Positions 1-53,744 of a DNA stretch of 53,744 bases are shown one piece after another (the stretch's first letter is position 1; the number at the start of each line of letters is the position of its first letter). Under the pieces are notes generated by a model, which saw nothing but the letters and a program-made list of their open reading frames with translations, was not told the origin of the DNA and did not search any database. The DNA is taken from the IMG/VR virus record IMGVR_UViG_3300022900_000014, positions 1-53,744 of that record; one strand, written 5' to 3'. Origin of the DNA: a virus. Taxonomy: Duplodnaviria > Caudoviricetes. A program made the position numbers and the translations under genes.

Positions 1-1
1 G

Positions 2-115
2 ACTTCTTTGAATGATCGTCTTCGTGAGCTTGATGGTGAGCTCCGTGAAATGCGTGACGATTTAGAAGAAAAGATTGAGCGGATCTTAGACAACCCACTC
101 AATGATTCCGAATAA
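2..115 (+). CDS. 3' end of a coiled-coil hypothetical protein (partial)
   Basis: Open frame TSLNDRLRELDGELREMRDDLEEKIERILDNPLNDSE* runs from the window edge and converges on the 131-164 hairpin. Confidence 0.65.
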   Translation, partial: TSLNDRLRELDGELREMRDDLEEKIERILDNPLNDSE

Positions 116-130
116 TTATAGCTTTATTGT

Positions 131-164
131 GTAATCTCTAGATAAATTTTTATCTAGAGATTAC
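131..164. terminator. Perfect 16-bp inverted repeat between convergent genes
   Basis: GTAATCTCTAGATAAA-TT-TTTATCTAGAGATTAC. Confidence 0.6.
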
Positions 165-174
165 TATAGTAATA

Positions 175-519
175 TTACTTCTTGCTTTCCATAGCTGATT
201 TACCATAGAATGCAGCAACAATAGCTGCAACTGAAACGAAGTAAGTTGGAGCCATATCTCCAAGCGTTGATGATGCGTTATCTAAACCAATCACCTCTGC
301 TAGTACTACTGAAAAAGGATATAACAACATCCCAAATAAGGCAAACCATGCCATATTACGTTGAGCATCACGCATTGCATCTTCATCCTCTAGTCGCTTA
401 CGCTTAGCATCTAAGTGAAGCTCAAGTTCTTCTTTACTTAGATGCCCATCACCATTCAAATCAGCGTTACTTAATTCTGTGTCATTATCTATTGTTATTG
501 TTTTTTTATCTTCTGACAC
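175..519 (-). CDS. EF-hand-like membrane protein with 2 TM segments
   Basis: DLNGDGHLSKEE loop followed by two hydrophobic segments. Confidence 0.6.
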   Translation of the reverse strand: MSEDKKTITIDNDTELSNADLNGDGHLSKEELELHLDAKRKRLEDEDAMRDAQRNMAWFALFGMLLYPFSVVLAEVIGLDNASSTLGDMAPTYFVSVAAIVAAFYGKSAMESKK

Positions 520-532
520 TTTGGGATTTCTC

Positions 533-1798
533 CTATTCTACGTTTTTCCAAGTAAATGCTCCGAAGAACATTTCGTCTTCGCTCATCTGACCCCACGGTA
601 CTTCTCTTGCTGGGTCCGGATTTTTTGGATTGTCTGCACTATTGTCAAACGCACCTTCTACAAATAATCGAGTTCCTGCAGGAATAAACTTAGGCTCTTT
701 CCACGTATATGAAAGTTGCCAAGCATAGTCATATTTAGGAATGTCAATTAGTTCTTCTTCTGTACCATCAGCATAGATTGCTTTAGCTCGCATACTCTTG
801 CCACGGAAGTGCATGTGTGGCAAGAACGTGTGAAGCATAATGTCATTCTTTAGAGTAATCTCTGCTGTCTGTACAAAGTTAGGATCAAACGGTGGGATAG
901 GAGTCCAGTTGTTAGGGAAGATACAAGCACAGTCGCCTGCCATTCTCTCTTCTGGTACTACGCCTTCATCATGGAAGTATAGTCCGATTCTAGCTCTATC
1001 TGTTCTTTCTGTACCATCAGGAGTGTAGTGCAGTTGTAGATTTACAGTACTACCTGCTTTTAGTAGACCACCAGTATTTTCATCGTAGAAGTCAGGATCG
1101 CCACCAGGAACATATGCGCTGATGGTTGCGTTATCCATATTCTGTTGACCTTCACCTTGAGCACCTAGTAAACTTCCTCTGCCCTCACCTGGAGCTTGTA
1201 TAGTATTGAGCATATGGTGCATTACAGTAGGCTCAGATGGCAAGAACTGTGAACCACGCAACCACTTATCTTCTGTCAAACCAAGATCAACACTCGTATA
1301 TCGATAAGGTATTGCATTAGGACCCATTGTACCGAATGCAGGAATTTCCTGAGGTGGTACTTCGATAATCATATCGGGCTCACCATGTACCCACTCTGAA
1401 GTAGAGTACGTTGTTTCTGTTAAGGGATCTCTATCTCCATCAACAGGTGCACCAGCATCTATCCATGCTACAATAGTATCAACTTCACGATTGCTTAGCG
1501 TTCTGTGATTGATAATTGTACCCGCATACTTACGATCAATCTGGCCAGGAGGCATACGCTTTGACACAATAGCCTCTTTAATAGCAGGTGCAAAGCCTTG
1601 TACCATTTGATAGTTAGTCATAGCCCAAGGCGCTATGCCACCTTCCCTGTGACAGGCCTGACATTGTTCTACAAAGATAGGCGCAACATCTCGTGCATAA
1701 TCGATCTCATCCGCCTTTGCTGTAATAGCTATTGCACAGAGCAATGCTGTCCACACTGCTACTGTACTAAGCCAAAACATTTTCTTGATGCTATTCAT
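533..1798 (-). CDS. Exported cytochrome c - copper type II ascorbate-dependent monooxygenase-like fusion (paralog A)
   Basis: Signal peptide; CQACH plus MPP; Cu ligands HH, LHY, HMH, EDEM. Confidence 0.85.
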   Translation of the reverse strand: MNSIKKMFWLSTVAVWTALLCAIAITAKADEIDYARDVAPIFVEQCQACHREGGIAPWAMTNYQMVQGFAPAIKEAIVSKRMPPGQIDRKYAGTIINHRTLSNREVDTIVAWIDAGAPVDGDRDPLTETTYSTSEWVHGEPDMIIEVPPQEIPAFGTMGPNAIPYRYTSVDLGLTEDKWLRGSQFLPSEPTVMHHMLNTIQAPGEGRGSLLGAQGEGQQNMDNATISAYVPGGDPDFYDENTGGLLKAGSTVNLQLHYTPDGTERTDRARIGLYFHDEGVVPEERMAGDCACIFPNNWTPIPPFDPNFVQTAEITLKNDIMLHTFLPHMHFRGKSMRAKAIYADGTEEELIDIPKYDYAWQLSYTWKEPKFIPAGTRLFVEGAFDNSADNPKNPDPAREVPWGQMSEDEMFFGAFTWKNVE

Positions 1799-3084
1799 TA
1801 ATCATCTCCCATGATACTTCTTTGTGCTTTCAATTGTTCAAATCCTTCATCGTCTAAATGAGTGATAGCAAGCCAAGCGTGAGTCATCTCATCGCCTGTG
1901 CGTGAACCGCCCATTACAAACATATCTGGATCTGGGTTATTTGGATTGTTTGCTGTGTTATCATACCATTGCTTGAGAATGATAACTGCGCCTGCTGGAA
2001 TCAAAGGAGCAGCTTCTGGAGCATACAAATGGCTATGATGCCATGTAGCTGACCATTTAGAGACTTGACTTACTTGTTCTGTTCTACCTGTTTCTGGATA
2101 GAAGATCTCTAAACTTGCTGCGTTCATTCTCAAATGGCCATGTGGCTGGAAGCTGTCCAATCGAACAGGATGATCGAAACTGTGAAAGCCCTGAGTCATT
2201 GCATATCCATTGGGTGGGACTACTAAGTCGTCCTGGTCCCCAAGGCGATACAAACTCAAATCTTGTTTGTATTTCAATCGTGCGCTTTCCTCTTCGGTGT
2301 ATAACCAAAGTCCGATCTCTACTACATTGTCTTTGATTACAGAACCTGGTGCCATTGCGCCAAGACCACCTGGAAACATGTGAATATCCCAAGATACTTC
2401 TGCGTTTGCTGGGATTGTACGACAAACTCCTTCTGGTACAATCTCTCCCCACTTTCCCATAGCGTACTCAGTGAGCATGCCTTCACGCCCTTCAGATGTA
2501 ATGATAGAGGAATTAGCATGGTGTACTACTGCTTTTGCTTCACCGCGTGGCTTTACTTGTACAGCTTTAATGCATCGATCTTCGCTAAGACCCGTTGGTA
2601 CTAAGTGCTTATGCCAAAGATCATTTCCATTTGCAGGAATATCTATAGCGACTGAAGGAATGATTGCATCTGGTGCACCGAAGTCTTCTTCAAAGTTCCA
2701 TGCTTCTGGATCTCTTAACTGAGGTGCTTGTACAATTGTATCTGGATCGCCGTATAATGAACCGCCGTTTACCCAGTCAACGATTGTGTTAATGTCTTCT
2801 TGTGCTAAACGCCAATCACCTTGCAGATCTTGAATACCAATACCATGATCGTAAGCGTAAGGAGGCATTTCTCGTGATGCTACCTTTAATGAAATAAGAG
2901 GAGCCCATGGACGAATTTGTTCATAGGTCTCGAAACTCATTGGTCCGATACCGCCTGCTCTATGACAGACTACACAGTTTTCATTTATAATGTTTGCTAC
3001 TTCGTCAGTATAGGTTTGACCGTTGACTCCACCGGTAACAAATCCTATTGCGAAGAATGTAAGCATTAACAGTATCTTCTTCAT
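1798..3084 (-). CDS. Exported cytochrome c - copper type II monooxygenase-like fusion (paralog B)
   Basis: Signal peptide; CVVCH plus MPP; Cu ligands HH, IHM, HGH, GDEM; AGGAG RBS. Confidence 0.85.
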   Translation of the reverse strand: MKKILLMLTFFAIGFVTGGVNGQTYTDEVANIINENCVVCHRAGGIGPMSFETYEQIRPWAPLISLKVASREMPPYAYDHGIGIQDLQGDWRLAQEDINTIVDWVNGGSLYGDPDTIVQAPQLRDPEAWNFEEDFGAPDAIIPSVAIDIPANGNDLWHKHLVPTGLSEDRCIKAVQVKPRGEAKAVVHHANSSIITSEGREGMLTEYAMGKWGEIVPEGVCRTIPANAEVSWDIHMFPGGLGAMAPGSVIKDNVVEIGLWLYTEEESARLKYKQDLSLYRLGDQDDLVVPPNGYAMTQGFHSFDHPVRLDSFQPHGHLRMNAASLEIFYPETGRTEQVSQVSKWSATWHHSHLYAPEAAPLIPAGAVIILKQWYDNTANNPNNPDPDMFVMGGSRTGDEMTHAWLAITHLDDEGFEQLKAQRSIMGDD

Positions 3085-3097
3085 ATCGTGCTCCTTG

Positions 3098-3415
3098 CTA
3101 TTTTTTTCGTTTTAATGAATTAATTTCTTTCTTCAACTTCTCCATTTCTTGCATTATTTCTGTTGTGCCGCCAGGAGCAACAGGAGGATGCGACCAAGCT
3201 TCTAGATGATCGATTCTTTCAGCTAATATAGGATAATCGGATCTCCATTTAGCTTCTTTCTTTGCAATTTGGATATCGTACTTAACAGCAAGATATTCCA
3301 TAAAGGCATCTAGCTTCTTTTGAAACCATATACCCATTCGGGTAGTAAGAAACCATTTACCAAAGGCAGAACCAAATACGCCAGTAATTGCAGCCCTAAT
3401 TAATAAAACCCACAT
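3098..3415 (-). CDS. Hypothetical protein, hydrophobic N-terminus
   Basis: Stop/start coupled to the lipase gene. Confidence 0.6.
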   Translation of the reverse strand: MWVLLIRAAITGVFGSAFGKWFLTTRMGIWFQKKLDAFMEYLAVKYDIQIAKKEAKWRSDYPILAERIDHLEAWSHPPVAPGGTTEIMQEMEKLKKEINSLKRKK

Positions 3416-4131
3416 TAGTCGTTATCCTCTAGGTGCTTGCAGTATTCGTCCATACCATGATCACGAACTCCATCAAATACAGTACCATTTCTCCAAGCTG
3501 CTCTACGACCACGCCAACCATCTTTGAATCTCTGCCACCAAGTCATCTTACGGACATTACCATAGAAGTTGATATAATGTAATTCACCATGATGCTTGTA
3601 CCAAAGCAAGGCAGGAGGAACAGAAGGAACGATATCGTTATTGTTTACAGTACGATAATGCGGCACTTTTAGTTCTTTGCACTTTGAAGGTGTAGCATTA
3701 CGTGGACAACCGAATGTGTAGAGTGCTTCTGCCGTTGGATAATGGAAACAGAAAATAGAAGCAATCGCTGCTCCGAGACTGTGACCTGTTACATACACTG
3801 GACGAGCTTTTCGACCCATGAGTTTCGCCACTTCGCCATGTACTTTGAGTTCTAACTTTTCGTACTCTTCATAGAAACCTTCGTGAAAGCCTCTTTCATG
3901 AGTTGCTTCCAAGTCAGCAAATACATCACTCTTTTCAGTTGGCTCAGTGCCACGGAATGCTACAGTGATTCGTTCTTTATTACCAAGCACATAAGCTTGT
4001 GCGCCTTCGATATCAAAAAACGTAATGGAAGTAAACCCAAGGGCTTTCCATTCTTTACGTACTTCTTTATCTAAGTCTTTATATGCTAATCTAGCAATAC
4101 ATGCGTGTGCGTGAAACTCATTCGAGATCAT
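3415..4131 (-). CDS. Lipase class 3 (alpha/beta hydrolase)
   Basis: VAFRGT, HEGF, GHSLG nucleophile elbow, YTFGCPR, DIVPSVP, DH. Confidence 0.9.
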   Translation of the reverse strand: MISNEFHAHACIARLAYKDLDKEVRKEWKALGFTSITFFDIEGAQAYVLGNKERITVAFRGTEPTEKSDVFADLEATHERGFHEGFYEEYEKLELKVHGEVAKLMGRKARPVYVTGHSLGAAIASIFCFHYPTAEALYTFGCPRNATPSKCKELKVPHYRTVNNNDIVPSVPPALLWYKHHGELHYINFYGNVRKMTWWQRFKDGWRGRRAAWRNGTVFDGVRDHGMDEYCKHLEDND

Positions 4132-4146
4132 TGTATATCCTCCAAG

Positions 4147-4608
4147 TTATCGATCTAAGCTAGCCAAATTCTCAAGCCTTACCATTAGTCTTTCAGCTCG
4201 ATTAGTTACTTGATCGTACCAACGGCTGTCTCTACCTTCTTTTGCTGCTTCTACCCAATCGCCAGCTTCGATAGCTGAATTGAATTTCTTAAATCCGCTA
4301 AGACGAGGACGACCCATGTTAAACATCATGTTAACCAGGACCTGCTGGATTTCGTCTGGTAAGTCTCTAAATGTCCCTTCTCCGTATAGAGTTCCACACT
4401 CTCCGATTGCAGTATCGAGATCTCGCTCAAAACATGACCTGACTCGCTCTTCAGTAACTGGAGTTCCAACTGGCCTTCCGAATTCCTCGTCACTTTCGAG
4501 GACAAGGTGACCGACTCCAAAGGTGGGTAAGCCGAGATGGTCGAGATAGGTTTCATATACTACACCTTCGTCTATTTTTAATTGTTCGTAAACTGCTTCT
4601 CTATTCAT
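4147..4608 (-). CDS. Endolysin, T4-lysozyme/GH24 family
   Basis: E-x8-D-x5-T triad (EGVVYETYLDHLGLPT), GVGH, NMMFNMG, DSRWYDQVTNRA. Confidence 0.92.
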   Translation of the reverse strand: MNREAVYEQLKIDEGVVYETYLDHLGLPTFGVGHLVLESDEEFGRPVGTPVTEERVRSCFERDLDTAIGECGTLYGEGTFRDLPDEIQQVLVNMMFNMGRPRLSGFKKFNSAIEAGDWVEAAKEGRDSRWYDQVTNRAERLMVRLENLASLDR

Positions 4609-4796
4609 TGATTATGAATCCTTAATCGTGCTTGTCTTTCGTTTTCACTTTCTGGAGGAGTATCACCTTCTATTTCTTCAGCTGTAGTGAATTTCGTATC
4701 TTTTTTACCAAAAATAGCGTCCCAGTTCGCTGAGAATTTAGCTTGATCTACCTTTCGTGCTTTATCGCCTTTACCACCATGCCAAGTACCAGCCAT
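4605..4796 (-). CDS. Hypothetical protein
   Basis: Tightly packed ORF. Confidence 0.6.
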   Translation of the reverse strand: MAGTWHGGKGDKARKVDQAKFSANWDAIFGKKDTKFTTAEEIEGDTPPESENERQARLRIHNQ

Positions 4797-4798
4797 AA

Positions 4799-5062
4799 TT
4801 ACCCCATATATATTTTTTGTAAGTGCGTTTCAAATTCTTCTACTTTGGCTAATCGATTCGGCCAAAGGATATATTCCTTTTCAGGATTCTTTTTTAGATT
4901 CGTTAGTAGCGGAACGATAGAATTATAAAGACTATCTATCTTTGCTTGAAGTTGCTCTACATCAGATGATGTTTGTTGAAGCTGTGTAGAGGCTTGTTGA
5001 ACTGCTTCTAATTCAGTTTCATCAACAGCAGTAAATCCAAAATCAAATATGTCTGTCATCAC
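4799..5062 (-). CDS. Hypothetical coiled-coil protein
   Basis: Tightly packed ORF. Confidence 0.65.
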   Translation of the reverse strand: MMTDIFDFGFTAVDETELEAVQQASTQLQQTSSDVEQLQAKIDSLYNSIVPLLTNLKKNPEKEYILWPNRLAKVEEFETHLQKIYMG

Positions 5063-5724
5063 GTATTCCTCTGTTTGTCAATCCACATTGTAGCTTGTTT
5101 ACTTTGTGGTTCAGCTTTTGACCATGTCATCATTTTCTTATATACGCTTTGAGTAGCTCCGTCAAAATTAGATCCATCAGAATTATCTACTACATAGAAT
5201 TTGCTCTTAAATAAGTTTTGAAACTTACCTATATTCTTTTGAACATCTTTCCACATAGCAGTAACCTGATCATCTGGCAGAGTCCTTTCGCGTTTAGCAT
5301 TACGAGCGAGTGCAGTATCTAAATCGGTATTTACAAATACCATTGCCACTTCGTATCCTAAAGCTCTAAGGTTAACTACTTGTCTTTCGATTTTGCTATA
5401 GTCTTTACCAGTACCATCAATAACTAATCCAAGTCGACCGCTTATAGCTAAGTCTAATTTCTTACCAGTAAGTTCTGATGCGCCTTTGCGAATCTGTTGA
5501 CCTTGTGGAGAGAATATAGTTTCTGGATCTGGAGTAAGACCAGCTTTTTTCAAAGCAGCTTCGAATGCGTTATCAGAATTAATTAGCTTAAATCCTAATG
5601 CAGGTAAAGCAGTTTTTCCAACAATAAAGGACTTACCAGATCCTGGTCCTCCTGCTAGAAAAACAGCTTTAAATATTGCGGGGTCATTAACCCCTTCTTC
5701 TAAGTATTCACTAAAAGATAACAT
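5059..5724 (-). CDS. P-loop kinase (zeta toxin/AAA_33-like)
   Basis: GGPGSGKS Walker A, VIDGT, lid motif RNAKRER; late promoter upstream. Confidence 0.8.
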   Translation of the reverse strand: MLSFSEYLEEGVNDPAIFKAVFLAGGPGSGKSFIVGKTALPALGFKLINSDNAFEAALKKAGLTPDPETIFSPQGQQIRKGASELTGKKLDLAISGRLGLVIDGTGKDYSKIERQVVNLRALGYEVAMVFVNTDLDTALARNAKRERTLPDDQVTAMWKDVQKNIGKFQNLFKSKFYVVDNSDGSNFDGATQSVYKKMMTWSKAEPQSKQATMWIDKQRNT

Positions 5725-5749
5725 TACTTTTCCAAGTGTGCTTTAATAC

Positions 5750-5757
5750 TATTTATA
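5750..5757 (-). promoter_or_regulatory. T4-type late promoter
   Basis: Intergenic TATAAATA. Confidence 0.75.
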
Positions 5758-5765
5758 TACTTTTA

Positions 5766-6335
5766 TTACTTAGAAGCTTTCTTTTTTATTTTACGCGATT
5801 TAGACTCAAGCCTTTTTAATGCTTCATCTGCTGACATCCATATATCTTTGCCATCAAGCATTGATTCTATTTCTTTTTCAGATAAGAAATTTGCATATAT
5901 TGATCGCAACAACTCTTCTGACCAACCACGTTCATGAATGAGTTGGTCAATCATCTCACCGCCTTTACCTACGGTTCCGCCTGAATAGTTATGGAACATA
6001 AAGACAGAATGATTTGATATTTCTACTTGATGCGCTTGCAAGAAAATCATTGTTGCAGCTGACATACATGCACCTTCAACGGAGGCAATAATAGTAGCTT
6101 GTGATTCCTGCAATACTCTAATAAACTGGATTGCCGAATATAAATCCCCACCAAAGCAATTGATATGTAAAACTATCACGTCGTTCTCTGTAGCATTACG
6201 AATGTGGTGAAACCAATCCACATAATCTTCGGCTGGACCAAGTGTACCAGACAAATAGTAGTCGGATATTTTTGCTAGTGGCCTATCTAAGAAACTATCT
6301 TTGTCTTTAAACAAATCGCCCAATACTTCGCTCAT
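5766..6335 (-). CDS. clpP: ClpP-like serine protease
   Basis: INCFGGD, CMSAA (Ser), FMFH (His), DIWMSADEA (Asp). Confidence 0.85.
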   Translation of the reverse strand: MSEVLGDLFKDKDSFLDRPLAKISDYYLSGTLGPAEDYVDWFHHIRNATENDVIVLHINCFGGDLYSAIQFIRVLQESQATIIASVEGACMSAATMIFLQAHQVEISNHSVFMFHNYSGGTVGKGGEMIDQLIHERGWSEELLRSIYANFLSEKEIESMLDGKDIWMSADEALKRLESKSRKIKKKASK

Positions 6336-6344
6336 AAAATATTC

Positions 6345-7019
6345 CTATCGTCCAAACATCTTTCTTCGTTTATATTCTGCAATTGTATCGAGTAACTTTT
6401 CTGTATGGTTATCTCGATGTTCGATAAAGACCTGAGGCTCTTCATTATCAACTGCGATTAATGTAACTAATTGTGTAATAGGAATCCCTGTTCGTTCTTC
6501 CCACATAATAGCATACGCCGATTCTTGTATAAAATAGTTTTCAATCCATTCCTTCTTTTTTAATTTCTTAGAAGTTTTGAAATCTATAACAGACAGACGG
6601 CCATTCCACTCAGCAATACAATCGACTCTACCAGCCAACTGTAAGTGATTAGAGTATAGTGCAACTTCTTGAGCATAGACTTTTCCTATATTATTATCTA
6701 AAACGGATTTAACAGACTGGAAGTTATCGACTATATTCGGCATGAACTCTTCAGCATAATTCTCTTCATTATCGATATACTTTTCAATAATAGAGTGAAC
6801 TGCAGTTCCACGAGTTGATGCGCGATAAGAAATTTTATTGGCTTCATCTTCGCCGACTCGATTTCTCCAAGCACGTATATGATCTTCAGAAAGGATAGAC
6901 AGAACAGTAGTAACCGAAGGATAACTGTTTCCTTCAGGAGTTTCGTACGTTCGTTCAGTCTCTCCAGTCTTTGTTTCTAAGTCTTTATAATCTAACTTCC
7001 AATCGGAGTGTTCAAACAT
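6345..7019 (-). CDS. PD-(D/E)XK exonuclease
   Basis: YPSVTTVL, RGTAVH, AGRVDC, IDFKTS, QESAY. Confidence 0.85.
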   Translation of the reverse strand: MFEHSDWKLDYKDLETKTGETERTYETPEGNSYPSVTTVLSILSEDHIRAWRNRVGEDEANKISYRASTRGTAVHSIIEKYIDNEENYAEEFMPNIVDNFQSVKSVLDNNIGKVYAQEVALYSNHLQLAGRVDCIAEWNGRLSVIDFKTSKKLKKKEWIENYFIQESAYAIMWEERTGIPITQLVTLIAVDNEEPQVFIEHRDNHTEKLLDTIAEYKRRKMFGR

Positions 7020-7152
7020 CAAAGTCTCTCATTATTTTATTTTTATCAAACTTATTTTCATATGGATCAACGTATGTTTTCTTTTTGTTTGATTTCTTGT
7101 TGTGCTTTTCATCCTTTTTATTTCTTGGATCAAAGCGCTTAAATTTAGCCAT
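7012..7152 (-). CDS. Small basic hypothetical protein (46 aa, not in ORF track)
   Basis: MAKFKRFDPRNKK...; fills the gap and overlaps both neighbours. Confidence 0.6.
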   Translation of the reverse strand: MAKFKRFDPRNKKDEKHNKKSNKKKTYVDPYENKFDKNKIMRDFDV

Positions 7153-7837
7153 TACGATCAATCATCTCCTTAGTCATAATGTATTCTCTTACAAACCCAG
7201 ATCGAACAATATCTTCCCACGAGAATTCTATATGATCAAAATGAGTCATCTGGTTAATAATGTCTAGAAACGTTAAGATGCCGTTTCTATCTTTTTCTCT
7301 ATCAAAATCTGACTGATAATAGTCACCGCACATAATAAGTTTAGTACATTGTCCTAGTCGTGTAACCACTGAATCTAATTCATGGAAGTTTAGATTCTGC
7401 ATTTCATCGATAATAACAATTGCATTTGATAGTGTAATACCACGTATGAACGATGTGGAAATAAACTCGAGTGCAGATTGATTTACTAATTTTGTCCATG
7501 CATCATTCTGATTAAAAAACTCTGTTAGTATGCTTCGATATGGTCCAGTATAAGCATCAAGCTTTTCTTGTTCATTTCCTGGTAGATATCCGATATCGCG
7601 TGTAGGTACTACTGATCTAACGATAACGACCTTTTCATACGGTGTACTTTTATCTAGCACATCCTCTAACGCCAAATACAAGGCTAAGAAGGTTTTACCA
7701 GATCCGGCTGAACCTGACAAACATAAATTATTTCCTTGTCCATATGATTCGAATACTTTCTTCTGATTGTTTGTTATTGGTTCAAGTTCAGGTAAATCTT
7801 CTAATCTAATTTTTAGAGACTGCTTACTATTTGACAT
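7145..7837 (-). CDS. phoH: PhoH family ATPase
   Basis: GSAGSGKT, IGYLPG, RGITL, DEMQN, GDYYQSD; start set at MSNSKQ (track gives 7948). Confidence 0.93.
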   Translation of the reverse strand: MSNSKQSLKIRLEDLPELEPITNNQKKVFESYGQGNNLCLSGSAGSGKTFLALYLALEDVLDKSTPYEKVVIVRSVVPTRDIGYLPGNEQEKLDAYTGPYRSILTEFFNQNDAWTKLVNQSALEFISTSFIRGITLSNAIVIIDEMQNLNFHELDSVVTRLGQCTKLIMCGDYYQSDFDREKDRNGILTFLDIINQMTHFDHIEFSWEDIVRSGFVREYIMTKEMIDRNG

Positions 7838-8081
7838 TGATTGTGTTATTCCTTCCGGATCCAGATTTAATTTTCTGTTGAACCTCTTTCCATCCACCAT
7901 CAGTTTTAGAAAGTATTCCGCCGACTTGATATGATATGAGAGGCGCACCTATTTTTTGTGTTACAGATAATTTACCGCATTCTTCACATGGAACAGATTC
8001 TGGATCATTCCTTTCGGCGATCCTTTTTATTGCGGTAAACCCATGTCCGCATTCCTTACAATGATAATCATATGTTGGCAT
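7827..8081 (-). CDS. FmdB-family zinc ribbon protein
   Basis: MPTYDYHCKECGH...CEECG. Confidence 0.85.
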   Translation of the reverse strand: MPTYDYHCKECGHGFTAIKRIAERNDPESVPCEECGKLSVTQKIGAPLISYQVGGILSKTDGGWKEVQQKIKSGSGRNNTINVK

Positions 8082-8637
8082 TTTTATTTATCCTAAACCA
8101 TTCTGGAACTTCGCGTTTTGTCCAACGCATCTTAAACCTTTCCTGTTTAGTCTCATAAAATAATCGATAAGACTTTACTGGATCTTCTGGAAACATGCAT
8201 TCTGGATTCGACTTCATTGCTAACCTAAATGGAGTCATCGGTCCTTTTGGTATATTATCTGGTGCACTTCGAAGTGCCCATAGTACAGTTTCACTTTTAT
8301 GTAGCTTATTATATCTATGCCTGTATTCTAAGCATAATGCATACATATGTTCCCAATGCCATCGATAGTTCTCTTCTGATTCCATAGTCCAAAGAGTGCA
8401 TGGGTGATTGTAGTGTACGGCTTTGTAATATACGAGGTCGGCTTCGACATCATCAAGCACATAATGCTTAACCATGGTTTTGCCGGATTTTGAGGGTAGA
8501 CGTTCTAGAGTTCCGTCAAGAACTCGATGAGCAGTGGAGAGCATTTGACCACTCTCCACTATCATTTTTACGACGTGCTTATCGCACTGCAACTGGGCAG
8601 CTTTAGTAGGATCTTTATCTAATACAAAAATATTCAT
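8068..8637 (-). CDS. Pyrimidine-dimer DNA glycosylase-like protein
   Basis: MNIF...DKHVVKMIVESGQMLSTAH, HYNHPC. Confidence 0.7.
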   Translation of the reverse strand: MNIFVLDKDPTKAAQLQCDKHVVKMIVESGQMLSTAHRVLDGTLERLPSKSGKTMVKHYVLDDVEADLVYYKAVHYNHPCTLWTMESEENYRWHWEHMYALCLEYRHRYNKLHKSETVLWALRSAPDNIPKGPMTPFRLAMKSNPECMFPEDPVKSYRLFYETKQERFKMRWTKREVPEWFRINKNANI

Positions 8638-8644
8638 AATATAC

Positions 8645-8673
8645 ATTATACCACATTTTACGCCAAATGTAAA
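8645..8673 (-). promoter_or_regulatory. Sigma70-like promoter
   Basis: TTTACA-N17-TATAAT. Confidence 0.7.
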
Positions 8674-8694
8674 ATGGTTTTATCTTCTATTGAA

Positions 8695-8802
8695 TTAAAT
8701 TAATCCAGCAGAAGCAAAAGGTAAGGCAACTATTAAGATCATAGCAACTATAGGAAATAATACTCCCTTAACAGTTTCTAGAGCCAGTTCTCTCTTCTTC
8801 AT
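8695..8802 (-). CDS. 35-aa single-TM peptide (not in ORF track)
   Basis: AAGGAG RBS; MKKRELALETVKGVLFPIVAMILIVALPFASAGLI. Confidence 0.65.
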   Translation of the reverse strand: MKKRELALETVKGVLFPIVAMILIVALPFASAGLI

Positions 8803-8860
8803 TTAAATTTCTCCTTTATCCCTTGTGAGGATGTTAACGTGTGTTTGCTTGGTGTAGCAG

Positions 8861-8894
8861 TGGGCCCATTTGGTTATAAGGCGGTACCCATACC
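8861..8894 (-). repeat. Second copy of the 34-bp tmRNA 3' motif
   Basis: 33/34 identical to 9170-9203. Confidence 0.9.
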
Positions 8895-8905
8895 TTTATA
8901 GCTAC

Positions 8906-9136
8906 TTAATATTTGCCACCGGCATTACTTACAAAAGCATTCATTTCTTTGCAAAGCTCTTGAATATCCTGCATATTAGGATATGCTGGTAGATCCGGAT
9001 ACTCAACAGGGGTTCCTGCATCTTTCAATGCATGGTACCTGTCTATGACTTCATCCTTCTTTACATGATACTCGTCTACAAGTAAATTTTTTGCTTCCAT
9101 AAGCATATTAAATCTTAGTTCATACGGATTTGACAT
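8906..9136 (-). CDS. Hypothetical protein
   Basis: AAGGAG RBS before MSNPYELR. Confidence 0.7.
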   Translation of the reverse strand: MSNPYELRFNMLMEAKNLLVDEYHVKKDEVIDRYHALKDAGTPVEYPDLPAYPNMQDIQELCKEMNAFVSNAGGKY

Positions 9137-9169
9137 ATTTGTCTCCTTGTGTGTTGTGTGTGTTAAGCT

Positions 9170-9399
9170 TGGGCCCATTTGGTTATAAGGCGGTGCCCAT
9201 ACCCCATCTAGCTTATGCCGCTAGAGCGTAAACATTATCGTTTGCGTTTATTTTAATTTAGTTTTTACGTCTACTCTGACGATTCTCCATAAGTCTTCAG
9301 TCGTCTGTCGAATCTAAAACGCCCCCATATGTTTTATTGGTGGAGGCGAGGGGAGTTGCACCCCTGTCCAAACTTCCTATCTCTTACTTCAACGAATTC
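9170..9399 (-). ncRNA. ssrA: Circularly permuted (two-piece) tmRNA, tag ANDNVYALAA
   Basis: Acceptor piece ...GGACAGGGGTGCAACTCCCCTCGCCTCCACCA ends at 9338; 11-nt spacer; coding piece starts GGGGGCG at 9326 (G3.U70 pair); tag 9245-9213; helix-2 pairings CAGAC/GTTTG, CTTAT/GTAAG, GAAT/ATTC; outer ends approximate. Confidence 0.92.
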
Positions 9400-9783
9400 T
9401 TAGTCTTCGAATGTATGCCTAAACAATCGTCCATTATACTCAAAGGTAACTGTTTCACCTCTTTGTACTTGTATCGGAACTTCTTCACAAAACTCTTTCT
9501 GAACAATCCTGGATTGAGCATTATTCTTAGCAACGTTAGAACCGATAATAGCTCCAGCAATTGTAGCTGCTGTTTTACCAGAACCGTTTCCAACTTGATG
9601 TCCTAAGACACCGCCAATGACTCCACCCACTATACCTGATGTTGCGGTATTATCTACGAAGACATCTCTAACTACGCATTGCTTCTGATAAATCGTAACA
9701 TATCTCGGTGTTGTACTTAGCACAACCACATCAGCAAAAGCAAATGTTGGTAAGAGTGCTCCGAGTAAAAGAAATTGTTTCAT
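9400..9783 (-). CDS. Exported glycine-zipper 2TM protein
   Basis: Signal peptide; GGVIGGVLGHQVGNGSGKTAATIAGAIIG. Confidence 0.85.
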   Translation of the reverse strand: MKQFLLLGALLPTFAFADVVVLSTTPRYVTIYQKQCVVRDVFVDNTATSGIVGGVIGGVLGHQVGNGSGKTAATIAGAIIGSNVAKNNAQSRIVQKEFCEEVPIQVQRGETVTFEYNGRLFRHTFED

Positions 9784-9859
9784 GTTTTTCTCCTAACAGT
9801 GTTATATATACGGTGTTACTAAAGGAAACACTAAAATATGGTAATATATTACCACTTTA

Positions 9860-10066
9860 TTAATAATAATTTCCAAACTCATCGATATTAACATCTTTAC
9901 CTGGAACAGGTCTTAATAGATGTTTAGTTTCTACCGGTTCTTTTCCGAGCAATACACGTGCACGGTCACGTACTTCTGCAGTGACTGCATGTCCATACAT
10001 TTCTGGATCAAGGAGGCTTTTTAGGAATTGCATTACTTGAGCTTCATTCATATATTCAAATCTCAC
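9860..10066 (-). CDS. Hypothetical protein
   Basis: ORF directly behind a late promoter. Confidence 0.6.
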   Translation of the reverse strand: MRFEYMNEAQVMQFLKSLLDPEMYGHAVTAEVRDRARVLLGKEPVETKHLLRPVPGKDVNIDEFGNYY

Positions 10067-10071
10067 GTTAC

Positions 10072-10079
10072 TATTTATA
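10072..10079 (-). promoter_or_regulatory. T4-type late promoter
   Basis: TATAAATA. Confidence 0.7.
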
Positions 10080-10109
10080 TGTATTTTTAACTAGGCTTTT
10101 TTATTACTT

Positions 10110-10691
10110 TTATATGTCATAACCAAGAATGACATCATGGATATTTCGCCAGTTCAAAACTCGTGGTATATCCTTATCATCAGCATTATGCTCATGTGAC
10201 ATTAGCAATGGGTTCAAGCCAAAATATTTTCCGACTCTTGCATTGTCTGGTTTATCTTCAATCCACCAGCATCCGGTGTTTTCATATTTTGCCAATGCTT
10301 CATCTTTATCTGCACCACAATCTAGGTAGACAAACTTATCAAAGACGCTTGGTCCAAATAATTCAGAAAGGTTTTTAGTTCGCAAATGCTGTGCGTATTC
10401 ATCATCACTCATTGAAGTGATTACATGGAATATGTAACCATGTTCTTCATGAAGCTTTTTGACATATTTAATTGCATCACGAAATGGAGGAAGTCGACGT
10501 ATGGTAGCTGATTCATTGAACATACGAATTAAGCGTTGTGCTTCATTCCTAGGAATCTCATACTTTTCATCCATCTTGTATAGTCCATCATTGACTATTT
10601 TATAACCATGACGATTCATCCAACGATCAAAAGAGTGTTCCCAATCGCAGAGAACACCATCACAGTCAGTTAATATAATTTTATCTTTCAA
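10110..10691 (-). CDS. HAD-superfamily 5'(3')-deoxyribonucleotidase-like protein
   Basis: DCDGVL, VITS, K, IEDK motifs. Confidence 0.8.
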   Translation of the reverse strand: MKDKIILTDCDGVLCDWEHSFDRWMNRHGYKIVNDGLYKMDEKYEIPRNEAQRLIRMFNESATIRRLPPFRDAIKYVKKLHEEHGYIFHVITSMSDDEYAQHLRTKNLSELFGPSVFDKFVYLDCGADKDEALAKYENTGCWWIEDKPDNARVGKYFGLNPLLMSHEHNADDKDIPRVLNWRNIHDVILGYDI

Positions 10692-11092
10692 TTTATAATC
10701 CTTTTTTCAAATTCTTCAATCGAGCCTGGAAATCTCCAAGCCCATATAGCCACTAAAGCCATAAATCCTACTGACCAATAGAATCCTTTCAGCGGAATAG
10801 TAAAGAACATAATCACGGCTGATGATGACATTGTAATCAGCATCATGTATTTTAGTTTAGTGGGAAATATTCTCTTCTCAGTCCAATTCGTGAGAAACGG
10901 ACCAAACTTTGGATGGCTATAAAGCCATGCGTGCATCTTAGGAGAACCTTTAGCAAAACAATATGCCGAAGCAACAATAAAGATACTAAATGGAATACCT
11001 GGCGTTACTACACCAACGTATCCCATTGCTAGACAAATGAACCCTAGTACTTTCCATAGAAACTGTTTTATGATATTTCTCCTATACAGCAC
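10688..11092 (-). CDS. ybaN: YbaN/DUF454 inner membrane protein
   Basis: GVVTPGIPFSIF...AYCFAKGSPKMHAWLYSHPKFGP. Confidence 0.8.
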   Translation of the reverse strand: MLYRRNIIKQFLWKVLGFICLAMGYVGVVTPGIPFSIFIVASAYCFAKGSPKMHAWLYSHPKFGPFLTNWTEKRIFPTKLKYMMLITMSSSAVIMFFTIPLKGFYWSVGFMALVAIWAWRFPGSIEEFEKRIIN

Positions 11093-11300
11093 CTAATAAA
11101 ACTTTATCTATTTCCATAGCCATCTCTTCAACCAGCTTCTCGTACTCATACTTAGACTTTAAATCGCCAACAAACTCCTCAGAAGCCTCAACCCAGCGGC
11201 CATCACTCAGCTGCATCATCATACCACCGTCGCAGTCAGTAACCTTTAACCAACGGTATTCTCCCTTAAGGATCACGAAATCACCAGGAAATATAATCAT
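11082..11300 (-). CDS. Hypothetical protein
   Basis: ORF in operon. Confidence 0.6.
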   Translation of the reverse strand: MIIFPGDFVILKGEYRWLKVTDCDGGMMMQLSDGRWVEASEEFVGDLKSKYEYEKLVEEMAMEIDKVLLGAV

Positions 11301-11301
11301 A

Positions 11302-11544
11302 TTAAACCACCTCTCGCTGTTCTGAAGTCAATGCATTCCAAACATCATAACCACCGGCACGTCGAATCTGTGCTCGTGGATCCGGATCAGTTTCCATGGA
11401 CAAGACACTTAGATTATCTCTAAGCTCATCGATAGCTTTCATCACGTGGCCAACGTTGTTTGCTTCTTCGCAGACAACCATTAGCTTCTTGTATGATGCA
11501 GCAATGTCGTTAACCAAATTCATATCAATCTTCTTAGTAATCAT
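11302..11544 (-). CDS. Hypothetical early protein
   Basis: First ORF behind promoter cassette 1; leader GGACTTATATTATG. Confidence 0.65.
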   Translation of the reverse strand: MITKKIDMNLVNDIAASYKKLMVVCEEANNVGHVMKAIDELRDNLSVLSMETDPDPRAQIRRAGGYDVWNALTSEQREVV

Positions 11545-11577
11545 AATATAAGTCCTTATTCATTAATGTATGGTGCT

Positions 11578-11705
11578 ATTATACGACATATTGGGCCTAA
11601 TGTACAATTTATTTTTCGTATATAAATCAACGGCTTAGAAAATCTCTCTCCTAAGCCGTTGATTTTGTTGATATTTTAAATTGTAACAAATTGTGACAAA
11701 TTGTG
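11578..11705 (-). promoter_or_regulatory. Promoter cassette 1 (TGTACA-N17-TATAAT, inverted WATCAANNNNTTR pair, ACAATTTGT repeats)
   Basis: Same architecture at 28963, 40375, 51989. Confidence 0.85.
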
Positions 11706-11843
11706 TCAGCCTTGGCCTCTATACCGCTTAAAGCTGCGTTTCTTATGTTTATTCATGCTGGCCATCTTTAACTTGCCATTTCCGATTGATGTTCCTTTCA
11801 CGAACGTAGTTCGTTCAACCTTTACTTCCGTTTTCTTGGCCAT
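11706..11843 (-). CDS. Small basic protein ending YRGQG (45 aa, not in ORF track)
   Basis: AGGAG RBS; MAKKTEVK...KRSFKRYRGQG. Confidence 0.7.
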   Translation of the reverse strand: MAKKTEVKVERTTFVKGTSIGNGKLKMASMNKHKKRSFKRYRGQG

Positions 11844-11857
11844 GATATGATTTCTCC

Positions 11858-12040
11858 TTAATGCATGGTTTCATACTGATATAAATCGTCAACTAACTCT
11901 TCTATTTTGTTATCAAGGTATTCTAACTTTTTTTGTATTACGTGAGCTTTCTTAGAATTACCAGACTTTTGTAACTTTCTCATAAAATACTCCAATTCTC
12001 TAGAATCTTTCTTCAGCCTTTCAACTTGTGGACCATGCAT
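11858..12040 (-). CDS. Hypothetical protein
   Basis: GAGG RBS. Confidence 0.6.
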   Translation of the reverse strand: MHGPQVERLKKDSRELEYFMRKLQKSGNSKKAHVIQKKLEYLDNKIEELVDDLYQYETMH

Positions 12041-12112
12041 AGCACTTACCTCTCGTAGTTATTGGAAATGAGTAGAAAAGTTAAGTATCCTCCTTTTTGT
12101 AGTTTATAAAGT

Positions 12113-12151
12113 AAAAAAGAACCTAAGCCTTATTCAGACTTGGTTCTTTTT
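12113..12151 (-). terminator. Rho-independent terminator
   Basis: AGAACCAAGTCT...AGGCTTAGGTTCT followed by a T-run. Confidence 0.65.
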
Positions 12152-12182
12152 CGGTTTTCGAGTATAATATTTACCACAATAT

Positions 12183-12190
12183 TATTTATA
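12183..12190 (-). promoter_or_regulatory. T4-type late promoter
   Basis: TATAAATA. Confidence 0.65.
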
Positions 12191-12194
12191 AAAT

Positions 12195-12659
12195 CTAGTC
12201 TTTGATTAAATTAGGAAAGGCTTCTTGCACTAATTTTTTAGTAATACCTTTATAGTGCGCGGTGTTATTCTTATATATCAATTTTTTATCTTTCATAAGA
12301 ATAAGAACTTCGGCATCTTTAGGATGTACACTCTCAAGTACTTCGATGAACATCTTCTCTCTACGCACAGACGGTAAGCCATCTCCTCGACCACCTTTTA
12401 CAAAGTACGTAAACTTCTTAGCCTGCCTATGGATGCTTGATTTACTATATCCATCTGGAGTATGTTCAGCATTATATGGCGGAGTTCCTTCTGGCAAAGT
12501 AAATACAATAAGCGAATCCATTGCACCACGCAATATAGACTTAAGCGCTATTGTCTCATGCTCTTTCAGAATCTTTATCTTCTCTTCTTTTGTTTTTGCT
12601 GCAGCTGCTAATTCAAGTACTTCGTGTATGTACAAATTCACGTAAAATCTCCAACGCAT
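12195..12659 (-). CDS. Conserved T4-like phage hypothetical protein
   Basis: LPEGTPPY...RREKMFIEVLESVHP; follows rnh; start may be GTG at 12641. Confidence 0.7.
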   Translation of the reverse strand: MRWRFYVNLYIHEVLELAAAAKTKEEKIKILKEHETIALKSILRGAMDSLIVFTLPEGTPPYNAEHTPDGYSKSSIHRQAKKFTYFVKGGRGDGLPSVRREKMFIEVLESVHPKDAEVLILMKDKKLIYKNNTAHYKGITKKLVQEAFPNLIKD

Positions 12660-13489
12660 TCTATTAGTAATTTACAACGCTTCTTAATAAGATAGTTAAG
12701 TATCTTCGAAGGATGAGCAACTTTAGTGTTGTCAAATATATCTATAACAGAATTTCTCAGTTCGATTGGAGTCTCGGATAAATCAATCATCTTTTTATTG
12801 CGTATGTAATTTCGATACGCTTCTTGATCTGAGTCTAACCAGCTTGAGGTTTCCACATAGTTCGAGTAATGAGCTATTTTCTTTTGAGTCATTGGCGTTT
12901 GTCTAATGCCGCTAACAAAGGTATCATCGCCAGAAAGAATATTAGGTACACCGTCAGAAGAATCACCTTTAAAGATATGCTCGGTAAGATAGTTTACAGG
13001 ATCAGCATGTTCGACAAACTTCTTAGTCATTGGAGAGAACTGTCGAATATTGTTATAACGATGAAGCTGTATAAAGTCTTTATCAGCAGAAACAATCATA
13101 ACGTTTTCATGCTTACCAAACTCTTGAGTATTTTCACACAATATACCAACGATGTCATCAGCTTCACATCGATCTACTTTAATCACTTTATAAGGAAGGT
13201 TTTCTTTTATTTCTTCAAGAACTAAGTTTGTGATTCTAAAGACTTCATCCCAATCAAGCGTTGATTCATCTCTATTTGCTTTACGCTTGAACTTATACTG
13301 AGGAAAGACTTCCTTTCGCCATGAAGATGAATCAGCTGCGATTACTACTTGTCCGTACTGATCTCTAAACTTTTTATTGTACATACGAATAGAGTTAAGA
13401 ATCATATGACGAATCATATCTTCTTGTATATCTATTTTTTGCACAATAATATTAGATATTGCAATGCCGGAGTAATCAATGATAATCAT
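12638..13489 (-). CDS. rnh: T4-type RNase H (5'-3' exonuclease)
   Basis: WRKEVFPQYK, EADDIV, SADKDFIQL, GDSSDGVPN. Confidence 0.93.
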   Translation of the reverse strand: MIIIDYSGIAISNIIVQKIDIQEDMIRHMILNSIRMYNKKFRDQYGQVVIAADSSSWRKEVFPQYKFKRKANRDESTLDWDEVFRITNLVLEEIKENLPYKVIKVDRCEADDIVGILCENTQEFGKHENVMIVSADKDFIQLHRYNNIRQFSPMTKKFVEHADPVNYLTEHIFKGDSSDGVPNILSGDDTFVSGIRQTPMTQKKIAHYSNYVETSSWLDSDQEAYRNYIRNKKMIDLSETPIELRNSVIDIFDNTKVAHPSKILNYLIKKRCKLLIECVGDFT

Positions 13490-13521
13490 TATTATATAAC
13501 CTTTTCAATTTAATATATGAT

Positions 13522-13550
13522 ATTATATCACAAAATTCAATATTTGTACA
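13522..13550 (-). promoter_or_regulatory. Sigma70-like promoter
   Basis: TGTACA-N17-TATAAT. Confidence 0.75.
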
Positions 13551-13752
13551 CACTTCCCTTATCAGTCATTGAGTAAAAATAGTTTATAACGAATTCCGAT
13601 TCTTTTCTTTTGCAATCATAATTGAAGCGTTCGCTCTTCATTGGCCACCAATAAGAATTATATCCATTCATATCTTTGTACATGAATCTCAAATAGAGCC
13701 ACGAAAACTTTCTTATACCATACGTGTTATCTTTAAAACTTACTACTTTCAT
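13537..13752 (-). CDS. Hypothetical protein
   Basis: ORF in operon. Confidence 0.55.
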   Translation of the reverse strand: MKVVSFKDNTYGIRKFSWLYLRFMYKDMNGYNSYWWPMKSERFNYDCKRKESEFVINYFYSMTDKGSVYKY

Positions 13753-13754
13753 AG

Positions 13755-14084
13755 TTATTCCTCAAAGAGTCCTTTGTGATTATCCATAATTAATCTCAAT
13801 TCTTCAAGGTATTCTGCCATTTCATCTACACGGGAGTGTAGCACATGATATCTTCCTTCATGCCTCAATAACATTGCATATGTAGTATTAAGAATAACAT
13901 TGAGGTCAGAAAGCATTTCGGCTGAAGATAACGGATCATAGTCTAACTTCAGTAATTCATAAACTAAAGCGTCGATTGCGTCTGCTGCAACTGACATAAC
14001 AGGATCATCCATCTTCTCGATATCTGCAGATTTTCCTTCTCTCGTTTTACTCGGAGTTGGAAATTGTATGATACTAGCTGACAT
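13755..14084 (-). CDS. Hypothetical protein
   Basis: ORF in operon. Confidence 0.6.
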   Translation of the reverse strand: MSASIIQFPTPSKTREGKSADIEKMDDPVMSVAADAIDALVYELLKLDYDPLSSAEMLSDLNVILNTTYAMLLRHEGRYHVLHSRVDEMAEYLEELRLIMDNHKGLFEE

Positions 14085-14520
14085 GTAATCCTCTTAAATG
14101 TGATTTACGCACTTTCACTTGAATCCATCCATTATAGTAGTCTTCCCTTAAAAGTGCATCACGTTCTATTTGCTCTTTTAATTCTAAATAAGCACATTCC
14201 GCTTTGGTTTTACATAAGTGCAATATTGTTCTTTGGAATGATTCATGACCAAGTGCAATGATATCATTCTTTAGTTCTTCATTAGAACCACAATACTCTT
14301 TCCAATCAGATTCTACTTTATATCTTTTCTTTTTCTTATTGACTTGACGAGTTTTCATAGACCAGAAAAACTTCTTTCCTATATACTTCTTACCAGTCTC
14401 TAAGTTTTCGATTAGATATACAAAACCGTATATTTCTTTTGGATCTAAATTATCAGGCTCATATGCAATCCGCCTAGGCGGTAACCCAGATATTTTTTCT
14501 TCGATTATCCACTGATTCAT
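14074..14520 (-). CDS. GIY-YIG family nuclease
   Basis: GFVY...KKYIGKK, YCGS, conserved E, YYN. Confidence 0.8.
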   Translation of the reverse strand: MNQWIIEEKISGLPPRRIAYEPDNLDPKEIYGFVYLIENLETGKKYIGKKFFWSMKTRQVNKKKKRYKVESDWKEYCGSNEELKNDIIALGHESFQRTILHLCKTKAECAYLELKEQIERDALLREDYYNGWIQVKVRKSHLRGLHVS

Positions 14521-14548
14521 AAATAGCCCATATAGCAGTTATATGGAC

Positions 14549-14556
14549 TATTTATA
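14549..14556 (-). promoter_or_regulatory. T4-type late promoter
   Basis: TATAAATA. Confidence 0.65.
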
Positions 14557-14558
14557 GT

Positions 14559-14720
14559 TCATTCCCAGTCAGTGTTTCCATATCCAATGGACTCAATGTC
14601 CATTTCTTCTTTTTCTAATTCGCCGCAATACGGGCAATACAGTATATCAATACCTTCGTCTTCAGCTTGCTCAGACATAATCATATATCGAATACCGCAA
14701 GAGTCACACGTCTTAGTCAT
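14559..14720 (-). CDS. Small zinc-ribbon protein (53 aa, not in ORF track)
   Basis: CDSC...CPYC; start overlaps the nrdB stop. Confidence 0.7.
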   Translation of the reverse strand: MTKTCDSCGIRYMIMSEQAEDEGIDILYCPYCGELEKEEMDIESIGYGNTDWE

Positions 14721-15703
14721 TAACCATTCCCCCAAATATCTTTCCAGTCTCCAGTTAATGCGCCACGTGCATAGTCAGTTGCGCGATTCTCGAAGAAGTT
14801 AGTATGCGTTGGTGCATTAATCATTTCTTCTACCCAAAGTAAAGGATTCTTCTTAATCTTAAATATGCCCTTTAAGCCTAAGCTAATTAGCCGACGATCG
14901 CAGATGTAACGAATATACTTCTTAACATCTTCAGCTGATAGATCTTCCATGTCACCCATAGAGAATGACAGATCGATAAACTTATCTTCTAGCTCAACCA
15001 TGCGCTCTGCAATAGTATAGATTTTACCTTTCAGATCATCATTCCAAAGCTCTACATTTTCTTGAATATATGTACGGAATAACTTAATCATATTCTCAGC
15101 GTGCATAGTCTCATCAACAATAGACCATGTAATAATCTGACCCATACCCTTCATTTTACCATGACGTGGGAAATTCAATAGCATAATGAATGATGAGAAG
15201 AGTTGCATTCCTTCAGTAAACGCTGAGAATGCTGCAATGTTTGTTGCTATTGTACCTTTATCTTGGGTATCATTAGAAAGATCCAAGAAGTATTCGTGCT
15301 TATTAGACATGGCTTCGTATTCAAGGAACTCATTATATGTCGACTCAGGCATACCCAAAGTTTCAATTAAATGGCTGTAGGCGGCCACGTGGAGCGCCTC
15401 ACGCGCGGCAAATCCCATAAGCATCATTCTTACTTCAGGCTGAGGAAAGTGCGGGAGATAGTTATTAACATATCCTCCAGCAACATCAATATCACCTTGC
15501 GTAAAGAATCGAAAGATGTTTGTTAAGAATCCTTTTTCTGAATTTGATACCTTATTATGCCAATCCTTAACGTCTTCTGCCATAGGCACTTCTGTGTGTA
15601 GCCAATGGCTTTGCTCATGCTTTAACCAAGCATCATATGCCCATGCATAATTGAATGGCTTAAAGTAAGCTCTTTCGTCTGTTAATTTTAACTTTGTTGA
15701 CAT
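14720..15703 (-). CDS. nrdB: Ribonucleotide reductase class I beta subunit
   Basis: FTQGD, EALHVAAY, TEG, DETMH, NFFE. Confidence 0.95.
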   Translation of the reverse strand: MSTKLKLTDERAYFKPFNYAWAYDAWLKHEQSHWLHTEVPMAEDVKDWHNKVSNSEKGFLTNIFRFFTQGDIDVAGGYVNNYLPHFPQPEVRMMLMGFAAREALHVAAYSHLIETLGMPESTYNEFLEYEAMSNKHEYFLDLSNDTQDKGTIATNIAAFSAFTEGMQLFSSFIMLLNFPRHGKMKGMGQIITWSIVDETMHAENMIKLFRTYIQENVELWNDDLKGKIYTIAERMVELEDKFIDLSFSMGDMEDLSAEDVKKYIRYICDRRLISLGLKGIFKIKKNPLLWVEEMINAPTHTNFFENRATDYARGALTGDWKDIWGNG

Positions 15704-15704
15704 G

Positions 15705-17507
15705 TTATCCCTCACATGCTAAGCATGGTTCATCGTTTACTAGAGCACTCATGTCTAGCTCCTTAATGATTTGCCGCTCAATCTTATTAGATACTTTATC
15801 TGCTTTACCGAGCTTTTCTGATCGGCAATAGTAGAGCGACTTAAGTCCTTGTTTCCATGCTAGGTAGTGTGCAGCATGAACATATTTAACATTTGAATCT
15901 GGACGGAAGAAAAGATTAAGCGACTGTGCTTGATCAATATACTCCTGACGCTTAGCAGCATGATCGATCAACCATCGCTGATCAATCTCCATGGCAGTCT
16001 TAAAGACGTCTTTTTCCCATGCGTCAAGGAATGTCAAGTGTTGTGCTGATCCGTCGTTTGAGATGATTGAGGACCAGACTTCGTCGTATTCTTGCTTGAC
16101 TTCTCCAGCTTCAATCTTATTTTTAATAAGCTTATCAAGATGCTTATTTTTATTAAGATGAGATCCAGAAAGTGTATCTTGACGATACGCGTTAGCTCTA
16201 AAAGGCTCAATAGAAGGGCTAGTATTCCCCATGATGATAGAGCTAGAAGCATTAGGAGCCACAGCCATAACGTGAGAGAAACGTAGACCACTACCTTCTG
16301 CGTCGGGAGGACTACCTCGCTCAGCACCCAATTCCAAATTTGCTTCATCAAGTTTACCTCTTATATGCTTAAACATTCTAATGTTAGCACCGGTTGCCAT
16401 AGCACTTTCCCATGGCATATTCTTACTTTGCAGATAGGCATGGAATCCTAAAGCGCCAACGCCGATGCTGCGTTCGCGGAAAGCCGAAAATTTAGCACGA
16501 GAAACAGTATCAGGTGCATTGTCAATAAAATACTGAAGTACATTATCCAGCATTTCTGCTACATCTTTAAGGAATTGCGCGTTCTTACTCCATGAGTCAT
16601 AATACTCTAGGTTGACTGATGAGAGACAACAAACTGCAGTACGCTCCTCATTGGTTGCTAGAATAATCTCTGAACACAGATTAGACTGATGTACTTTTAA
16701 GCCTAAGTCTTTTTGGAACTGCGGTAAGCCACGATTAGAAGCATCAATGAAATGGATATAGGGTTCGCCGGTTTCCATTCGAAGCTCGATGATCTTCTGC
16801 CACAATGCCTTAGCAGATACCGTATCCTTGATCTGGCCAGAATGGGGTTCTACAAGATTCCATCCATCATCAGCATCTGGATCCGTCATAGCTCGTTCTA
16901 CTACTTCCATAAAGCGATCTGTAATATTAATACCATGGTGTAGGTTCAAGCAACGAACATTCGGATCGCCTGTAGGCTTACGCATCTCCAAGAACATTAT
17001 AACGTCTGGATGAGATATATCCAAGTAAGTAGCGTAAGAGCCCCTGCGAGTGCGTCCTTGGCGATATGCGAGGCACGATGAATCGTAAGTCTTGAGATGA
17101 GGCATAACACCCACAGACTTATCATCGGCGCCACGGATGCCAAAACCAATCCCAACGCCACCGCCAAGCATAGATAGCCAATTTGTTTCAGAAAGGTTTT
17201 CAACGAGTCCCTCCGCAGTATCATTAATATAGTTTAGAAAGCAAGAGATTGGCATACCATTCTTAGATTTGCCAAAAGAGAGAATAGGAGTAGAATACGA
17301 TAGCCAATGCTTAGATGAATAATCGTATAGTCTTTGTGCGTGTTCTGGATTTGAGCTAAAGGTTTTACTGACAAAAGCAAACCTTTCTTGAGGAGATTCT
17401 TCATCTTCCCGCATGTAGCTTTCTCGTAGTCGTTGGAGACCTAACTTATCAAATAGCTTATCTCGGGAGAGATCGATTTGTATACCATTATATTCTTGTT
17501 TTGCCAT
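15705..17507 (-). CDS. nrdA: Ribonucleotide reductase class I alpha subunit (no ATP cone evident)
   Basis: ISCF, SNLCSEI, APNASSS, KSLYY, C-terminal CLACEG. Confidence 0.95.
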   Translation of the reverse strand: MAKQEYNGIQIDLSRDKLFDKLGLQRLRESYMREDEESPQERFAFVSKTFSSNPEHAQRLYDYSSKHWLSYSTPILSFGKSKNGMPISCFLNYINDTAEGLVENLSETNWLSMLGGGVGIGFGIRGADDKSVGVMPHLKTYDSSCLAYRQGRTRRGSYATYLDISHPDVIMFLEMRKPTGDPNVRCLNLHHGINITDRFMEVVERAMTDPDADDGWNLVEPHSGQIKDTVSAKALWQKIIELRMETGEPYIHFIDASNRGLPQFQKDLGLKVHQSNLCSEIILATNEERTAVCCLSSVNLEYYDSWSKNAQFLKDVAEMLDNVLQYFIDNAPDTVSRAKFSAFRERSIGVGALGFHAYLQSKNMPWESAMATGANIRMFKHIRGKLDEANLELGAERGSPPDAEGSGLRFSHVMAVAPNASSSIIMGNTSPSIEPFRANAYRQDTLSGSHLNKNKHLDKLIKNKIEAGEVKQEYDEVWSSIISNDGSAQHLTFLDAWEKDVFKTAMEIDQRWLIDHAAKRQEYIDQAQSLNLFFRPDSNVKYVHAAHYLAWKQGLKSLYYCRSEKLGKADKVSNKIERQIIKELDMSALVNDEPCLACEG

Positions 17508-17563
17508 AGTAATTCCTTCAACTTAAGACCAAAATACCATTTGTATTTTCTTTTGATTGGTCT

Positions 17564-17592
17564 ATTATATATCATATGAACTACTTTGTACA
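17564..17592 (-). promoter_or_regulatory. Sigma70-like promoter of nrdA
   Basis: TGTACA-N17-TATAAT. Confidence 0.75.
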
Positions 17593-17609
17593 TACAAATG
17601 TGATATATT

Positions 17610-18041
17610 TTACTCTGGAGGATTTGCTGCAGCTCTTTCTTCGGTGAAATCTACAGCCTTCTCATAATACACTATAATTTCCCTTTGCTGTAAGATATAG
17701 CGTCTGAGCTCTTGTAGATTGATTGAAAGGTTTTCATAATCTGGAATCGACATTGAAACAAAAACAATCTGACCATTATTTTTTTCAAAGTCTGCTAAAA
17801 AATCATCTAAGGTATCTGGAGTAACAACATAGAATTGCACATTATTCAACTCGACCGGTTGAGGACGAATCGGAATTTGAATATTTGGATATTCAATCTT
17901 TGTGACAGTGACAATCCTAGGTTCAGGATCTGGCTTTGAAAATCCTAGTAGGCTACAACTACTCAGGAATAGGCTCGAGATCACTAACAGACTTATTGTC
18001 AGTGTTTTGTTCAATTTCTCTAAAGACTTCAACTGTACCAT
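17610..18041 (-). CDS. Putative o-spanin lipoprotein
   Basis: Lipobox LSSC, Pro-rich segment; overlaps the 3' end of the i-spanin gene; start uncertain. Confidence 0.7.
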   Translation of the reverse strand: MVQLKSLEKLNKTLTISLLVISSLFLSSCSLLGFSKPDPEPRIVTVTKIEYPNIQIPIRPQPVELNNVQFYVVTPDTLDDFLADFEKNNGQIVFVSMSIPDYENLSINLQELRRYILQQREIIVYYEKAVDFTEERAAANPPE

Positions 18042-18369
18042 TGTTTATTCTCGTTTGTATTAATCCAGGTCGTGCTATAGCTAATCTTGTAAGATCATGC
18101 TTAGCAAACTTGCTTCTCATTTCATTCAATCCAGCATTTGCTTCTTGAAGGTTTGTTTGTAACTCGGTATTTAATTCGTTCTGCTTTTCCATTTGTGCTT
18201 GCAATTGATTCATGGAAGCAGTCTGCTGTTCTAGCGCAGAATCAAGTATCGCCTTTTCTGCAGATAACCTTTGAATAGTTGCTTGCGTGGAATCATAATA
18301 ATACTTAGCACCGAAGATAGCACCACCTATAATTCCAAATACTGCTATCATTATATAAAGCCTTAACAT
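17959..18369 (-). CDS. Putative i-spanin
   Basis: N-terminal TM segment plus long coiled coil. Confidence 0.7.
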   Translation of the reverse strand: MLRLYIMIAVFGIIGGAIFGAKYYYDSTQATIQRLSAEKAILDSALEQQTASMNQLQAQMEKQNELNTELQTNLQEANAGLNEMRSKFAKHDLTRLAIARPGLIQTRINNGTVEVFREIEQNTDNKSVSDLEPIPE

Positions 18370-18608
18370 TATGCTAATCTCACTCGTACTGTTCCACCGT
18401 TATCATAATATGCTTGACCGATTCCTACACCGCCTGATGCTGCATTCGCTTCATTCGTGTATGGTCCAGGCAATGACCAGCCAGATCCGTCTTGTATATT
18501 TTGAACAGTCGTAGACGCATCGATAAAGTTATTGACAATTTGCTGAGATATTTCGCCAGATCCTACCTCATCAAATTTACCTGTTAAAGGATTAAATTTG
18601 TATGGCAT
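18369..18608 (-). CDS. Hypothetical, possibly virion-associated protein
   Basis: Coupled ORF, Gly-rich C-terminus. Confidence 0.55.
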   Translation of the reverse strand: MPYKFNPLTGKFDEVGSGEISQQIVNNFIDASTTVQNIQDGSGWSLPGPYTNEANAASGGVGIGQAYYDNGGTVRVRLA

Positions 18609-18814
18609 TAGCTAGTCCTCGTTACGGTCAAAACGTTTCCAGTTGCATCATATGTCATTGCTAATGTCATAACGACGTCGCCAGCTGAACCGCCTAACTT
18701 ATATTCTACAACTGTAAGATTGCCATCAACATCATATGTATTGTTTATAAAATCGTGGGCAGGAATGCCCAGCGGATTTGACATATCAGTTTCACGGGAA
18801 TATTTCTTTAACAT
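18608..18814 (-). CDS. Hypothetical protein with two YD-like motifs
   Basis: TYDVDGNL and TYDATGNV. Confidence 0.55.
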   Translation of the reverse strand: MLKKYSRETDMSNPLGIPAHDFINNTYDVDGNLTVVEYKLGGSAGDVVMTLAMTYDATGNVLTVTRTS

Positions 18815-19011
18815 TATTTTTTCCTTTTCTCTATCATGGCATTAATGAACTTCATTCCAAGTGAGCGGCGATACATTCTTTCAGTATCTTCTTTTTTTCG
18901 TTTATCCCGCCTTGTAAAAAACATAGGACCGGCATTAGGAGCCATATCTACCCCACCACCAGCGACGGAGTTTGCTGCTACTTCTTCAGCGTAATTTTTA
19001 AAAGATTTCAT
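18814..19011 (-). CDS. Hypothetical protein, capsid-targeting-like N-terminus
   Basis: MKSFKNYAEE. Confidence 0.6.
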   Translation of the reverse strand: MKSFKNYAEEVAANSVAGGGVDMAPNAGPMFFTRRDKRKKEDTERMYRRSLGMKFINAMIEKRKK

Positions 19012-19592
19012 CGCTTGATTTCTCCGGGATTAATGTAAATCTTTTGATTCGTTTTTATATGAGTAACTTCGTATATTGGAGTAGTGATAATAGTATCGAC
19101 TGGCATACAATTTTCATGAACTAGTACTGTACTATTTTTTAACGCAATATATTCTCCGGTTTTTGGAGATAGAACATCAGACTTTAGTGTGTAAATGCCT
19201 GGTTGTATGATTGCATTTTCCATAAACCAAGTTGACTCGAACAAAGAGTCTTCAAAGCTAACATCCATTTTATCGAGTACTTTAAGTAATGCCTCTTCAG
19301 ACATACCTGTTTCTTCTTTGATTAGAAATAAAGCTGTTGCCCAAGAAGCAAGTTTAGTTTTTCCAAATGGAAGTTTATTGAGAAGCCTTTTGATATTAAA
19401 AACTAAACGATGAAAAACAGTATACGCAGATTTTTCATCATTCGTTTGAAGGGTAGAAGCTTTACGTAATACCTTTCCGTCTTCATCTACGATACCTAAT
19501 TTATACGCTTCTGTATCATCCCAAGATGTAGTTAGCAACTTGATAAAGCGATACGCGTAAAATAAGTCTCCTGTTCTTGAAATAACACTCAT
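19008..19592 (-). CDS. Conserved T4-like phage hypothetical protein
   Basis: AYKLGIVDEDG...FHRLVFNIKR; coupled ORF. Confidence 0.7.
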   Translation of the reverse strand: MSVISRTGDLFYAYRFIKLLTTSWDDTEAYKLGIVDEDGKVLRKASTLQTNDEKSAYTVFHRLVFNIKRLLNKLPFGKTKLASWATALFLIKEETGMSEEALLKVLDKMDVSFEDSLFESTWFMENAIIQPGIYTLKSDVLSPKTGEYIALKNSTVLVHENCMPVDTIITTPIYEVTHIKTNQKIYINPGEIKR

Positions 19593-19957
19593 AGATGTCT
19601 CAATCTCTCAACCACTAATGGGTTTAACGGAATTTCTATTTTTTCATTATCATTGACATAATTAAGATACACTAACATAGTCTTGATTATTGGCCAATGC
19701 TGTTTCTTTACCTTGTACCATAACATTTTGGTACCAGCTTCTATACTGAAGACATTACAGATGACTACAATATGATTAAGTATTAATCTTTCTTGCAGTT
19801 CACCTGTATCGTCGTATCTACTTAATAATCTTTTGATGTACTTAAAACGATTTAAGTCATCGTAAAATTCTTCAGCTTCAGTACATTGTTTATTGTTATA
19901 ATTATTAGCTGCATAAAGAAGAAATGTATCTTCAGTCAAAGTTTCAAAAAGCTTCAT
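19589..19957 (-). CDS. Conserved T4-like phage hypothetical protein
   Basis: EFYDDLNRFKYIKRL...ERLILNH. Confidence 0.7.
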   Translation of the reverse strand: MKLFETLTEDTFLLYAANNYNNKQCTEAEEFYDDLNRFKYIKRLLSRYDDTGELQERLILNHIVVICNVFSIEAGTKMLWYKVKKQHWPIIKTMLVYLNYVNDNEKIEIPLNPLVVERLRHL

Positions 19958-20004
19958 AAAACCCTCAATAAAATAAAGTATTGCTACTCTATTTATTCAG
20001 GTTA

Positions 20005-20205
20005 TTACTCGTCTTCTGAAACTTCTACTTCTTCTACTACTTCAACTTTCTTAGCTTTTTTAGGAGCTTCTTTTTTTACAACGCCATTCCAAGCATCTTG
20101 CTGCTCTTGTGTCAGCTTAGCACCTTTAAGCTTTTCGCCCTTAGCTGTAAAATAACCATCTGCTTTCGCAATTGAATCCTTTAAGTATCCTTTTTTTGTA
20201 GCCAT
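20005..20205 (-). CDS. Hypothetical protein
   Basis: ORF in operon. Confidence 0.6.
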   Translation of the reverse strand: MATKKGYLKDSIAKADGYFTAKGEKLKGAKLTQEQQDAWNGVVKKEAPKKAKKVEVVEEVEVSEDE

Positions 20206-20207
20206 GT

Positions 20208-20996
20208 TTATGCCTCGTTATCGATTAAAATTAAATCAAACAAACCACCAGCTGCACAAGTATTCCCAGATAAAACCTGCAATTCAATGTCCGTCTTTTC
20301 TGTGAATACTAATGGTACTGGATAATTATATTCTATAGGAACACCAAAGGTAGCAAATAGCCCTTTAATGTTAAATGCCCCGCCAAAAGGCTTAGCCATT
20401 AATCGGCATTGGACATCTGTGCTTTTTGTTATATTAAAATGCACTTTAAGAAGATATGCGGTCTTACCAGCTGGGACAGTATATAAAGCCATTAGGGTTT
20501 GGCCGTTGCCCTCTAGTATAGACGCTTTCACAGCTCCACCAACAGTTGCAGTAATAAGACCAGCATTAGTGGTAACTGTACCATCTTTAAAGATCATTCT
20601 AAAGATTCGAATAAATGTAGTTATACTCGAATTGCCTATTAAAACATCTTCAACAACAAGTTGATAGTTCTCATCTAGCCCTTGTACTTCCACAGTTTTG
20701 CCTGAGTCCAAAGGATCATCTGATGCGATTGTTGCAACACCTGCAGTTGTTAAATAGGTGTATGCATTAGATCCATCATATACTGTTTCCCAAGAGCCAG
20801 ATCCAATCGTTGGATTAAATCCGAACTTATTAATATGTGCCCATCCATCAACCAAGCCTTGAGCAATATTAATATTAGAACTAGCACCAGCGGAGTTAAT
20901 GATGTTACCATCTTTATCGGACATCATTACCACTTCGTGAACGTCAGAGTTCCCGGCGTGGTAATGAGCTTTACGATTTACGCTATATTGTGCCAT
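20208..20996 (-). CDS. Putative virion structural protein
   Basis: Gly/Thr/Val-rich; lies in the late block. Confidence 0.5.
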   Translation of the reverse strand: MAQYSVNRKAHYHAGNSDVHEVVMMSDKDGNIINSAGASSNINIAQGLVDGWAHINKFGFNPTIGSGSWETVYDGSNAYTYLTTAGVATIASDDPLDSGKTVEVQGLDENYQLVVEDVLIGNSSITTFIRIFRMIFKDGTVTTNAGLITATVGGAVKASILEGNGQTLMALYTVPAGKTAYLLKVHFNITKSTDVQCRLMAKPFGGAFNIKGLFATFGVPIEYNYPVPLVFTEKTDIELQVLSGNTCAAGGLFDLILIDNEA

Positions 20997-21007
20997 GATC
21001 TATTACC

Positions 21008-22129
21008 TTATACTTTATAGCGATTTGATCTTAGCCAACCAACCATCCGATCCATAGGAGAAGGTCTTTGAATTGTTGAGCCATCAGCAGATGATACAGC
21101 AAATTGCTTACCCCTCTGCATAATCACTACTTTATTACCAGTTTTAGGATCAATATGACCAGGTTCTTCAAAGGAAAGCATATCAGGCGTTTTACCAAAT
21201 ATAAAACCAGCCTTTGTTAAAACACTATCAGCTGCTGCTTGTTCGCCTTTCCCTTTGAAAGGTACTGGATTTACTTTTACAGCTGCTTCTTGTAGTTTAG
21301 TATTTTCTTTAACAACAGTACCGTCGTCTTTTTCACCAGACTTTTTAGTGTTATTAGTGTGCATATCTTTGAAGTCTTTCTCGCCTTGTGCTTCTGGCTC
21401 GGCTACTTCTTTAACAAGACCGCTTTTTCTAACAGCAGCTTCAAGGTCGGCAATAGTCATCCTAGGATCTTTAAGAGCTCCCTTAACGGCGGTCTTATTT
21501 TTAACTACAAGATCAACACCATCGAAATAAGCATCCATATCTTTTAGCTTAAACGTTTTTCTGATGTGAGCTGAAACATCTGTTTGACCCATGCCTCTGC
21601 CTACGACAGAAACTTTATCGTTAGGCTTGAGTGTCTTAGCTTCTTGCAAACTCTCTTCAACTTCTTCTTTGACGAGGCCACTCTTTCTAACGGCATCTTC
21701 GAGATCAGCGATAGTCATGCTGTTGTTTCTAAGAGCTCCCTGAACGGCAGTCTTATCTTTAATCACCAAGTCAGCATCATCGAAATAAACGTCCATATCT
21801 TTTAGCTTGAATAATTTTCTGATGTGAGCCGAAATGTCCAATTGGCCTGGACCTCTACCTACAATAGAAACTTTATCGGTAGGCCTGAGTTTCTTAGCTT
21901 CATTAATTTTATCTGCTGTAGCTTTTTTCATGGTGACTTTATACGTCTTATCACCAAACTTAAAAGTCTCATCGCCTTTCTTAGCAGCATCTGCTGCAGC
22001 ACCCATAAAGTCAGCTACACCTTCGTCGGTTATTTCCGCTGGTACCCAGGCTTCTCTTTTGACTGCTTTCGCTTCATACATTTTTACATATGCATTAGCG
22101 ATACTTTTCGTTATGTTATTGTCGATCAT
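21008..22129 (-). CDS. Putative internal head polyprotein with a duplicated 79-aa domain
   Basis: Repeat aa 77-155 and 163-241; (I/L)xEA sites. Confidence 0.6.
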   Translation of the reverse strand: MIDNNITKSIANAYVKMYEAKAVKREAWVPAEITDEGVADFMGAAADAAKKGDETFKFGDKTYKVTMKKATADKINEAKKLRPTDKVSIVGRGPGQLDISAHIRKLFKLKDMDVYFDDADLVIKDKTAVQGALRNNSMTIADLEDAVRKSGLVKEEVEESLQEAKTLKPNDKVSVVGRGMGQTDVSAHIRKTFKLKDMDAYFDGVDLVVKNKTAVKGALKDPRMTIADLEAAVRKSGLVKEVAEPEAQGEKDFKDMHTNNTKKSGEKDDGTVVKENTKLQEAAVKVNPVPFKGKGEQAAADSVLTKAGFIFGKTPDMLSFEEPGHIDPKTGNKVVIMQRGKQFAVSSADGSTIQRPSPMDRMVGWLRSNRYKV

Positions 22130-22145
22130 TTTAGTTTTCCTTTAT

Positions 22146-22454
22146 TTAGTTAAATATGTATTGTGCCGCTAATGCACCACAGACCGAAGTCATTACTACC
22201 CAAAACAATCGATTGACTACTTTTACTGTAATAGCAGTTTCATCAACTTTTGTTTCAACATCATCGATTCTATCAGAATGCTTATTAAGCCGATCATTGA
22301 TAGTCTTACGATCATCTTCTAGCATGATAAGCTTTTCTTCTGCACGGGCCAAAGAAATGACAGTTTCAGATAACTTATCTATCTTTTCTTCGATGCGATC
22401 AAGCCGCTTATCTTCTTTTAACAGATGTTCTTCTAATTGGTTTTTAGTTGGCAT
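22146..22454 (-). CDS. Coiled-coil protein with C-terminal TM segment
   Basis: Heptad pattern then LFWVVMTSVCGALAA. Confidence 0.65.
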   Translation of the reverse strand: MPTKNQLEEHLLKEDKRLDRIEEKIDKLSETVISLARAEEKLIMLEDDRKTINDRLNKHSDRIDDVETKVDETAITVKVVNRLFWVVMTSVCGALAAQYIFN

Positions 22455-22701
22455 ACTTAATCCTAATCCGTAAGTCGTCTTTACCTTTAATTAGACGATG
22501 GTACTTTAATTTATCGATTGTTACTACATCGCCTACGCATAATTCAAATGGCAAACTATCATCGAATTGTAGTTGCCATTTATTACCTTCTAGTACTTCA
22601 ATCTTACGATTTTCTTTATCTCTATGCCAAACTAAATCTTCTTCGTCAATGCCAGATAAGAAAAGACGTATGTCATCATATTCATAATATGGGGTTACCA
22701 A
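22444..22701 (-). CDS. Cupin-like protein
   Basis: WHRD...EVLEG...W; YHRLIKG. Confidence 0.65.
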   Translation of the reverse strand: MVTPYYEYDDIRLFLSGIDEEDLVWHRDKENRKIEVLEGNKWQLQFDDSLPFELCVGDVVTIDKLKYHRLIKGKDDLRIRIKYAN

Positions 22702-23225
22702 AAAAAGTTACCTCCACCTGATAACCCTAACTGCTTCGCATAATATGGAAGACGACACGACCAGTATCCGGCTTTCGTCTTATCTTTTTTCTGATCGCAG
22801 TTATGCCGAGAAGCAAAAGCTTTTCGTGCAGCTGGATCATCGATCTTTGCTTTTAAGCCTGATGTATCACCAAACTCAACCTTTATTACATTGCCCTTAT
22901 CATTTTTTACATAGACATAAAACTTTTTAGAACCACCCCTTTTTGGTGAATCTAGTTCTACATCATCTGCTTCCATTAAAGGACAATCTAGTGGCACGTG
23001 ATTACCTTCATGCATTGCATACATGCCAATATCAGTTTCTTCTAATAGTACTTTATCAATACCATCTGGAGAATAATTACCTTGTTCCATCTGAATACGC
23101 GCTTCTTGAAACAATTCGTAATATGACTGTGACCCTACACGAAACACATTCTCGTGTAATGGAATATTATTCTCTACATGATACTCTAAATGTCTAGATG
23201 CATTAAATTGAGCAAAAGGTATCAC
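22695..23225 (-). CDS. Conserved phage hypothetical protein
   Basis: KKFYVYV...FGD...FASRHNC...AGYWSC. Confidence 0.7.
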   Translation of the reverse strand: MIPFAQFNASRHLEYHVENNIPLHENVFRVGSQSYYELFQEARIQMEQGNYSPDGIDKVLLEETDIGMYAMHEGNHVPLDCPLMEADDVELDSPKRGGSKKFYVYVKNDKGNVIKVEFGDTSGLKAKIDDPAARKAFASRHNCDQKKDKTKAGYWSCRLPYYAKQLGLSGGGNFFW

Positions 23226-24322
23226 TACTTCTTGCCTCTTTCCTTGGACATTAAGTCAGCAAGCTTGCCTAAAGTCTTTTTGTCTTTATCAGATATATGT
23301 TTTTTCTTTACATCATCCATCGACTTACCGTATGCTTTAGTAGATTCTTCGGTTTCTTTTCCACCTTTTTTTGATTCACGCTTTGCAGCAAGATAAGCAG
23401 CGATTGCCATATTGCGACGCTCTTCTTTATCTTTATCTTGAAACTGGGGAGCATCGGATGCTTGGAAGTCTTTAATCCACTGATCAAGACCATCTGAAAC
23501 CTCGAGCTTCTCGTCAAAAGGCTTTTCCGTAATCTTTACAGCTTCTGAGATTGCAGATGCATTTTTCATGTAATCTGTTTTGTTCATCGAGCCAATACCA
23601 AAAGCCTTCATAGACTTCTTCAAAGCATCTTCAGGACTATCAGCACGGACTGTATTAATGTCGCCTTTATACTTAACTCGGTATGAATCTGATCCGCGAT
23701 TAGCTTCAGTTGGCATAACTCGTGCGATCATAGCTTTCGCTTCATCATCATTAACTTTAAATGCTTTCTTCAATGCTTCAACGCCTTGTTGAGCATTCTT
23801 AGTTGGGCCGAGCACTTTATTGATTTGTGTATCAGTTACTTTTGCCTTTTTATTAAGGCGAGCTTTAATTGCTGCATAGTTACTAGGAACTTTATATGCA
23901 GCTTCATCAAGAGACTCTTCGACTGACTCATATTTGCCAGCCATGACAGCGTGCATATCTTTTGCTTTCTCATGGAATCCAGTAAGCTTATTCTGCATCC
24001 ACTCAGGAAACTCATTATTTCCAGCAATATACTCAGAAACTTCATTCGCAACGTAAGCAATAAATTTGGCTTGGTCCATCGCCATGCCAGCTTCATCCGG
24101 AGATGCAGGCATATTGTCTTCAGGAGCTTCTGCTATCTGGCCTTCTTCGAACATACTTTTTGTGACGCGATTTTTTACTGGGCCCATATGTTGGTATCCT
24201 TTCATCACGTATTTCTTTAAATCAGTCTTTAGAATTTTTTCTAATTTTCTTGTCTTAGGATGCATAACAGTTGTATATTTACCAGCAGACATGAAATCAA
24301 CTGCTTCACGAATCTTAAACAT
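23225..24322 (-). CDS. Putative internal head protein
   Basis: Lys/Glu-rich; multiple xxEA sites. Confidence 0.55.
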   Translation of the reverse strand: MFKIREAVDFMSAGKYTTVMHPKTRKLEKILKTDLKKYVMKGYQHMGPVKNRVTKSMFEEGQIAEAPEDNMPASPDEAGMAMDQAKFIAYVANEVSEYIAGNNEFPEWMQNKLTGFHEKAKDMHAVMAGKYESVEESLDEAAYKVPSNYAAIKARLNKKAKVTDTQINKVLGPTKNAQQGVEALKKAFKVNDDEAKAMIARVMPTEANRGSDSYRVKYKGDINTVRADSPEDALKKSMKAFGIGSMNKTDYMKNASAISEAVKITEKPFDEKLEVSDGLDQWIKDFQASDAPQFQDKDKEERRNMAIAAYLAAKRESKKGGKETEESTKAYGKSMDDVKKKHISDKDKKTLGKLADLMSKERGKK

Positions 24323-24325
24323 CTT

Positions 24326-25165
24326 TTATCCTCTTACTTTATCAGCGATAGACTCAACCGCATCTAACCATTTGCGATATTTGCCGTTTGTAGTTTCAAC
24401 TATAACATAGTTAGCGCCAAGTACAGAAATAGTTCCTACTTCACCAGATTCTTTAATTACAACCTGATTACCTACTTCAAACAATTCACCTTTTACAAAA
24501 GCTTCACGCTTTTCAGAAATCGGTTCTAACTGGATATGCCTATGGTATTCAGACGATTCTTTAATACCCATTGCATTGCGAAGAGTGTCAAATAATTCCT
24601 GACCGCCTTTAAACCCAGAAGGTAATCCCTTTGAAAAAGAAGAGAAATCATTATCTGCTGCAGCAGCTCTCATTTTAGATGCTGACATACCTTCAACACC
24701 TTCAGCATCAGGATCACGCTCACCAGCCGATACTACATTTACGCCACCTTCGAAATTATAGAAACCATGACGTAATTTTTGACCATTGTACTTGTTAGCC
24801 AATGCAGTAAATTCATTAACTCGATCAGATCCAACGACCATTGTTACCTTAGTGAATCCTTGATCGTATAGCTGAGTCAATACTTCTAGAGCATTTTTTA
24901 CATTTTTATCGAGAATAATATTACGACCATGCTTAGGAAACATCTTACGCATTACTTTAATTTTAGTTGCATAATCTAATGGATTCTTTTTTGGATCAGA
25001 TGATTGAGAAGCGTATATGCGATAGTTATTACCTTTTGCAATAGATGCTACTTTGGTAATAAGCTTCTCATGGCCGACCGTCGGTGGATTAAACCGGCCA
25101 AAAGTAAAAACAACTTCTTTAGTTTCTTCAACTAAAAAGTCAGAAAACGATTTAATTGCTGGCAT
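24326..25165 (-). CDS. Cytidylyltransferase-like (HxGH) nucleotidyltransferase
   Basis: FGRFNPPTVGH, VGSDR, SASKMR. Confidence 0.85.
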   Translation of the reverse strand: MPAIKSFSDFLVEETKEVVFTFGRFNPPTVGHEKLITKVASIAKGNNYRIYASQSSDPKKNPLDYATKIKVMRKMFPKHGRNIILDKNVKNALEVLTQLYDQGFTKVTMVVGSDRVNEFTALANKYNGQKLRHGFYNFEGGVNVVSAGERDPDAEGVEGMSASKMRAAAADNDFSSFSKGLPSGFKGGQELFDTLRNAMGIKESSEYHRHIQLEPISEKREAFVKGELFEVGNQVVIKESGEVGTISVLGANYVIVETTNGKYRKWLDAVESIADKVRG

Positions 25166-25316
25166 CGTTTTCTCCTAAAGACTTATCATTTTTCGTTTTG
25201 GCGTTTTCAATTGGACCGGTCGTATCTGCACGCTTACGCTTTTTTGCTTTAAGCGCAAGCAATTCATCGCCTGTTTGTGTATAGTCTACAGCTAAGTAGT
25301 CTTTAAAAGAATACAT
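25152..25316 (-). CDS. Small hypothetical protein (54 aa, not in ORF track)
   Basis: MYSFKDYLAVDY...; fills the intergenic gap. Confidence 0.55.
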   Translation of the reverse strand: MYSFKDYLAVDYTQTGDELLALKAKKRKRADTTGPIENAKTKNDKSLGENDASN

Positions 25317-25328
25317 ATGCATTTCCCA

Positions 25329-26567
25329 TTAAGATCGAGACGGAGTGTCCCAACCTTTTATTATATTTGGATCAAAGTTATTAGTCGAAAATTCTAATCG
25401 ATCTACTAACTTTACTGCTCCACCACCTGTTCGATCTATAGCAACAAAGCCTTCATGACCGGTCACTTTAAATCCATTTTTTGTTTTTACAAAGGTATTT
25501 ATATCTTTTAATTTATTAAGCTTATTAATAAGTATCAATTTAGCCGCAACAATTGCTTTTTGTAAGTCAAATACTAACTTAAGATTTGCTTTGTTTTGCG
25601 GGCTAAAGAACTTAAGTATTTCATCACGCTTTGCAAATTGAGCTTGTTTACCCTTTTCAGAACTACGCTTATCAGCTTCTTTATTGAACCTTTCAGATAT
25701 CCAATTAATTAGGTTATCAACATGCTTCTTAGTATCAGTAATCTGTGTCTTATTACGAACCATAGAGTTGTTAAACGTTTCAATCATTCCAGAAAATTCT
25801 GAATTCTTTTCTAACTCTTTAAGAGTAGATGATGCGATGCTATTAAATATTTTTCCAGCAATCGATAAGGCTTTAGTTACTTCATCAGTATCAGCCTTTG
25901 TTAATGTTGCTGTACCAGAAAGATCTCGTAGTTCAGCGTCTTGTGCCCATATCGTAGAAACTTTATTGAATTTAGATACGTCAACGCCATAGTTAGCCGT
26001 CATTGTTTCAAAGCTTCCGCCCGAATACGACGTGTGGAAAACAATTCCAATCTTAGCTGCCTTTATCTTCTTTGCTTCTGCAGAAGAATCTTGTACAGCG
26101 TAAACGATTGTATTCGGATGGAAAGTAATGTACTTAGATCCGTCTATTGTTTCAGTTTTCAAATCAGATTGAGTAAACATAATGTCGCCTTGAACAACAT
26201 CAGTAATACCAAGCTTACTCATCTCATCGAATGCGATCTTGAGCTTGTTTGATAGATCGCCAGATGTATCAGCATCGATATCAGCATGCGACTTATACAC
26301 CTTAGGATTCTTGTTAAAAATACCCTTTTTAGCCACAAAGAACTGTCCATCTGATGGATCGATACCAGCAAAGACTGCAGGAGCTCCATCCCACTTGACA
26401 GTTACATCAGTGGCTGATGCAGCTGACCCAGCTAACATGTCCCTTAAAGAGCGTAATGCAAGTATAGCATTGCGTGCACCTTTTACACCACCATAGATAA
26501 CCTGATCTTCGATGTGAGTCATGTGCGTATTTTTTTCTTCTGACAAATATTGTTTAAACTTTATCAT
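25329..26567 (-). CDS. Conserved T4-like phage protein, ligase-like KxDG/EG motifs
   Basis: KNTHMTHIED, TVKWDGAP, QGD, EGFV, KLVDR. Confidence 0.7.
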   Translation of the reverse strand: MIKFKQYLSEEKNTHMTHIEDQVIYGGVKGARNAILALRSLRDMLAGSAASATDVTVKWDGAPAVFAGIDPSDGQFFVAKKGIFNKNPKVYKSHADIDADTSGDLSNKLKIAFDEMSKLGITDVVQGDIMFTQSDLKTETIDGSKYITFHPNTIVYAVQDSSAEAKKIKAAKIGIVFHTSYSGGSFETMTANYGVDVSKFNKVSTIWAQDAELRDLSGTATLTKADTDEVTKALSIAGKIFNSIASSTLKELEKNSEFSGMIETFNNSMVRNKTQITDTKKHVDNLINWISERFNKEADKRSSEKGKQAQFAKRDEILKFFSPQNKANLKLVFDLQKAIVAAKLILINKLNKLKDINTFVKTKNGFKVTGHEGFVAIDRTGGGAVKLVDRLEFSTNNFDPNIIKGWDTPSRS

Positions 26568-26568
26568 T

Positions 26569-27660
26569 TTATTTACTCTTAAAATCGCACATCATTCGTG
26601 TAGGATATCCGTCTTTTCCTTGAGTATCCCGTATGTTTATACTGAACGTATAATACTGTGATTCGAACTCAATGTTAATTCTCTTGCCCTTACCAGTTTT
26701 ACCACCATAGTAGATAGTAACATTACCTGGTTTAGCCGAGGCTGCCATCTTAGCTTTATCTAATTGATAGCTATCGATGTTACCACCTTTTTTATGTATC
26801 ACGTGATAACCGTAGCCAATTCCTGATTCAAGTAATGCTTGCAGGCCTGCTTTATCAACCTTAGCATTTCTCTCTACAACTGCTTTAGTAAGATCTCCGT
26901 TAAATACATCACAAAACATAACTGGATCTATGCCAAATAGTTTTAGTAACTTAAGGCCATTTTTATTAGTTATGTTCTTTGATTTAATTTCTGCTGGAGT
27001 GAGAATAGTACGAACGCCGACATTGAAGAATGTTGTTGTACCACCTAGCTTGAGGCTGAGGTAAACGGGTTTACCGTCAATAGTTAATGTAATATCAGTA
27101 ACTGATGAACCAATGTCGTTCCCAGAACCTTTAGTGTTTGAAAGAACAATTTTGCTTCCAAACTGAAGAGGACGTTTTGTGTTTTCTCCACCTACGACAT
27201 CGATAGTAAGGGTTTTCGCATTACTAATGTCATAAGTTTTATCTAGGTCTTGTATTGCTGCTAACATTCCAGCATCGGACACTTCTTCGCCAGCCCACCA
27301 TGCATTCAATGCATTTGCAAATTCCGGTTCAAAGAGATTGCCGCGGTTATTAACACCACGGTTTCCTGATGAACCATTTCCGTATTTGATGTTAAAGGAG
27401 CTAATGCCAGATCCGCTTTTAATGTCTGCAATAGAGATATCGTCAGAAAAGGCCCTAGATACGTTAACCATTCCAGGCACTTTCAGATCAAAATTTATAG
27501 GAGTATCAATAGAAGGAAATTTACCCTTTAAAAAAGATAATAGCTTTACTGCGTCTTCTATTCGATTTTCATCCCATCCGCTTAATCCACTACGGATCTC
27601 ATCCTCGGTCTTTGGAAAGAACGAGTAAGCTTCGTTGAGATACGAAACAAACCTTAACAT
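26569..27660 (-). CDS. Hypothetical protein, possible PD-(D/E)XK fold
   Basis: GNLFE...TDITL...YLSLK; start set at MLRFVSYLNEA (track gives 27666). Confidence 0.55.
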   Translation of the reverse strand: MLRFVSYLNEAYSFFPKTEDEIRSGLSGWDENRIEDAVKLLSFLKGKFPSIDTPINFDLKVPGMVNVSRAFSDDISIADIKSGSGISSFNIKYGNGSSGNRGVNNRGNLFEPEFANALNAWWAGEEVSDAGMLAAIQDLDKTYDISNAKTLTIDVVGGENTKRPLQFGSKIVLSNTKGSGNDIGSSVTDITLTIDGKPVYLSLKLGGTTTFFNVGVRTILTPAEIKSKNITNKNGLKLLKLFGIDPVMFCDVFNGDLTKAVVERNAKVDKAGLQALLESGIGYGYHVIHKKGGNIDSYQLDKAKMAASAKPGNVTIYYGGKTGKGKRINIEFESQYYTFSINIRDTQGKDGYPTRMMCDFKSK

Positions 27661-27697
27661 AAGCAATAGTTCCCATAAAATTTGAAATGTATGATAC

Positions 27698-27705
27698 TAT
27701 TTATA
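27698..27705 (-). promoter_or_regulatory. T4-type late promoter heading the 17.6-27.7 kb block
   Basis: TATAAATA. Confidence 0.75.
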
Positions 27706-27709
27706 CGTT

Positions 27710-28153
27710 TTAGCGGTTGATGAATTCGTTATAAAGAACTTCTTGTAATTTATATGCTTCCTTTTCTGATGGCTTATTCATATACTTAACGTTAGTTATA
27801 TCTTTCCCTTTAAATATTTCCCTATAGATTCCTTTGTTTGGAACCCATTCATGTTTTAGTTCACCTCTCAAGAACTGCTTAACGTGGATTAGCTCATGTA
27901 TAATGAGTGTAATTAGGTCTTTATTTTTATATCCCTTATTCAAACGAACGCAGAAGTCTCTAGGTCTATACTGAGAATCTTCCCAAATAGTATCGCCTTG
28001 AATTCCTTCCTTTGTTTCTAGGTTAGGTATTATGCGATACGTGATTTCTAAGACATGTCGCGGAAACATTCTATCGGCAACAAAATCAGTAATTTCATCG
28101 ATGAGTGCACGCTCTTTTTTATTGTGCACTCCTTCATACATGGTTATAACCAT
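27710..28153 (-). CDS. HEXXH zinc metallopeptidase-like protein
   Basis: HELIHVKQ...PSEKEAY. Confidence 0.75.
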   Translation of the reverse strand: MVITMYEGVHNKKERALIDEITDFVADRMFPRHVLEITYRIIPNLETKEGIQGDTIWEDSQYRPRDFCVRLNKGYKNKDLITLIIHELIHVKQFLRGELKHEWVPNKGIYREIFKGKDITNVKYMNKPSEKEAYKLQEVLYNEFINR

Positions 28154-28162
28154 AAGATTATC

Positions 28163-28381
28163 CTAAGCAGCGCTTGCCGCTTTCAATTTGATTGTATCGA
28201 TGATACGTCCTTCAACTCTTTCTTTGAGTTCAGGTATATCCATCATAGCACCAGCTAAAAAGCTAATTAGGTAGCCACGATCAAAGATGTCATTAACATT
28301 TCTGTTGGTTGAAATTGCATCTAGCATTCCTTGAACAAGAGCTTCATTTTCAGAATGATAATCGTTGTAAGTTTTAGTCAT
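28163..28381 (-). CDS. Hypothetical protein
   Basis: AAGGA RBS. Confidence 0.65.
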   Translation of the reverse strand: MTKTYNDYHSENEALVQGMLDAISTNRNVNDIFDRGYLISFLAGAMMDIPELKERVEGRIIDTIKLKAASAA

Positions 28382-28399
28382 AATATATTCCTTATCAAA

Positions 28400-28672
28400 T
28401 TAATAAATGTAAACGTCATATGAACTAGCATTTGCTAATCCACCGACTACGTTTCCACAGTAGTCGTACGAGAGAGTGCGGGTTTTCCCAGTGTAGATGT
28501 TGTGAACTTCTTTCTTCACGATCGGTCTACGACCACGGACAACCACACGCTTTGTGTCCCTAGCAAGTTCGTTCATCATACGAACTGTTTTTCTAAGCAT
28601 CTCGAGAGTCTGCATATCGTTAGCAGACATTGGATCGAGAGTAGTAACATAGCTATTAGAAATTCTTTTCAT
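28400..28672 (-). CDS. Hypothetical protein
   Basis: GGAG RBS before MKRISN (track gives 28771). Confidence 0.6.
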   Translation of the reverse strand: MKRISNSYVTTLDPMSANDMQTLEMLRKTVRMMNELARDTKRVVVRGRRPIVKKEVHNIYTGKTRTLSYDYCGNVVGGLANASSYDVYIY

Positions 28673-28673
28673 T

Positions 28674-28931
28674 TTAGGCACTCCAAAAAGTTTCAGAAGA
28701 AGGTGAGCAGTAATAAGGAGTATCTGAACGCTCCATGAACTTTTCACCAGATAAGAGGTTTGTCTTTTCAACCATTTTTACAATGTTGCTTTCGAACTCT
28801 TCAACCGAGACAACCTCGTAGACGTTGTTTGAATTTTTGTTTGCAGCCGCTCGGGCAATCTTAGCACCGCGGAGAGTCTCAAAGGTGCGCTTGTCTGAAT
28901 GTCGATCAACGTTGAACATAATGTAGGTCAT
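28674..28931 (-). CDS. Hypothetical early protein
   Basis: First ATG downstream of promoter cassette 2 (MTYIMF). Confidence 0.65.
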   Translation of the reverse strand: MTYIMFNVDRHSDKRTFETLRGAKIARAAANKNSNNVYEVVSVEEFESNIVKMVEKTNLLSGEKFMERSDTPYYCSPSSETFWSA

Positions 28932-28962
28932 AATCTTGTCTCTTTGCTTATTTTGTATGGTA

Positions 28963-29152
28963 ATTATACCCCATCCAGACGAGAATGTACAATTTATTTT
29001 CTCCATAGAAATCAACCACTTAGAAAACTGAATTCCTAAGTGGTTGATTTATAAAGAGATTTAAATTGTAACAAATTGTAACTTTTTGCAATATATTTTC
29101 TCTATGTAAATCAATAACTTAAAATGGCTAAATCCTAAGTTATTGATTTATA
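28963..29152 (-). promoter_or_regulatory. Promoter cassette 2 (two inverted IHF-consensus pairs)
   Basis: -10 at 28963, -35 at 28986; pairs at 29009/29036 and 29108/29135. Confidence 0.85.
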
Positions 29153-29165
29153 AGGGCCTCAAATG

Positions 29166-29594
29166 TTACATCTCTGACGTCTCTGTTAGAATAACTCGGT
29201 TTTTGAGGTGCTGTTCTACAATGTCATCTTTACTTTGGCCGTGATATGGGACAGCTAGGTGCTTTTCAATCATCAGTTTGGTGAGATCAACATAACGATC
29301 TTTCTCTGTGTCGTATACAGAGAAGTCTCCTAAGATACGTCCAAACTTACCCCGATCATCCTTAAAGGTCTTTAGTGTGACATATTCGCCAACCTTAAGA
29401 AAGCCCTTAACAAAATCTTTAGACATGTTTCCATAGATCTTTTCTACTTCATCACTTGTACGACTTTCAGGAGTATCAATTCCCATAAAGCGTACGCGTT
29501 GTTTTTTTAGTACTATGTCAAATCCAAGTTCGATATCCACATCTGCGGTATCTCCATCAACTACCTTAAGCACTTTTGCTTTATATTCGTACAT
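29166..29594 (-). CDS. Thermonuclease (SNase-like)
   Basis: VVDGDT, RFMGIDTPE, KFGRILG. Confidence 0.88.
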   Translation of the reverse strand: MYEYKAKVLKVVDGDTADVDIELGFDIVLKKQRVRFMGIDTPESRTSDEVEKIYGNMSKDFVKGFLKVGEYVTLKTFKDDRGKFGRILGDFSVYDTEKDRYVDLTKLMIEKHLAVPYHGQSKDDIVEQHLKNRVILTETSEM

Positions 29595-29596
29595 CG

Positions 29597-29809
29597 TTAC
29601 ACCTCTTCTTTTTCTAATATTTTAATTAAATGTTCCCTTATTTGATCATGTGATGGGGTTATACTTGGTTTGATATAATCTATTGTTGCAGTAATTCCTA
29701 AAGCTAATCCGACATCAAATGAGGTTCTTTGTTCTCGCTTAGCTATACCATATACGCTAAGTAGCCACCAAATAAACATTACGCCTATCATCCATAGATC
29801 TAAATACAT
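29597..29809 (-). CDS. Small membrane protein
   Basis: Hydrophobic N-terminus. Confidence 0.55.
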   Translation of the reverse strand: MYLDLWMIGVMFIWWLLSVYGIAKREQRTSFDVGLALGITATIDYIKPSITPSHDQIREHLIKILEKEEV

Positions 29810-29811
29810 TA

Positions 29812-30285
29812 TTATATCCTATACTCAAAATTGACGGTTGTTTCATTTGTCTTCAGTTCAATTGCACCATTAGACAAATGAAATTTTCTAGCTAAATCAG
29901 TTTTAGGGCTAAGCGTAAGTATTCGATTTACGTTACTATAGGTTTCCCTTATATGCTCAACTGTCTTTAGAGCAAGGTTTCTACCGGCACGTGGCACATA
30001 ACTCCATATAGTATAAAGATGCGCGTATGTGTTTTCTGTTTCAAGCTCTGAGAAAGAAAACAAATCAATTTCATCTTCTGCTAATACATTATTTATAGCA
30101 ACACAAACTATAGCCGCAATTTCTTTCGATCTGCCTTGATCATCGTTTGTAAGATAATACGTGTGTCTATTGCCCGTATATCGAACAAGTTTTGGAATGT
30201 GTGGGCGTACTGGATCTTCTTCTAGCTTTAAAAAAGCTTCGTAGTCTAAACCGATGCCATCTGGCCAAGTGATTTCATGAAACAT
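29812..30285 (-). CDS. Hypothetical protein, possible GNAT-like fold
   Basis: YTIWSY...GAGR-like motif, ARKFHLSNGA. Confidence 0.55.
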   Translation of the reverse strand: MFHEITWPDGIGLDYEAFLKLEEDPVRPHIPKLVRYTGNRHTYYLTNDDQGRSKEIAAIVCVAINNVLAEDEIDLFSFSELETENTYAHLYTIWSYVPRAGRNLALKTVEHIRETYSNVNRILTLSPKTDLARKFHLSNGAIELKTNETTVNFEYRI

Positions 30286-30482
30286 TAGATTACCTTAATA
30301 CCTTCTGCCCAATTCTCCGCAGCTGAGACTACATAACTTAAATGCTTACCAGGAAATTCTTCTTTCTGAATAAGCTTACCTGATTTATAATACTCTAACT
30401 TAAATATGTTACCTTCATTAATTACATGAACGCGCATATCAGGATCTTCATTATGCCACAACGAATACATTATACTAGACAT
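30285..30482 (-). CDS. Hypothetical protein
   Basis: Coupled ORF. Confidence 0.6.
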   Translation of the reverse strand: MSSIMYSLWHNEDPDMRVHVINEGNIFKLEYYKSGKLIQKEEFPGKHLSYVVSAAENWAEGIKVI

Positions 30483-31176
30483 ATTCTTCTCCTGCCAGTT
30501 CGCGAATCATAGGAAAAACTTTAGCAATCTCAGCCGCACACTCTCTTGCAATCTGGATGTGTTCCTTCTGAGTACCATTTGATGAGCGCAATTCTATATA
30601 ATGAACCCATGAACGTAACGTACCATTTACATACATTCTAGATATAGTATTGCCTTCCGGTAAAACCGCTCTGGCTTGTTCTTTCGCAATACCGTTTTCA
30701 ATAGCCCAGCGATACGCCATCTTTGCTTCATGTATTACTTGGTACTGAATTGCTTGCCAATCTTTTTGTAGTTGTTGCCCTTCTGGACCAGATAGCTCAT
30801 CGATGTCTATAGAGTTTTGACGGTTCGATGTATCTTGCAAACGTGCTTCACGCAACGTAAAATCTAAGTCTTCAGTTGGATCAGCATAACGTTGACTAAA
30901 CTCCTGAAAACTAAAACTACGATGGCGGAGTATCTGGCGTGCAATATCACGCGTAGTTTCAATTTCAACACAAGCTGACACCATTTCTAATGGAGACCAA
31001 TGCTTATGCTTAATAAGATACTTAACTAGCTTCTCGGCTGTCTTTGGATTACTTTGATTTGCGGGATTAGATACCCTAGCACAAAACGCAATAAGTTCTA
31101 GCAGACTTTTCTTATCAGGGTATTCTATATCAGGATCAACTGGAACCTGTGAATAGTTAATTAGTTTTGCTGTCAT
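30475..31176 (-). CDS. thyX: Flavin-dependent thymidylate synthase
   Basis: RHRSFSFQEFSQRY signature; EQARAVLP. Confidence 0.96.
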   Translation of the reverse strand: MTAKLINYSQVPVDPDIEYPDKKSLLELIAFCARVSNPANQSNPKTAEKLVKYLIKHKHWSPLEMVSACVEIETTRDIARQILRHRSFSFQEFSQRYADPTEDLDFTLREARLQDTSNRQNSIDIDELSGPEGQQLQKDWQAIQYQVIHEAKMAYRWAIENGIAKEQARAVLPEGNTISRMYVNGTLRSWVHYIELRSSNGTQKEHIQIARECAAEIAKVFPMIRELAGEEYV

Positions 31177-32546
31177 ACTCTAAAGCCCTCAAATTTAGAT
31201 GGATTGTTATTCACATATGAAGTATTCTGATTAGTCTGATTTGAATCTACAAGATTCTGCGCTGACTGTTCAACATCAAATAGCTTCATCTTACTACGAT
31301 CAACGCCTATAATAAAGCGTTTGTTTGAGCTTGGATCATTATATCTATTCTTCAATTGCTTAACTAGTATTTGTCCAAGGTTTTCAAGCTCTTCGTTACT
31401 AATCAATGCAAACATTAAGTCAGCTGTTGCGGGTAGACCGAATGATTCTGATGTATCTTCTAGACCGACGTCTGAGTTAGAAAAGCCAGAACGTGTTGTT
31501 TGTGTTGCAGACACAATAGGAACATTAAACTCAACTGCAAGACCACGAATTTCTTCAGCGATTGCTTTGATGTATGAGTAAGAGTTAATTGCTCCGCCCA
31601 TACCTTTCATTCGAGATGAAGAACAAATATTAAGATAGTCGATAAAAACAATATCAGGCTTAAAGTTTTTCTTTAGCTGAAGCTCTTTGAGCAATGCCCT
31701 GAAATGTCCAACATGAGCTGCACCAGTAGGATATTCTTTAATGATCAATTTGCCTTGGAACCGATCTGCAATATTACCTACCTTCGAAGTAAACATTTCT
31801 TTTGATAGGTTAGGTAACTGATCAATCGCAACATTCAATAAGTTTGCATCGATACGTTCAGCAATCTTTTCTTCTGCCATTTCCATAGTAATGTATAATG
31901 CGTTCTTCCCTTGAGCAAGAACAGATCCAGCAACATGACACATGAACAGCGATTTACCTACACCAGTACCAGCAAGAGCTATATTCAAAGTCTTCTTAGG
32001 TAGTCCACCTTTCGTAATCTGATTAAAGTAATCTAGATCGAATGGAATCTTTTCTTCGACTTTATGATAGAAGTCATACCGCTCTTCTATGTCATTCGTA
32101 TAGTCATGACCAACGTGTGTATCAAATGCAATTGATAAAGCATTCTGTAATAACTCTGGCAATGCATTCTTTGTTAGCTCTGGATCTTTACCGTCAATGA
32201 TAGAGATTGATTTCATGATAGCAAGATGTATTGCACGATCTTGACACCACTTTTCGGTTTGCTCAAGCAACCAAGAAAGATCAGGCTTTTCTTCAGAAGT
32301 AGACAATTCATTAATCAACGTGCTAATATCAGTATACATGTTATCACTGAGATTGACATCGTCGAGTTGAATCTTTAGCGTTTCGACTGTAGGTAATTTA
32401 TTGTACTTTGTAACAAAGGATAAGATAAGATCGAAGGTGATTTTATGCTCACCTTCGAAATATTCTTTCTTTAAGAAAGGAACTACTTTACGTGTAAAAT
32501 CATCATTAGTTAATAGATTTCGTAAAATTGTCGTCTGGATTGTCAT
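31173..32546 (-). CDS. 41: Replicative DNA helicase (T4 gp41)
   Basis: AGTGVGKS, EMAEE, IDYLNIC, SESFGLP, KQLKNRY. Confidence 0.95.
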   Translation of the reverse strand: MTIQTTILRNLLTNDDFTRKVVPFLKKEYFEGEHKITFDLILSFVTKYNKLPTVETLKIQLDDVNLSDNMYTDISTLINELSTSEEKPDLSWLLEQTEKWCQDRAIHLAIMKSISIIDGKDPELTKNALPELLQNALSIAFDTHVGHDYTNDIEERYDFYHKVEEKIPFDLDYFNQITKGGLPKKTLNIALAGTGVGKSLFMCHVAGSVLAQGKNALYITMEMAEEKIAERIDANLLNVAIDQLPNLSKEMFTSKVGNIADRFQGKLIIKEYPTGAAHVGHFRALLKELQLKKNFKPDIVFIDYLNICSSSRMKGMGGAINSYSYIKAIAEEIRGLAVEFNVPIVSATQTTRSGFSNSDVGLEDTSESFGLPATADLMFALISNEELENLGQILVKQLKNRYNDPSSNKRFIIGVDRSKMKLFDVEQSAQNLVDSNQTNQNTSYVNNNPSKFEGFRV

Positions 32547-32895
32547 TGTTTTCCTTATTACCAATTGCGTAATTATCATTATCTAAAGCTTCAGTAATAA
32601 TACATTGAAGCATATCACCTAGATAGTTATTAAAGTCACTATCTGATTCTAAAAAAGTTTCATCAATACCAGAAGGAGCTTTATTAACAACGTACTCAAA
32701 AGATAGTGTTGCTTCATCTATGTCTGGATTAGTAGGTTCAGTTATTGCTATTTTTCCGTACGTGATGACTGTCCCAGAGTACTTACCCGTTAATATTTTG
32801 AATGAGTCATGATTAGAATTTTCAATAAATTCGATTCGTTCATAGTCATGTGTAGATATATTATACACTATATTCCCCTTCTTGTACAACATCAA
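32506..32895 (-). CDS. Hypothetical protein in the T4 gp40 position
   Basis: Lies between uvsX and 41; start may be GTG at 32868. Confidence 0.55.
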   Translation of the reverse strand: MMLYKKGNIVYNISTHDYERIEFIENSNHDSFKILTGKYSGTVITYGKIAITEPTNPDIDEATLSFEYVVNKAPSGIDETFLESDSDFNNYLGDMLQCIITEALDNDNYAIGNKENNDNPDDNFTKSIN

Positions 32896-33922
32896 CGCCT
32901 TCTATTTCAGAACGATAACCAATAGTATAGTGCTTCTTCACGAATTCTTTGAAGTCTTCATTAGCAAGGATTGGATCCCAGAATTCTGCAGTTAGCGTTT
33001 GTGCTTCACGAACTTTCGGTTCAATCATTTCACCTGTCTTTTTATCAATAGCTTGATACCAACCATTAGAAGGTTTAACAACATATCCACCAGCCATACC
33101 AACTTCAAGTAAGCCAGAGTATTTTTCTACGCCACCTTCCCATGATACTGTAACAGGAACCTTAGACTTTTCTTTTACGAATCGTGACTTTTCAACGTTG
33201 ATTACAAAGTCATATCCAGTTACTTCAGTACCTTTCTTATTTTGACGACGACCAAGAATCCATATAGTATCGGCAGAATAATAAATGCCTGTACCACCAG
33301 AAACAACAGCTTTAGGGAAGAGTCCAATCTCTTGATAAGTATGATTCACAGCAAGCATCGGAATATCTTTCATAGTCAAATAAGGAGTTGACATACGGAA
33401 GAGACCTTTGAGTGCTTTAGCACGAGACATATCAGCTACAGACTTTTCATTCATAGCATCTTCAAGTTCTTTCTTCGATGCAAGGTTACCGATAGAGTCA
33501 ATAACAACTATGACTTTATCTTCACGATCGATGGCTTCAAGCTGATTGATTAGATCGAATTTTAGTTCTTCAACGTTTGTGATAGGAGTATGAAGTACAC
33601 GAGAAACATCGATACCGAACGATTCGAAATACGCTTGAGGAGAACCAAACTCTGAATCATAAAACAACATAATAGAATCTGGATACTTTTGCATATATGC
33701 ACCTGCCATAAGTAACGCAAAAGAAGTTTTGAAATGCTTAGATGGACCAGCAAGAACTGTAAGACCAGGAGTTAATCCACCATCGACAGAACCAGAAAGC
33801 GCTACGTTTATCATAGGCACTTCAGTTGTAATCATATCCTTTTCAGCAAAGAATTTCGATTTTGAAAGAACTTCGGTATTAGCTAGCTTAGAGTTCTTTT
33901 TGAGTTTATCCATTATAGACAT
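32861..33922 (-). CDS. uvsX: RecA-like recombinase UvsX
   Basis: GPSKHFKT, YDSEFG, DSIGNLAS, SGGTG. Confidence 0.95.
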   Translation of the reverse strand: MSIMDKLKKNSKLANTEVLSKSKFFAEKDMITTEVPMINVALSGSVDGGLTPGLTVLAGPSKHFKTSFALLMAGAYMQKYPDSIMLFYDSEFGSPQAYFESFGIDVSRVLHTPITNVEELKFDLINQLEAIDREDKVIVVIDSIGNLASKKELEDAMNEKSVADMSRAKALKGLFRMSTPYLTMKDIPMLAVNHTYQEIGLFPKAVVSGGTGIYYSADTIWILGRRQNKKGTEVTGYDFVINVEKSRFVKEKSKVPVTVSWEGGVEKYSGLLEVGMAGGYVVKPSNGWYQAIDKKTGEMIEPKVREAQTLTAEFWDPILANEDFKEFVKKHYTIGYRSEIEGVDVVQEGEYSV

Positions 33923-33952
33923 TGCATTTACCTTTATTTGTAATGATAGTAT

Positions 33953-33981
33953 ATTATACCATGAATTCGTCTAATTGTACA
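33953..33981 (-). promoter_or_regulatory. Sigma70-like promoter of uvsX
   Basis: TGTACA-N17-TATAAT. Confidence 0.75.
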
Positions 33982-34997
33982 CCGCTATTCTTTGGTGCAC
34001 CTTGCCTCTGTTCCCATCCAGAGTTCCATCCAGAATTGTTAGTAATTGTAGAAGGAACATGATCAAATGTATTATCAGAACGAGGGACATAGTTCTGACC
34101 AAATCTTACGAAGTCACACATAACATCTTCATTATCACGTGGCGCTCCACCTATACGCTCACACAGCAGATCCATGAATTCGTCTGTAGTATAACCAGAA
34201 GATAAAACTTTCATGCATCGTACAGCGTTATTACCAAAATATCCGTGGGACATATCATCCACAAGATCTTTATGATAATCACCTAGATCATATGAAAAAG
34301 CAGCATAGACAAAGTTAAATCGCTTATGACCTTCTCGAACGTTATGTTCATTCAAATAGTCGACGACTTGTTTGTGTGTTTTCTTTTCTCCAGCATGAAG
34401 CCAATCGATAAGCTCATCAAGAAGCTTAGGTAGCTCATCTGTCATAAAGTCAACGCAAGATACTCCTTTACGTGGACTCGGTGGTTGGTTACCAATAGAA
34501 GTAAACAACGCTTGGCCAGACGCTTTGCGTCGCTTAAGATCTTCTATCATTTCATCGATTGATGATAGCTTACCCCAATACTGAATTGCGTTATTACGAT
34601 AACCATGATCTCGCGTGAACGATGCACCTGAACCAGTTGTTCTATGGCACATATACGCAAACAGCCACGTTTTCAGATCCCATGTATCAGTAATATATGA
34701 GTCAACCAAGTCCCAATGATTCTTACCGAGTGAGGAATTATTTAACTGATGATGACGCTTTGGAGTATCTGATCTGTACTTTAAGTCCTGGAGTACGTTA
34801 GAAAATCCAGCAGCATTACGAGAGAAACAATCGTAGATATCTATCTGTTGCATAAGAGGGTCATTGACTGCAGCATTTGCTTCAGGACCAACGTATGACA
34901 GTTTTCCCCAGTTACAATTCTCTTGTAACCATTTAGCACGAGGATAATAATAATGTACTAATACGTCTAATGCTTCTTCATTTAGCCACTTTGCCAT
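33954..34997 (-). CDS. Putative aGPT-PPlase / HhH-fold DNA base hypermodification protein
   Basis: F...YDL, GNNAVRCM and EDVMCDFVRF resemble aGPT-PPlase motifs; gene context; start set at MAKW (track gives 35039). Confidence 0.5.
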   Translation of the reverse strand: MAKWLNEEALDVLVHYYYPRAKWLQENCNWGKLSYVGPEANAAVNDPLMQQIDIYDCFSRNAAGFSNVLQDLKYRSDTPKRHHQLNNSSLGKNHWDLVDSYITDTWDLKTWLFAYMCHRTTGSGASFTRDHGYRNNAIQYWGKLSSIDEMIEDLKRRKASGQALFTSIGNQPPSPRKGVSCVDFMTDELPKLLDELIDWLHAGEKKTHKQVVDYLNEHNVREGHKRFNFVYAAFSYDLGDYHKDLVDDMSHGYFGNNAVRCMKVLSSGYTTDEFMDLLCERIGGAPRDNEDVMCDFVRFGQNYVPRSDNTFDHVPSTITNNSGWNSGWEQRQGAPKNSGVQLDEFMV

Positions 34998-35938
34998 TAC
35001 TGAAAGAAATCCTCTAGTGTTGTTTCTGCTATACCCCAATTTTTTCTGCGATAAACTTCTGGACTCAGATGAACTGACTTAGGCTTCTCCATCTTTTCAT
35101 TTGCGTATTGCTCTGGATTCATTCTATACCATTCATCAGGAGCTTTGACAATATTCACTGAGTTATATAACATATACTCATAGATATCATCCACCAAGGC
35201 GGAACGTTCTTCATGCGATCCCCAAAATGGTTGGTCCTTATAGTATCCAGTCTTCGGTAGCTTTCTCCCTTCAAACTCGATTGGCCATGGTAATGAATAC
35301 TCGACTTCTATACCTAAGCTATTACCAAACTCAAAGAGAGCATCGTACATCGCTACCCAATCGCTATTCACACGTAAGAAATGATGACGAACATCTATAT
35401 TGCCTAAACTAATCGTTACACCTTTCCATGGCTTCTTATCAATATGATGACGAAGATATTCAAAGTTTGTTTTTACTTGATTGAAGAGTGTAGTGCCATC
35501 TTGTTTTACAACAGCACTATTGTTTCGTGAATACGCAGCGGTATGGCTATCACCAACAGCTAACCAATCAAAATTAAGATCAGACGAAACTAAAGTTTTT
35601 GCAGTAGATAACTTTGCAGTGATACGATCGCACCATGCCTTGTCTACTACATCCTTACGCTTCTTTAGCATTCCACCATAGTCAGGCATATCAATATCAA
35701 GAGAGATGATCTCATTGGCCTGGAGTAGGTTATTAATGCTAGCTTCAAGCTCTTCATCAAATCCACCAAATAGATTTAATGAACCACCGAAGTTTGCTCC
35801 ATGCAAAAGATAAACCTTGGAGTGAGCTTGATTACTAAAATCGATTTCTACTCCAAGGTTTTCTGACCAAGTTCTTGCCCAACCAAAGCTGTGGCTATTT
35901 TTCTTTTGTGCTATTTTTGTAAATGATCCAACTATCAT
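34997..35938 (-). CDS. SGNH/GDSL-fold protein with N-terminal domain resembling T4 beta-glucosyltransferase
   Basis: GDSH, GNID, SVHL blocks; SLNLFGG...DIDMP. Confidence 0.55.
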   Translation of the reverse strand: MIVGSFTKIAQKKNSHSFGWARTWSENLGVEIDFSNQAHSKVYLLHGANFGGSLNLFGGFDEELEASINNLLQANEIISLDIDMPDYGGMLKKRKDVVDKAWCDRITAKLSTAKTLVSSDLNFDWLAVGDSHTAAYSRNNSAVVKQDGTTLFNQVKTNFEYLRHHIDKKPWKGVTISLGNIDVRHHFLRVNSDWVAMYDALFEFGNSLGIEVEYSLPWPIEFEGRKLPKTGYYKDQPFWGSHEERSALVDDIYEYMLYNSVNIVKAPDEWYRMNPEQYANEKMEKPKSVHLSPEVYRRKNWGIAETTLEDFFQ

Positions 35939-36840
35939 TCCAGATTCTTATCCCAATCACGGTAACTATCAATGCGTTCATAAATTGTTTCATCGTGGAC
36001 TGGCGGCTCACAACCAACGTTCCAAAATAAAATATCTCTTCCGCTGTTCTTAGGTATATATGGCCACGCCTTTGCATCATATTGTGCAATGCATGGGAAT
36101 GGAGGCATTTGTTCCTGTTTTAACGGCGCGGTGAAGGCTAGCGGATGGCTTATGATTCGGTCATGTCCAACTTCACCAGCCTTCATGTTGCGAGCAACCG
36201 CAACGCCATAAAACTTTGCATTCGGCCATGCGATCTGCAATGACCGATGTAATACTCCAGTTGATAAGACTGTCCACACTTCTTCTGGTTCAGGAATTTG
36301 AGATGCAGTCTTTACAAACCCTGCAGTGACTAATTCATGCTTTAATCCTAATGGCACAAAGAATGCGTTAGGATTTTCATCTGCCCACTTCTTAGCAATT
36401 AGGTTTAGATTAGGCATCGCAGCAATACGATGGAAACTTACTTCTGCACCCTGTTCAATACATGCAGCTTGATGCGCACTGATCTTTTTAGAAGAAGGCA
36501 TGAATAGACGTACCTTCTTATTATGACGTTTTGCAACGTTAAGCAAAGATACACCGGCAAGTCCAAACCGTGGCTGAACATATACGATTGTATCGATATG
36601 CTCTGGTAGACTACTAATTAAGCAATCACCACCACGAATCTTTGAACCGACAATTAAGTCATCACGAACAACACGAACACCTTCATAAGTTTCAATAACA
36701 GGTGCAGGATTTGGATCCGTCCAATCTCCTGCAAGGTCAAGATAATACTTACGAGCATCTTCACGGCCGAAGACACCTTCCATAATTAAGCCATCAACAT
36801 CCTTATTGATATTATCGATAACGTGTTTATTATGCGACAT
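35935..36840 (-). CDS. PLP-dependent enzyme, fold type II (Trp synthase beta/cysteine synthase-like)
   Basis: VVRDD...GSKIR (Schiff-base Lys), STG phosphate loop, FWNVG. Confidence 0.8.
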   Translation of the reverse strand: MSHNKHVIDNINKDVDGLIMEGVFGREDARKYYLDLAGDWTDPNPAPVIETYEGVRVVRDDLIVGSKIRGGDCLISSLPEHIDTIVYVQPRFGLAGVSLLNVAKRHNKKVRLFMPSSKKISAHQAACIEQGAEVSFHRIAAMPNLNLIAKKWADENPNAFFVPLGLKHELVTAGFVKTASQIPEPEEVWTVLSTGVLHRSLQIAWPNAKFYGVAVARNMKAGEVGHDRIISHPLAFTAPLKQEQMPPFPCIAQYDAKAWPYIPKNSGRDILFWNVGCEPPVHDETIYERIDSYRDWDKNLE

Positions 36841-37275
36841 CTATTCTATCAATTCCCATTCAATTCCAGCTTCTTCAAACATTTGTATAGTTAACGCAAA
36901 TGATGCATTCCATCTCTTTGGAACACCATCGCAACGCATCACTACACGCTTTATACCAGTCTGAATAATTCCTTTAGCACATTCTGAACACACAGGAAGT
37001 CCTGTAACATATAACGTAGAACCATCAAGTGAAACTCCATTATATGTAGCATTATAGATCACATTCATTTCTGCATGCACTACATAGGTATACTTAGTTT
37101 CCTTATCGTTATACCGTTCTTTGCTATCGTCAATACCTCGAGGAAAGCCATTGTAACCTTGAGACAATATTTGTCCTTTGCTTCCAACAGCTACAGCACC
37201 GATTTTACGAGATGGATCCTTTGACCAAGAAGAAACATTTTCAGCTAGGTCTAGATATCGATTGTCCCACGTCAT
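36841..37275 (-). CDS. cd: dCMP deaminase
   Basis: SKDPS, GYNGFPRG, HAEMN, PVCSEC. Confidence 0.93.
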   Translation of the reverse strand: MTWDNRYLDLAENVSSWSKDPSRKIGAVAVGSKGQILSQGYNGFPRGIDDSKERYNDKETKYTYVVHAEMNVIYNATYNGVSLDGSTLYVTGLPVCSECAKGIIQTGIKRVVMRCDGVPKRWNASFALTIQMFEEAGIEWELIE

Positions 37276-37278
37276 ATA

Positions 37279-38022
37279 TTAATCCCAAAGATTTTGATAG
37301 TACTTTCCAAAGAGCCTAAAACCATTTTGAATTCTTGCTTCATACGCTTTACGCCCTTCCCAATCATACACTTTAGTATGATTAGGTCCTTCTATGAGTT
37401 GACTATTACCACCTTCCAGTTTCTTCCAAGCCATATCCCATTCACCAGACTCAAACTGATCTTCCCATTCATCATTAACTTTGCATTCAAACGCAAAGAT
37501 CATTTCGTTAAGTACCCAGTTCCATTGATCTTCACCAATTGAAATATCTTCTGGATTACAAACTTTGTTATTAAATAAACTAAGCTGTGAACTATATTCA
37601 TCGTTGTGATCAATAAGTCTTAGATTTTCAGGTACATCTTCAATATCAACATGAGAATACCCATGTTTACTATCGCGTAACTGCTTGAGCATAGGAAGCG
37701 CAATAAGAGCAAGGGTATTATCCATACTCCAAGTGTCCCAGCGATCAATATGTATTTCAATCTTTTGCTTCTTCTTGCTGTCAATCCAACTTAGAAAGTT
37801 ATATAGCCAAGTGTGTGGACGATCTCCCCATTTTTGAATTTCACCTAATTCTGGTTCAGGCTCTATACTACCGTGAGCAAGCCACTCGCCAAAGTGGTGT
37901 ACACGATCAGCAGGCTGCTCAAACCCATACTCATCTTTTTCCTTTGGTACCCAAAACATCAACTTTTCAGCCAGTTGATAAGGACCAAACCAATCTTTAT
38001 AAGGACCAATATAGACTTTCAT
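37279..38022 (-). CDS. Trp-rich hypothetical protein
   Basis: DTWSMD...GFRLFGKYYQNLWD. Confidence 0.7.
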   Translation of the reverse strand: MKVYIGPYKDWFGPYQLAEKLMFWVPKEKDEYGFEQPADRVHHFGEWLAHGSIEPEPELGEIQKWGDRPHTWLYNFLSWIDSKKKQKIEIHIDRWDTWSMDNTLALIALPMLKQLRDSKHGYSHVDIEDVPENLRLIDHNDEYSSQLSLFNNKVCNPEDISIGEDQWNWVLNEMIFAFECKVNDEWEDQFESGEWDMAWKKLEGGNSQLIEGPNHTKVYDWEGRKAYEARIQNGFRLFGKYYQNLWD

Positions 38023-38023
38023 A

Positions 38024-38686
38024 TTATTTTACTAAGTCAAAATGACGTTCATATACGTGCAAGTTTTGAACTTGCCATGTGATAGTTCCTGGACGAACTC
38101 CAGTTGCTGCGGCAAGTTGATTTAATACTTCACGTTGCCATGCATAATCATTCTTATAACCATACACTGCATCATTAGATCGCATTTGTACTACAGCATG
38201 CAATCGAGTACGCACATAATATGTGACAGCATTAGTGCATATAAAATCGGATTTACCATGTTCGTCAAATTCAAGCCACATAGAAGGACGCGTATAGACT
38301 ATAGTAGCGCGTCGTCCATCTGGATTATTACGTAATTCTCTTAATGCATTATTGTATTGAGAAAAATACTTTTTGGACCAAATGAGATGTCCATAGTTAG
38401 AATTAATTTCACCATACTTATTTGCTGAATATTTCCAAGCAGCAGGCGGTTCTCTACCATCTGTATAGATGTCATTAATATTGGTTGATTGCGATTTATA
38501 CCAAGCAATTTCATTATTGATATAATCAACATTTGGTGTACCGAAAATTGCAGGTTCATCTGCAGTAAAAGATGCACCAATAAGTTCGATAGTGTTTTGT
38601 CCGTTCTTATCTACAGTAAAGGATTGATTTTTTAATTCGTTAATAAAATACGAACGAATATCACTTACTGTCATATGCATTATCAA
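38024..38686 (-). CDS. 42: dCMP hydroxymethylase-like protein (T4 gp42 family)
   Basis: NSNYG, DFICT (catalytic Cys), MRSNDAVYGYKND (Asp at the specificity position), NLHVYERH. Confidence 0.88.
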   Translation of the reverse strand: MIMHMTVSDIRSYFINELKNQSFTVDKNGQNTIELIGASFTADEPAIFGTPNVDYINNEIAWYKSQSTNINDIYTDGREPPAAWKYSANKYGEINSNYGHLIWSKKYFSQYNNALRELRNNPDGRRATIVYTRPSMWLEFDEHGKSDFICTNAVTYYVRTRLHAVVQMRSNDAVYGYKNDYAWQREVLNQLAAATGVRPGTITWQVQNLHVYERHFDLVK

Positions 38687-38837
38687 TGTCCTTTAACATA
38701 GTATTGATTTGAATTGTGCCTTCATAAAAGAGACCAGTATCTTCCCAAGTCATTGTAAACTTTTTGATTTCATAAGCACTGGTATTTGTAAAATCAGTTT
38801 TAGATTTTTTTGGTTGAAGCTTAATGATGTTATCCAT
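38661..38837 (-). CDS. Small hypothetical protein
   Basis: MDNIIKLQP... downstream of a terminator. Confidence 0.45.
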   Translation of the reverse strand: MDNIIKLQPKKSKTDFTNTSAYEIKKFTMTWEDTGLFYEGTIQINTMLKDIDNAYDSK

Positions 38838-38860
38838 ACTTAACCCGATAAAAGGACTTA

Positions 38861-38876
38861 GTCCCCCGAAGGGGAC
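38861..38876 (-). terminator. UUCG-tetraloop hairpin
   Basis: GTCCCC-TTCG-GGGGAC. Confidence 0.7.
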
Positions 38877-38893
38877 CAAGTTTGTAGCTTAAC

Positions 38894-39169
38894 TTATACA
38901 ATGCCCATTGCACGAGCTTTGTAACCAGCAGCAACGATCGCCTGAGTAGGAGTACCAAGTCGATAGAATGTGCGAGTTTCGCCACCCTTATTCGTACGGC
39001 GGTTTGCATAAATTGCAAAGCCTTTCTGACGAAGCGCTGTTATAGTCGCAGTTGGATTTGCTACAGCGAAGCGAGATTTCATCTGAGCAGCAGTCAAGCC
39101 TTTTGAGTCAGCCTGAAGAGCAGCGATTACTTTAGCTTCTTTAGTTACAGCAACATTTACATTAGTCAT
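38894..39169 (-). CDS. Winged-HTH DNA-binding protein
   Basis: LTAAQMKSRF...ATITALRQKGFAIY...YRLG. Confidence 0.7.
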   Translation of the reverse strand: MTNVNVAVTKEAKVIAALQADSKGLTAAQMKSRFAVANPTATITALRQKGFAIYANRRTNKGGETRTFYRLGTPTQAIVAAGYKARAMGIV

Positions 39170-39233
39170 ATTTTAATTCACCTTTTAAAATTTTAATTAC
39201 AAGTTTCATCTTATACGTCATAAGATACTTAAT

Positions 39234-39262
39234 ATTATATCACGTTTTGTGTGATATGTACA
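39234..39262 (-). promoter_or_regulatory. Sigma70-like promoter
   Basis: TGTACA-N17-TATAAT. Confidence 0.75.
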
Positions 39263-39288
39263 ACATTTTATCATCAGATAAAATTCTT

Positions 39289-39534
39289 TTATTTGCTATC
39301 CGCCATTTTACCATAGCCTTTAGCAATTTTCATTAAACGAGGATAATCGATATTAGGAAAATCTTCTATGGCTTCTTTTACAGCTTCAAGTTCCTTGATA
39401 CGAACGTCATCAAGTTGATTACGATACTTCAGTTTATCAGTGACAATTCCGTACATCTCGTATTTCTGGTTCAAATTGATTCGACCAATAAGCCTTTTAG
39501 CCTCTTTCGCATAGTCGCGATTATCTTCATTCAT
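39289..39534 (-). CDS. Hypothetical protein
   Basis: Coupled ORF. Confidence 0.6.
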   Translation of the reverse strand: MNEDNRDYAKEAKRLIGRINLNQKYEMYGIVTDKLKYRNQLDDVRIKELEAVKEAIEDFPNIDYPRLMKIAKGYGKMADSK

Positions 39535-39806
39535 AATGATATCCTATTTAACTTTTCATTTTGTATTTGGATATAATTGGAATGAATGATTCGAATCCAA
39601 TTAATACCATACACTAGTACGAGAATCAATACTCCGTATTGCTCGTTTATAAAAGCTGTAGCAAACCAAAACGGTTCTCCGATTAATCCAACAATCCCAG
39701 CTTTCATTCTTACATTTGGATCTTGTGATGCAAATAGATATAACGAAAAAAATCCAGTACAAGTGATTACTAGTTGGCAAAAATAATCGACGTAGTCAAT
39801 CACCAT
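39531..39806 (-). CDS. Small multi-TM membrane protein
   Basis: Three hydrophobic segments. Confidence 0.6.
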   Translation of the reverse strand: MVIDYVDYFCQLVITCTGFFSLYLFASQDPNVRMKAGIVGLIGEPFWFATAFINEQYGVLILVLVYGINWIRIIHSNYIQIQNEKLNRISL

Positions 39807-40342
39807 TAAGCTACTTTCACAGCAAACATATTAAATCCGTGAACGTCATAAGCTTGAACGTTCTCGTCTTCACACTCTACTTCAGTTCCATCTTCGTTCG
39901 GAACCATGATCTGCAGATCGCCATTCCGACCTTTCATGCCATAAACCATTACGGAATTCTCTTTAGCAAGTTGTGCCCAGATAGAACGTCCGCCAGGAGA
40001 TTGCATTGAACCTGCTTGCAAGACGATACCCATCTTCTTAATAATAAAAGCGTATGCTTTCACAGCAATACCAAAACCTTGAAACTTAGAATCGACTTTA
40101 GTTAGGTCAACGCTCCAAGAAGCACCTTTGCTTCCGCGTGACATAGAAAGTTCGATTTCACATGCAACCTTAGCAGGTCCACGATCTCTAGGCATAACGA
40201 CCTTAAAGTTCTTATATGCTAAACCTTCGTCGTCTACCCACACTTCAAGTGTACGTCCAATCTTACCGACAAAGCGGAATTCTCCACCGTAGTTGTCAAA
40301 TGTATAAAGTCGGTTAACTCGAGGATATTCAATTCTTTCCAT
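39806..40342 (-). CDS. GNAT-like early protein
   Basis: VDSKFQGFGIA acetyl-CoA motif, QSPGGRSIW; behind cassette 3. Confidence 0.6.
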   Translation of the reverse strand: MERIEYPRVNRLYTFDNYGGEFRFVGKIGRTLEVWVDDEGLAYKNFKVVMPRDRGPAKVACEIELSMSRGSKGASWSVDLTKVDSKFQGFGIAVKAYAFIIKKMGIVLQAGSMQSPGGRSIWAQLAKENSVMVYGMKGRNGDLQIMVPNEDGTEVECEDENVQAYDVHGFNMFAVKVA

Positions 40343-40374
40343 AATGTATGTCTCTTTAATCACAGTATAGGGTA

Positions 40375-40496
40375 ATTATACGACATCTGGCCGGAGATGT
40401 ACAATTTATTTTCTCCTTATAAATCAATCACTTAGGAAATCGGATCCGTAAGCTGTTGATTTATAAAGAGATTTAAATTGTCACAAATTGTATCAG
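40375..40496 (-). promoter_or_regulatory. Promoter cassette 3
   Basis: -10 at 40375, -35 at 40398; sites at 40421/40448. Confidence 0.85.
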
Positions 40497-40561
40497 AAAT
40501 CCTCTTCCGTGGGCGCTCGTGGCCGCTCGCTGTTAACTAGACATGATATATGATACTCGGG

Positions 40562-40939
40562 CTATGCTTCCGGATCGACTGGGGCTACCTGGTGAGGAGC
40601 CTTTGTTCTATTAAGGAAGTCTTTATTCGGATCCTGACCTGGAATCTTGCCGCGGGCATACGCCACACCGAATGAGGCATAATTGATTAGGTCTTTGAAC
40701 GAGTCTTCTACCGATTCGAAGTTTGGTTCATAGGTAGGATCATTCTCCATAGCTTCTAGTACAGACCATAATCGTAGAGTCTTAGTATGAATAATATCCA
40801 TCAATGACGCAATACCACGTGGATAGTAATCAGCTTGAACGATTCGTGAGTTTTCATTCTGATAGTCACGAGATTTCCTGTCTTGAAGTTCAGCACATTC
40901 TTGAAGTACTTTTATTGATTCACGCATAGTGTTCTCCAT
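40562..40939 (-). CDS. Nucleotide-modification-associated (Nmad1/DUF1599-like) protein
   Basis: RKSRDY...K..R...ESVEDSFKDLINYA. Confidence 0.6.
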   Translation of the reverse strand: MENTMRESIKVLQECAELQDRKSRDYQNENSRIVQADYYPRGIASLMDIIHTKTLRLWSVLEAMENDPTYEPNFESVEDSFKDLINYASFGVAYARGKIPGQDPNKDFLNRTKAPHQVAPVDPEA

Positions 40940-40950
40940 ATTAATAATAT

Positions 40951-40979
40951 ATTATACAACAGTTTTGACGAAATGTACA
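40951..40979 (-). promoter_or_regulatory. Sigma70-like promoter
   Basis: TGTACA-N17-TATAAT. Confidence 0.7.
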
Positions 40980-41383
40980 CCGTCATAATCATATATGCCT
41001 TCTAGATAGTAATCTAAAGTTTTCTTATCTCCGATAAAGACGTATACTCTCTTGGCGTATTTCCTCCAGCTTTCTGAAGCAGCTTTTTCGCATCGCTCTA
41101 TTACGTATGGCACGTAATACTCACCTTCGGTTACCTTTACTTCTATTGACGCTCCACCCATCGATACCGGCTCGAACAAATCTTTATAGTCTCTAACATC
41201 ATCGATATACCCTTGTTGCAAAAGATATACTTCAGCTGCTAGACCATACATACTTGTCGCCATTATTTCTTCAAGCGTTCTTCCGCGACGAGTACTTTCT
41301 TTAGCAAAGATCTTTTGCGATTCTTCACGAGATCTATTTTTTAGTATCTCAGAATCAACATCATGTATCGCATTAAACTTCAT
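40952..41383 (-). CDS. PD-(D/E)XK-like protein
   Basis: GLAAE...KDL...IEVKVT. Confidence 0.55.
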   Translation of the reverse strand: MKFNAIHDVDSEILKNRSREESQKIFAKESTRRGRTLEEIMATSMYGLAAEVYLLQQGYIDDVRDYKDLFEPVSMGGASIEVKVTEGEYYVPYVIERCEKAASESWRKYAKRVYVFIGDKKTLDYYLEGIYDYDGVHFVKTVV

Positions 41384-42312
41384 AGATTCGTATACACAAA
41401 TTCGATTGCTCGATTTGCTTCAGTATCAAGTGGTCTATTCTCATACCAATTACCAGTTTCAAGATCTAGCTCTTTACATAGATCTACAATTTCTTGAGTG
41501 GTGATCGGATATTTTTGCTTTACTGCATTTGCTGCGATTGATACCATGAGTTGATACATCTTATGATACCAACCGGTTTCAGATATTGTCTTATATTCTA
41601 AAACCAACTTCTTACTAACGAATGGACAATTAGTATAAGAAGTCCATCTAATATTAGTATTATCCATTTGCTCTTTACGATGTGCAATCAATTGCTTTTG
41701 CATTTCTTCCGGTAAGGAATCAAACAGCGTATTGCCGGTTTTCTTTTGTGCATACGGATGCTTTATAAGAAGAGCATTGACATCAATATCATCGCCTGGA
41801 TTACTGAAAATAAAGTTGTTAGAATCAGCATAGTTCGCAGGGATGTAATACATTCGTGAAACGTCTTTAGTTTGCTTATCTCCCATCGAGTCAAGTTCGG
41901 TATTGAGGGCATACCAGAAATGTTGTATTTTGTCCGATTCAATGCTCCTATTAAGACTGAAGACAAGTCTGAACTTCGGCTTATCAATACTTGAACTTGC
42001 CGTAGAATAGCAAATATACTTCCAAGAATTATTAATGCGAGTATTAAGTACATCTCGTAGATTCTCCATTGTGCAATCTAAATCATCAACATCAACTGCT
42101 GCCCAACCACACCACTTCTCTACATTCTTATTAGCGCGTGTAGTGCCATCATGATATACTGCTGGAGATATTAGTTGTGCATCTTTTTTATTTTTTACGT
42201 CGATTTTAGATAATGAATACAGCAAATCCTCGAACTCGCTCCAAGAATTGAAGTCCATTCGACGATTCGTTTTATTATCCCAATGTGATTTGAATAGCGT
42301 AAGTGAATACAT
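41380..42312 (-). CDS. AEP/prim-pol-like protein
   Basis: VDVDD, YSTASS, KFRLV, KDVSRMYYIP. Confidence 0.6.
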   Translation of the reverse strand: MYSLTLFKSHWDNKTNRRMDFNSWSEFEDLLYSLSKIDVKNKKDAQLISPAVYHDGTTRANKNVEKWCGWAAVDVDDLDCTMENLRDVLNTRINNSWKYICYSTASSSIDKPKFRLVFSLNRSIESDKIQHFWYALNTELDSMGDKQTKDVSRMYYIPANYADSNNFIFSNPGDDIDVNALLIKHPYAQKKTGNTLFDSLPEEMQKQLIAHRKEQMDNTNIRWTSYTNCPFVSKKLVLEYKTISETGWYHKMYQLMVSIAANAVKQKYPITTQEIVDLCKELDLETGNWYENRPLDTEANRAIEFVYTNL

Positions 42313-42734
42313 TACTTAAATGTTCGTGGTAAAAATCCATGATTGCCAGAATGATCCGGTGCTTTCCATTCTTTTGGTTTGATCAGATCCGGTAGTCCGA
42401 GTGGATTTGGACGTGATTCTTTTACACCAACCTCTTTAGCCATGTTTGCAGCATGCACACGATCCCATGCTTGATATGCATCAATACCAAACGAATCAAG
42501 TGTACCAATAGCAACAACGCACAGATCAATAAGACCGTCTACAATTTCTTCTGGATCTTTTACACCAGCTGCATTAATAGTTTCAGTTAGCTCTTCATCT
42601 AAGAACGCAAGACGAAACTTAAGGAATGCCTGAAGCTTTTCGACATCGCTATTGATAATTTTTTCTGATACCCATTCATGCACACCGTATTTTTTGTGCA
42701 TGTCATTGATATCTTGCACCCAATCTTTACTCAT
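42312..42734 (-). CDS. MazG-like NTP pyrophosphohydrolase
   Basis: EELTE...EIVDGLID, ANMAK, KP. Confidence 0.8.
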   Translation of the reverse strand: MSKDWVQDINDMHKKYGVHEWVSEKIINSDVEKLQAFLKFRLAFLDEELTETINAAGVKDPEEIVDGLIDLCVVAIGTLDSFGIDAYQAWDRVHAANMAKEVGVKESRPNPLGLPDLIKPKEWKAPDHSGNHGFLPRTFK

Positions 42735-42763
42735 AACAACTCCTGTATTTTAGTTTATAGTAT

Positions 42764-42792
42764 ATTATACCACGCTTTTGCAAAAATGTACA
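42764..42792 (-). promoter_or_regulatory. Sigma70-like promoter
   Basis: TGTACA-N17-TATAAT. Confidence 0.75.
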
Positions 42793-42793
42793 C

Positions 42794-45286
42794 CTATTCG
42801 AAAAAGCTTTCAAGTGTATTCTGTTCTTCAACTGTCCATCCAACTGCAGTAAGAATCGGCTCGATAGGATCTATGAACGTTTTCTGAAATTGTAGATCGT
42901 AATCAACATATTTTTTTAGGTGCAAGTCTTCAGGAAAATAGACGGGAAACGATATAACATTTTCACGAATACTATTCGGTATTTTTAGATAGCAGAATTT
43001 TATCTTCTCGCCATTCTGGATTAGTTCATATTTCTTTTGCAGATTTTTGTCTTTGATATGATAGTTATATAACAATGCACCTCTCACGTGAATCGGTGTA
43101 CCTTTACTGTATATAGTCGACTTACGTTTCCACTTATTGATATCGTTTACTCCACGAGGGAATGATATATCTTCAGGCGGAAGAGTCCTAAAATAGTTTT
43201 TGAAGTCGAGTATTGCTTTTTGAGTTTTACTTTCAGATCCAGCAATAATAACTTTGAATAAGTTCTTAAGGGCATCACGACACACGGCAGGAGTTGAAGA
43301 CTTAATTGCCTCAATGCCCATAATCTTAAGTTTTGGTTCAGCATATTGAACACCTTCTGAGTTATGCACATTCAGAATGTATCGTTTCTTTGCTGTCCAT
43401 ATGCCACGATCTGCAATTACCTCACGACCCATAACCATTCGATTATCATAGCAATTCATCTTATCCGATAATGCTGAATACGATTCTTTGAATACCTTTT
43501 CGAAATGCTGCTGGCAAATGTCATCTAAGAATTTTACTGGATTTACCGGATTAAACTTATTGACTAATGGTCCGAAGTTAACATAAAGCGAATCAGTATC
43601 GATTGCAATTACATAGTCAACATTGTCAGAACCTAACAACTTATTCATTGCGATATTAAGTGCTTGCTCTGCAGATCTAATTGCTAGTTGACCAGATAAC
43701 GTAATACCTTCAGCTACGCGAAGGTCAAAATACCTGAAGTACTTATTGCCTAGCGCACCATAAAGAGAGTTAAGTAGAATCTTAATAGCCATCTGTCTGT
43801 TTTCGAGCTGATTGATTTCACGCTCAAGCTTAATAGATGGATTCTTTTCATTCTCCTGCATTGCTTGAAGCATTTGCTTCTTTACAGCTTTACGCTCATC
43901 ATAATATTTGACAATGATGTTCGGAAGTACACCTTGAAACTCGTGAGTATACGTAGAACCGTTAGCTGCAACGGAATGCTTTGACTTGACTTTTTCTGTA
44001 GTGCGAAGATAATAGTCTACACCAGATGCATGAGTTTCATCTTGCAAGGTTTCAGGTGACATGTTGTATTGCACAATCAGATTCGGATACAGCGAGTTTA
44101 AGTCGAACGATACGACCCAATCATGTATTCCTACCTGAGGCTCTTTTACATAACCACCTGGATACTTTGCTTTAAACTTCTCTTCTGAAGGAGGCGGTAC
44201 TACTTTCTTTCGATTGAGTTCTCGATAAATGATCGAATCCCATATTGCTGTAGTACCGAATGTATCTGAATAGTTCACGCCACCTTTATAAGCAATCGTC
44301 ATGGCTAGCGTAATAAGACCCATCTTTTCTTCGAGTCGATCGATAAGCTCTACGTCTTTGATGTTATAGTCAATGAATTTTTGATGATTGTTTTTATAAA
44401 GCGTATGTAGATTCCCGTAGTCGTCATACGATATCTTATTTTCACCGAGTACGACGTGTGCTATATGGTCAAGCTTGTATGATTCTTGTGGACCATATGA
44501 ATAGCCAAACTTTTGAAAGAGGTCGAGATAGTCCATTTGCTGAATACCTGATATATCGTAGGTATCCATCTGCTTACCTTTTACAGCAACTTGTCGGTAT
44601 TGCACAGACTTCCATGGAGATAGCGACTTAATTGAATCTTCACCGAACAATCGATTCATACGATTTACAATGTAAGGAATATCGAAGAGTCTAGAGTTCC
44701 AGCCAGTAATTACGTCTGGAGTATTTTCTTCCTTTTCCCACCAATGAACAAAAGATGCGAGAAGATGTTTTTCTGATTCGCATCGAGTATATTCAATTTT
44801 TAGATGAGGAAGTTCAGTTTTTGCTGGATCGTAATCTCCACTTGCCCACACGTGATAGATGTTATCAATATTGTTCTTGATACAAATAGCTGTTATAGGA
44901 TGTGCAGCTTCTTCAGGAAACGGAAACCCATCATCAGATGCAACCTCGATATCGATAGCTGCTACATTAATAAAGTTACGGTTGAATTCGATTTCGTCTG
45001 GGAAGGTTTCAGTAATAAACTGATGAATATAGTTCTGTGTACCGTATATCTTAAAATTCTGTACGCCTTTATATTGCTCTATAAATTCCTTTGCTTCACG
45101 CATAGTACTAAAATCAATCGGTGATACGCTAGTACCATCGATTGACTTCCATACATTTTCTTTATTAGAAGGAATGAAAAGCTTAGGTTTGAACTTTACT
45201 TTTTTCTGTACTCTATTTCCAGAATTGTTGTATCCACGATAAAGTAATTGATTGCCATATCTAGCAACACTAGTATAAAAACTCAA
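42794..45286 (-). CDS. 43: Family B DNA polymerase (T4 gp43)
   Basis: DIEV, FDIPY, YNIKD, DLNSLYP, KILLNSLYG, DTDS, KKRY; TTG start after AGGAG. Confidence 0.97.
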   Translation of the reverse strand: MSFYTSVARYGNQLLYRGYNNSGNRVQKKVKFKPKLFIPSNKENVWKSIDGTSVSPIDFSTMREAKEFIEQYKGVQNFKIYGTQNYIHQFITETFPDEIEFNRNFINVAAIDIEVASDDGFPFPEEAAHPITAICIKNNIDNIYHVWASGDYDPAKTELPHLKIEYTRCESEKHLLASFVHWWEKEENTPDVITGWNSRLFDIPYIVNRMNRLFGEDSIKSLSPWKSVQYRQVAVKGKQMDTYDISGIQQMDYLDLFQKFGYSYGPQESYKLDHIAHVVLGENKISYDDYGNLHTLYKNNHQKFIDYNIKDVELIDRLEEKMGLITLAMTIAYKGGVNYSDTFGTTAIWDSIIYRELNRKKVVPPPSEEKFKAKYPGGYVKEPQVGIHDWVVSFDLNSLYPNLIVQYNMSPETLQDETHASGVDYYLRTTEKVKSKHSVAANGSTYTHEFQGVLPNIIVKYYDERKAVKKQMLQAMQENEKNPSIKLEREINQLENRQMAIKILLNSLYGALGNKYFRYFDLRVAEGITLSGQLAIRSAEQALNIAMNKLLGSDNVDYVIAIDTDSLYVNFGPLVNKFNPVNPVKFLDDICQQHFEKVFKESYSALSDKMNCYDNRMVMGREVIADRGIWTAKKRYILNVHNSEGVQYAEPKLKIMGIEAIKSSTPAVCRDALKNLFKVIIAGSESKTQKAILDFKNYFRTLPPEDISFPRGVNDINKWKRKSTIYSKGTPIHVRGALLYNYHIKDKNLQKKYELIQNGEKIKFCYLKIPNSIRENVISFPVYFPEDLHLKKYVDYDLQFQKTFIDPIEPILTAVGWTVEEQNTLESFFE

Positions 45287-45315
45287 AATAAAACTCCTTC
45301 TCAATAATATAGTAC

Positions 45316-45344
45316 ATTATATCACACTTTTGCGGAGTTGTATA
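45316..45344 (-). promoter_or_regulatory. Sigma70-like promoter of gene 43
   Basis: TATACA-N17-TATAAT. Confidence 0.65.
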
Positions 45345-45629
45345 CTATAGAATGATCTTTTTTTCAGGAGCAATTACCTTTTGATGGATTGATCGATACT
45401 GCTGTTCTAGACCTTCAACTGGACTAGTCACAAACCCCACCATGCTATGCTTAAGCAAAGTAGGTTCATCTTGCATTGTTGTATATGGCATCATATTCAT
45501 TATGCCTACGCCCTTTTCGGTTGGTACAATCATGCCAGGAGTTTCAAGCTCAAATCCTTCTTCAACTTCTTTTACGTATGCAATTACTTCTTCACCACTA
45601 ATCAATCGTATAACTTTCACTGTTTTCAT
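45345..45629 (-). CDS. Sm-like conserved T4-like phage protein
   Basis: IRLISGEEVIA; lies between hsp20 and 43. Confidence 0.6.
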   Translation of the reverse strand: MKTVKVIRLISGEEVIAYVKEVEEGFELETPGMIVPTEKGVGIMNMMPYTTMQDEPTLLKHSMVGFVTSPVEGLEQQYRSIHQKVIAPEKKIIL

Positions 45630-45639
45630 AAATTTACCT

Positions 45640-45667
45640 AAAAAAGAAAGCGCCTCCGAAGAGGCGC
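45640..45667 (-). terminator. Rho-independent terminator with UUCG loop
   Basis: GCGCCTC-TTCG-GAGGCGC-TTTCTTTTTT. Confidence 0.88.
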
Positions 45668-45674
45668 CATAGAG

Positions 45675-46115
45675 TTAATCCTCTATTAAGAGCTGAGGAG
45701 ATTCTGTTTCAATCGCAATCTTACGAGGCTTCTTCTCATCTGGAAGTTCACGTGCAAGATGGATTGTAAGGATTCCATTCACAAGATTTGCAGACTTAAC
45801 TTCCACGTACTGTGCTAAGTTAAATGAATGCTTGAACTTGCGAGATGAAATTCCTTTATGTACATAGTTACGATCTTCTGCGTGTACTGGACTTCCAGTA
45901 ATAGTTAGAACCTGATCGCGTAATTCAATATCGAGGTCTTCCATGCTGAATCCAGCAATTGCTACTTCTATATTGAATTTGTCTTTATCGTCAAAATAGA
46001 CAATGTTATATGGCGGATAATTCGCAGCTTTATCTGACGAAGTTTCCAGATCCCTAAAGAGTCTATCAAAGCCGATAAAAGATGGGTGCGCACGAAACGC
46101 ATTAAGATGTGTCAT
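45675..46115 (-). CDS. hsp20: Small heat-shock protein (IbpA-like)
   Basis: IGFDRLF, NYPPYNI, AIAGF, HKGIS.R.F, NGILTI. Confidence 0.95.
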   Translation of the reverse strand: MTHLNAFRAHPSFIGFDRLFRDLETSSDKAANYPPYNIVYFDDKDKFNIEVAIAGFSMEDLDIELRDQVLTITGSPVHAEDRNYVHKGISSRKFKHSFNLAQYVEVKSANLVNGILTIHLARELPDEKKPRKIAIETESPQLLIED

Positions 46116-46172
46116 AATGACCTCCTATTAAGCAAGGTAAAATAAATGAGGCCGGCCTATCCGCACCTCATT
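46113..46172 (-). promoter_or_regulatory. ROSE-like RNA thermometer in the hsp20 leader
   Basis: ACCUUGCU-UAAU-AGGAGGU hairpin sequesters the SD; a second hairpin lies upstream. Confidence 0.65.
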
Positions 46173-46190
46173 ACTATATATACACGATAT

Positions 46191-47087
46191 TTACATATTG
46201 TGTAATTCTTTAAAGCCCAAGAGTTTTTTAGATGATATTATCTCAAAAAACGTTTTTGCTTCTGGGCCATTCAATTTAGAATACTTAAATTGTACTTCTG
46301 AAAATAGCGGCCTATAATGGAGAGTACGATCTTTAGGTACCAACATTAATTGACCAGTTGTAACCATATCACCTTTTGCTGGATCGCCAGTTCTAACAGG
46401 ATTCATAAAGGTATCTTTATCTGGCGAAACAGATATAGCATCGAGCATATCTAATGGGTTTTCGTTTTTCGCAACAGAAGCTTTAGCGTATTTTAATCTC
46501 ATTTCAGAAGACTTACGTGAATGCTTAAAATACGGATCTTCTGCATTTGAATCGTATCCTAACTCCGGTATAAGTATACCGTGGTTAGTTCTTACAATCA
46601 TATCTTTTACTTTTACAACTTTATATATGTATTCCCTAGGATTTTCTTTTGTAGCATCTTCTTTTTTTACAGTAAATCCACCTTCAAGTAAGTAACACTC
46701 ATCAGAATTAAAAACTATAGTACAACCAGCAAGTTCTTTCTGCACCAATAAGTTAATAGCTTTCATCGGGCTTTTAAGAAGCAAAGCGTCTCTGATAGTT
46801 TTACCGTCAGGAGACATAAACCCAGGATCATTTCTCTTTCTCTGGTACGCATCTACTTTATCAGCTTCTTTTTCATCGCTTTTTACTGAAAGAGAAGCTG
46901 ATAATATGCATAGACCAAATTCATTTAGTCCTTCAGTATATCTACTTTTTAGATCATCAATATATAGGCGTTGAACGCCAGTCCTATTTGATTGGACAAT
47001 TTGGATAGAGGGAAGATAGTTTCTATCTCTATTTTTAGATCCAACAAAACCGACACCATCAAAATACTTAACAGCGACGACGCACAT
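46191..47087 (-). CDS. Ntn-hydrolase-like protein (N-terminal Cys)
   Basis: MCVV, KNRDR, EGLNEFG, RTNH. Confidence 0.65.
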   Translation of the reverse strand: MCVVAVKYFDGVGFVGSKNRDRNYLPSIQIVQSNRTGVQRLYIDDLKSRYTEGLNEFGLCILSASLSVKSDEKEADKVDAYQRKRNDPGFMSPDGKTIRDALLLKSPMKAINLLVQKELAGCTIVFNSDECYLLEGGFTVKKEDATKENPREYIYKVVKVKDMIVRTNHGILIPELGYDSNAEDPYFKHSRKSSEMRLKYAKASVAKNENPLDMLDAISVSPDKDTFMNPVRTGDPAKGDMVTTGQLMLVPKDRTLHYRPLFSEVQFKYSKLNGPEAKTFFEIISSKKLLGFKELHNM

Positions 47088-47097
47088 ATGATATCCT

Positions 47098-47520
47098 TTA
47101 TTTGTTTCCGATATTGTATTTGGGAGATAGTTCCCAGTTATTTTTTTCTGAATGGGAAATTACTTTAATTTGCCTTAACGGAGCGCAATCACTTCCTGCT
47201 TCAGGATTAACCATAGTAAGTAGCCCCCAATCCGAAAGTAGAGTGGCTATAGTATTTCTTCGCTGAACATCATTTAACGTTAGATTCGATGGCTTTGCGT
47301 CAAGTAAAAAGAGCTCTTTAAAGTGCACTATAAAATATCTACCCTGCTTATGTAGTATATGGCAAGATTGATATAGTTTACGATCTTTACGTGATGCAAC
47401 ACCAATGCGCGTCAATGTTTCACGAACCTTAAGAAAGTCGTCGGGCTCATTCAATGTAACTTCCAGCATTGCGCTTGGATCCCAAGCAACAACCTGATCC
47501 TCATTATTATTATTTTCCAC
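47098..47520 (-). CDS. regA: Translational repressor RegA
   Basis: DFLKVRETLTRIG, QSCHILHKQGRYFIVHFKEL. Confidence 0.96.
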   Translation of the reverse strand: MENNNNEDQVVAWDPSAMLEVTLNEPDDFLKVRETLTRIGVASRKDRKLYQSCHILHKQGRYFIVHFKELFLLDAKPSNLTLNDVQRRNTIATLLSDWGLLTMVNPEAGSDCAPLRQIKVISHSEKNNWELSPKYNIGNK

Positions 47521-47884
47521 CTTTATTCAACCTCAACTTCAATTCATTTATTTCATTATCAGATAAAAGTGAAAGCACTTGGCGAGCTTTTTCATTACTA
47601 TAGCCATAATATTCTTTCACGATATCCAGCGAGTTAGGATCAGAATTCTTCAACCATTTTGAGAATCTTTTTCTGGGCCTAACAGTATTTATTAAAAAAT
47701 GAAATTGAAGCTTTGAATCTAGGTGATGATGTATGTTCATCTCATTAGCATATAGCACGGTATCATTAAAGTATGACAATCCACGATTAACCATAAATGC
47801 ACTATACGATTTTTCAGTTAGATCGTCTACCATAATATCTTTTTTGGTATAGTTAATTGCATTTAAGTAATCAAATGGATTCAT
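47510..47884 (-). CDS. 62: Clamp loader small subunit (gp62)
   Basis: FMVNRGLS, RKRFSKW, YYGYSNEKA. Confidence 0.92.
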   Translation of the reverse strand: MNPFDYLNAINYTKKDIMVDDLTEKSYSAFMVNRGLSYFNDTVLYANEMNIHHHLDSKLQFHFLINTVRPRKRFSKWLKNSDPNSLDIVKEYYGYSNEKARQVLSLLSDNEINELKLRLNKGGK

Positions 47885-47990
47885 CTTTCTTCTCGATCTC
47901 CCTGATTTCTGCTTCTATCTGAATCTCTTTCACCACAAATCCAGTTACAAATATTGCTATTAACATACCCCATACAAGGATAGTTTCCAT
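47871..47990 (-). CDS. 39-aa TM peptide between 44 and 62 (not in ORF track)
   Basis: METILVWGMLIAIFVTGFVVKE...; overlaps both neighbours. Confidence 0.55.
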   Translation of the reverse strand: METILVWGMLIAIFVTGFVVKEIQIEAEIREIEKKDESI

Positions 47991-48925
47991 CAGTTCCACT
48001 CCACATTAGCCATGAGCTCAATCATACAAGCTACAACGTTCAGTTCATGGTCAGCAACAAAAGCATTCTTGTACTGATAGTCGGCAAGGATAAGAATTGC
48101 CTGTGGAATCGATTGCGGTTTAGCAGACGATTGGATGTTATCATATATCTTACGGAAAATTGCTTGAGGCTCAGTGTCAATATTGTTTACTACCCACTGT
48201 CGCATTTGCTTAAAGTCTTTTTGCTTAAGAAAGCCAATAAGCGATTGGACATTGTCGTCTGATAGATTAACAAGGATACCAGCATCAATCGTTCCAGATA
48301 CAGAATATCTTTGAAGTTCATTGAGCACGCGACGCCAATCTGGCAGATGCTTCATGATTAGTTCAGCAACTACCTTTTGATTGAACGTAATTCCTTCTGT
48401 AGCTAGAATTGTTTCGACTCGTTTCATGAACTGCGAGGCGAGGACTGCTACATTCTTTTTAGAGGTATTAAACTCATAGGTTGAACACCGTGAATGCAGA
48501 GGCTCGATGATACGGTTTTTGAAGTTACACGTCAGAATAAATCTGCAGTTGTTAGAGAACTCTTCGATAAAACCGCGGAGGGCAGGTTGAGTTGATTGTG
48601 GATTTAGATAATCTGCTTCGTCAAGGATGATTACTTTATATCCACCTTGCAGCGATACTGTAGAAGCAAATGACTTTACTTTATTTCGCAGCGTATCAAT
48701 GTTGCCTTCTTCTGATCCATTGATTAGGATATAGTCTAAGCCAAGTTGATTGCATAGCGCACGTGCTACAGTAGTCTTACCAAGACCAGCAGTACCAGTA
48801 AAAAGCATGTTAGGAACTTCACCAGATTCTATGATCTTAGAAAAGGTTTCCTTCAGCTCTTTCGGAAGAATTGTATCTTCAATTGTTTTCGGACGGTATT
48901 TTTCGACCCACAAGAATTCTGACAT
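47990..48925 (-). CDS. 44: Clamp loader large subunit (gp44)
   Basis: WVEKYRP, GTAGLGKT, DEAD, SRC. Confidence 0.96.
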   Translation of the reverse strand: MSEFLWVEKYRPKTIEDTILPKELKETFSKIIESGEVPNMLFTGTAGLGKTTVARALCNQLGLDYILINGSEEGNIDTLRNKVKSFASTVSLQGGYKVIILDEADYLNPQSTQPALRGFIEEFSNNCRFILTCNFKNRIIEPLHSRCSTYEFNTSKKNVAVLASQFMKRVETILATEGITFNQKVVAELIMKHLPDWRRVLNELQRYSVSGTIDAGILVNLSDDNVQSLIGFLKQKDFKQMRQWVVNNIDTEPQAIFRKIYDNIQSSAKPQSIPQAILILADYQYKNAFVADHELNVVACMIELMANVEWN

Positions 48926-48951
48926 ATCAAAGTTTCCATAATAAAAGTAAT

Positions 48952-48980
48952 ATTATAACACATAACGTGTAAAAAGTACA
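48952..48980 (-). promoter_or_regulatory. Sigma70-like promoter of gene 44
   Basis: TGTACT-N17-TATAAT. Confidence 0.65.
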
Positions 48981-48984
48981 TGAC

Positions 48985-49119
48985 TCAGATATAACCCTCG
49001 CCATATAAGAACATTTTCAAGTGGTAATAGAAAACCATTGGTTGTTGATCCGGCGTTGGGCAATTGGGATACCGCTCAAAGAGCCGGATCAATATGGCTT
49101 CTACTTCATCATCAGACAT
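48985..49119 (-). CDS. Small hypothetical protein (44 aa, not in ORF track)
   Basis: MSDDEVEAILIRLFERYPNCPTPDQQP...; starts 4 nt after the tRNA CCA. Confidence 0.45.
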   Translation of the reverse strand: MSDDEVEAILIRLFERYPNCPTPDQQPMVFYYHLKMFLYGEGYI

Positions 49120-49123
49120 AAAT

Positions 49124-49210
49124 TGGTGCCTCGAGCCGGAGTCGAACCGGCACAGCATTTCTGCCGAGGGATTTTAAGTCCCTTGTGTCTACCAATTTCA
49201 CCATCAAGGC
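49124..49210 (-). tRNA. tRNA-Leu(TAA)
   Basis: Cloverleaf GCCTTGA...GGGACTTAAAATCCC...long variable arm...GGTTCGACTCC...CCA. Confidence 0.95.
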
Positions 49211-49218
49211 ATCATTCA

Positions 49219-49491
49219 TTAGGGAGAAACAATCGTAGCAGCAGTGATTGATTCGTACAACTCTTCAATCTCTTCCCGCTCTTGCTGTACCTGCTGAAAA
49301 TTTTGCTTATGATATAAAGAAGCAAGCTTGTTCAAATGCTTTTTCTGTACACCAACTTTATCAGCTAGATCTTCGATAATGTTTTTTTGCAAATCTTTTT
49401 CAGCTTCTACGCGAGTAGCTGAAGCCGACCATTCATCCATAGCATCAACAATAGCCTTACGGTCATTAGGATTATTTACTATCATTTGCAT
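49219..49491 (-). CDS. dsbA: T4 DsbA-like dsDNA-binding protein
   Basis: Helical; LNKLASLYHKQNF pattern; GAGG RBS before MQMIV (track gives 49569). Confidence 0.6.
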   Translation of the reverse strand: MQMIVNNPNDRKAIVDAMDEWSASATRVEAEKDLQKNIIEDLADKVGVQKKHLNKLASLYHKQNFQQVQQEREEIEELYESITAATIVSP

Positions 49492-49702
49492 CAACCTCTT
49501 CACTTCCCTTTTCACTAGACTCTGTTGCAATGCGTTCTGCATGCTTAATGATTCCGGAGAATTTATCATATACTGTACCTACAAAACTTAATTCATGTGC
49601 TTTAAATGCACTCCTTTCAGTTGCAGTATTAATAACCCGCAACACGTTTAACAAATCATCGGTCGTAAGACCTTCCAGCTCTTCGCTCATATTATCCTCC
49701 AA
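49472..49702 (-). CDS. Hypothetical protein
   Basis: Coupled ORF. Confidence 0.65.
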   Translation of the reverse strand: MEDNMSEELEGLTTDDLLNVLRVINTATERSAFKAHELSFVGTVYDKFSGIIKHAERIATESSEKGSEEVDANDSK

Positions 49703-50369
49703 ACGACGAATTCTTTTCTAAAGCAACCCAATATTCAGTCTGTGAGTTTTTAGACTTGAAAGAAGAAATTAACTTAGATGAAATTGATACATCATAATCA
49801 TCATTCACAAACTTGAAATTAGCAATATTAAAAACTAGTTTGCAATTTACCCCTGCAGCAGATAGATTTGCAAGATCCATCTCATAGGAGTTTGATGTAG
49901 CATCTGCAGTATCAGTAACCATTAGTTTACCAACACCGTCTTTTACTTCGACAACAACATCTGAAACTGTAAGAGCTGCAGCAGCTTTACGTATCTGTGC
50001 CATATCACCAATGCTAATAGAAAAGGTAACCTCACACGGAGGCATCGTAATATCTTTAGACGGAGATGTCAAGATCGAAGGAGATGCGAAGAAGTATTTT
50101 ACTGATCTTCCACCTTGCGAAACTTTCACAGATTTTTGATCATCGCTGAATTCTAGATCAGGATCATCAAACATATTAACAACACCTAAGAATTCATGCA
50201 AGTCATAAATTCCGGTTTCGTATGGAAAGCTTTCCGTTACAGTTGCTGCACTCATAATCGTCTTAGATTCAGACATAGTTTTAATTACACTGCCTGGTTT
50301 AATCACGATATTAGGATTAATCGCCGCAAAGTTTTTTAGCGTATTTAGGGTTTCACTACTTAGTTTCAT
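49692..50369 (-). CDS. 45: Sliding clamp (gp45)
   Basis: MKLSSETLNTLKNFAAIN, IYDLHEFL, YWVALE. Confidence 0.95.
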   Translation of the reverse strand: MKLSSETLNTLKNFAAINPNIVIKPGSVIKTMSESKTIMSAATVTESFPYETGIYDLHEFLGVVNMFDDPDLEFSDDQKSVKVSQGGRSVKYFFASPSILTSPSKDITMPPCEVTFSISIGDMAQIRKAAAALTVSDVVVEVKDGVGKLMVTDTADATSNSYEMDLANLSAAGVNCKLVFNIANFKFVNDDYDVSISSKLISSFKSKNSQTEYWVALEKNSSFGG

Positions 50370-50820
50370 CATTTATATCATCCGCAATATTAATAGTTAT
50401 TGTTTCATCATTTAAAGATATATTATAACACGAATCGTCCCAATAGTACATCGATTCGTATTCACCAACTGTAAACGGTGTGCCTAATTCATCGGTTGAT
50501 ACTATTGCACTAACATCTTCATCGGTCTTTTCTTGCTTTAGGTCAAAGTCTATTAAGAACATTATGCTACATGCAGCATGAGCCAAGTGGCTAATCCCAC
50601 TTTCAGGATCAATCTTTTCTCCTTGCATGTATGCAGATATGTGTCGCAATGCCGCAGCCTCATATCTACGGTTTTCAACCTTTTCCCAATTGAACCGATC
50701 GTATTTTTTAGCACCATATGTTAGTACCTTCACGACTTCATCCATTGCGCCGAATGGCACTAATGAGTAATCTGGTTTTTCACCGTCAAACTTAATACCA
50801 CCTTTTGCATTTGCTTTCAT
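50356..50820 (-). CDS. dATP/dGTP diphosphohydrolase-like protein (DUF5664)
   Basis: GIKFDGEKP, YGAKKYDRFNW, DPESGISHLAHA. Confidence 0.8.
   Translation of the reverse strand: MKANAKGGIKFDGEKPDYSLVPFGAMDEVVKVLTYGAKKYDRFNWEKVENRRYEAAALRHISAYMQGEKIDPESGISHLAHAACSIMFLIDFDLKQEKTDEDVSAIVSTDELGTPFTVGEYESMYYWDDSCYNISLNDETITINIADDINDETK
50422..50450 (-). promoter_or_regulatory. Promoter for gene 45 embedded in the upstream ORF
   Basis: TGTACT-N17-TATAAT. Confidence 0.6.
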
Positions 50821-51954
50821 TTACACCTCGCTATCAAATATAGAATCAAGTGATGATGTGGCGATACATGATGCATCTCCACTTGTATCAGCTGATATAT
50901 CAACTTTGCTATACAAATCTAAGAAAGCCTCTTTTGTATCACTATCGAAACGCGATACGCAAAGCTCAATTGCTTTCGTCTTATCTTTGAAGATCGAAAA
51001 TGATTGTACGATATGACATAGACGACGCGTTGAGATTACTTCGTCTACACCACCATCTTCAAAAGTCTTACGAATCGCTTCTGACCAAACCACAAGAGCA
51101 TCAGCAAATTCATCATCAACACATTCAAACTTTTCCATATGCTTTACAACGATCTTACGCTCTACTGCAGAAGTAGGATATGGTTGCTCGAGGGTAATAG
51201 TGAATCGCTCGAGGAAAGCTTCATCGATGATAGTAGCCGAAATGAATCGACCGTCATCTGAACCTTTACCTTTCGTATTAGCCGTAGCGATCACATTAAA
51301 GCCATCTAGTGGAGTAATGACTTCACCGGTTTTTTTAACTAGGACCGGTTTACCCTCGAGCACTCCTTGAAGACACATGAGTTTATTAGAACCACGATCT
51401 ATTTCGTCGATGAGAAGGATTGCACCCTTTTCCATCGCTTTGATAACTGGACCTTTACAGAAAACTGTTTCTCCATTTACCAAACGAAAGCCACCGATCA
51501 GATCATCCTCATCTGTCTCAGGAGTAACTTGTACTCGTACATACTCGCGGTTGAGTTTTGCACAAGTTTGTTCTACCATCATGGTTTTACCGTTGCCGGA
51601 TAAACCTGTCACGAACACTGGATAAAAGTTGCGTGACTGAATAATCTTAGAAACATCAGTGCAATGTCCCCAAGTCACAAACGATGAGTCTCTAGGTGGA
51701 ACGAAGACTTCGTCATTTGTAATTGACGTAATTGACGACATTGTTTTTTCCTGCGTTTTGAAAGGAACGACTACCGAAGAAAGACGGTATAAGCCGCGAC
51801 GAATTTTTGTTTGTGCGAGTGTATATGTATACGCTTTGCTAGAAGAAACTCCAACGGTTTCTGCAGCAGCAGCAATTTCTTTAGGAGTAAACTCACCGCT
51901 AGTACGGTCAGGAAACATAGTTGCAATAGCTTCTTCAATTTTACGATCGATCAT
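50821..51954 (-). CDS. cobS: CobS/MoxR-like AAA+ ATPase
   Basis: GLSGNGKT, DEID, TANTKGKG, LERF; leader GGACTTATATTATG. Confidence 0.88.
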   Translation of the reverse strand: MIDRKIEEAIATMFPDRTSGEFTPKEIAAAAETVGVSSSKAYTYTLAQTKIRRGLYRLSSVVVPFKTQEKTMSSITSITNDEVFVPPRDSSFVTWGHCTDVSKIIQSRNFYPVFVTGLSGNGKTMMVEQTCAKLNREYVRVQVTPETDEDDLIGGFRLVNGETVFCKGPVIKAMEKGAILLIDEIDRGSNKLMCLQGVLEGKPVLVKKTGEVITPLDGFNVIATANTKGKGSDDGRFISATIIDEAFLERFTITLEQPYPTSAVERKIVVKHMEKFECVDDEFADALVVWSEAIRKTFEDGGVDEVISTRRLCHIVQSFSIFKDKTKAIELCVSRFDSDTKEAFLDLYSKVDISADTSGDASCIATSSLDSIFDSEV

Positions 51955-51988
51955 AATATAAGTCCCACTCATTACTAATTAAGATACC

Positions 51989-52110
51989 ATTATACTCTAT
52001 CTGGAGGAAGATGTACAATTTATTTTCTCTTTACAAATCAATTACTTATGTCATACGTTTTCTAAGCTATTGATTTGTAAAGAGATTTAAATTGTAACAA
52101 ATTGTATCAG
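51989..52110 (-). promoter_or_regulatory. Promoter cassette 4
   Basis: -10 at 51989, -35 at 52012; sites at 52035/52062. Confidence 0.85.
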
Positions 52111-53744
52111 GATACAATCTCTGCGAATTTGGTAGCAAGGATCCGGTTCGTCTTCTTTGAAGATGAATACTTCTTAAATGACGATATGATTTTTGCCTTT
52201 GATGCATTCTCGTCGATCGAGAGCTCATCAACGTCTGTACTTAAAGCTCTTTTGCTTGCCTTTAGAATGAACAAACGATCATAACCAATCTTATTGTCTA
52301 CATAATGAAATTTGTTTTTGCGAACATTAGTTTTCATTATTTCAGCATATTTACTTCTGTCGTACCACGATTCAATATCTTTGTGTACCAAATCGTTGAT
52401 TGAATAAAGGTCTCTGCCAGTTTCCGCTAAGAAGAACCCAATAGTTGAGATATCGTTTTTCCTTAATTGGTCTAAAAGAAATGCTGTTACATCTAAAGGA
52501 TCAATTGTTTCTGTAAAAATGGTTTTACCATTAAACTCTATAGAGTATCGAGAAAGTCTTCTTCGCTCAGCGTAATCAGCCCATGGATAAGAAACTTCCA
52601 TCTTTCCGCCGAAGCCATCAGACAATAAAACAAAGTTGACTCGCTGAACTGCATTCTTATTCCTAAAGCGCTGAAGTATTTTATTCATAACCAATAAACT
52701 TTCATTCAATGGAGTAGTACCAAGCCTATCTAATTCTGATCTAGAATACTGATCAGTCTTAGCCGATGTCTCGTATAACCCGAAATATGCTTCATTATAT
52801 TCTGACTTCTTCATAGAAGAATTAAGAAGCTCAGTAATGCGCACGTGAGATAGTTGAAGCGTATTGATGCTGTAATCAGTATTCGCAACGTATTGATCTT
52901 TGTCTCTACTTGTAAACCCATAAACTTCGAATGGAATATTTACTTTCTTACAGAACGATGCAAGGTTGAGAACCTGCTTGATAGTATCACCTAAGATCTG
53001 TTGCATTGATCCAGAATAATCAATCATCATAACCATGCCATGAGATTTAGCATCAGCTAGCTGTGTTACCTTTTTGAAGATGTCCTCATTGTACTTATAG
53101 CTATGAAGCATATTGACATTCAAAGCACCAGTCTTTGAAGTCTTTGCTCTAGAATATCGATACGCTGCTTTTCGCATTTCGAACTCTTTAGCCAGTATCG
53201 ATGTAATCTTATTCGTCTCGCTTTGGAATTCAGCAAAGTCAGCTGTGTGATCTTTGTTATACGTGAAATATCGATCTGAGCGATGCTTATCACGTGACTC
53301 TTTTACTTCACTATATGAATAGATGCAACTCTTACATTGCTCCCACGTAAGCTCGCGAATATGCATTACAAGTTCATCAGAATCAGAACCTTCAACAAAC
53401 AGCTTTTCGTTTTCGCGTAGTGCATCATCAGTCTCAGAAGTAAAATCATCTACTTTCGAATCTAATTCGCCACCCTCTAATTCGCCACCCTCTTTGTCGT
53501 CGGTAGTAGTATCAGTCGATTCATCTTCATCTGTAAATTCTTCGTCGGAGTCTTTTTCTGATTCTGAACTTGGCTCGACTTGCGGTTCTTCAGCATCATG
53601 AGTCTCAGTGAATTCAGTAGAATCCTCACTAGAATCCTCACTAGACTCCATTCCTTCTTGAAATTGATTATCAGAATTATCATCGTGTGCGTCATCTTTG
53701 TTTTCATCATTCTCACGCATGAACTCGTAGATTGCCTTTGCAGC
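52107..53744 (-). CDS. CobT-like vWA-domain protein, 5' end outside window
   Basis: Acidic linker; MIDAS DYSGS, TPL, SDG; frame open to the window edge; adjacent to cobS. Confidence 0.8.
   Translation of the reverse strand, partial: AAKAIYEFMRENDENKDDAHDDNSDNQFQEGMESSEDSSEDSTEFTETHDAEEPQVEPSSESEKDSDEEFTDEDESTDTTTDDKEGGELEGGELDSKVDDFTSETDDALRENEKLFVEGSDSDELVMHIRELTWEQCKSCIYSYSEVKESRDKHRSDRYFTYNKDHTADFAEFQSETNKITSILAKEFEMRKAAYRYSRAKTSKTGALNVNMLHSYKYNEDIFKKVTQLADAKSHGMVMMIDYSGSMQQILGDTIKQVLNLASFCKKVNIPFEVYGFTSRDKDQYVANTDYSINTLQLSHVRITELLNSSMKKSEYNEAYFGLYETSAKTDQYSRSELDRLGTTPLNESLLVMNKILQRFRNKNAVQRVNFVLLSDGFGGKMEVSYPWADYAERRRLSRYSIEFNGKTIFTETIDPLDVTAFLLDQLRKNDISTIGFFLAETGRDLYSINDLVHKDIESWYDRSKYAEIMKTNVRKNKFHYVDNKIGYDRLFILKASKRALSTDVDELSIDENASKAKIISSFKKYSSSKKTNRILATKFAEIVS

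Follow-up and report, generated by a model that had tools for sequence, protein, structure and literature searches.

A conserved SGNH, transferase-like and PLP enzyme set in the T4 glucosyltransferase slot: a candidate pathway for amino-acid-type hypermodification of 5-hydroxymethylcytosine

Introduction

In phages M6, ViI, PaMx11, PhiW-14 and SH-Ab 15599, thymidine is hypermodified by a kinase (5-HMUDK), next by an amino-acid/amine:DNA transferase (aGPT-PPlase2/ADDT) and then by a PLP decarboxylase. The characterised transferases require a phosphorylated substrate. They share an invariant E-T-x-x-C motif, in which E and T are the metal ligands and catalysis falls to C (PMC11472151; PMC13458397). 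The decarboxylase of phage M6, gp52, is reported to trim DNA-attached amino acids (PMC8989533).

In cytosine-modifying phages, the decoration takes other forms. T4 pairs the dCMP hydroxymethylase gp42 with alpha- and beta-glucosyltransferases, and the T4 record has the gene order 42, beta-gt, segA, uvsX, 40, 41, confirming that beta-gt lies between 42 and uvsX, as the preliminary description of the DNA analysed here had stated. A thymidylate-synthase homolog, dCMP deaminase and PRA-PH pyrophosphatase are reported to accompany a carbamoyltransferase that produces 5-carbamoyloxymethylcytosine (PMC8670742). Finally, ORF233c of Aeromonas phage 44RR2.8t and its relatives in phages 31, 25 and UP87 are uncharacterised proteins of ~795 aa. 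Here, we describe a gene module that has features in common with each of these systems; our literature search found no paper describing it.

Results

Gene Layout and Conservation

The window, the whole 53,744-nt stretch of DNA that was analysed, comes from a marine T4-like phage and holds six tightly packed minus-strand genes at 33954-38686, followed in order by uvsX, gene 41 and thyX (Table 1). The spacing along the six genes is +1, +3, 0, -4 and -1 nt, with 31 nt then separating the last of them from uvsX. This layout, including ThyX, agrees with the preliminary description throughout. The P347 gene was called as an open reading frame at 33954-35039, but the homologs begin at an ATG at 34997, and this is most likely its true start.

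Table 1. Features of the locus and its surroundings in the window
Feature	Position	Strand	Basis or remark
gp42 homolog, dCMP hydroxymethylase	38024..38686	(-)	220 aa from TTG start; ATG at 38680
Hypothetical 247-aa protein (phrog_11543)	37279..38022	(-)	no Pfam/NCBIfam family
dCMP deaminase, 144 aa	36841..37275	(-)	PF00383 E 1.2e-21; phrog_174 E 1.2e-46
Fold-type-II PLP enzyme, M6 gp52 homolog	35935..36840	(-)	PF00291 E 5.4e-7; phrog_7093 E 1.3e-39
SGNH-fold protein, 313 aa, extra N-terminal region	34997..35938	(-)	AlphaFold model, VIA, Foldseek
P347, distant aGPT-PPlase / amino-acid:DNA-transferase-like helical protein, 347 aa	33954..34997	(-)	structure prediction and motif
uvsX recombinase, downstream boundary of slot	32861-33922	(-)	PF21134 and PF00154; 52% identical to T4 UvsX
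Gene 41	31173-32579		
ThyX, flavin-dependent thymidylate synthase (dTMP supply)	30475-31176	(-)	PF02511 E 6.4e-42
MazG/PRA-PH-type nucleotide pyrophosphohydrolase	42312..42734	(-)	PF01503 E 1.3e-10; phrog_671 E 4.8e-24

The arrangement recurs in 80 related viral contigs and is therefore not due to chance. Failure of the three enzyme genes to co-occur with gp42 in related phages had been named beforehand as grounds for refutation, but they do co-occur: among the loci with enough flanking sequence, the PLP gene was found at 62 of 64, the SGNH gene at 57 of 58 and gp42 at 40 of 41. The remaining two genes of the run, which had been counted with the module, fared differently. The dCMP deaminase lies near the module in 58 of the 80 loci, but its position varies while the three core genes stay together; it is a movable neighbour rather than a fixed member. 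The 247-aa hypothetical gene probably falls outside the conserved module and can no longer be listed with it, being present, through partial matches only, in 4 of the 80 loci; matches to its C-terminal two thirds came from hypothetical proteins of 15 phage records (Sinorhizobium, Nitrincola and others). Sugar-nucleotide and SHMT genes were also seen in the slot of relatives.

The Hydroxymethylase and the Glucosyltransferase Slot

The gp42 homolog matches PF00303 (E 5.5e-19) and the T4 dCMP hydroxymethylase 1B49/1B5E (E 4.5e-66), with 50% identity to T4 gp42 and 53.8% to the Klebsiella phage enzymes. It contains the motif MRSNDAVYGYKNDYAWQ, the Asp of which aligns with position 179 of T4 gp42. 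Both Cys148 and Asp179 are conserved in all 42 sequences compared (39 distinct ones of related loci plus those of the window, T4 and 44RR), and in the M6 thymidylate-synthase homolog Asn takes the place of Asp179. Judged by these residues, the protein is a dCMP-type hydroxymethylase, as had been claimed; the alternative of a 5-hydroxy dC, raised at the same time, found no support.

The conserved enzyme set occupies the T4 glucosyltransferase slot. The module thus shares with T4 the same hydroxymethylase (~50% identity) and the same position between gene 42 and uvsX, but its decorating enzymes belong to unrelated families. A tblastn search of the window with T4 beta-gt gave no match, and the HMUDK_hel domain was found neither in the window nor in 5 related records, the most complete of which reached 84%, the absence of a kinase being judged by this helical domain. 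Both empty searches agree with the earlier statement that the cluster holds no complete glucosyltransferase or evident DNA kinase; the window amounts to ~30% of a genome, so that a glucosyltransferase or kinase may be encoded elsewhere in it.

The Three Core Proteins

The Pfam match of the PLP protein reaches 29.7 bits, under the 35-bit cut-off. In the profile comparison with M6 gp52 (hhalign, alignment A3), the probability was 92% and E 6e-7 over 207 columns, in which the SKIRG lysine is also aligned, so that the earlier call of a PLP enzyme can be narrowed to a homolog of M6 gp52. The aligned residue in M6 gp52 is K36, which has been proposed as the Schiff-base lysine of that enzyme. Within the family, K67 and an S-T-G-V loop are invariant, and in longer relatives the protein is fused to a DNA methylase.

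The SGNH-fold protein has no Pfam or NCBIfam match, and it is only structure prediction that bears out the label given to it. Its AlphaFold model (pLDDT 86.7) matched 4rsh in VIA with Z 11.0 (rmsd 3.2 Å over 152 residues, model residues 122-301) and 3mil in Foldseek with E 9.5e-5; other proteins matched in fold include PatB and OatA. The invariant residues are G-D-S131-H, G148 and H290. The block III asparagine is not conserved (G-[NS]-I-D), and there is no Asp three residues upstream of H290. Among the 11 proteins of at least 450 aa that match the P347 profile, 10 carry an SGNH-like domain. One example is P0121, in which the two parts are joined (E 2e-37 and 1e-39). In P0125, the partner of the SGNH-like domain is a canonical HMUDK_hel domain (E 1.2e-11).

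The Aeromonas ORF233c proteins resemble the module in their N-terminal half, which is homologous to the SGNH-like protein (25–32% identity), and their genomes carry a gp42 homolog with the Asp. They differ in being single fused proteins, the C-terminal half of which is only weakly linked to HMUDK_hel or P347 (PF18723 E 0.0036; hhalign E 0.011), with no E-[DT]-x-x-C motif found in it. In addition, these genomes lack a PLP homolog, and the gene adjoins a Na+/solute symporter rather than gene 42.

P347 matches no Pfam, NCBIfam or PHROG family, and neither PF18724 nor PF18723 was matched by it or by 76 scanned relatives (34 + 42). Its model (pLDDT 86.7) had as its top Foldseek match in BFVD an 'Amino acid:DNA transferase domain' protein (E 9.5e-13, TM 0.75), the next viral matches being helical domains from the 5-hmdU DNA kinases of SP10, phiRSL1 and PhiW-14. 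The best of 48,161 chains in VIA was 8z2m, the phage amino-acid:DNA transferase PaMx11 gp46, a glycine:DNA transferase (Z 8.1, which we regard as moderate for a helical protein; rmsd 4.3 Å, 205 residues), and the matches after it were HhH DNA glycosylases only. The family carries an E-D-x-x-C-D motif; of its 218 rows, 215 have the E, 208 the D and 214 the C. A profile-profile comparison with six characterised transferases was not significant (probability 1%, E 0.052), its sole aligned stretch being this motif, E-D-V-M-C against E-T-V-L-C. The 'aGPT-PPlase-like' label is therefore borne out at the level of predicted structure only, by a transferase-like fold with a catalytic-type motif. The P347 family is not tied to the module everywhere, since in a distant subfamily (30% identity) the gp42, SGNH and PLP neighbours are absent at 16 of 17 loci, as they are from all 5 of its larger records.

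Discussion

From the homolog families, folds, fusions and co-occurrence, we lean, with modest confidence, towards reading the module as an amino-acid-type hypermodification of 5hmC in DNA, carried out after replication through SGNH, P347 and PLP steps. Before replication, the gp42 homolog would, by close homology, make 5-hydroxymethyl-dCMP to replace dC in the phage DNA. The MazG-like pyrophosphatase 4 kb upstream may remove dCTP, making it a candidate dCTPase in place of T4 gp56, and the dCMP deaminase and ThyX would yield dTMP, so that thymine would remain ordinary.

After replication, presumably as in the glucosylation of 5hmC in T4, the three conserved proteins would work on 5hmC in DNA. 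The SGNH protein, for which we propose activation or acylation of the 5-CH2OH group, would first esterify it, probably with a small acyl group, creating a leaving group and taking the role that the P-loop kinase 5-HMUDK has in the thymine pathways; we know of no SGNH enzyme that acylates DNA. P347 would then flip the base out, and its conserved Cys294 would attack C6, a metal probably being bound by Glu290 and Asp291; the leaving group would be expelled and a free amino acid would add to the exocyclic methylene. Finally, the M6-gp52-like enzyme would engage the attached amino acid's free alpha-amine in a Schiff base and decarboxylate the amino acid, leaving a positively charged 5-substituent of the aminoalkyl type. 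A serine donor, as in phage ViI, would give 5-(2-aminoethoxy)methylcytosine. The product is probably an amino-acid-derived 5hmC base not yet described, made without the kinase of the known thymine pathways. Each enzyme-family call behind the original proposal, that hmC is decorated by an amino-acid or acyl group rather than glucose, was confirmed or strengthened, but the chemistry of the final base is something that we infer.

The module resembles the thymidine pathways in combining a pyrimidine hydroxymethylase, an HhH-like helical Glu/Cys enzyme and a gp52-type PLP enzyme, and in clustering beside replication genes. It differs from them in its dCMP-type (Asp179) hydroxymethylase, in E-D-x-x-C instead of E-T-x-x-C, in the lack of a P-loop kinase in the cluster (as searched by HMUDK_hel) and of a Pfam-detectable HMUDK_hel or ADDT, in the SGNH-fold protein as a constant partner, fused in other lineages, and in its T4-like myovirus host genome.

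Could the product instead be an acylated or directly amino-acid-esterified 5hmC? The SGNH protein would then be the transferase, P347 would only bind DNA and flip the base, like the helical domain of the 5-hmdU kinase, and the PLP enzyme would tailor the aminoacyl group or have another role. SGNH enzymes are typically esterases or O-acyltransferases, in line with the PatB and OatA matches; SGNH domains are fused to both P347-type and canonical HMUDK_hel-type helical domains, and Aeromonas phages 44RR and UP87 have a gp42 homolog as well as the fusion yet lack a PLP homolog. Nevertheless, we consider this doubtful, as the near-invariant E-D-x-x-C of P347 suggests catalysis rather than binding alone, and a gp52-like decarboxylase is reported to need a free alpha-amine and an alpha-carboxylate (PMC8989533), both of which a plain acyl or alpha-carboxyl ester would not offer.

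It is quite unlikely that the module acts before replication on free 5hm-dCMP or 5hm-dCTP and not on DNA. The structural relatives of P347 are without exception base-flipping DNA enzymes, and the PLP-protein relatives act on DNA or are fused to DNA methylases, even though the module sits among nucleotide-metabolism genes and the one non-sugar 5hmC enzyme that has been characterised, the carbamoyltransferase, is reported to work on 5hmdCTP (PMC8670742).

A thymine-type target, in which the dCMP deaminase turns 5hm-dCMP into 5hm-dUMP for a divergent thymidine hypermodification, appears very unlikely. The deaminase is inside or beside the module in those 58 loci, and those relatives of P347 and of the PLP protein that have been characterised all work on 5hmU derivatives. 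On the other hand, the cytosine-type Asp is universal among the hydroxymethylases compared, ThyX indicates that dTMP is being made, and the deaminase shifts from locus to locus around a constant core. T4, too, has a dCMP deaminase, yet its thymine is ordinary. That all three should be auxiliary metabolic genes without a link to DNA, serving, for example, host amino-acid or lipid metabolism, is hardly credible despite the weak or absent Pfam signal and the sugar-nucleotide and SHMT genes of relatives, given the tight gp42 linkage, the DNA-glycosylase-like fold of P347, the homology of the PLP protein to a proven DNA-modifying decarboxylase, and the DNA methylase and HMUDK_hel fusions.

The amino-acid-type reading shares with the carbamoyltransferase system a non-sugar derivative of 5hmC. 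As reported in PMC8670742, that system differs in using a TobZ-like enzyme in a single step, without amino-acid transfer or PLP chemistry, and the Pfam family of the pyrophosphohydrolase in the window co-occurs there with thymidylate-synthase homologs on cytosine-modified contigs.

A gene cluster in the beta-glucosyltransferase slot

The source of the window, an IMG/VR virus record of 53,744 bases, is a T4-like myovirus. Nine of 20 T4 queries (gp41, UvsX, gp42, gp43, RegA, gp62, gp44, gp45 and gp5) have a homolog in the window, the completeness of which is estimated at ~30%, and the closest cultured relative, judged by UvsX, is phage C48C1 (73% identity). Six minus-strand genes at 33954-38686, with intergenic spacings of +1, +3, 0, −4 and −1 nt, are followed by uvsX, gene 41 and thyX. 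Since the gene order in T4 is 42, beta-gt, segA, uvsX, 40, 41, the cluster occupies the slot of the beta-glucosyltransferase gene, as the preliminary description had proposed. Its further claim that the cluster holds no complete glucosyltransferase fits the sequence search: T4 beta-gt found no homolog in the window by tblastn at E 1e-3, and among the tblastn queries gp56, gp1, dam and gp61 of T4 were likewise without a match in this ~30% of the genome. A megablast search of the cluster region against 50,697 phage records gave no match.

The hypothetical gene of the cluster (37279-38022) encodes a 247-aa protein to which no family could be assigned by Pfam (E up to 10) or NCBIfam. Over residues ~80-247, it is 28-40% identical to hypothetical phage proteins, with matches in Sinorhizobium phages phiM12, phiM7 and phiN3, Nitrincola phage 1M3-16, Limnohabitans phage DC31 and Agrobacterium phage Atu_ph07. 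Elsewhere in the window, two adjoining genes (24326-26567) match phrog_395 (cytidyltransferase, E 6.3e-74) and phrog_455 (E 1.2e-90); the cytidyltransferase-like protein has a further match to the second half of the phrog_455 profile, and the pair may be pieces of one split or duplicated function.

The gp42 homolog and nucleotide supply

The gp42 homolog matched PF00303 in Pfam (E 5.5e-19) and, over residues 4-219, the solved T4 dCMP hydroxymethylase (1B49/1B5E, E 4.5e-66); its identity to T4 gp42 is 50%. In an alignment of 42 sequences (the window protein, those of T4 and Aeromonas phage 44RR, and 39 distinct ones from related loci), every sequence keeps both the catalytic Cys (T4 Cys148) and an Asp at T4 position 179. 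We take Asp179 to be the determinant of cytosine specificity in gp42, with Asn in the dUMP enzymes. Asn stands at this position in M6 gp58, the thymidylate-synthase homolog of the 5-hmdU phage M6 and, by its annotation, presumably a dUMP hydroxymethylase, and also, unlike in the wild type, in PDB 6L18 as its alignment is printed. These results agree with the dCMP type to which the gene had been assigned beforehand, and, from this homology, the protein is predicted to synthesize 5hm-dCMP. Two further genes adjoin the polymerase gene (see the table); PRA-PH is named in a part of PMC8670742 among the families that co-occur with thymidylate-synthase homologs on cytosine-modified contigs.

The PLP and SGNH-like proteins

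The PLP protein scored 29.7 bits against PF00291 (fold-type-II), which is under the curated cut-off of 35; M6 gp52 itself scored 39.5 bits. In hhalign, the profile of the PLP protein (A3) aligned with M6 gp52 over 207 columns (probability 92%, E 6e-7), from the SKIRG lysine, which pairs with that of M6 gp52, to a common C-terminal PFPC..YD.KAW...FWN.G block. Run against the M6 genome, the same profile picked out the gene for gp52 (E 4e-5); it did not detect ViI gp226. M6 gp52 and ViI gp226 are described in a section of PMC8989533 as PLP decarboxylases that strip CO2 from DNA-attached amino acids, with K36 of M6 gp52 as the proposed Schiff-base lysine. The profile alignment thus bears out the PLP enzyme claimed for the cluster and shows its homology to M6 gp52, including the putative Schiff-base lysine.

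The SGNH label of the neighboring 313-aa protein was upheld by its predicted structure. In the AlphaFold model (pLDDT 86.7), residues ~120-303 form an SGNH fold; VIA gave a Z of 11.0 to 4rsh (rmsd 3.2 A, 152 residues) and values of at least 8 for 47 chains, almost all of those listed being SGNH/GDSL proteins; Foldseek gave eight matches at E 1e-3 or better, among them 3mil (E 9.5e-5). All 31 aligned SGNH-like sequences share G129-D130-S131-H132 and G148, and by inspection we assigned G-D-S as the block I nucleophile and G148 as the block II Gly. The block III asparagine (G-x-N-D) is not kept, the sequences reading G-[NS]-I-D, and H290 is invariant, yet no Asp stands three residues before it as in the D-x-x-H of block V; E284 is invariant too. 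The first 120 residues carry a glycine-rich invariant motif of their own. The window protein matched no Pfam family (E up to 10), GDSL included, and no NCBIfam family, and its fused relatives showed weak Pfam GDSL matches (E 0.02-0.2). HMMER searches of the PDB sequences with the single proteins and with the profiles of P347 (A1), the SGNH-like protein (A2) and the PLP protein (A3) returned noise only; neither the single PLP protein nor A3 found a solved relative in this way.

P347 as a probable distant relative of amino-acid:DNA transferases

Could P347, the 347-aa product of the last gene of the cluster, transfer an amino acid to DNA? Its sequence was assigned to no family by Pfam (E up to 10), NCBIfam or PHROG and had no tblastn match in 50,697 phage records. 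Its family is large all the same: among 1029 candidates, 279 proteins at 90% clustering belong to it (E 0.001 or better), and at 50% identity 143 clusters were counted. The AlphaFold model (pLDDT 86.7) had as its top viral match in Foldseek BFVD an 'Amino acid:DNA transferase domain' protein (E 9.5e-13, TM 0.75), the best viral matches also including two unnamed phage proteins, and weaker Foldseek matches were the 5-hmdU DNA kinase helical domains of phiRSL1, SP10 and PhiW-14. No PDB entry was matched by Foldseek at E 1e-3 or better. In VIA, the glycine transferase PaMx11 gp46 (8z2m) ranked first of 48,161 chains (Z 8.1, rmsd 4.3 A, 205 residues), ahead of AGOG, Ogg, AlkA and EndoIII-type glycosylases and a queuine salvage enzyme. 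For a helical protein, a Z of 8.1 is not high, but the ranking is coherent.

The P347 family carries an E-D-x-x-C-D motif, with E kept in 215 of 218 rows, D in 208 and C in 214; six characterised or annotated amino-acid:DNA transferases all share E-T-x-x-C. Parts of PMC11472151 and PMC13458397 describe a metal bound by the Glu and Thr of E-T-x-x-C in the solved transferases and an essential Cys that clamps or activates the base. The hhalign comparison of the P347 family with the six transferases was not significant (probability 1%, E 0.052), and its sole aligned stretch pairs E-D-x-x-C with E-T-x-x-C; neither a very diverse alignment of the family (A5) against the six nor A1 against M6 gp51 alone (E 0.51) was significant. 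PF18724 (ADDT/aGPT-PPlase2) and PF18723 matched none of 34 close relatives of P347 (E up to 10) and none of 42 distant ones (E up to 0.01), and the positive control for PF18724, M6 gp51, matched at E 1.4e-46. Of the 'aGPT-PPlase-like' label first given to this gene, a tentative resemblance to 8z2m in fold and to the transferases in motif is retained, and membership in PF18724/PF18723 is not. Given the modest score of 8z2m, the motif and the non-significant profile match, we regard P347 as a distant relative, probably acting like a transferase, and not as a demonstrated ADDT member. One metagenomic protein of 254 aa with a Carb_kinase match (P0221) couples the C-terminal part of an NAD(P)HX-dehydratase/Carb_kinase-like domain with the final third of a P347-like protein. 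It is probably a chimera or a fragment and was not counted as evidence of a kinase partner, although a ribokinase-type partner of the P347 family is of interest.

Conserved linkage and fusions of the module

We evaluated linkage in the best 80 of 173 confirmed related viral loci, counting only those whose flank was long enough on the side of P347 concerned. The PLP gene is present in 62 of 64 such loci, the SGNH gene in 57 of 58 and the gp42 gene in 40 of 41 (unfiltered counts over the 80 loci: 74, 62 and 51, respectively), and uvsX is present in 41 of the 47 loci that have at least 4.5 kb downstream. The predicted co-occurrence with gp42 therefore held for SGNH, PLP and P347. The 247-aa gene is present in only 4 of 80 loci. 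The most frequent order is gp42, cd (dCMP deaminase), SGNH, PLP, P347, uvsX (30 loci); the window's own order and gp42, P347, PLP, SGNH also occur. As exceptions, a class II aldolase takes the PLP position in L050, the L077 contig stops at P347, and L048 has no gp42 within 9 kb. Scans for related loci with single proteins yielded no confirmed relative in three of four cases.

Furthermore, SGNH and P347 occur as fusions in other lineages: the P347 profile matches 11 proteins of at least 450 aa, and in 10 of these the SGNH profile finds a match too. One of them, P0121, matches the two at 32% (E 2e-37) and 30% identity (E 1e-39), respectively. P0125, a metagenomic protein of 959 aa, combines an FkbM-type methyltransferase, a canonical HMUDK_hel domain (E 1.2e-11) and an SGNH-like domain (A2, E 4.6e-58). 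Together with P0125, the SGNH-P347 fusions mirror the architecture of 5-HMUDK, the kinase of the thymine hypermodification pathways, with SGNH replacing the P-loop kinase. HMUDK_hel (PF18723), which is the helical and not the P-loop domain, was found neither in the window nor in five related records of 30-84% completeness, in agreement with the earlier statement that no DNA kinase is evident in the cluster, and the genes that interrupt the module in the 80 loci included no member of a kinase family. A complex prediction for SGNH and P347 scored 0.00, which counts neither for nor against binding.

Genes inserted at related viral loci (L numbers; the first three are occasional inserts inside the module) and two window genes adjoining the polymerase gene
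Feature	Position	Loci	Match	Placement
Serine hydroxymethyltransferase (SHMT)	L049:7850-8995	2		between PLP gene and P347
Class II aldolase	L050:1496-2101	4		at PLP position in L050
Uracil-DNA-glycosylase superfamily	L075:5745-6209	9	weak	
UDP-glucose dehydrogenase; NAD-dependent epimerase	L006:2646-3830, L032:6937-7893 and like genes	21; 17		upstream of uvsX in L006, L032
MazG/PRA-PH pyrophosphatase	window 42312-42734		PF01503, E 1.3e-10	adjoins polymerase gene
DUF1599 'nucleotide modification associated'	window 40562-40939		weak	adjoins polymerase gene

The same dehydrogenase/epimerase pair lies upstream of uvsX in phage C48C1 (L003:7141-9041), in which neither a gp42 nor a PLP homolog was found.

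Proposed mechanism and implications

Could 5hmC in DNA be activated without a kinase? Homology points to 5hm-dCMP synthesis, a gp52-like PLP enzyme, an SGNH fold and an AADT-like fold and motif, in genes whose linkage is conserved and in which SGNH and P347 are at times fused. It is plausible that the SGNH enzyme would attach an acyl leaving group to 5hmC in DNA and that P347 would swap this group for an amino acid via a Cys-C6 adduct and an exocyclic methylene. The PLP enzyme would then decarboxylate the resulting amino-acid adduct. The SHMT inserts in two loci agree with a need for methylene-tetrahydrofolate and do not identify the donor. We tentatively propose, at somewhat less than an even chance, that ocean T4-like phages and, in the fused form, Aeromonas phages 44RR, 31 and 25 bear an undescribed amino-acid-derived 5-substituted cytosine, for which, by a route without a kinase, an SGNH acyltransferase would activate 5hmC in DNA for a Cys-dependent transferase.

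To our knowledge, the amino-acid- and polyamine-type DNA hypermodifications described so far are all on thymine and all begin with a DNA kinase, and the 5hmC derivatives we know of are sugars and one carbamoyl group. If true, the proposal would give the thymine hypermodifications a counterpart on cytosine and would mean a new mode of base activation in DNA; with its different activator, it would add a new natural base and acyl-for-phosphoryl nucleobase activation in DNA. It would also account for gene 42 without glucosyltransferases in a widespread group of marine myoviruses. Hypermodified bases matter for phage resistance to restriction and CRISPR, for sequencing bias in metagenomes and for enzymatic DNA-labelling tools.

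A literature search for aGPT-PPlase, SGNH/GDSL or decarboxylase with cytosine hypermodification found no published description of the module, supplementary data being outside its scope; P347-like proteins may be listed in the contig tables of PMC8989533 or figure in the similarity network of PMC13458397. Among derivatives of 5hmC other than sugars, the search turned up 5-carbamoyloxymethylcytosine (PMC8670742). In PMC9599517, thymidylate synthesis is presumed to be the sole role of the thymidylate-synthase homologs in marine myoviruses, because no aGPT-PPlase was seen next to them. The P347 family is unrecognised by Pfam, and annotation-based surveys therefore miss it.

Relatives with parts of the module

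In a distant P347 subfamily (30% identity), SGNH, PLP and gp42 are missing from 16 of 17 loci and from all five of the larger records. In the single locus that holds all three, the thymidylate-synthase homolog keeps the Asp. At L111:5187-8159, a distant P347-like gene (E-D-V-A-C), with no gp42, SGNH or PLP, is flanked by 266-aa and 330-aa genes of no assigned family. The 330-aa protein has a 62% identical homolog inside the module of L037 (6217-7206); as a P347 paralog it was rejected, the A1 profile giving no match at E up to 10.

The Aeromonas phages have the SGNH half and a gp42 homolog, and no PLP homolog was found in them. The C-terminal half of the Aeromonas protein is weakly related to the helical domain, and A1 and A3 against 44RR ORF233c were not significant in hhalign. 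With their Asp-type gp42 homolog, these cultured phages are candidates for an undescribed 5hmC derivative. In 44RR2.8t (ORF234c and ORF233c, L001:5399-9379), a Na+/solute symporter gene (PF00474, E 6.2e-53) directly precedes the gene for the 795-aa protein whose N-terminal half is SGNH-like, and the phage may import the small molecule that it attaches.

PLP domains of the gp52 type also occur joined to methylases. Gp1 of Erythrobacter phage vB_EliS_R6L (L004:4882-7302) is a ParB-like N6/N4 DNA methylase with a PLP domain (A3, E 6.5e-38, residues 397-626) inserted between the methylase motifs, and three more long proteins (P0269-P0271) join PF01555 with a gp52-like PLP domain. These fusions suggest an unexplored PLP-dependent DNA modification tied to methylases. 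One of the three, from Nitrosomonas, has an additional Asp/Asn beta-hydroxylase domain.

What the first reader, a model, noticed from the sequence alone, without database searches (positions are those of the whole stretch)
34997..35938. Possible glucosyltransferase acceptor domain fused to an SGNH domain: a DNA O-acyltransferase?
Seen: N-terminal SLNLFGG (aa 53-59) and SLDIDMP (aa 79-85); C-terminal SGNH blocks GDSH, G, GNID, SVH. From my recollection of T4 BGT, its hmC-flipping N-terminal domain has SINFFGG and TDIRLP (catalytic Asp100) at similar spacing. Inference: the sugar-donor domain has been replaced by an SGNH domain, a fold that includes O-acyltransferases such as PatB and OatA. This suggests acyl transfer to the hmC hydroxyl. 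The resemblance is by eye and covers only two short motifs.
Basis: inference. Interest (0 to 1): 0.8.

Follow-up and report, generated by a model that had tools for sequence, protein, structure and literature searches.

The report
Glucosyltransferase-derived SGNH enzyme for phage DNA
A marine T4-like phage carries a gene whose front half descends from the DNA-binding half of T4's DNA glucosyltransferase and whose back half is an esterase/acyltransferase-type domain, sitting in a gene set that probably turns hydroxymethylcytosine in the phage DNA into a new, still unidentified modified base.

Summary
Residues 1-97 are homologous to residues 1-118 of T4 beta-glucosyltransferase (BGT): profile-profile probability 97%, E 2.6e-11, score 72 against 9-17 for 20 shuffles. 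Residues 121-305 have an SGNH fold (Z 11.4). Ser131 and His290 are invariant, but the canonical block III Asn and block V Asp are missing.

The gene lies in the slot that b-gt occupies in T4, between a gene-42-type dCMP hydroxymethylase (51% identical, Cys148 and Asp179 kept) and uvsX. It is translationally coupled to a homologue of the M6 gp52 PLP decarboxylase and to a 347-aa protein. That protein keeps the Glu-x3-Cys signature of aGPT-Pplase/amino-acid:DNA transferases and is fused to this protein in other phages. All 31 of 31 related loci with enough flank carry that partner.

Best reading (about 0.45): it O-acylates 5-hydroxymethylcytosine in DNA, taking the role of the 5-hmdU DNA kinase, so that the partner can substitute a nucleophile. 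The chemistry is inferred and was not tested. The cultured carriers are Aeromonas phages 44RR, 31 and 25, which have gene 42 but no glucosyltransferase, so the idea can be tested directly.

The parts
34997..35938 (-). The target gene, 313 aa (P0001): a BGT-like N-domain joined to an SGNH-fold C-domain. The family has no Pfam or NCBIfam model (phrog_13881, unknown function).
35579..35938 (-). N-domain, aa 1-120. It is homologous to residues 1-118 of T4 beta-glucosyltransferase, the acceptor/DNA side of that GT-B enzyme.
   Evidence: hhalign with controls. AF2 model pLDDT 91.6. Top VIA-align hit 1c3j_A, Z 4.8.
35762..35782 (-). SLNLFGG, aa 53-59, aligned to BGT SINFFGG 68-74. Asn55 is kept in 110 of 111 relatives and Gly59 in 107 of 111. 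BGT Asn70, Gly73 and Gly74 are invariant in 35 of 35.
35684..35704 (-). SLDIDMP, aa 79-85, aligned to BGT YLFTDIRLP; Asp81 falls on BGT Asp100 and Pro85 on Pro104. There is an acidic residue at position 81 in 82 of 111 relatives, and at 81 or 83 in 100 of 111.
35000..35578 (-). C-domain, aa 121-313, with an SGNH/GDSL fold. GDSH is at 129-132 (Ser131 and His132 in 111 of 111). G-[NS]-I-D-x-R-H-H is at 179-186 (Asp182 and Arg184 in 111 of 111). Arg225, Arg245 and His290 are in 111 of 111.
33954..34997 (-). Partner gene, 347 aa (p347). Its ATG shares one base with the target's stop codon. Glu290-x3-Cys294 is invariant. It is probably a divergent aGPT-Pplase/amino-acid:DNA-transferase relative, and it is fused to the target family in other phages.
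35935..36840 (-). PLP-dependent enzyme, 301 aa, fold type II. It is a homologue of Pseudomonas phage M6 gp52, the PLP decarboxylase that acts on amino-acid-modified DNA. Its stop overlaps the target's start by 4 nt.
36841..37275 (-). dCMP deaminase, 144 aa.
38024..38686 (-). Gene-42-type dCMP hydroxymethylase, 220 aa, 51% identical to T4 gp42, with Cys148 and Asp179 conserved.
32861..33922 (-). UvsX recombinase, the downstream boundary of the slot. In T4 the order is 42, b-gt, segA, uvsX.

Best explanation
The protein is a chimera. Its first ~120 residues descend from the acceptor (DNA / 5-hydroxymethylcytosine) side of the T4-type DNA beta-glucosyltransferase. The UDP-glucose-binding half has been replaced by an SGNH-fold domain that keeps an invariant Ser-His pair.

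I propose that it binds a flipped-out 5-hydroxymethylcytosine in newly replicated phage DNA, as BGT does. It would then transfer an acyl group from the Ser131 acyl-enzyme onto the 5-CH2OH oxygen, with the acidic residue at 81/83 acting as the base. The donor is unknown; an acyl-CoA or another cytoplasmic ester is the first guess, and three invariant arginines suggest an anionic donor or DNA-backbone contacts.

The ester would not be the end product but a leaving group, the counterpart of the phosphate that 5-hmdU DNA kinase installs in thymidine hypermodification. The translationally coupled 347-aa partner (Glu290-x3-Cys294) would attack C6, expel the acyloxy group and add a nucleophile such as an amino acid. 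The M6 gp52-like PLP enzyme would then decarboxylate the appended amino acid. Loci without the PLP gene would stop one step earlier.

Shown here: the domain homologies, the fold, the conserved residues, the gene-42 context, and the gene linkage and fusions. Inferred: DNA as substrate, hmC rather than hmU, acyl transfer, the donor, and the order of steps.
For: 1. N-domain homology to BGT 1-118 is supported by profile-profile comparison: probability 89-97%, E 2.2e-6 to 2.6e-11. All controls score 9-18 against 52.6 and 72.2. Profile-to-sequence hits run both ways, with best E 3e-6 in 43 BGT sequences and 1.3e-5 in 269 family sequences. BGT is the top structural hit of 48,161 chains for the isolated N-domain, although weakly.

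2. The BGT N-side residues that are invariant in 35 of 35 (Asn70, Gly73, Gly74, Asp100) align with Asn55, Gly58, Gly59 and Asp81. Asn55 is kept in 110 of 111 relatives and Gly59 in 107 of 111.

3. The C-domain has an SGNH fold (Z 11.4; peptidoglycan O-acetyltransferases PatB Z 9.6 and OatA Z 8.9 are among the matches). Ser131 and His290 are kept in 111 of 111.

4. Context. A gp42 orthologue keeps Cys148 and Asp179. The position matches that of T4 b-gt.

5. Linkage. Of 31 related IMG/VR loci with at least 3 kb on both sides, 31 have p347 within 5 kb, 24 the PLP gene, 27 the gp42-like gene and 26 cd, and the gene order is shuffled between loci.

6. Fusions. The target is fused to p347 in P0198, P0174, P0254 and P0252 (E 5e-73 to 6e-60). 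It is fused to HMUDK_hel (aGPT-Pplase clade 1, 43.1 bits against a cut-off of 25) in P0224. This mirrors the kinase-transferase fusions described for thymidine pathways in PMC8989533 (passages read).

7. The PLP enzyme is homologous to M6 gp52 (E 1e-9 over 274 columns; same phrog_7093).

8. p347's Glu290-x3-Cys294 aligns with the invariant Glu243/Cys247 of clade 2 transferases and with the Cys-Glu region of clade 1. Cys247 is the C6 nucleophile of PaMx11 gp46 in PMC11472151 (passages read).

9. No P-loop 5-hmdU DNA kinase reaches its cut-off in the window, so another activating enzyme is needed.

10. The only cultured carriers are Aeromonas phages of the 44RR/31/25 type and Stenotrophomonas phage IME13. 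PMC2993671 lists 44RR, 31 and 25 as having gene 42, alc and denB but no glucosyltransferase (passages read).
Against: - No activity, donor or product is known; acyl transfer is inferred from the fold alone.
- The SGNH domain is atypical. Ile or Val stands where the block III oxyanion Asn should be (Ile in 100 of 111, Val in 11), and the residue three before His290 is variable. A different chemistry, or a binding role like that of the Oskar OSK domain (Z 9.4), is possible.
- Asp81 is not invariant: position 81 is acidic in 82 of 111 relatives, and 11 of 111 have no acid at 81 or 83.
- Structural support for the BGT link is weak. Z is 4.8, no chain reaches Z>=5, and a TIR domain is tied at 4.7. 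Foldseek finds no BGT in the PDB (best E 0.19) or in BFVD.
- Pfam's BGT N-domain model PF09198 finds nothing in the window at E<=1.
- The homology of p347 to aGPT-Pplases is weak (E 0.015 and 0.022, probabilities 2-3%). It exceeds all 20 shuffles each time, but by little (25.8 against a maximum of 21.5; 24.6 against 17.4). No Pfam hit was found in 28 members.
- All characterised relatives of the PLP enzyme and of the aGPT-Pplases act on hmU derivatives, not hmC. The tightly linked dCMP deaminase leaves open that hm-dCMP is deaminated and the substrate is hmU.
- A P-loop kinase-like ORF lies elsewhere in the window (5059-5724; 12.6 bits to PF18748, below the cut-off). Its relatives occur in Pelagibacter phage HTVC008M and the Melnitz phages, which did not appear among the carriers of the target.
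- Aeromonas phage 44RR has no PLP homologue at E<=0.01.
Confidence: 0.45

Rival explanations
1. Terminal O-acylation. The enzyme acylates the hmC hydroxyl, and 5-acyloxymethylcytosine is itself the protective modification, playing the role of glucose in T4. The partner and the PLP enzyme would do something else, for example make the donor.
For: The architecture evidence is the same. The gene occupies the b-gt slot. Seven of the 31 well-flanked loci, and Aeromonas phage 44RR, lack the PLP gene.
Against: The partner is present in 31 of 31 well-flanked loci and is fused to the enzyme in at least four protein clusters. It carries the Glu-x3-Cys signature of enzymes that substitute a leaving group at the C5-methylene. 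From general chemistry, an ester of a benzylic-type hydroxymethylpyrimidine is labile and would be a poor permanent mark.
Confidence: 0.13
2. Same pathway role but different chemistry. The SGNH-fold domain transfers a non-acyl group such as phosphoryl. Alternatively it only holds DNA or a donor while the partner does the catalysis.
For: Arg184, Arg225 and Arg245, together with His132 and His186, are invariant or nearly so, which suits an anionic ligand. The canonical oxyanion Asn and the triad Asp are absent. The family takes the architectural place of the P-loop kinase next to HMUDK_hel in P0224. The non-catalytic, RNA-binding OSK domain is among the fold matches.
Against: Ser131 and His290, the SGNH nucleophile and base, are kept in 111 of 111. 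That is unexpected for a purely binding domain. As far as I recall, no SGNH-fold phosphotransferase is known.
Confidence: 0.15
3. Hydrolase role. The SGNH domain removes an ester-linked group, so the enzyme trims or edits a modified base or a modified nucleotide instead of adding anything.
For: Most SGNH members among the fold matches are esterases.
Against: No enzyme that would first install an ester was found in the module. A BGT-type acceptor domain binds the unmodified hydroxymethyl base. The pathway otherwise lacks an activating step.
Confidence: 0.1
4. Unrelated to DNA modification: a general esterase/lipase with an N-terminal Rossmann-like appendage. On this view the BGT resemblance is convergent or reflects only a common fold.
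For: Structural similarity of the N-domain to BGT is no better than to TIR domains. Foldseek and Pfam PF09198 do not see it.
Against: The profile-profile score lies far outside all controls. The gene is linked with gp42, cd, the PLP enzyme and p347, and is fused to HMUDK_hel and p347.
Confidence: 0.04

Closest known systems
T4 DNA beta-glucosyltransferase (b-gt; Pfam PF09198; PDB 1c3j)
   Same: The first ~97 residues are homologous to BGT 1-118, including the N-x-F-G-G loop and the D-x-x-x-P strand end. The genomic slot, between gene 42 and uvsX, is the same. The presumed substrate is hydroxymethylcytosine in DNA.
   Different: There is no UDP-glucose-binding C-domain. The BGT C-side invariants (Arg191, Arg269, Glu272) have no counterpart, and the target's C-domain scores only 19.4 against the BGT profile. 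An SGNH fold stands there instead. The N-domain is shorter, about 120 aa against a 167-position Pfam model.
SGNH-fold O-acyltransferases PatB and OatA, and SGNH esterases
   Same: The fold matches (PatB 7tjb Z 9.6, OatA 6vjp Z 8.9, esterases up to Z 11.4). The GDS serine and the C-terminal histidine are conserved.
   Different: The protein has no sequence-detectable membership: no Pfam hit for it and no PDB sequence hit. The block III Asn and block V Asp are missing. Three invariant arginines are added. The context is cytoplasmic and DNA-linked instead of the cell envelope, and there is no MBOAT/AT3 partner.
5-hmdU DNA kinase (5-HMUDK; PF18748 with PF18723) of phages M6, ViI, PaMx11 and PhiW-14
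   Same: The proposed pathway role is the same: put a leaving group on the 5-hydroxymethyl of a pyrimidine in DNA. The partners are the same (an aGPT-Pplase-type protein and a PLP decarboxylase), and so is the tendency to be fused to them.
   Different: The fold is unrelated: there is no P-loop, and PF18748 reaches only 12.6 bits, on a different ORF. The probable base is hmC instead of hmU, and the proposed group is acyl instead of phosphoryl.
Amino-acid:DNA transferase (aGPT-Pplase clade 2, PF18724; M6 gp51, PaMx11 gp46) and aGPT-Pplase clade 1 (PF18723; M6 gp55): comparison for the 347-aa partner
   Same: The invariant Glu-x3-Cys near the C-terminus aligns with Glu243/Cys247. ESM Atlas neighbour clusters carry PF18723 or PF18724. 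The partner also co-occurs with an M6 gp52-like PLP enzyme.
   Different: No member reaches any Pfam threshold. The profile-profile E-values are only 0.015 and 0.022. With the same thin alignments, clade 1 against clade 2 gives score 34.9. If related, it is a new, distant clade.

Membership tests
T4-type DNA beta-glucosyltransferase (GT-B; PF09198) | N-terminal acceptor domain with the conserved N-x-F-G-G and T-D-x-x-L-P elements | tested here: met
   hhalign gives probability 89-97%, E 2.2e-6 to 2.6e-11, with the motifs in register and clean controls. The structural match is weak (Z 4.8).
T4-type DNA beta-glucosyltransferase (GT-B; PF09198) | C-terminal Rossmann domain that binds UDP-glucose (BGT invariants Gly188, Arg191, Arg269, Glu272) | tested here: not met
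   The C-domain has an SGNH fold. The C-domain profile against the BGT profile scores 19.4, E 0.072.
T4-type DNA beta-glucosyltransferase (GT-B; PF09198) | A match to the Pfam model above its cut-off | tested here: not met
   The protein has no Pfam hit at E<=0.1. PF09198 finds nothing in the window at E<=1.
SGNH/GDSL hydrolase superfamily | Three-layer alpha/beta/alpha SGNH fold | tested here: met
   VIA-align Z 11.4 (4rsh_A, rmsd 3.1, 153 aligned), with 53 chains at Z>=8. Foldseek E 2.3e-5.
SGNH/GDSL hydrolase superfamily | Block I GDS nucleophile Ser and block V catalytic His | tested here: met
   Ser131 and His290 are kept in 72 of 72 and 111 of 111 relatives. Assigning them to these blocks rests on motif order and secondary structure, not on a residue-level superposition.
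SGNH/GDSL hydrolase superfamily | Block III G-x-N-D oxyanion Asn and block V D-x-x-H Asp | tested here: not met
   The block reads G-[NS]-I-D, with Ile in 100 and Val in 11 of 111 at the Asn position. Position 287, three residues before His290, is variable (R/S/G/K/Q). Glu284 (109 of 111) and Glu221 (106 of 111) could substitute.
SGNH/GDSL hydrolase superfamily | A match to Pfam Lipase_GDSL models above the cut-off | tested here: not met
   P0001 has none. Two relatives have sub-threshold hits to PF00657 (E 0.038 and 0.02, about 15 bits against a cut-off of 23.6).
Hydroxymethylpyrimidine hypermodification system (5-HMUDK / aGPT-Pplase / PLP type) | A thymidylate-synthase-family hydroxymethylase that supplies the hydroxymethyl base | tested here: met
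   A gp42 orthologue is present, 51% identical to T4 gp42, with Cys148 and Asp179. It is the dCMP type, not the dUMP type.
Hydroxymethylpyrimidine hypermodification system (5-HMUDK / aGPT-Pplase / PLP type) | P-loop 5-hmdU DNA kinase | tested here: not met
   The best PF18748 match in the window is 12.6 bits (cut-off 27), at 5161-5358 in an unlinked ORF. The window is only about 30% of a genome, so absence from the phage is not shown.
Hydroxymethylpyrimidine hypermodification system (5-HMUDK / aGPT-Pplase / PLP type) | An aGPT-Pplase / amino-acid:DNA transferase with catalytic Cys and neighbouring Glu | tested here: inconclusive
   p347 has the invariant Glu290-x3-Cys294 aligned to Glu243/Cys247, but the E-values are only 0.015-0.022. 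There is no Pfam hit. The ESM Atlas neighbours are a lead only.
Hydroxymethylpyrimidine hypermodification system (5-HMUDK / aGPT-Pplase / PLP type) | An M6 gp52-type PLP enzyme | tested here: met
   BLASTP E 1e-9, 24% identity over 274 columns, including the C-terminal PFPC...YD.KAW...FWN.G stretch. Both fall in phrog_7093. The PALP hit is 29.7 bits, below the cut-off of 35.

The most novel reading that the evidence does not exclude
[quoted passage not shown] A beta-glucosyltransferase-derived SGNH chimera O-acylates 5-hydroxymethylcytosine in DNA. A fourth, divergent aGPT-Pplase clade then replaces the acyloxy group with an amino acid or amine through a Cys-C6 adduct, and a gp52-like PLP enzyme decarboxylates the product. 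This would be the first SGNH enzyme acting on a nucleobase, the first ester-activated DNA base intermediate, and the first amino-acid-type hypermodification built on hmC instead of hmU.
Probability: 0.3. Interest if true: 0.88.

Novelty: new variant of a known kind. Interest (0 to 1): 0.76.

Why it matters
Phage DNA hypermodification pathways are the source of several enzyme activities on polymeric DNA: glucosyltransferases, the nucleobase kinase, amino-acid:DNA transferases and PLP decarboxylases. This family would add a new activating enzyme made by domain swapping from a glucosyltransferase. It would also carry amino-acid-type chemistry from thymine over to cytosine.

The family is large. 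It is entirely unannotated.

It also bears on a question left open in 2010 (PMC2993671): what phages that have gene 42, alc and denB but no glucosyltransferase do with their hydroxymethylcytosine. Because cultured Aeromonas phages carry the fused form, the question can be answered with nucleoside mass spectrometry and a simple in-vitro assay. The product could also matter for restriction evasion and for enzymatic labelling of 5hmC.

Tried and rejected
- A pairwise BLASTP of P0001 against T4 BGT found nothing significant.
- A profile search of all PDB sequences with the family found only two chance hits at E 0.25 and 0.74.
- Foldseek with the N-domain model found no hit at E<=0.001 in the PDB. 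In BFVD it found only the family's own members.
- An ESM Atlas search with residues 1-120 gave no usable hit.
- For the partner p347 there was no Pfam, NCBIfam or PHROG hit and no PDB sequence hit. Its profile against the single sequences of M6 gp51 and gp55, and against the extra parts of the fusion proteins P0122, P0224, P0215, P0032, P0130, P0148 and P0240, gave nothing.
- Complex prediction for the target with p347 gave no verdict (ipSAE 0.00 in both runs). This counts neither for nor against binding.
- A search of GTDB genome contigs failed with the alignment, which had no searchable pattern. With the single protein it found no close relative. That method sees only close relatives, so it says little.
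- PF18723 and PF18724 searches of the window gave nothing, or a spurious 13-bit match inside the clamp-loader gene.
- I first considered that the module acts on hmU, because of the dCMP deaminase and the thymidine-pathway relatives. I now rate hmC higher because of gp42 Asp179 and the BGT ancestry, but hmU is not excluded.
- I considered that the P-loop ORF at 5059-5724 is the missing kinase. I rated this low because its relatives are in Pelagibacter phage HTVC008M and the Melnitz phages, which do not carry the target.
- Literature: no paper holds 'SGNH' together with 'hydroxymethylcytosine' and 'bacteriophage', and none of the listed papers holds both 'aGPT-Pplase' and 'SGNH'. The library lacks most subscription journals, and supplements were not open. 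The supplementary contig tables of PMC8989533 could mention this gene family and I could not see them.
Full report
WHAT IS THERE. The finding's coordinates hold one ORF on the minus strand, 34997..35938, ATG start, 313 aa (P0001). The plus strand is closed by stop codons.

The window is a 53.7-kb fragment of a T4-like phage from IMG/VR, with an estimated completeness of 30% and 38% G+C. Its replication genes all lie on the minus strand: DNA polymerase, clamp and clamp loader, RegA, gp41 helicase and UvsX.

The target has no Pfam or NCBIfam hit. It belongs to phrog_13881, of unknown function (E 1e-56).

THE FAMILY. The word-indexed search found 381 relatives at E<=0.001 among 960 candidates. 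None of the 120 listed carries a Pfam domain or a name other than 'hypothetical protein'. The exhaustive search found 365 clusters at 50% identity with E<=1e-3, of which 62 have E<=1e-30.

Among 50,697 phage records only 40 have a match: 38 Aeromonas phages and 2 records of Stenotrophomonas phage IME13. Identities are 25-32% and all are annotated as hypothetical. In those records the homologous part is the first ~330 residues of a 795-aa protein, ORF233c of Aeromonas phage 44RR2.8t.

C-TERMINAL DOMAIN. AlphaFold2 with a 72-sequence alignment gave a confident model (pLDDT 95.9, pTM 0.91). Residues about 121-305 match SGNH/GDSL structures:
- Foldseek gave 5 hits at E<=0.001, the best being 4s1p at 2.3e-5.
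- VIA-align against 48,161 representative chains gave 4rsh_A at Z 11.4 (rmsd 3.1, 153 aligned) and 53 chains at Z>=8. These include the peptidoglycan O-acetyltransferases PatB (7tjb, Z 9.6) and OatA (6vjp, Z 8.9). They also include the non-catalytic OSK domain (5a4a, Z 9.4).

Across 111 diverse relatives the following are invariant: Gly129, Ser131, His132, Asp182, Arg184, Arg225, Arg245 and His290 (the same in 72 of 72). The domain is atypical. The block III motif reads G-[N/S]-I-D, so the usual oxyanion Asn is Ile or Val. The residue three before His290 is variable, so there is no D-x-x-H. Glu284 (109 of 111) or Glu221 (106 of 111) might serve as the acid instead.

N-TERMINAL DOMAIN AND BGT. 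I took T4 b-gt from NC_000866. The comparisons run from weak to strong:
- Pairwise BLASTP is not significant.
- The family profile against the single BGT sequence is weak (E 0.0025).
- The family profile A1 against a 35-sequence BGT family alignment (A3) gives probability 89.2%, E 2.2e-6 over 95 columns, P0001 1-94 on BGT 1-115.
- The N-domain columns alone give 94.4%, E 8.6e-8, score 52.6. The C-domain columns give nothing (score 19.4).
- A shallower 22-sequence N-domain alignment gave E 5.2e-4 over 29 columns.
- An independent alignment of 111 representatives, none closer than 50% to another, gives 97.3%, E 2.6e-11, score 72.2 over 99 columns.

The controls are clean. Reversed profiles score 16.4-16.8 and 20 column shuffles 10.2-17.4. 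Twenty further shuffles score 9.0-17.3. Unrelated real families (A4, A5, A6 and the protein's own C-domain) score 11.1-18.2. Profile-to-sequence searches also connect the two families: best E 3e-6 among 43 BGT sequences and 1.3e-5 among 269 family sequences, with low bit scores of 18-19.

The alignment puts Asn55, Gly58 and Gly59 on BGT Asn70, Gly73 and Gly74. It puts Asp81 on Asp100, Pro85 on Pro104 and Arg94 on Arg115. The BGT residues Asn70, Gly73, Gly74, Thr99 and Asp100 are invariant in 35 of 35. I could not verify it in a paper here; PMC13216743, of which I read passages only, does not mention it.

The structural test is consistent but weak. The isolated N-domain folds confidently (pLDDT 91.6). 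Its best match among 48,161 chains is T4 BGT itself: 1c3j_A residues 4-139, Z 4.8, rmsd 3.4, 96 aligned. But no chain reaches Z 5, a TIR domain follows at 4.7, and T4 alpha-GT is at 3.5. Foldseek finds no BGT in the PDB (best E 0.19) or in BFVD, where only family members match. Pfam's PF09198 finds nothing in the window.

I conclude that homology to the acceptor-side half of BGT is probable (about 0.85). This rests mainly on profile comparison. Asp81 is less conserved than a catalytic base should be. Position 81 is acidic in 82 of 111 relatives, positions 81 or 83 in 100 of 111, and 11 have neither in this alignment.

CONTEXT. Transcription runs through these genes in order:
- a gp42-like gene (38024-38686);
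- an unknown 247-aa gene (37279-38022);
- dCMP deaminase (36841-37275);
- a PLP enzyme (35935-36840);
- the target (34997-35938);
- a 347-aa gene, p347 (33954-34997);
- uvsX (32861-33922), then gp41 and thyX.

The PLP stop overlaps the target's start by 4 nt. The target's stop shares one base with the ATG of p347; the lengths of p347 homologues (338-348 aa) support that start.

In T4 the order is 43, imm, 42, b-gt, segA, uvsX, 40, 41, so the target lies in the b-gt slot. The thymidylate-synthase-like gene is a gene 42 orthologue. Its best phage hits are T4-like dCMP hydroxymethylases at 48-54% identity. It is 51% identical to T4 gp42, and Cys148 and Asp179 are invariant in the six aligned sequences. 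That these two residues mark the dCMP-specific enzyme is recalled knowledge. It falls far below NCBIfam's thymidylate synthase cut-offs, and the phage has ThyX for dTMP.

THE MODULE. I mapped the window's proteins onto 80 related IMG/VR loci. Of the 31 loci with at least 3 kb on both sides of the target:
- 31 have p347 within 5 kb;
- 24 have the PLP gene (missing in L006, L008, L010, L014, L053, L077, L078);
- 27 have the gp42-like gene;
- 26 have cd.

Over all 80 loci, many of them cut at contig ends, the counts are 58, 55, 48 and 50. The gene order differs between loci (target-PLP-p347, p347-PLP-target, target-p347), which argues for functional rather than merely inherited linkage.

Fusions say the same. 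The C-terminal parts of P0198 (790 aa), P0174 (719), P0254 (740) and P0252 (759) match the p347 profile at E 4.7e-73 to 6.4e-60, and P0242 matches at 4.7e-11. P0224 (981 aa) combines an FkbM methyltransferase domain, HMUDK_hel (PF18723, E 4.5e-11, 43.1 bits, cut-off 25) and the target domain at 698-970. The Aeromonas 795-aa protein has a sub-threshold PF18723 hit in its C-terminal part (E 0.0036).

THE NEIGHBOURS. The PLP enzyme is homologous to M6 gp52 (E 1e-9, 24% identity over 274 columns) and falls in the same PHROG. PMC8989533, of which I read passages only, lists gp52 as a PLP-dependent decarboxylase, gp51 as a glycine:DNA transferase and gp54 as the 5-hmdU DNA kinase. It also describes natural fusions of the kinase with the PLP enzyme and the transferase. 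In current Pfam, M6 gp51 is ADDT (PF18724), gp54 is HMUDK_HMUD1 and gp55 is HMUDK_hel, the former aGPT-Pplase clade 1.

p347 has no Pfam hit in any of 28 members. Its ESM Atlas neighbours include clusters in which 13-51% of members carry PF18723 or PF18724 (a lead only). Profile-profile comparison with small alignments that I built for the two known clades gave:
- clade 1 (10 sequences): score 25.8, E 0.015;
- clade 2 (7 sequences): score 24.6, E 0.022.

Each score is above all 20 shuffles (maxima 21.5 and 17.4). With the same alignments, the accepted relatives clade 1 and clade 2 reach only 34.9. Both alignments place p347's invariant Glu290-x3-Cys294 on the conserved Glu-x3-Cys of the aGPT-Pplases. 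Cys247 is the C6 nucleophile in PaMx11 gp46 (PMC11472151, passages read). The Cys and the neighbouring Glu are essential in M6 gp51 and ViI gp247 (PMC8989533, passages read). So p347 is plausibly a distant aGPT-Pplase clade, but this is not proven.

No P-loop 5-hmdU kinase reaches its cut-off in the window. The one 12.6-bit match lies in an unlinked P-loop ORF at 5059-5724. Its relatives are in Pelagibacter phage HTVC008M and the Methylophilales Melnitz phages, which are not among the carriers of the target.

MECHANISM. Putting this together, the module has four of the parts known from thymidine hypermodification: a hydroxymethylase, a candidate base-substituting transferase, a PLP decarboxylase, and, in place of the kinase, the target. 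The target combines a domain that in BGT presents the hydroxymethyl oxygen of a flipped base for attack with a domain whose relatives form acyl-serine intermediates. The simplest reading is O-acylation of the hydroxymethyl group as an activation step, followed by substitution and decarboxylation.

The steps that are shown are the homologies, the fold, the conserved residues, the linkage and the fusions. The rest is inference: DNA as substrate, hmC against hmU, acyl against another group, the donor, and the order of steps.

Points against this reading:
- the atypical SGNH active site;
- the imperfect conservation of Asp81;
- the weak structural link to BGT and the weak sequence link of p347;
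- the fact that every characterised relative of the PLP enzyme and of the aGPT-Pplases works on hmU.

The abstract of PMC4111573, seen in the listing, says T4 BGT also glucosylates 5hmU in single-stranded DNA and opposite G. A BGT-type pocket therefore does not exclude hmU.

WHAT IS KNOWN. PMC2993671 (passages read) states that Aeromonas phages 44RR, 31 and 25 encode genes 42 and 56 plus alc, denA and denB, but no glucosyltransferase. [quoted passage not shown] These are the cultured phages that carry the fused form of this protein. PMC8056088 (passages read) lists other candidate modification genes for Aeromonas phages, but in the passages shown not this one.

I found no paper that joins SGNH with hydroxymethylcytosine and bacteriophage, or with aGPT-Pplase. 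Supplements were closed, and the library lacks most subscription journals.

VERDICT. It probably needs reframing as an activation step within a three-enzyme hmC hypermodification module. This is a new variant of a known kind of system, built around a new domain combination. It is widespread in marine T4-like phages and can be tested in cultured Aeromonas phages.

Noticed in passing
window 37279-38022 (-): A 247-aa ORF (phrog_11543, unknown function, E 3.1e-47) sits between the gp42-like gene and dCMP deaminase. None of the 80 related loci has a homologue near the module, so it looks like an insertion specific to this phage lineage.
   Followed up: partly
window 5059-5724 (-): A P-loop kinase-like ORF, 221 aa (phrog_12810; weak polynucleotide-kinase and sub-threshold 5-hmdU-kinase similarity, 12.6 bits). 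Its relatives at 47-51% identity are in Pelagibacter phage HTVC008M and the Methylophilales Melnitz phages. This also hints at which phage group the window belongs to.
   Followed up: partly
window 40562-40939 (-): A 125-aa ORF with a sub-threshold hit to DUF1599, 'Nucleotide modification associated domain 1' (E 3.1e-4, 21.5 bits, cut-off 25). Homologues lie upstream of the gp42-like gene in many of the related loci.
   Followed up: no
L001 4399-5922 (Aeromonas phage 44RR2.8t): The fused 795-aa homologue lies directly downstream of a phage-encoded sodium:solute symporter-family gene. That could be a substrate importer for the modification, or unrelated.
   Followed up: no
proteins P0224, P0130, P0032, P0148, P0240, P0215: There are further architectures of the family. 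P0224 has an FkbM-type methyltransferase, HMUDK_hel and the target domain. P0130 has a Tudor-like N-terminal domain (PF21743, E 2.2e-5, below the cut-off). P0032, P0148, P0240 and P0215 carry unexplained extensions of 118-220 aa.
   Followed up: partly
L060 8001-8955: In one related contig the homologue is split into two adjacent ORFs (8001-8582 and 8593-8955). This may be a frameshift, a sequencing error or a pseudogene.
   Followed up: no
window 33954-35039 (-): The mechanical ORF list starts the partner gene at a TTG (35039) that overlaps the target by 43 nt. Homologue lengths (338-348 aa) point to the ATG at 34997, which shares one base with the target's stop codon.
   Followed up: yes
window 30475-31176 (-) and 38024-38686 (-): The phage encodes both ThyX (TIGR02170, E 1e-44) and a gene-42-type hydroxymethylase, with a MazG-type pyrophosphohydrolase at 42312-42734 next to the DNA polymerase gene. 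Whether MazG plays the role of the T4 gp56 dCTPase was not examined.
   Followed up: no
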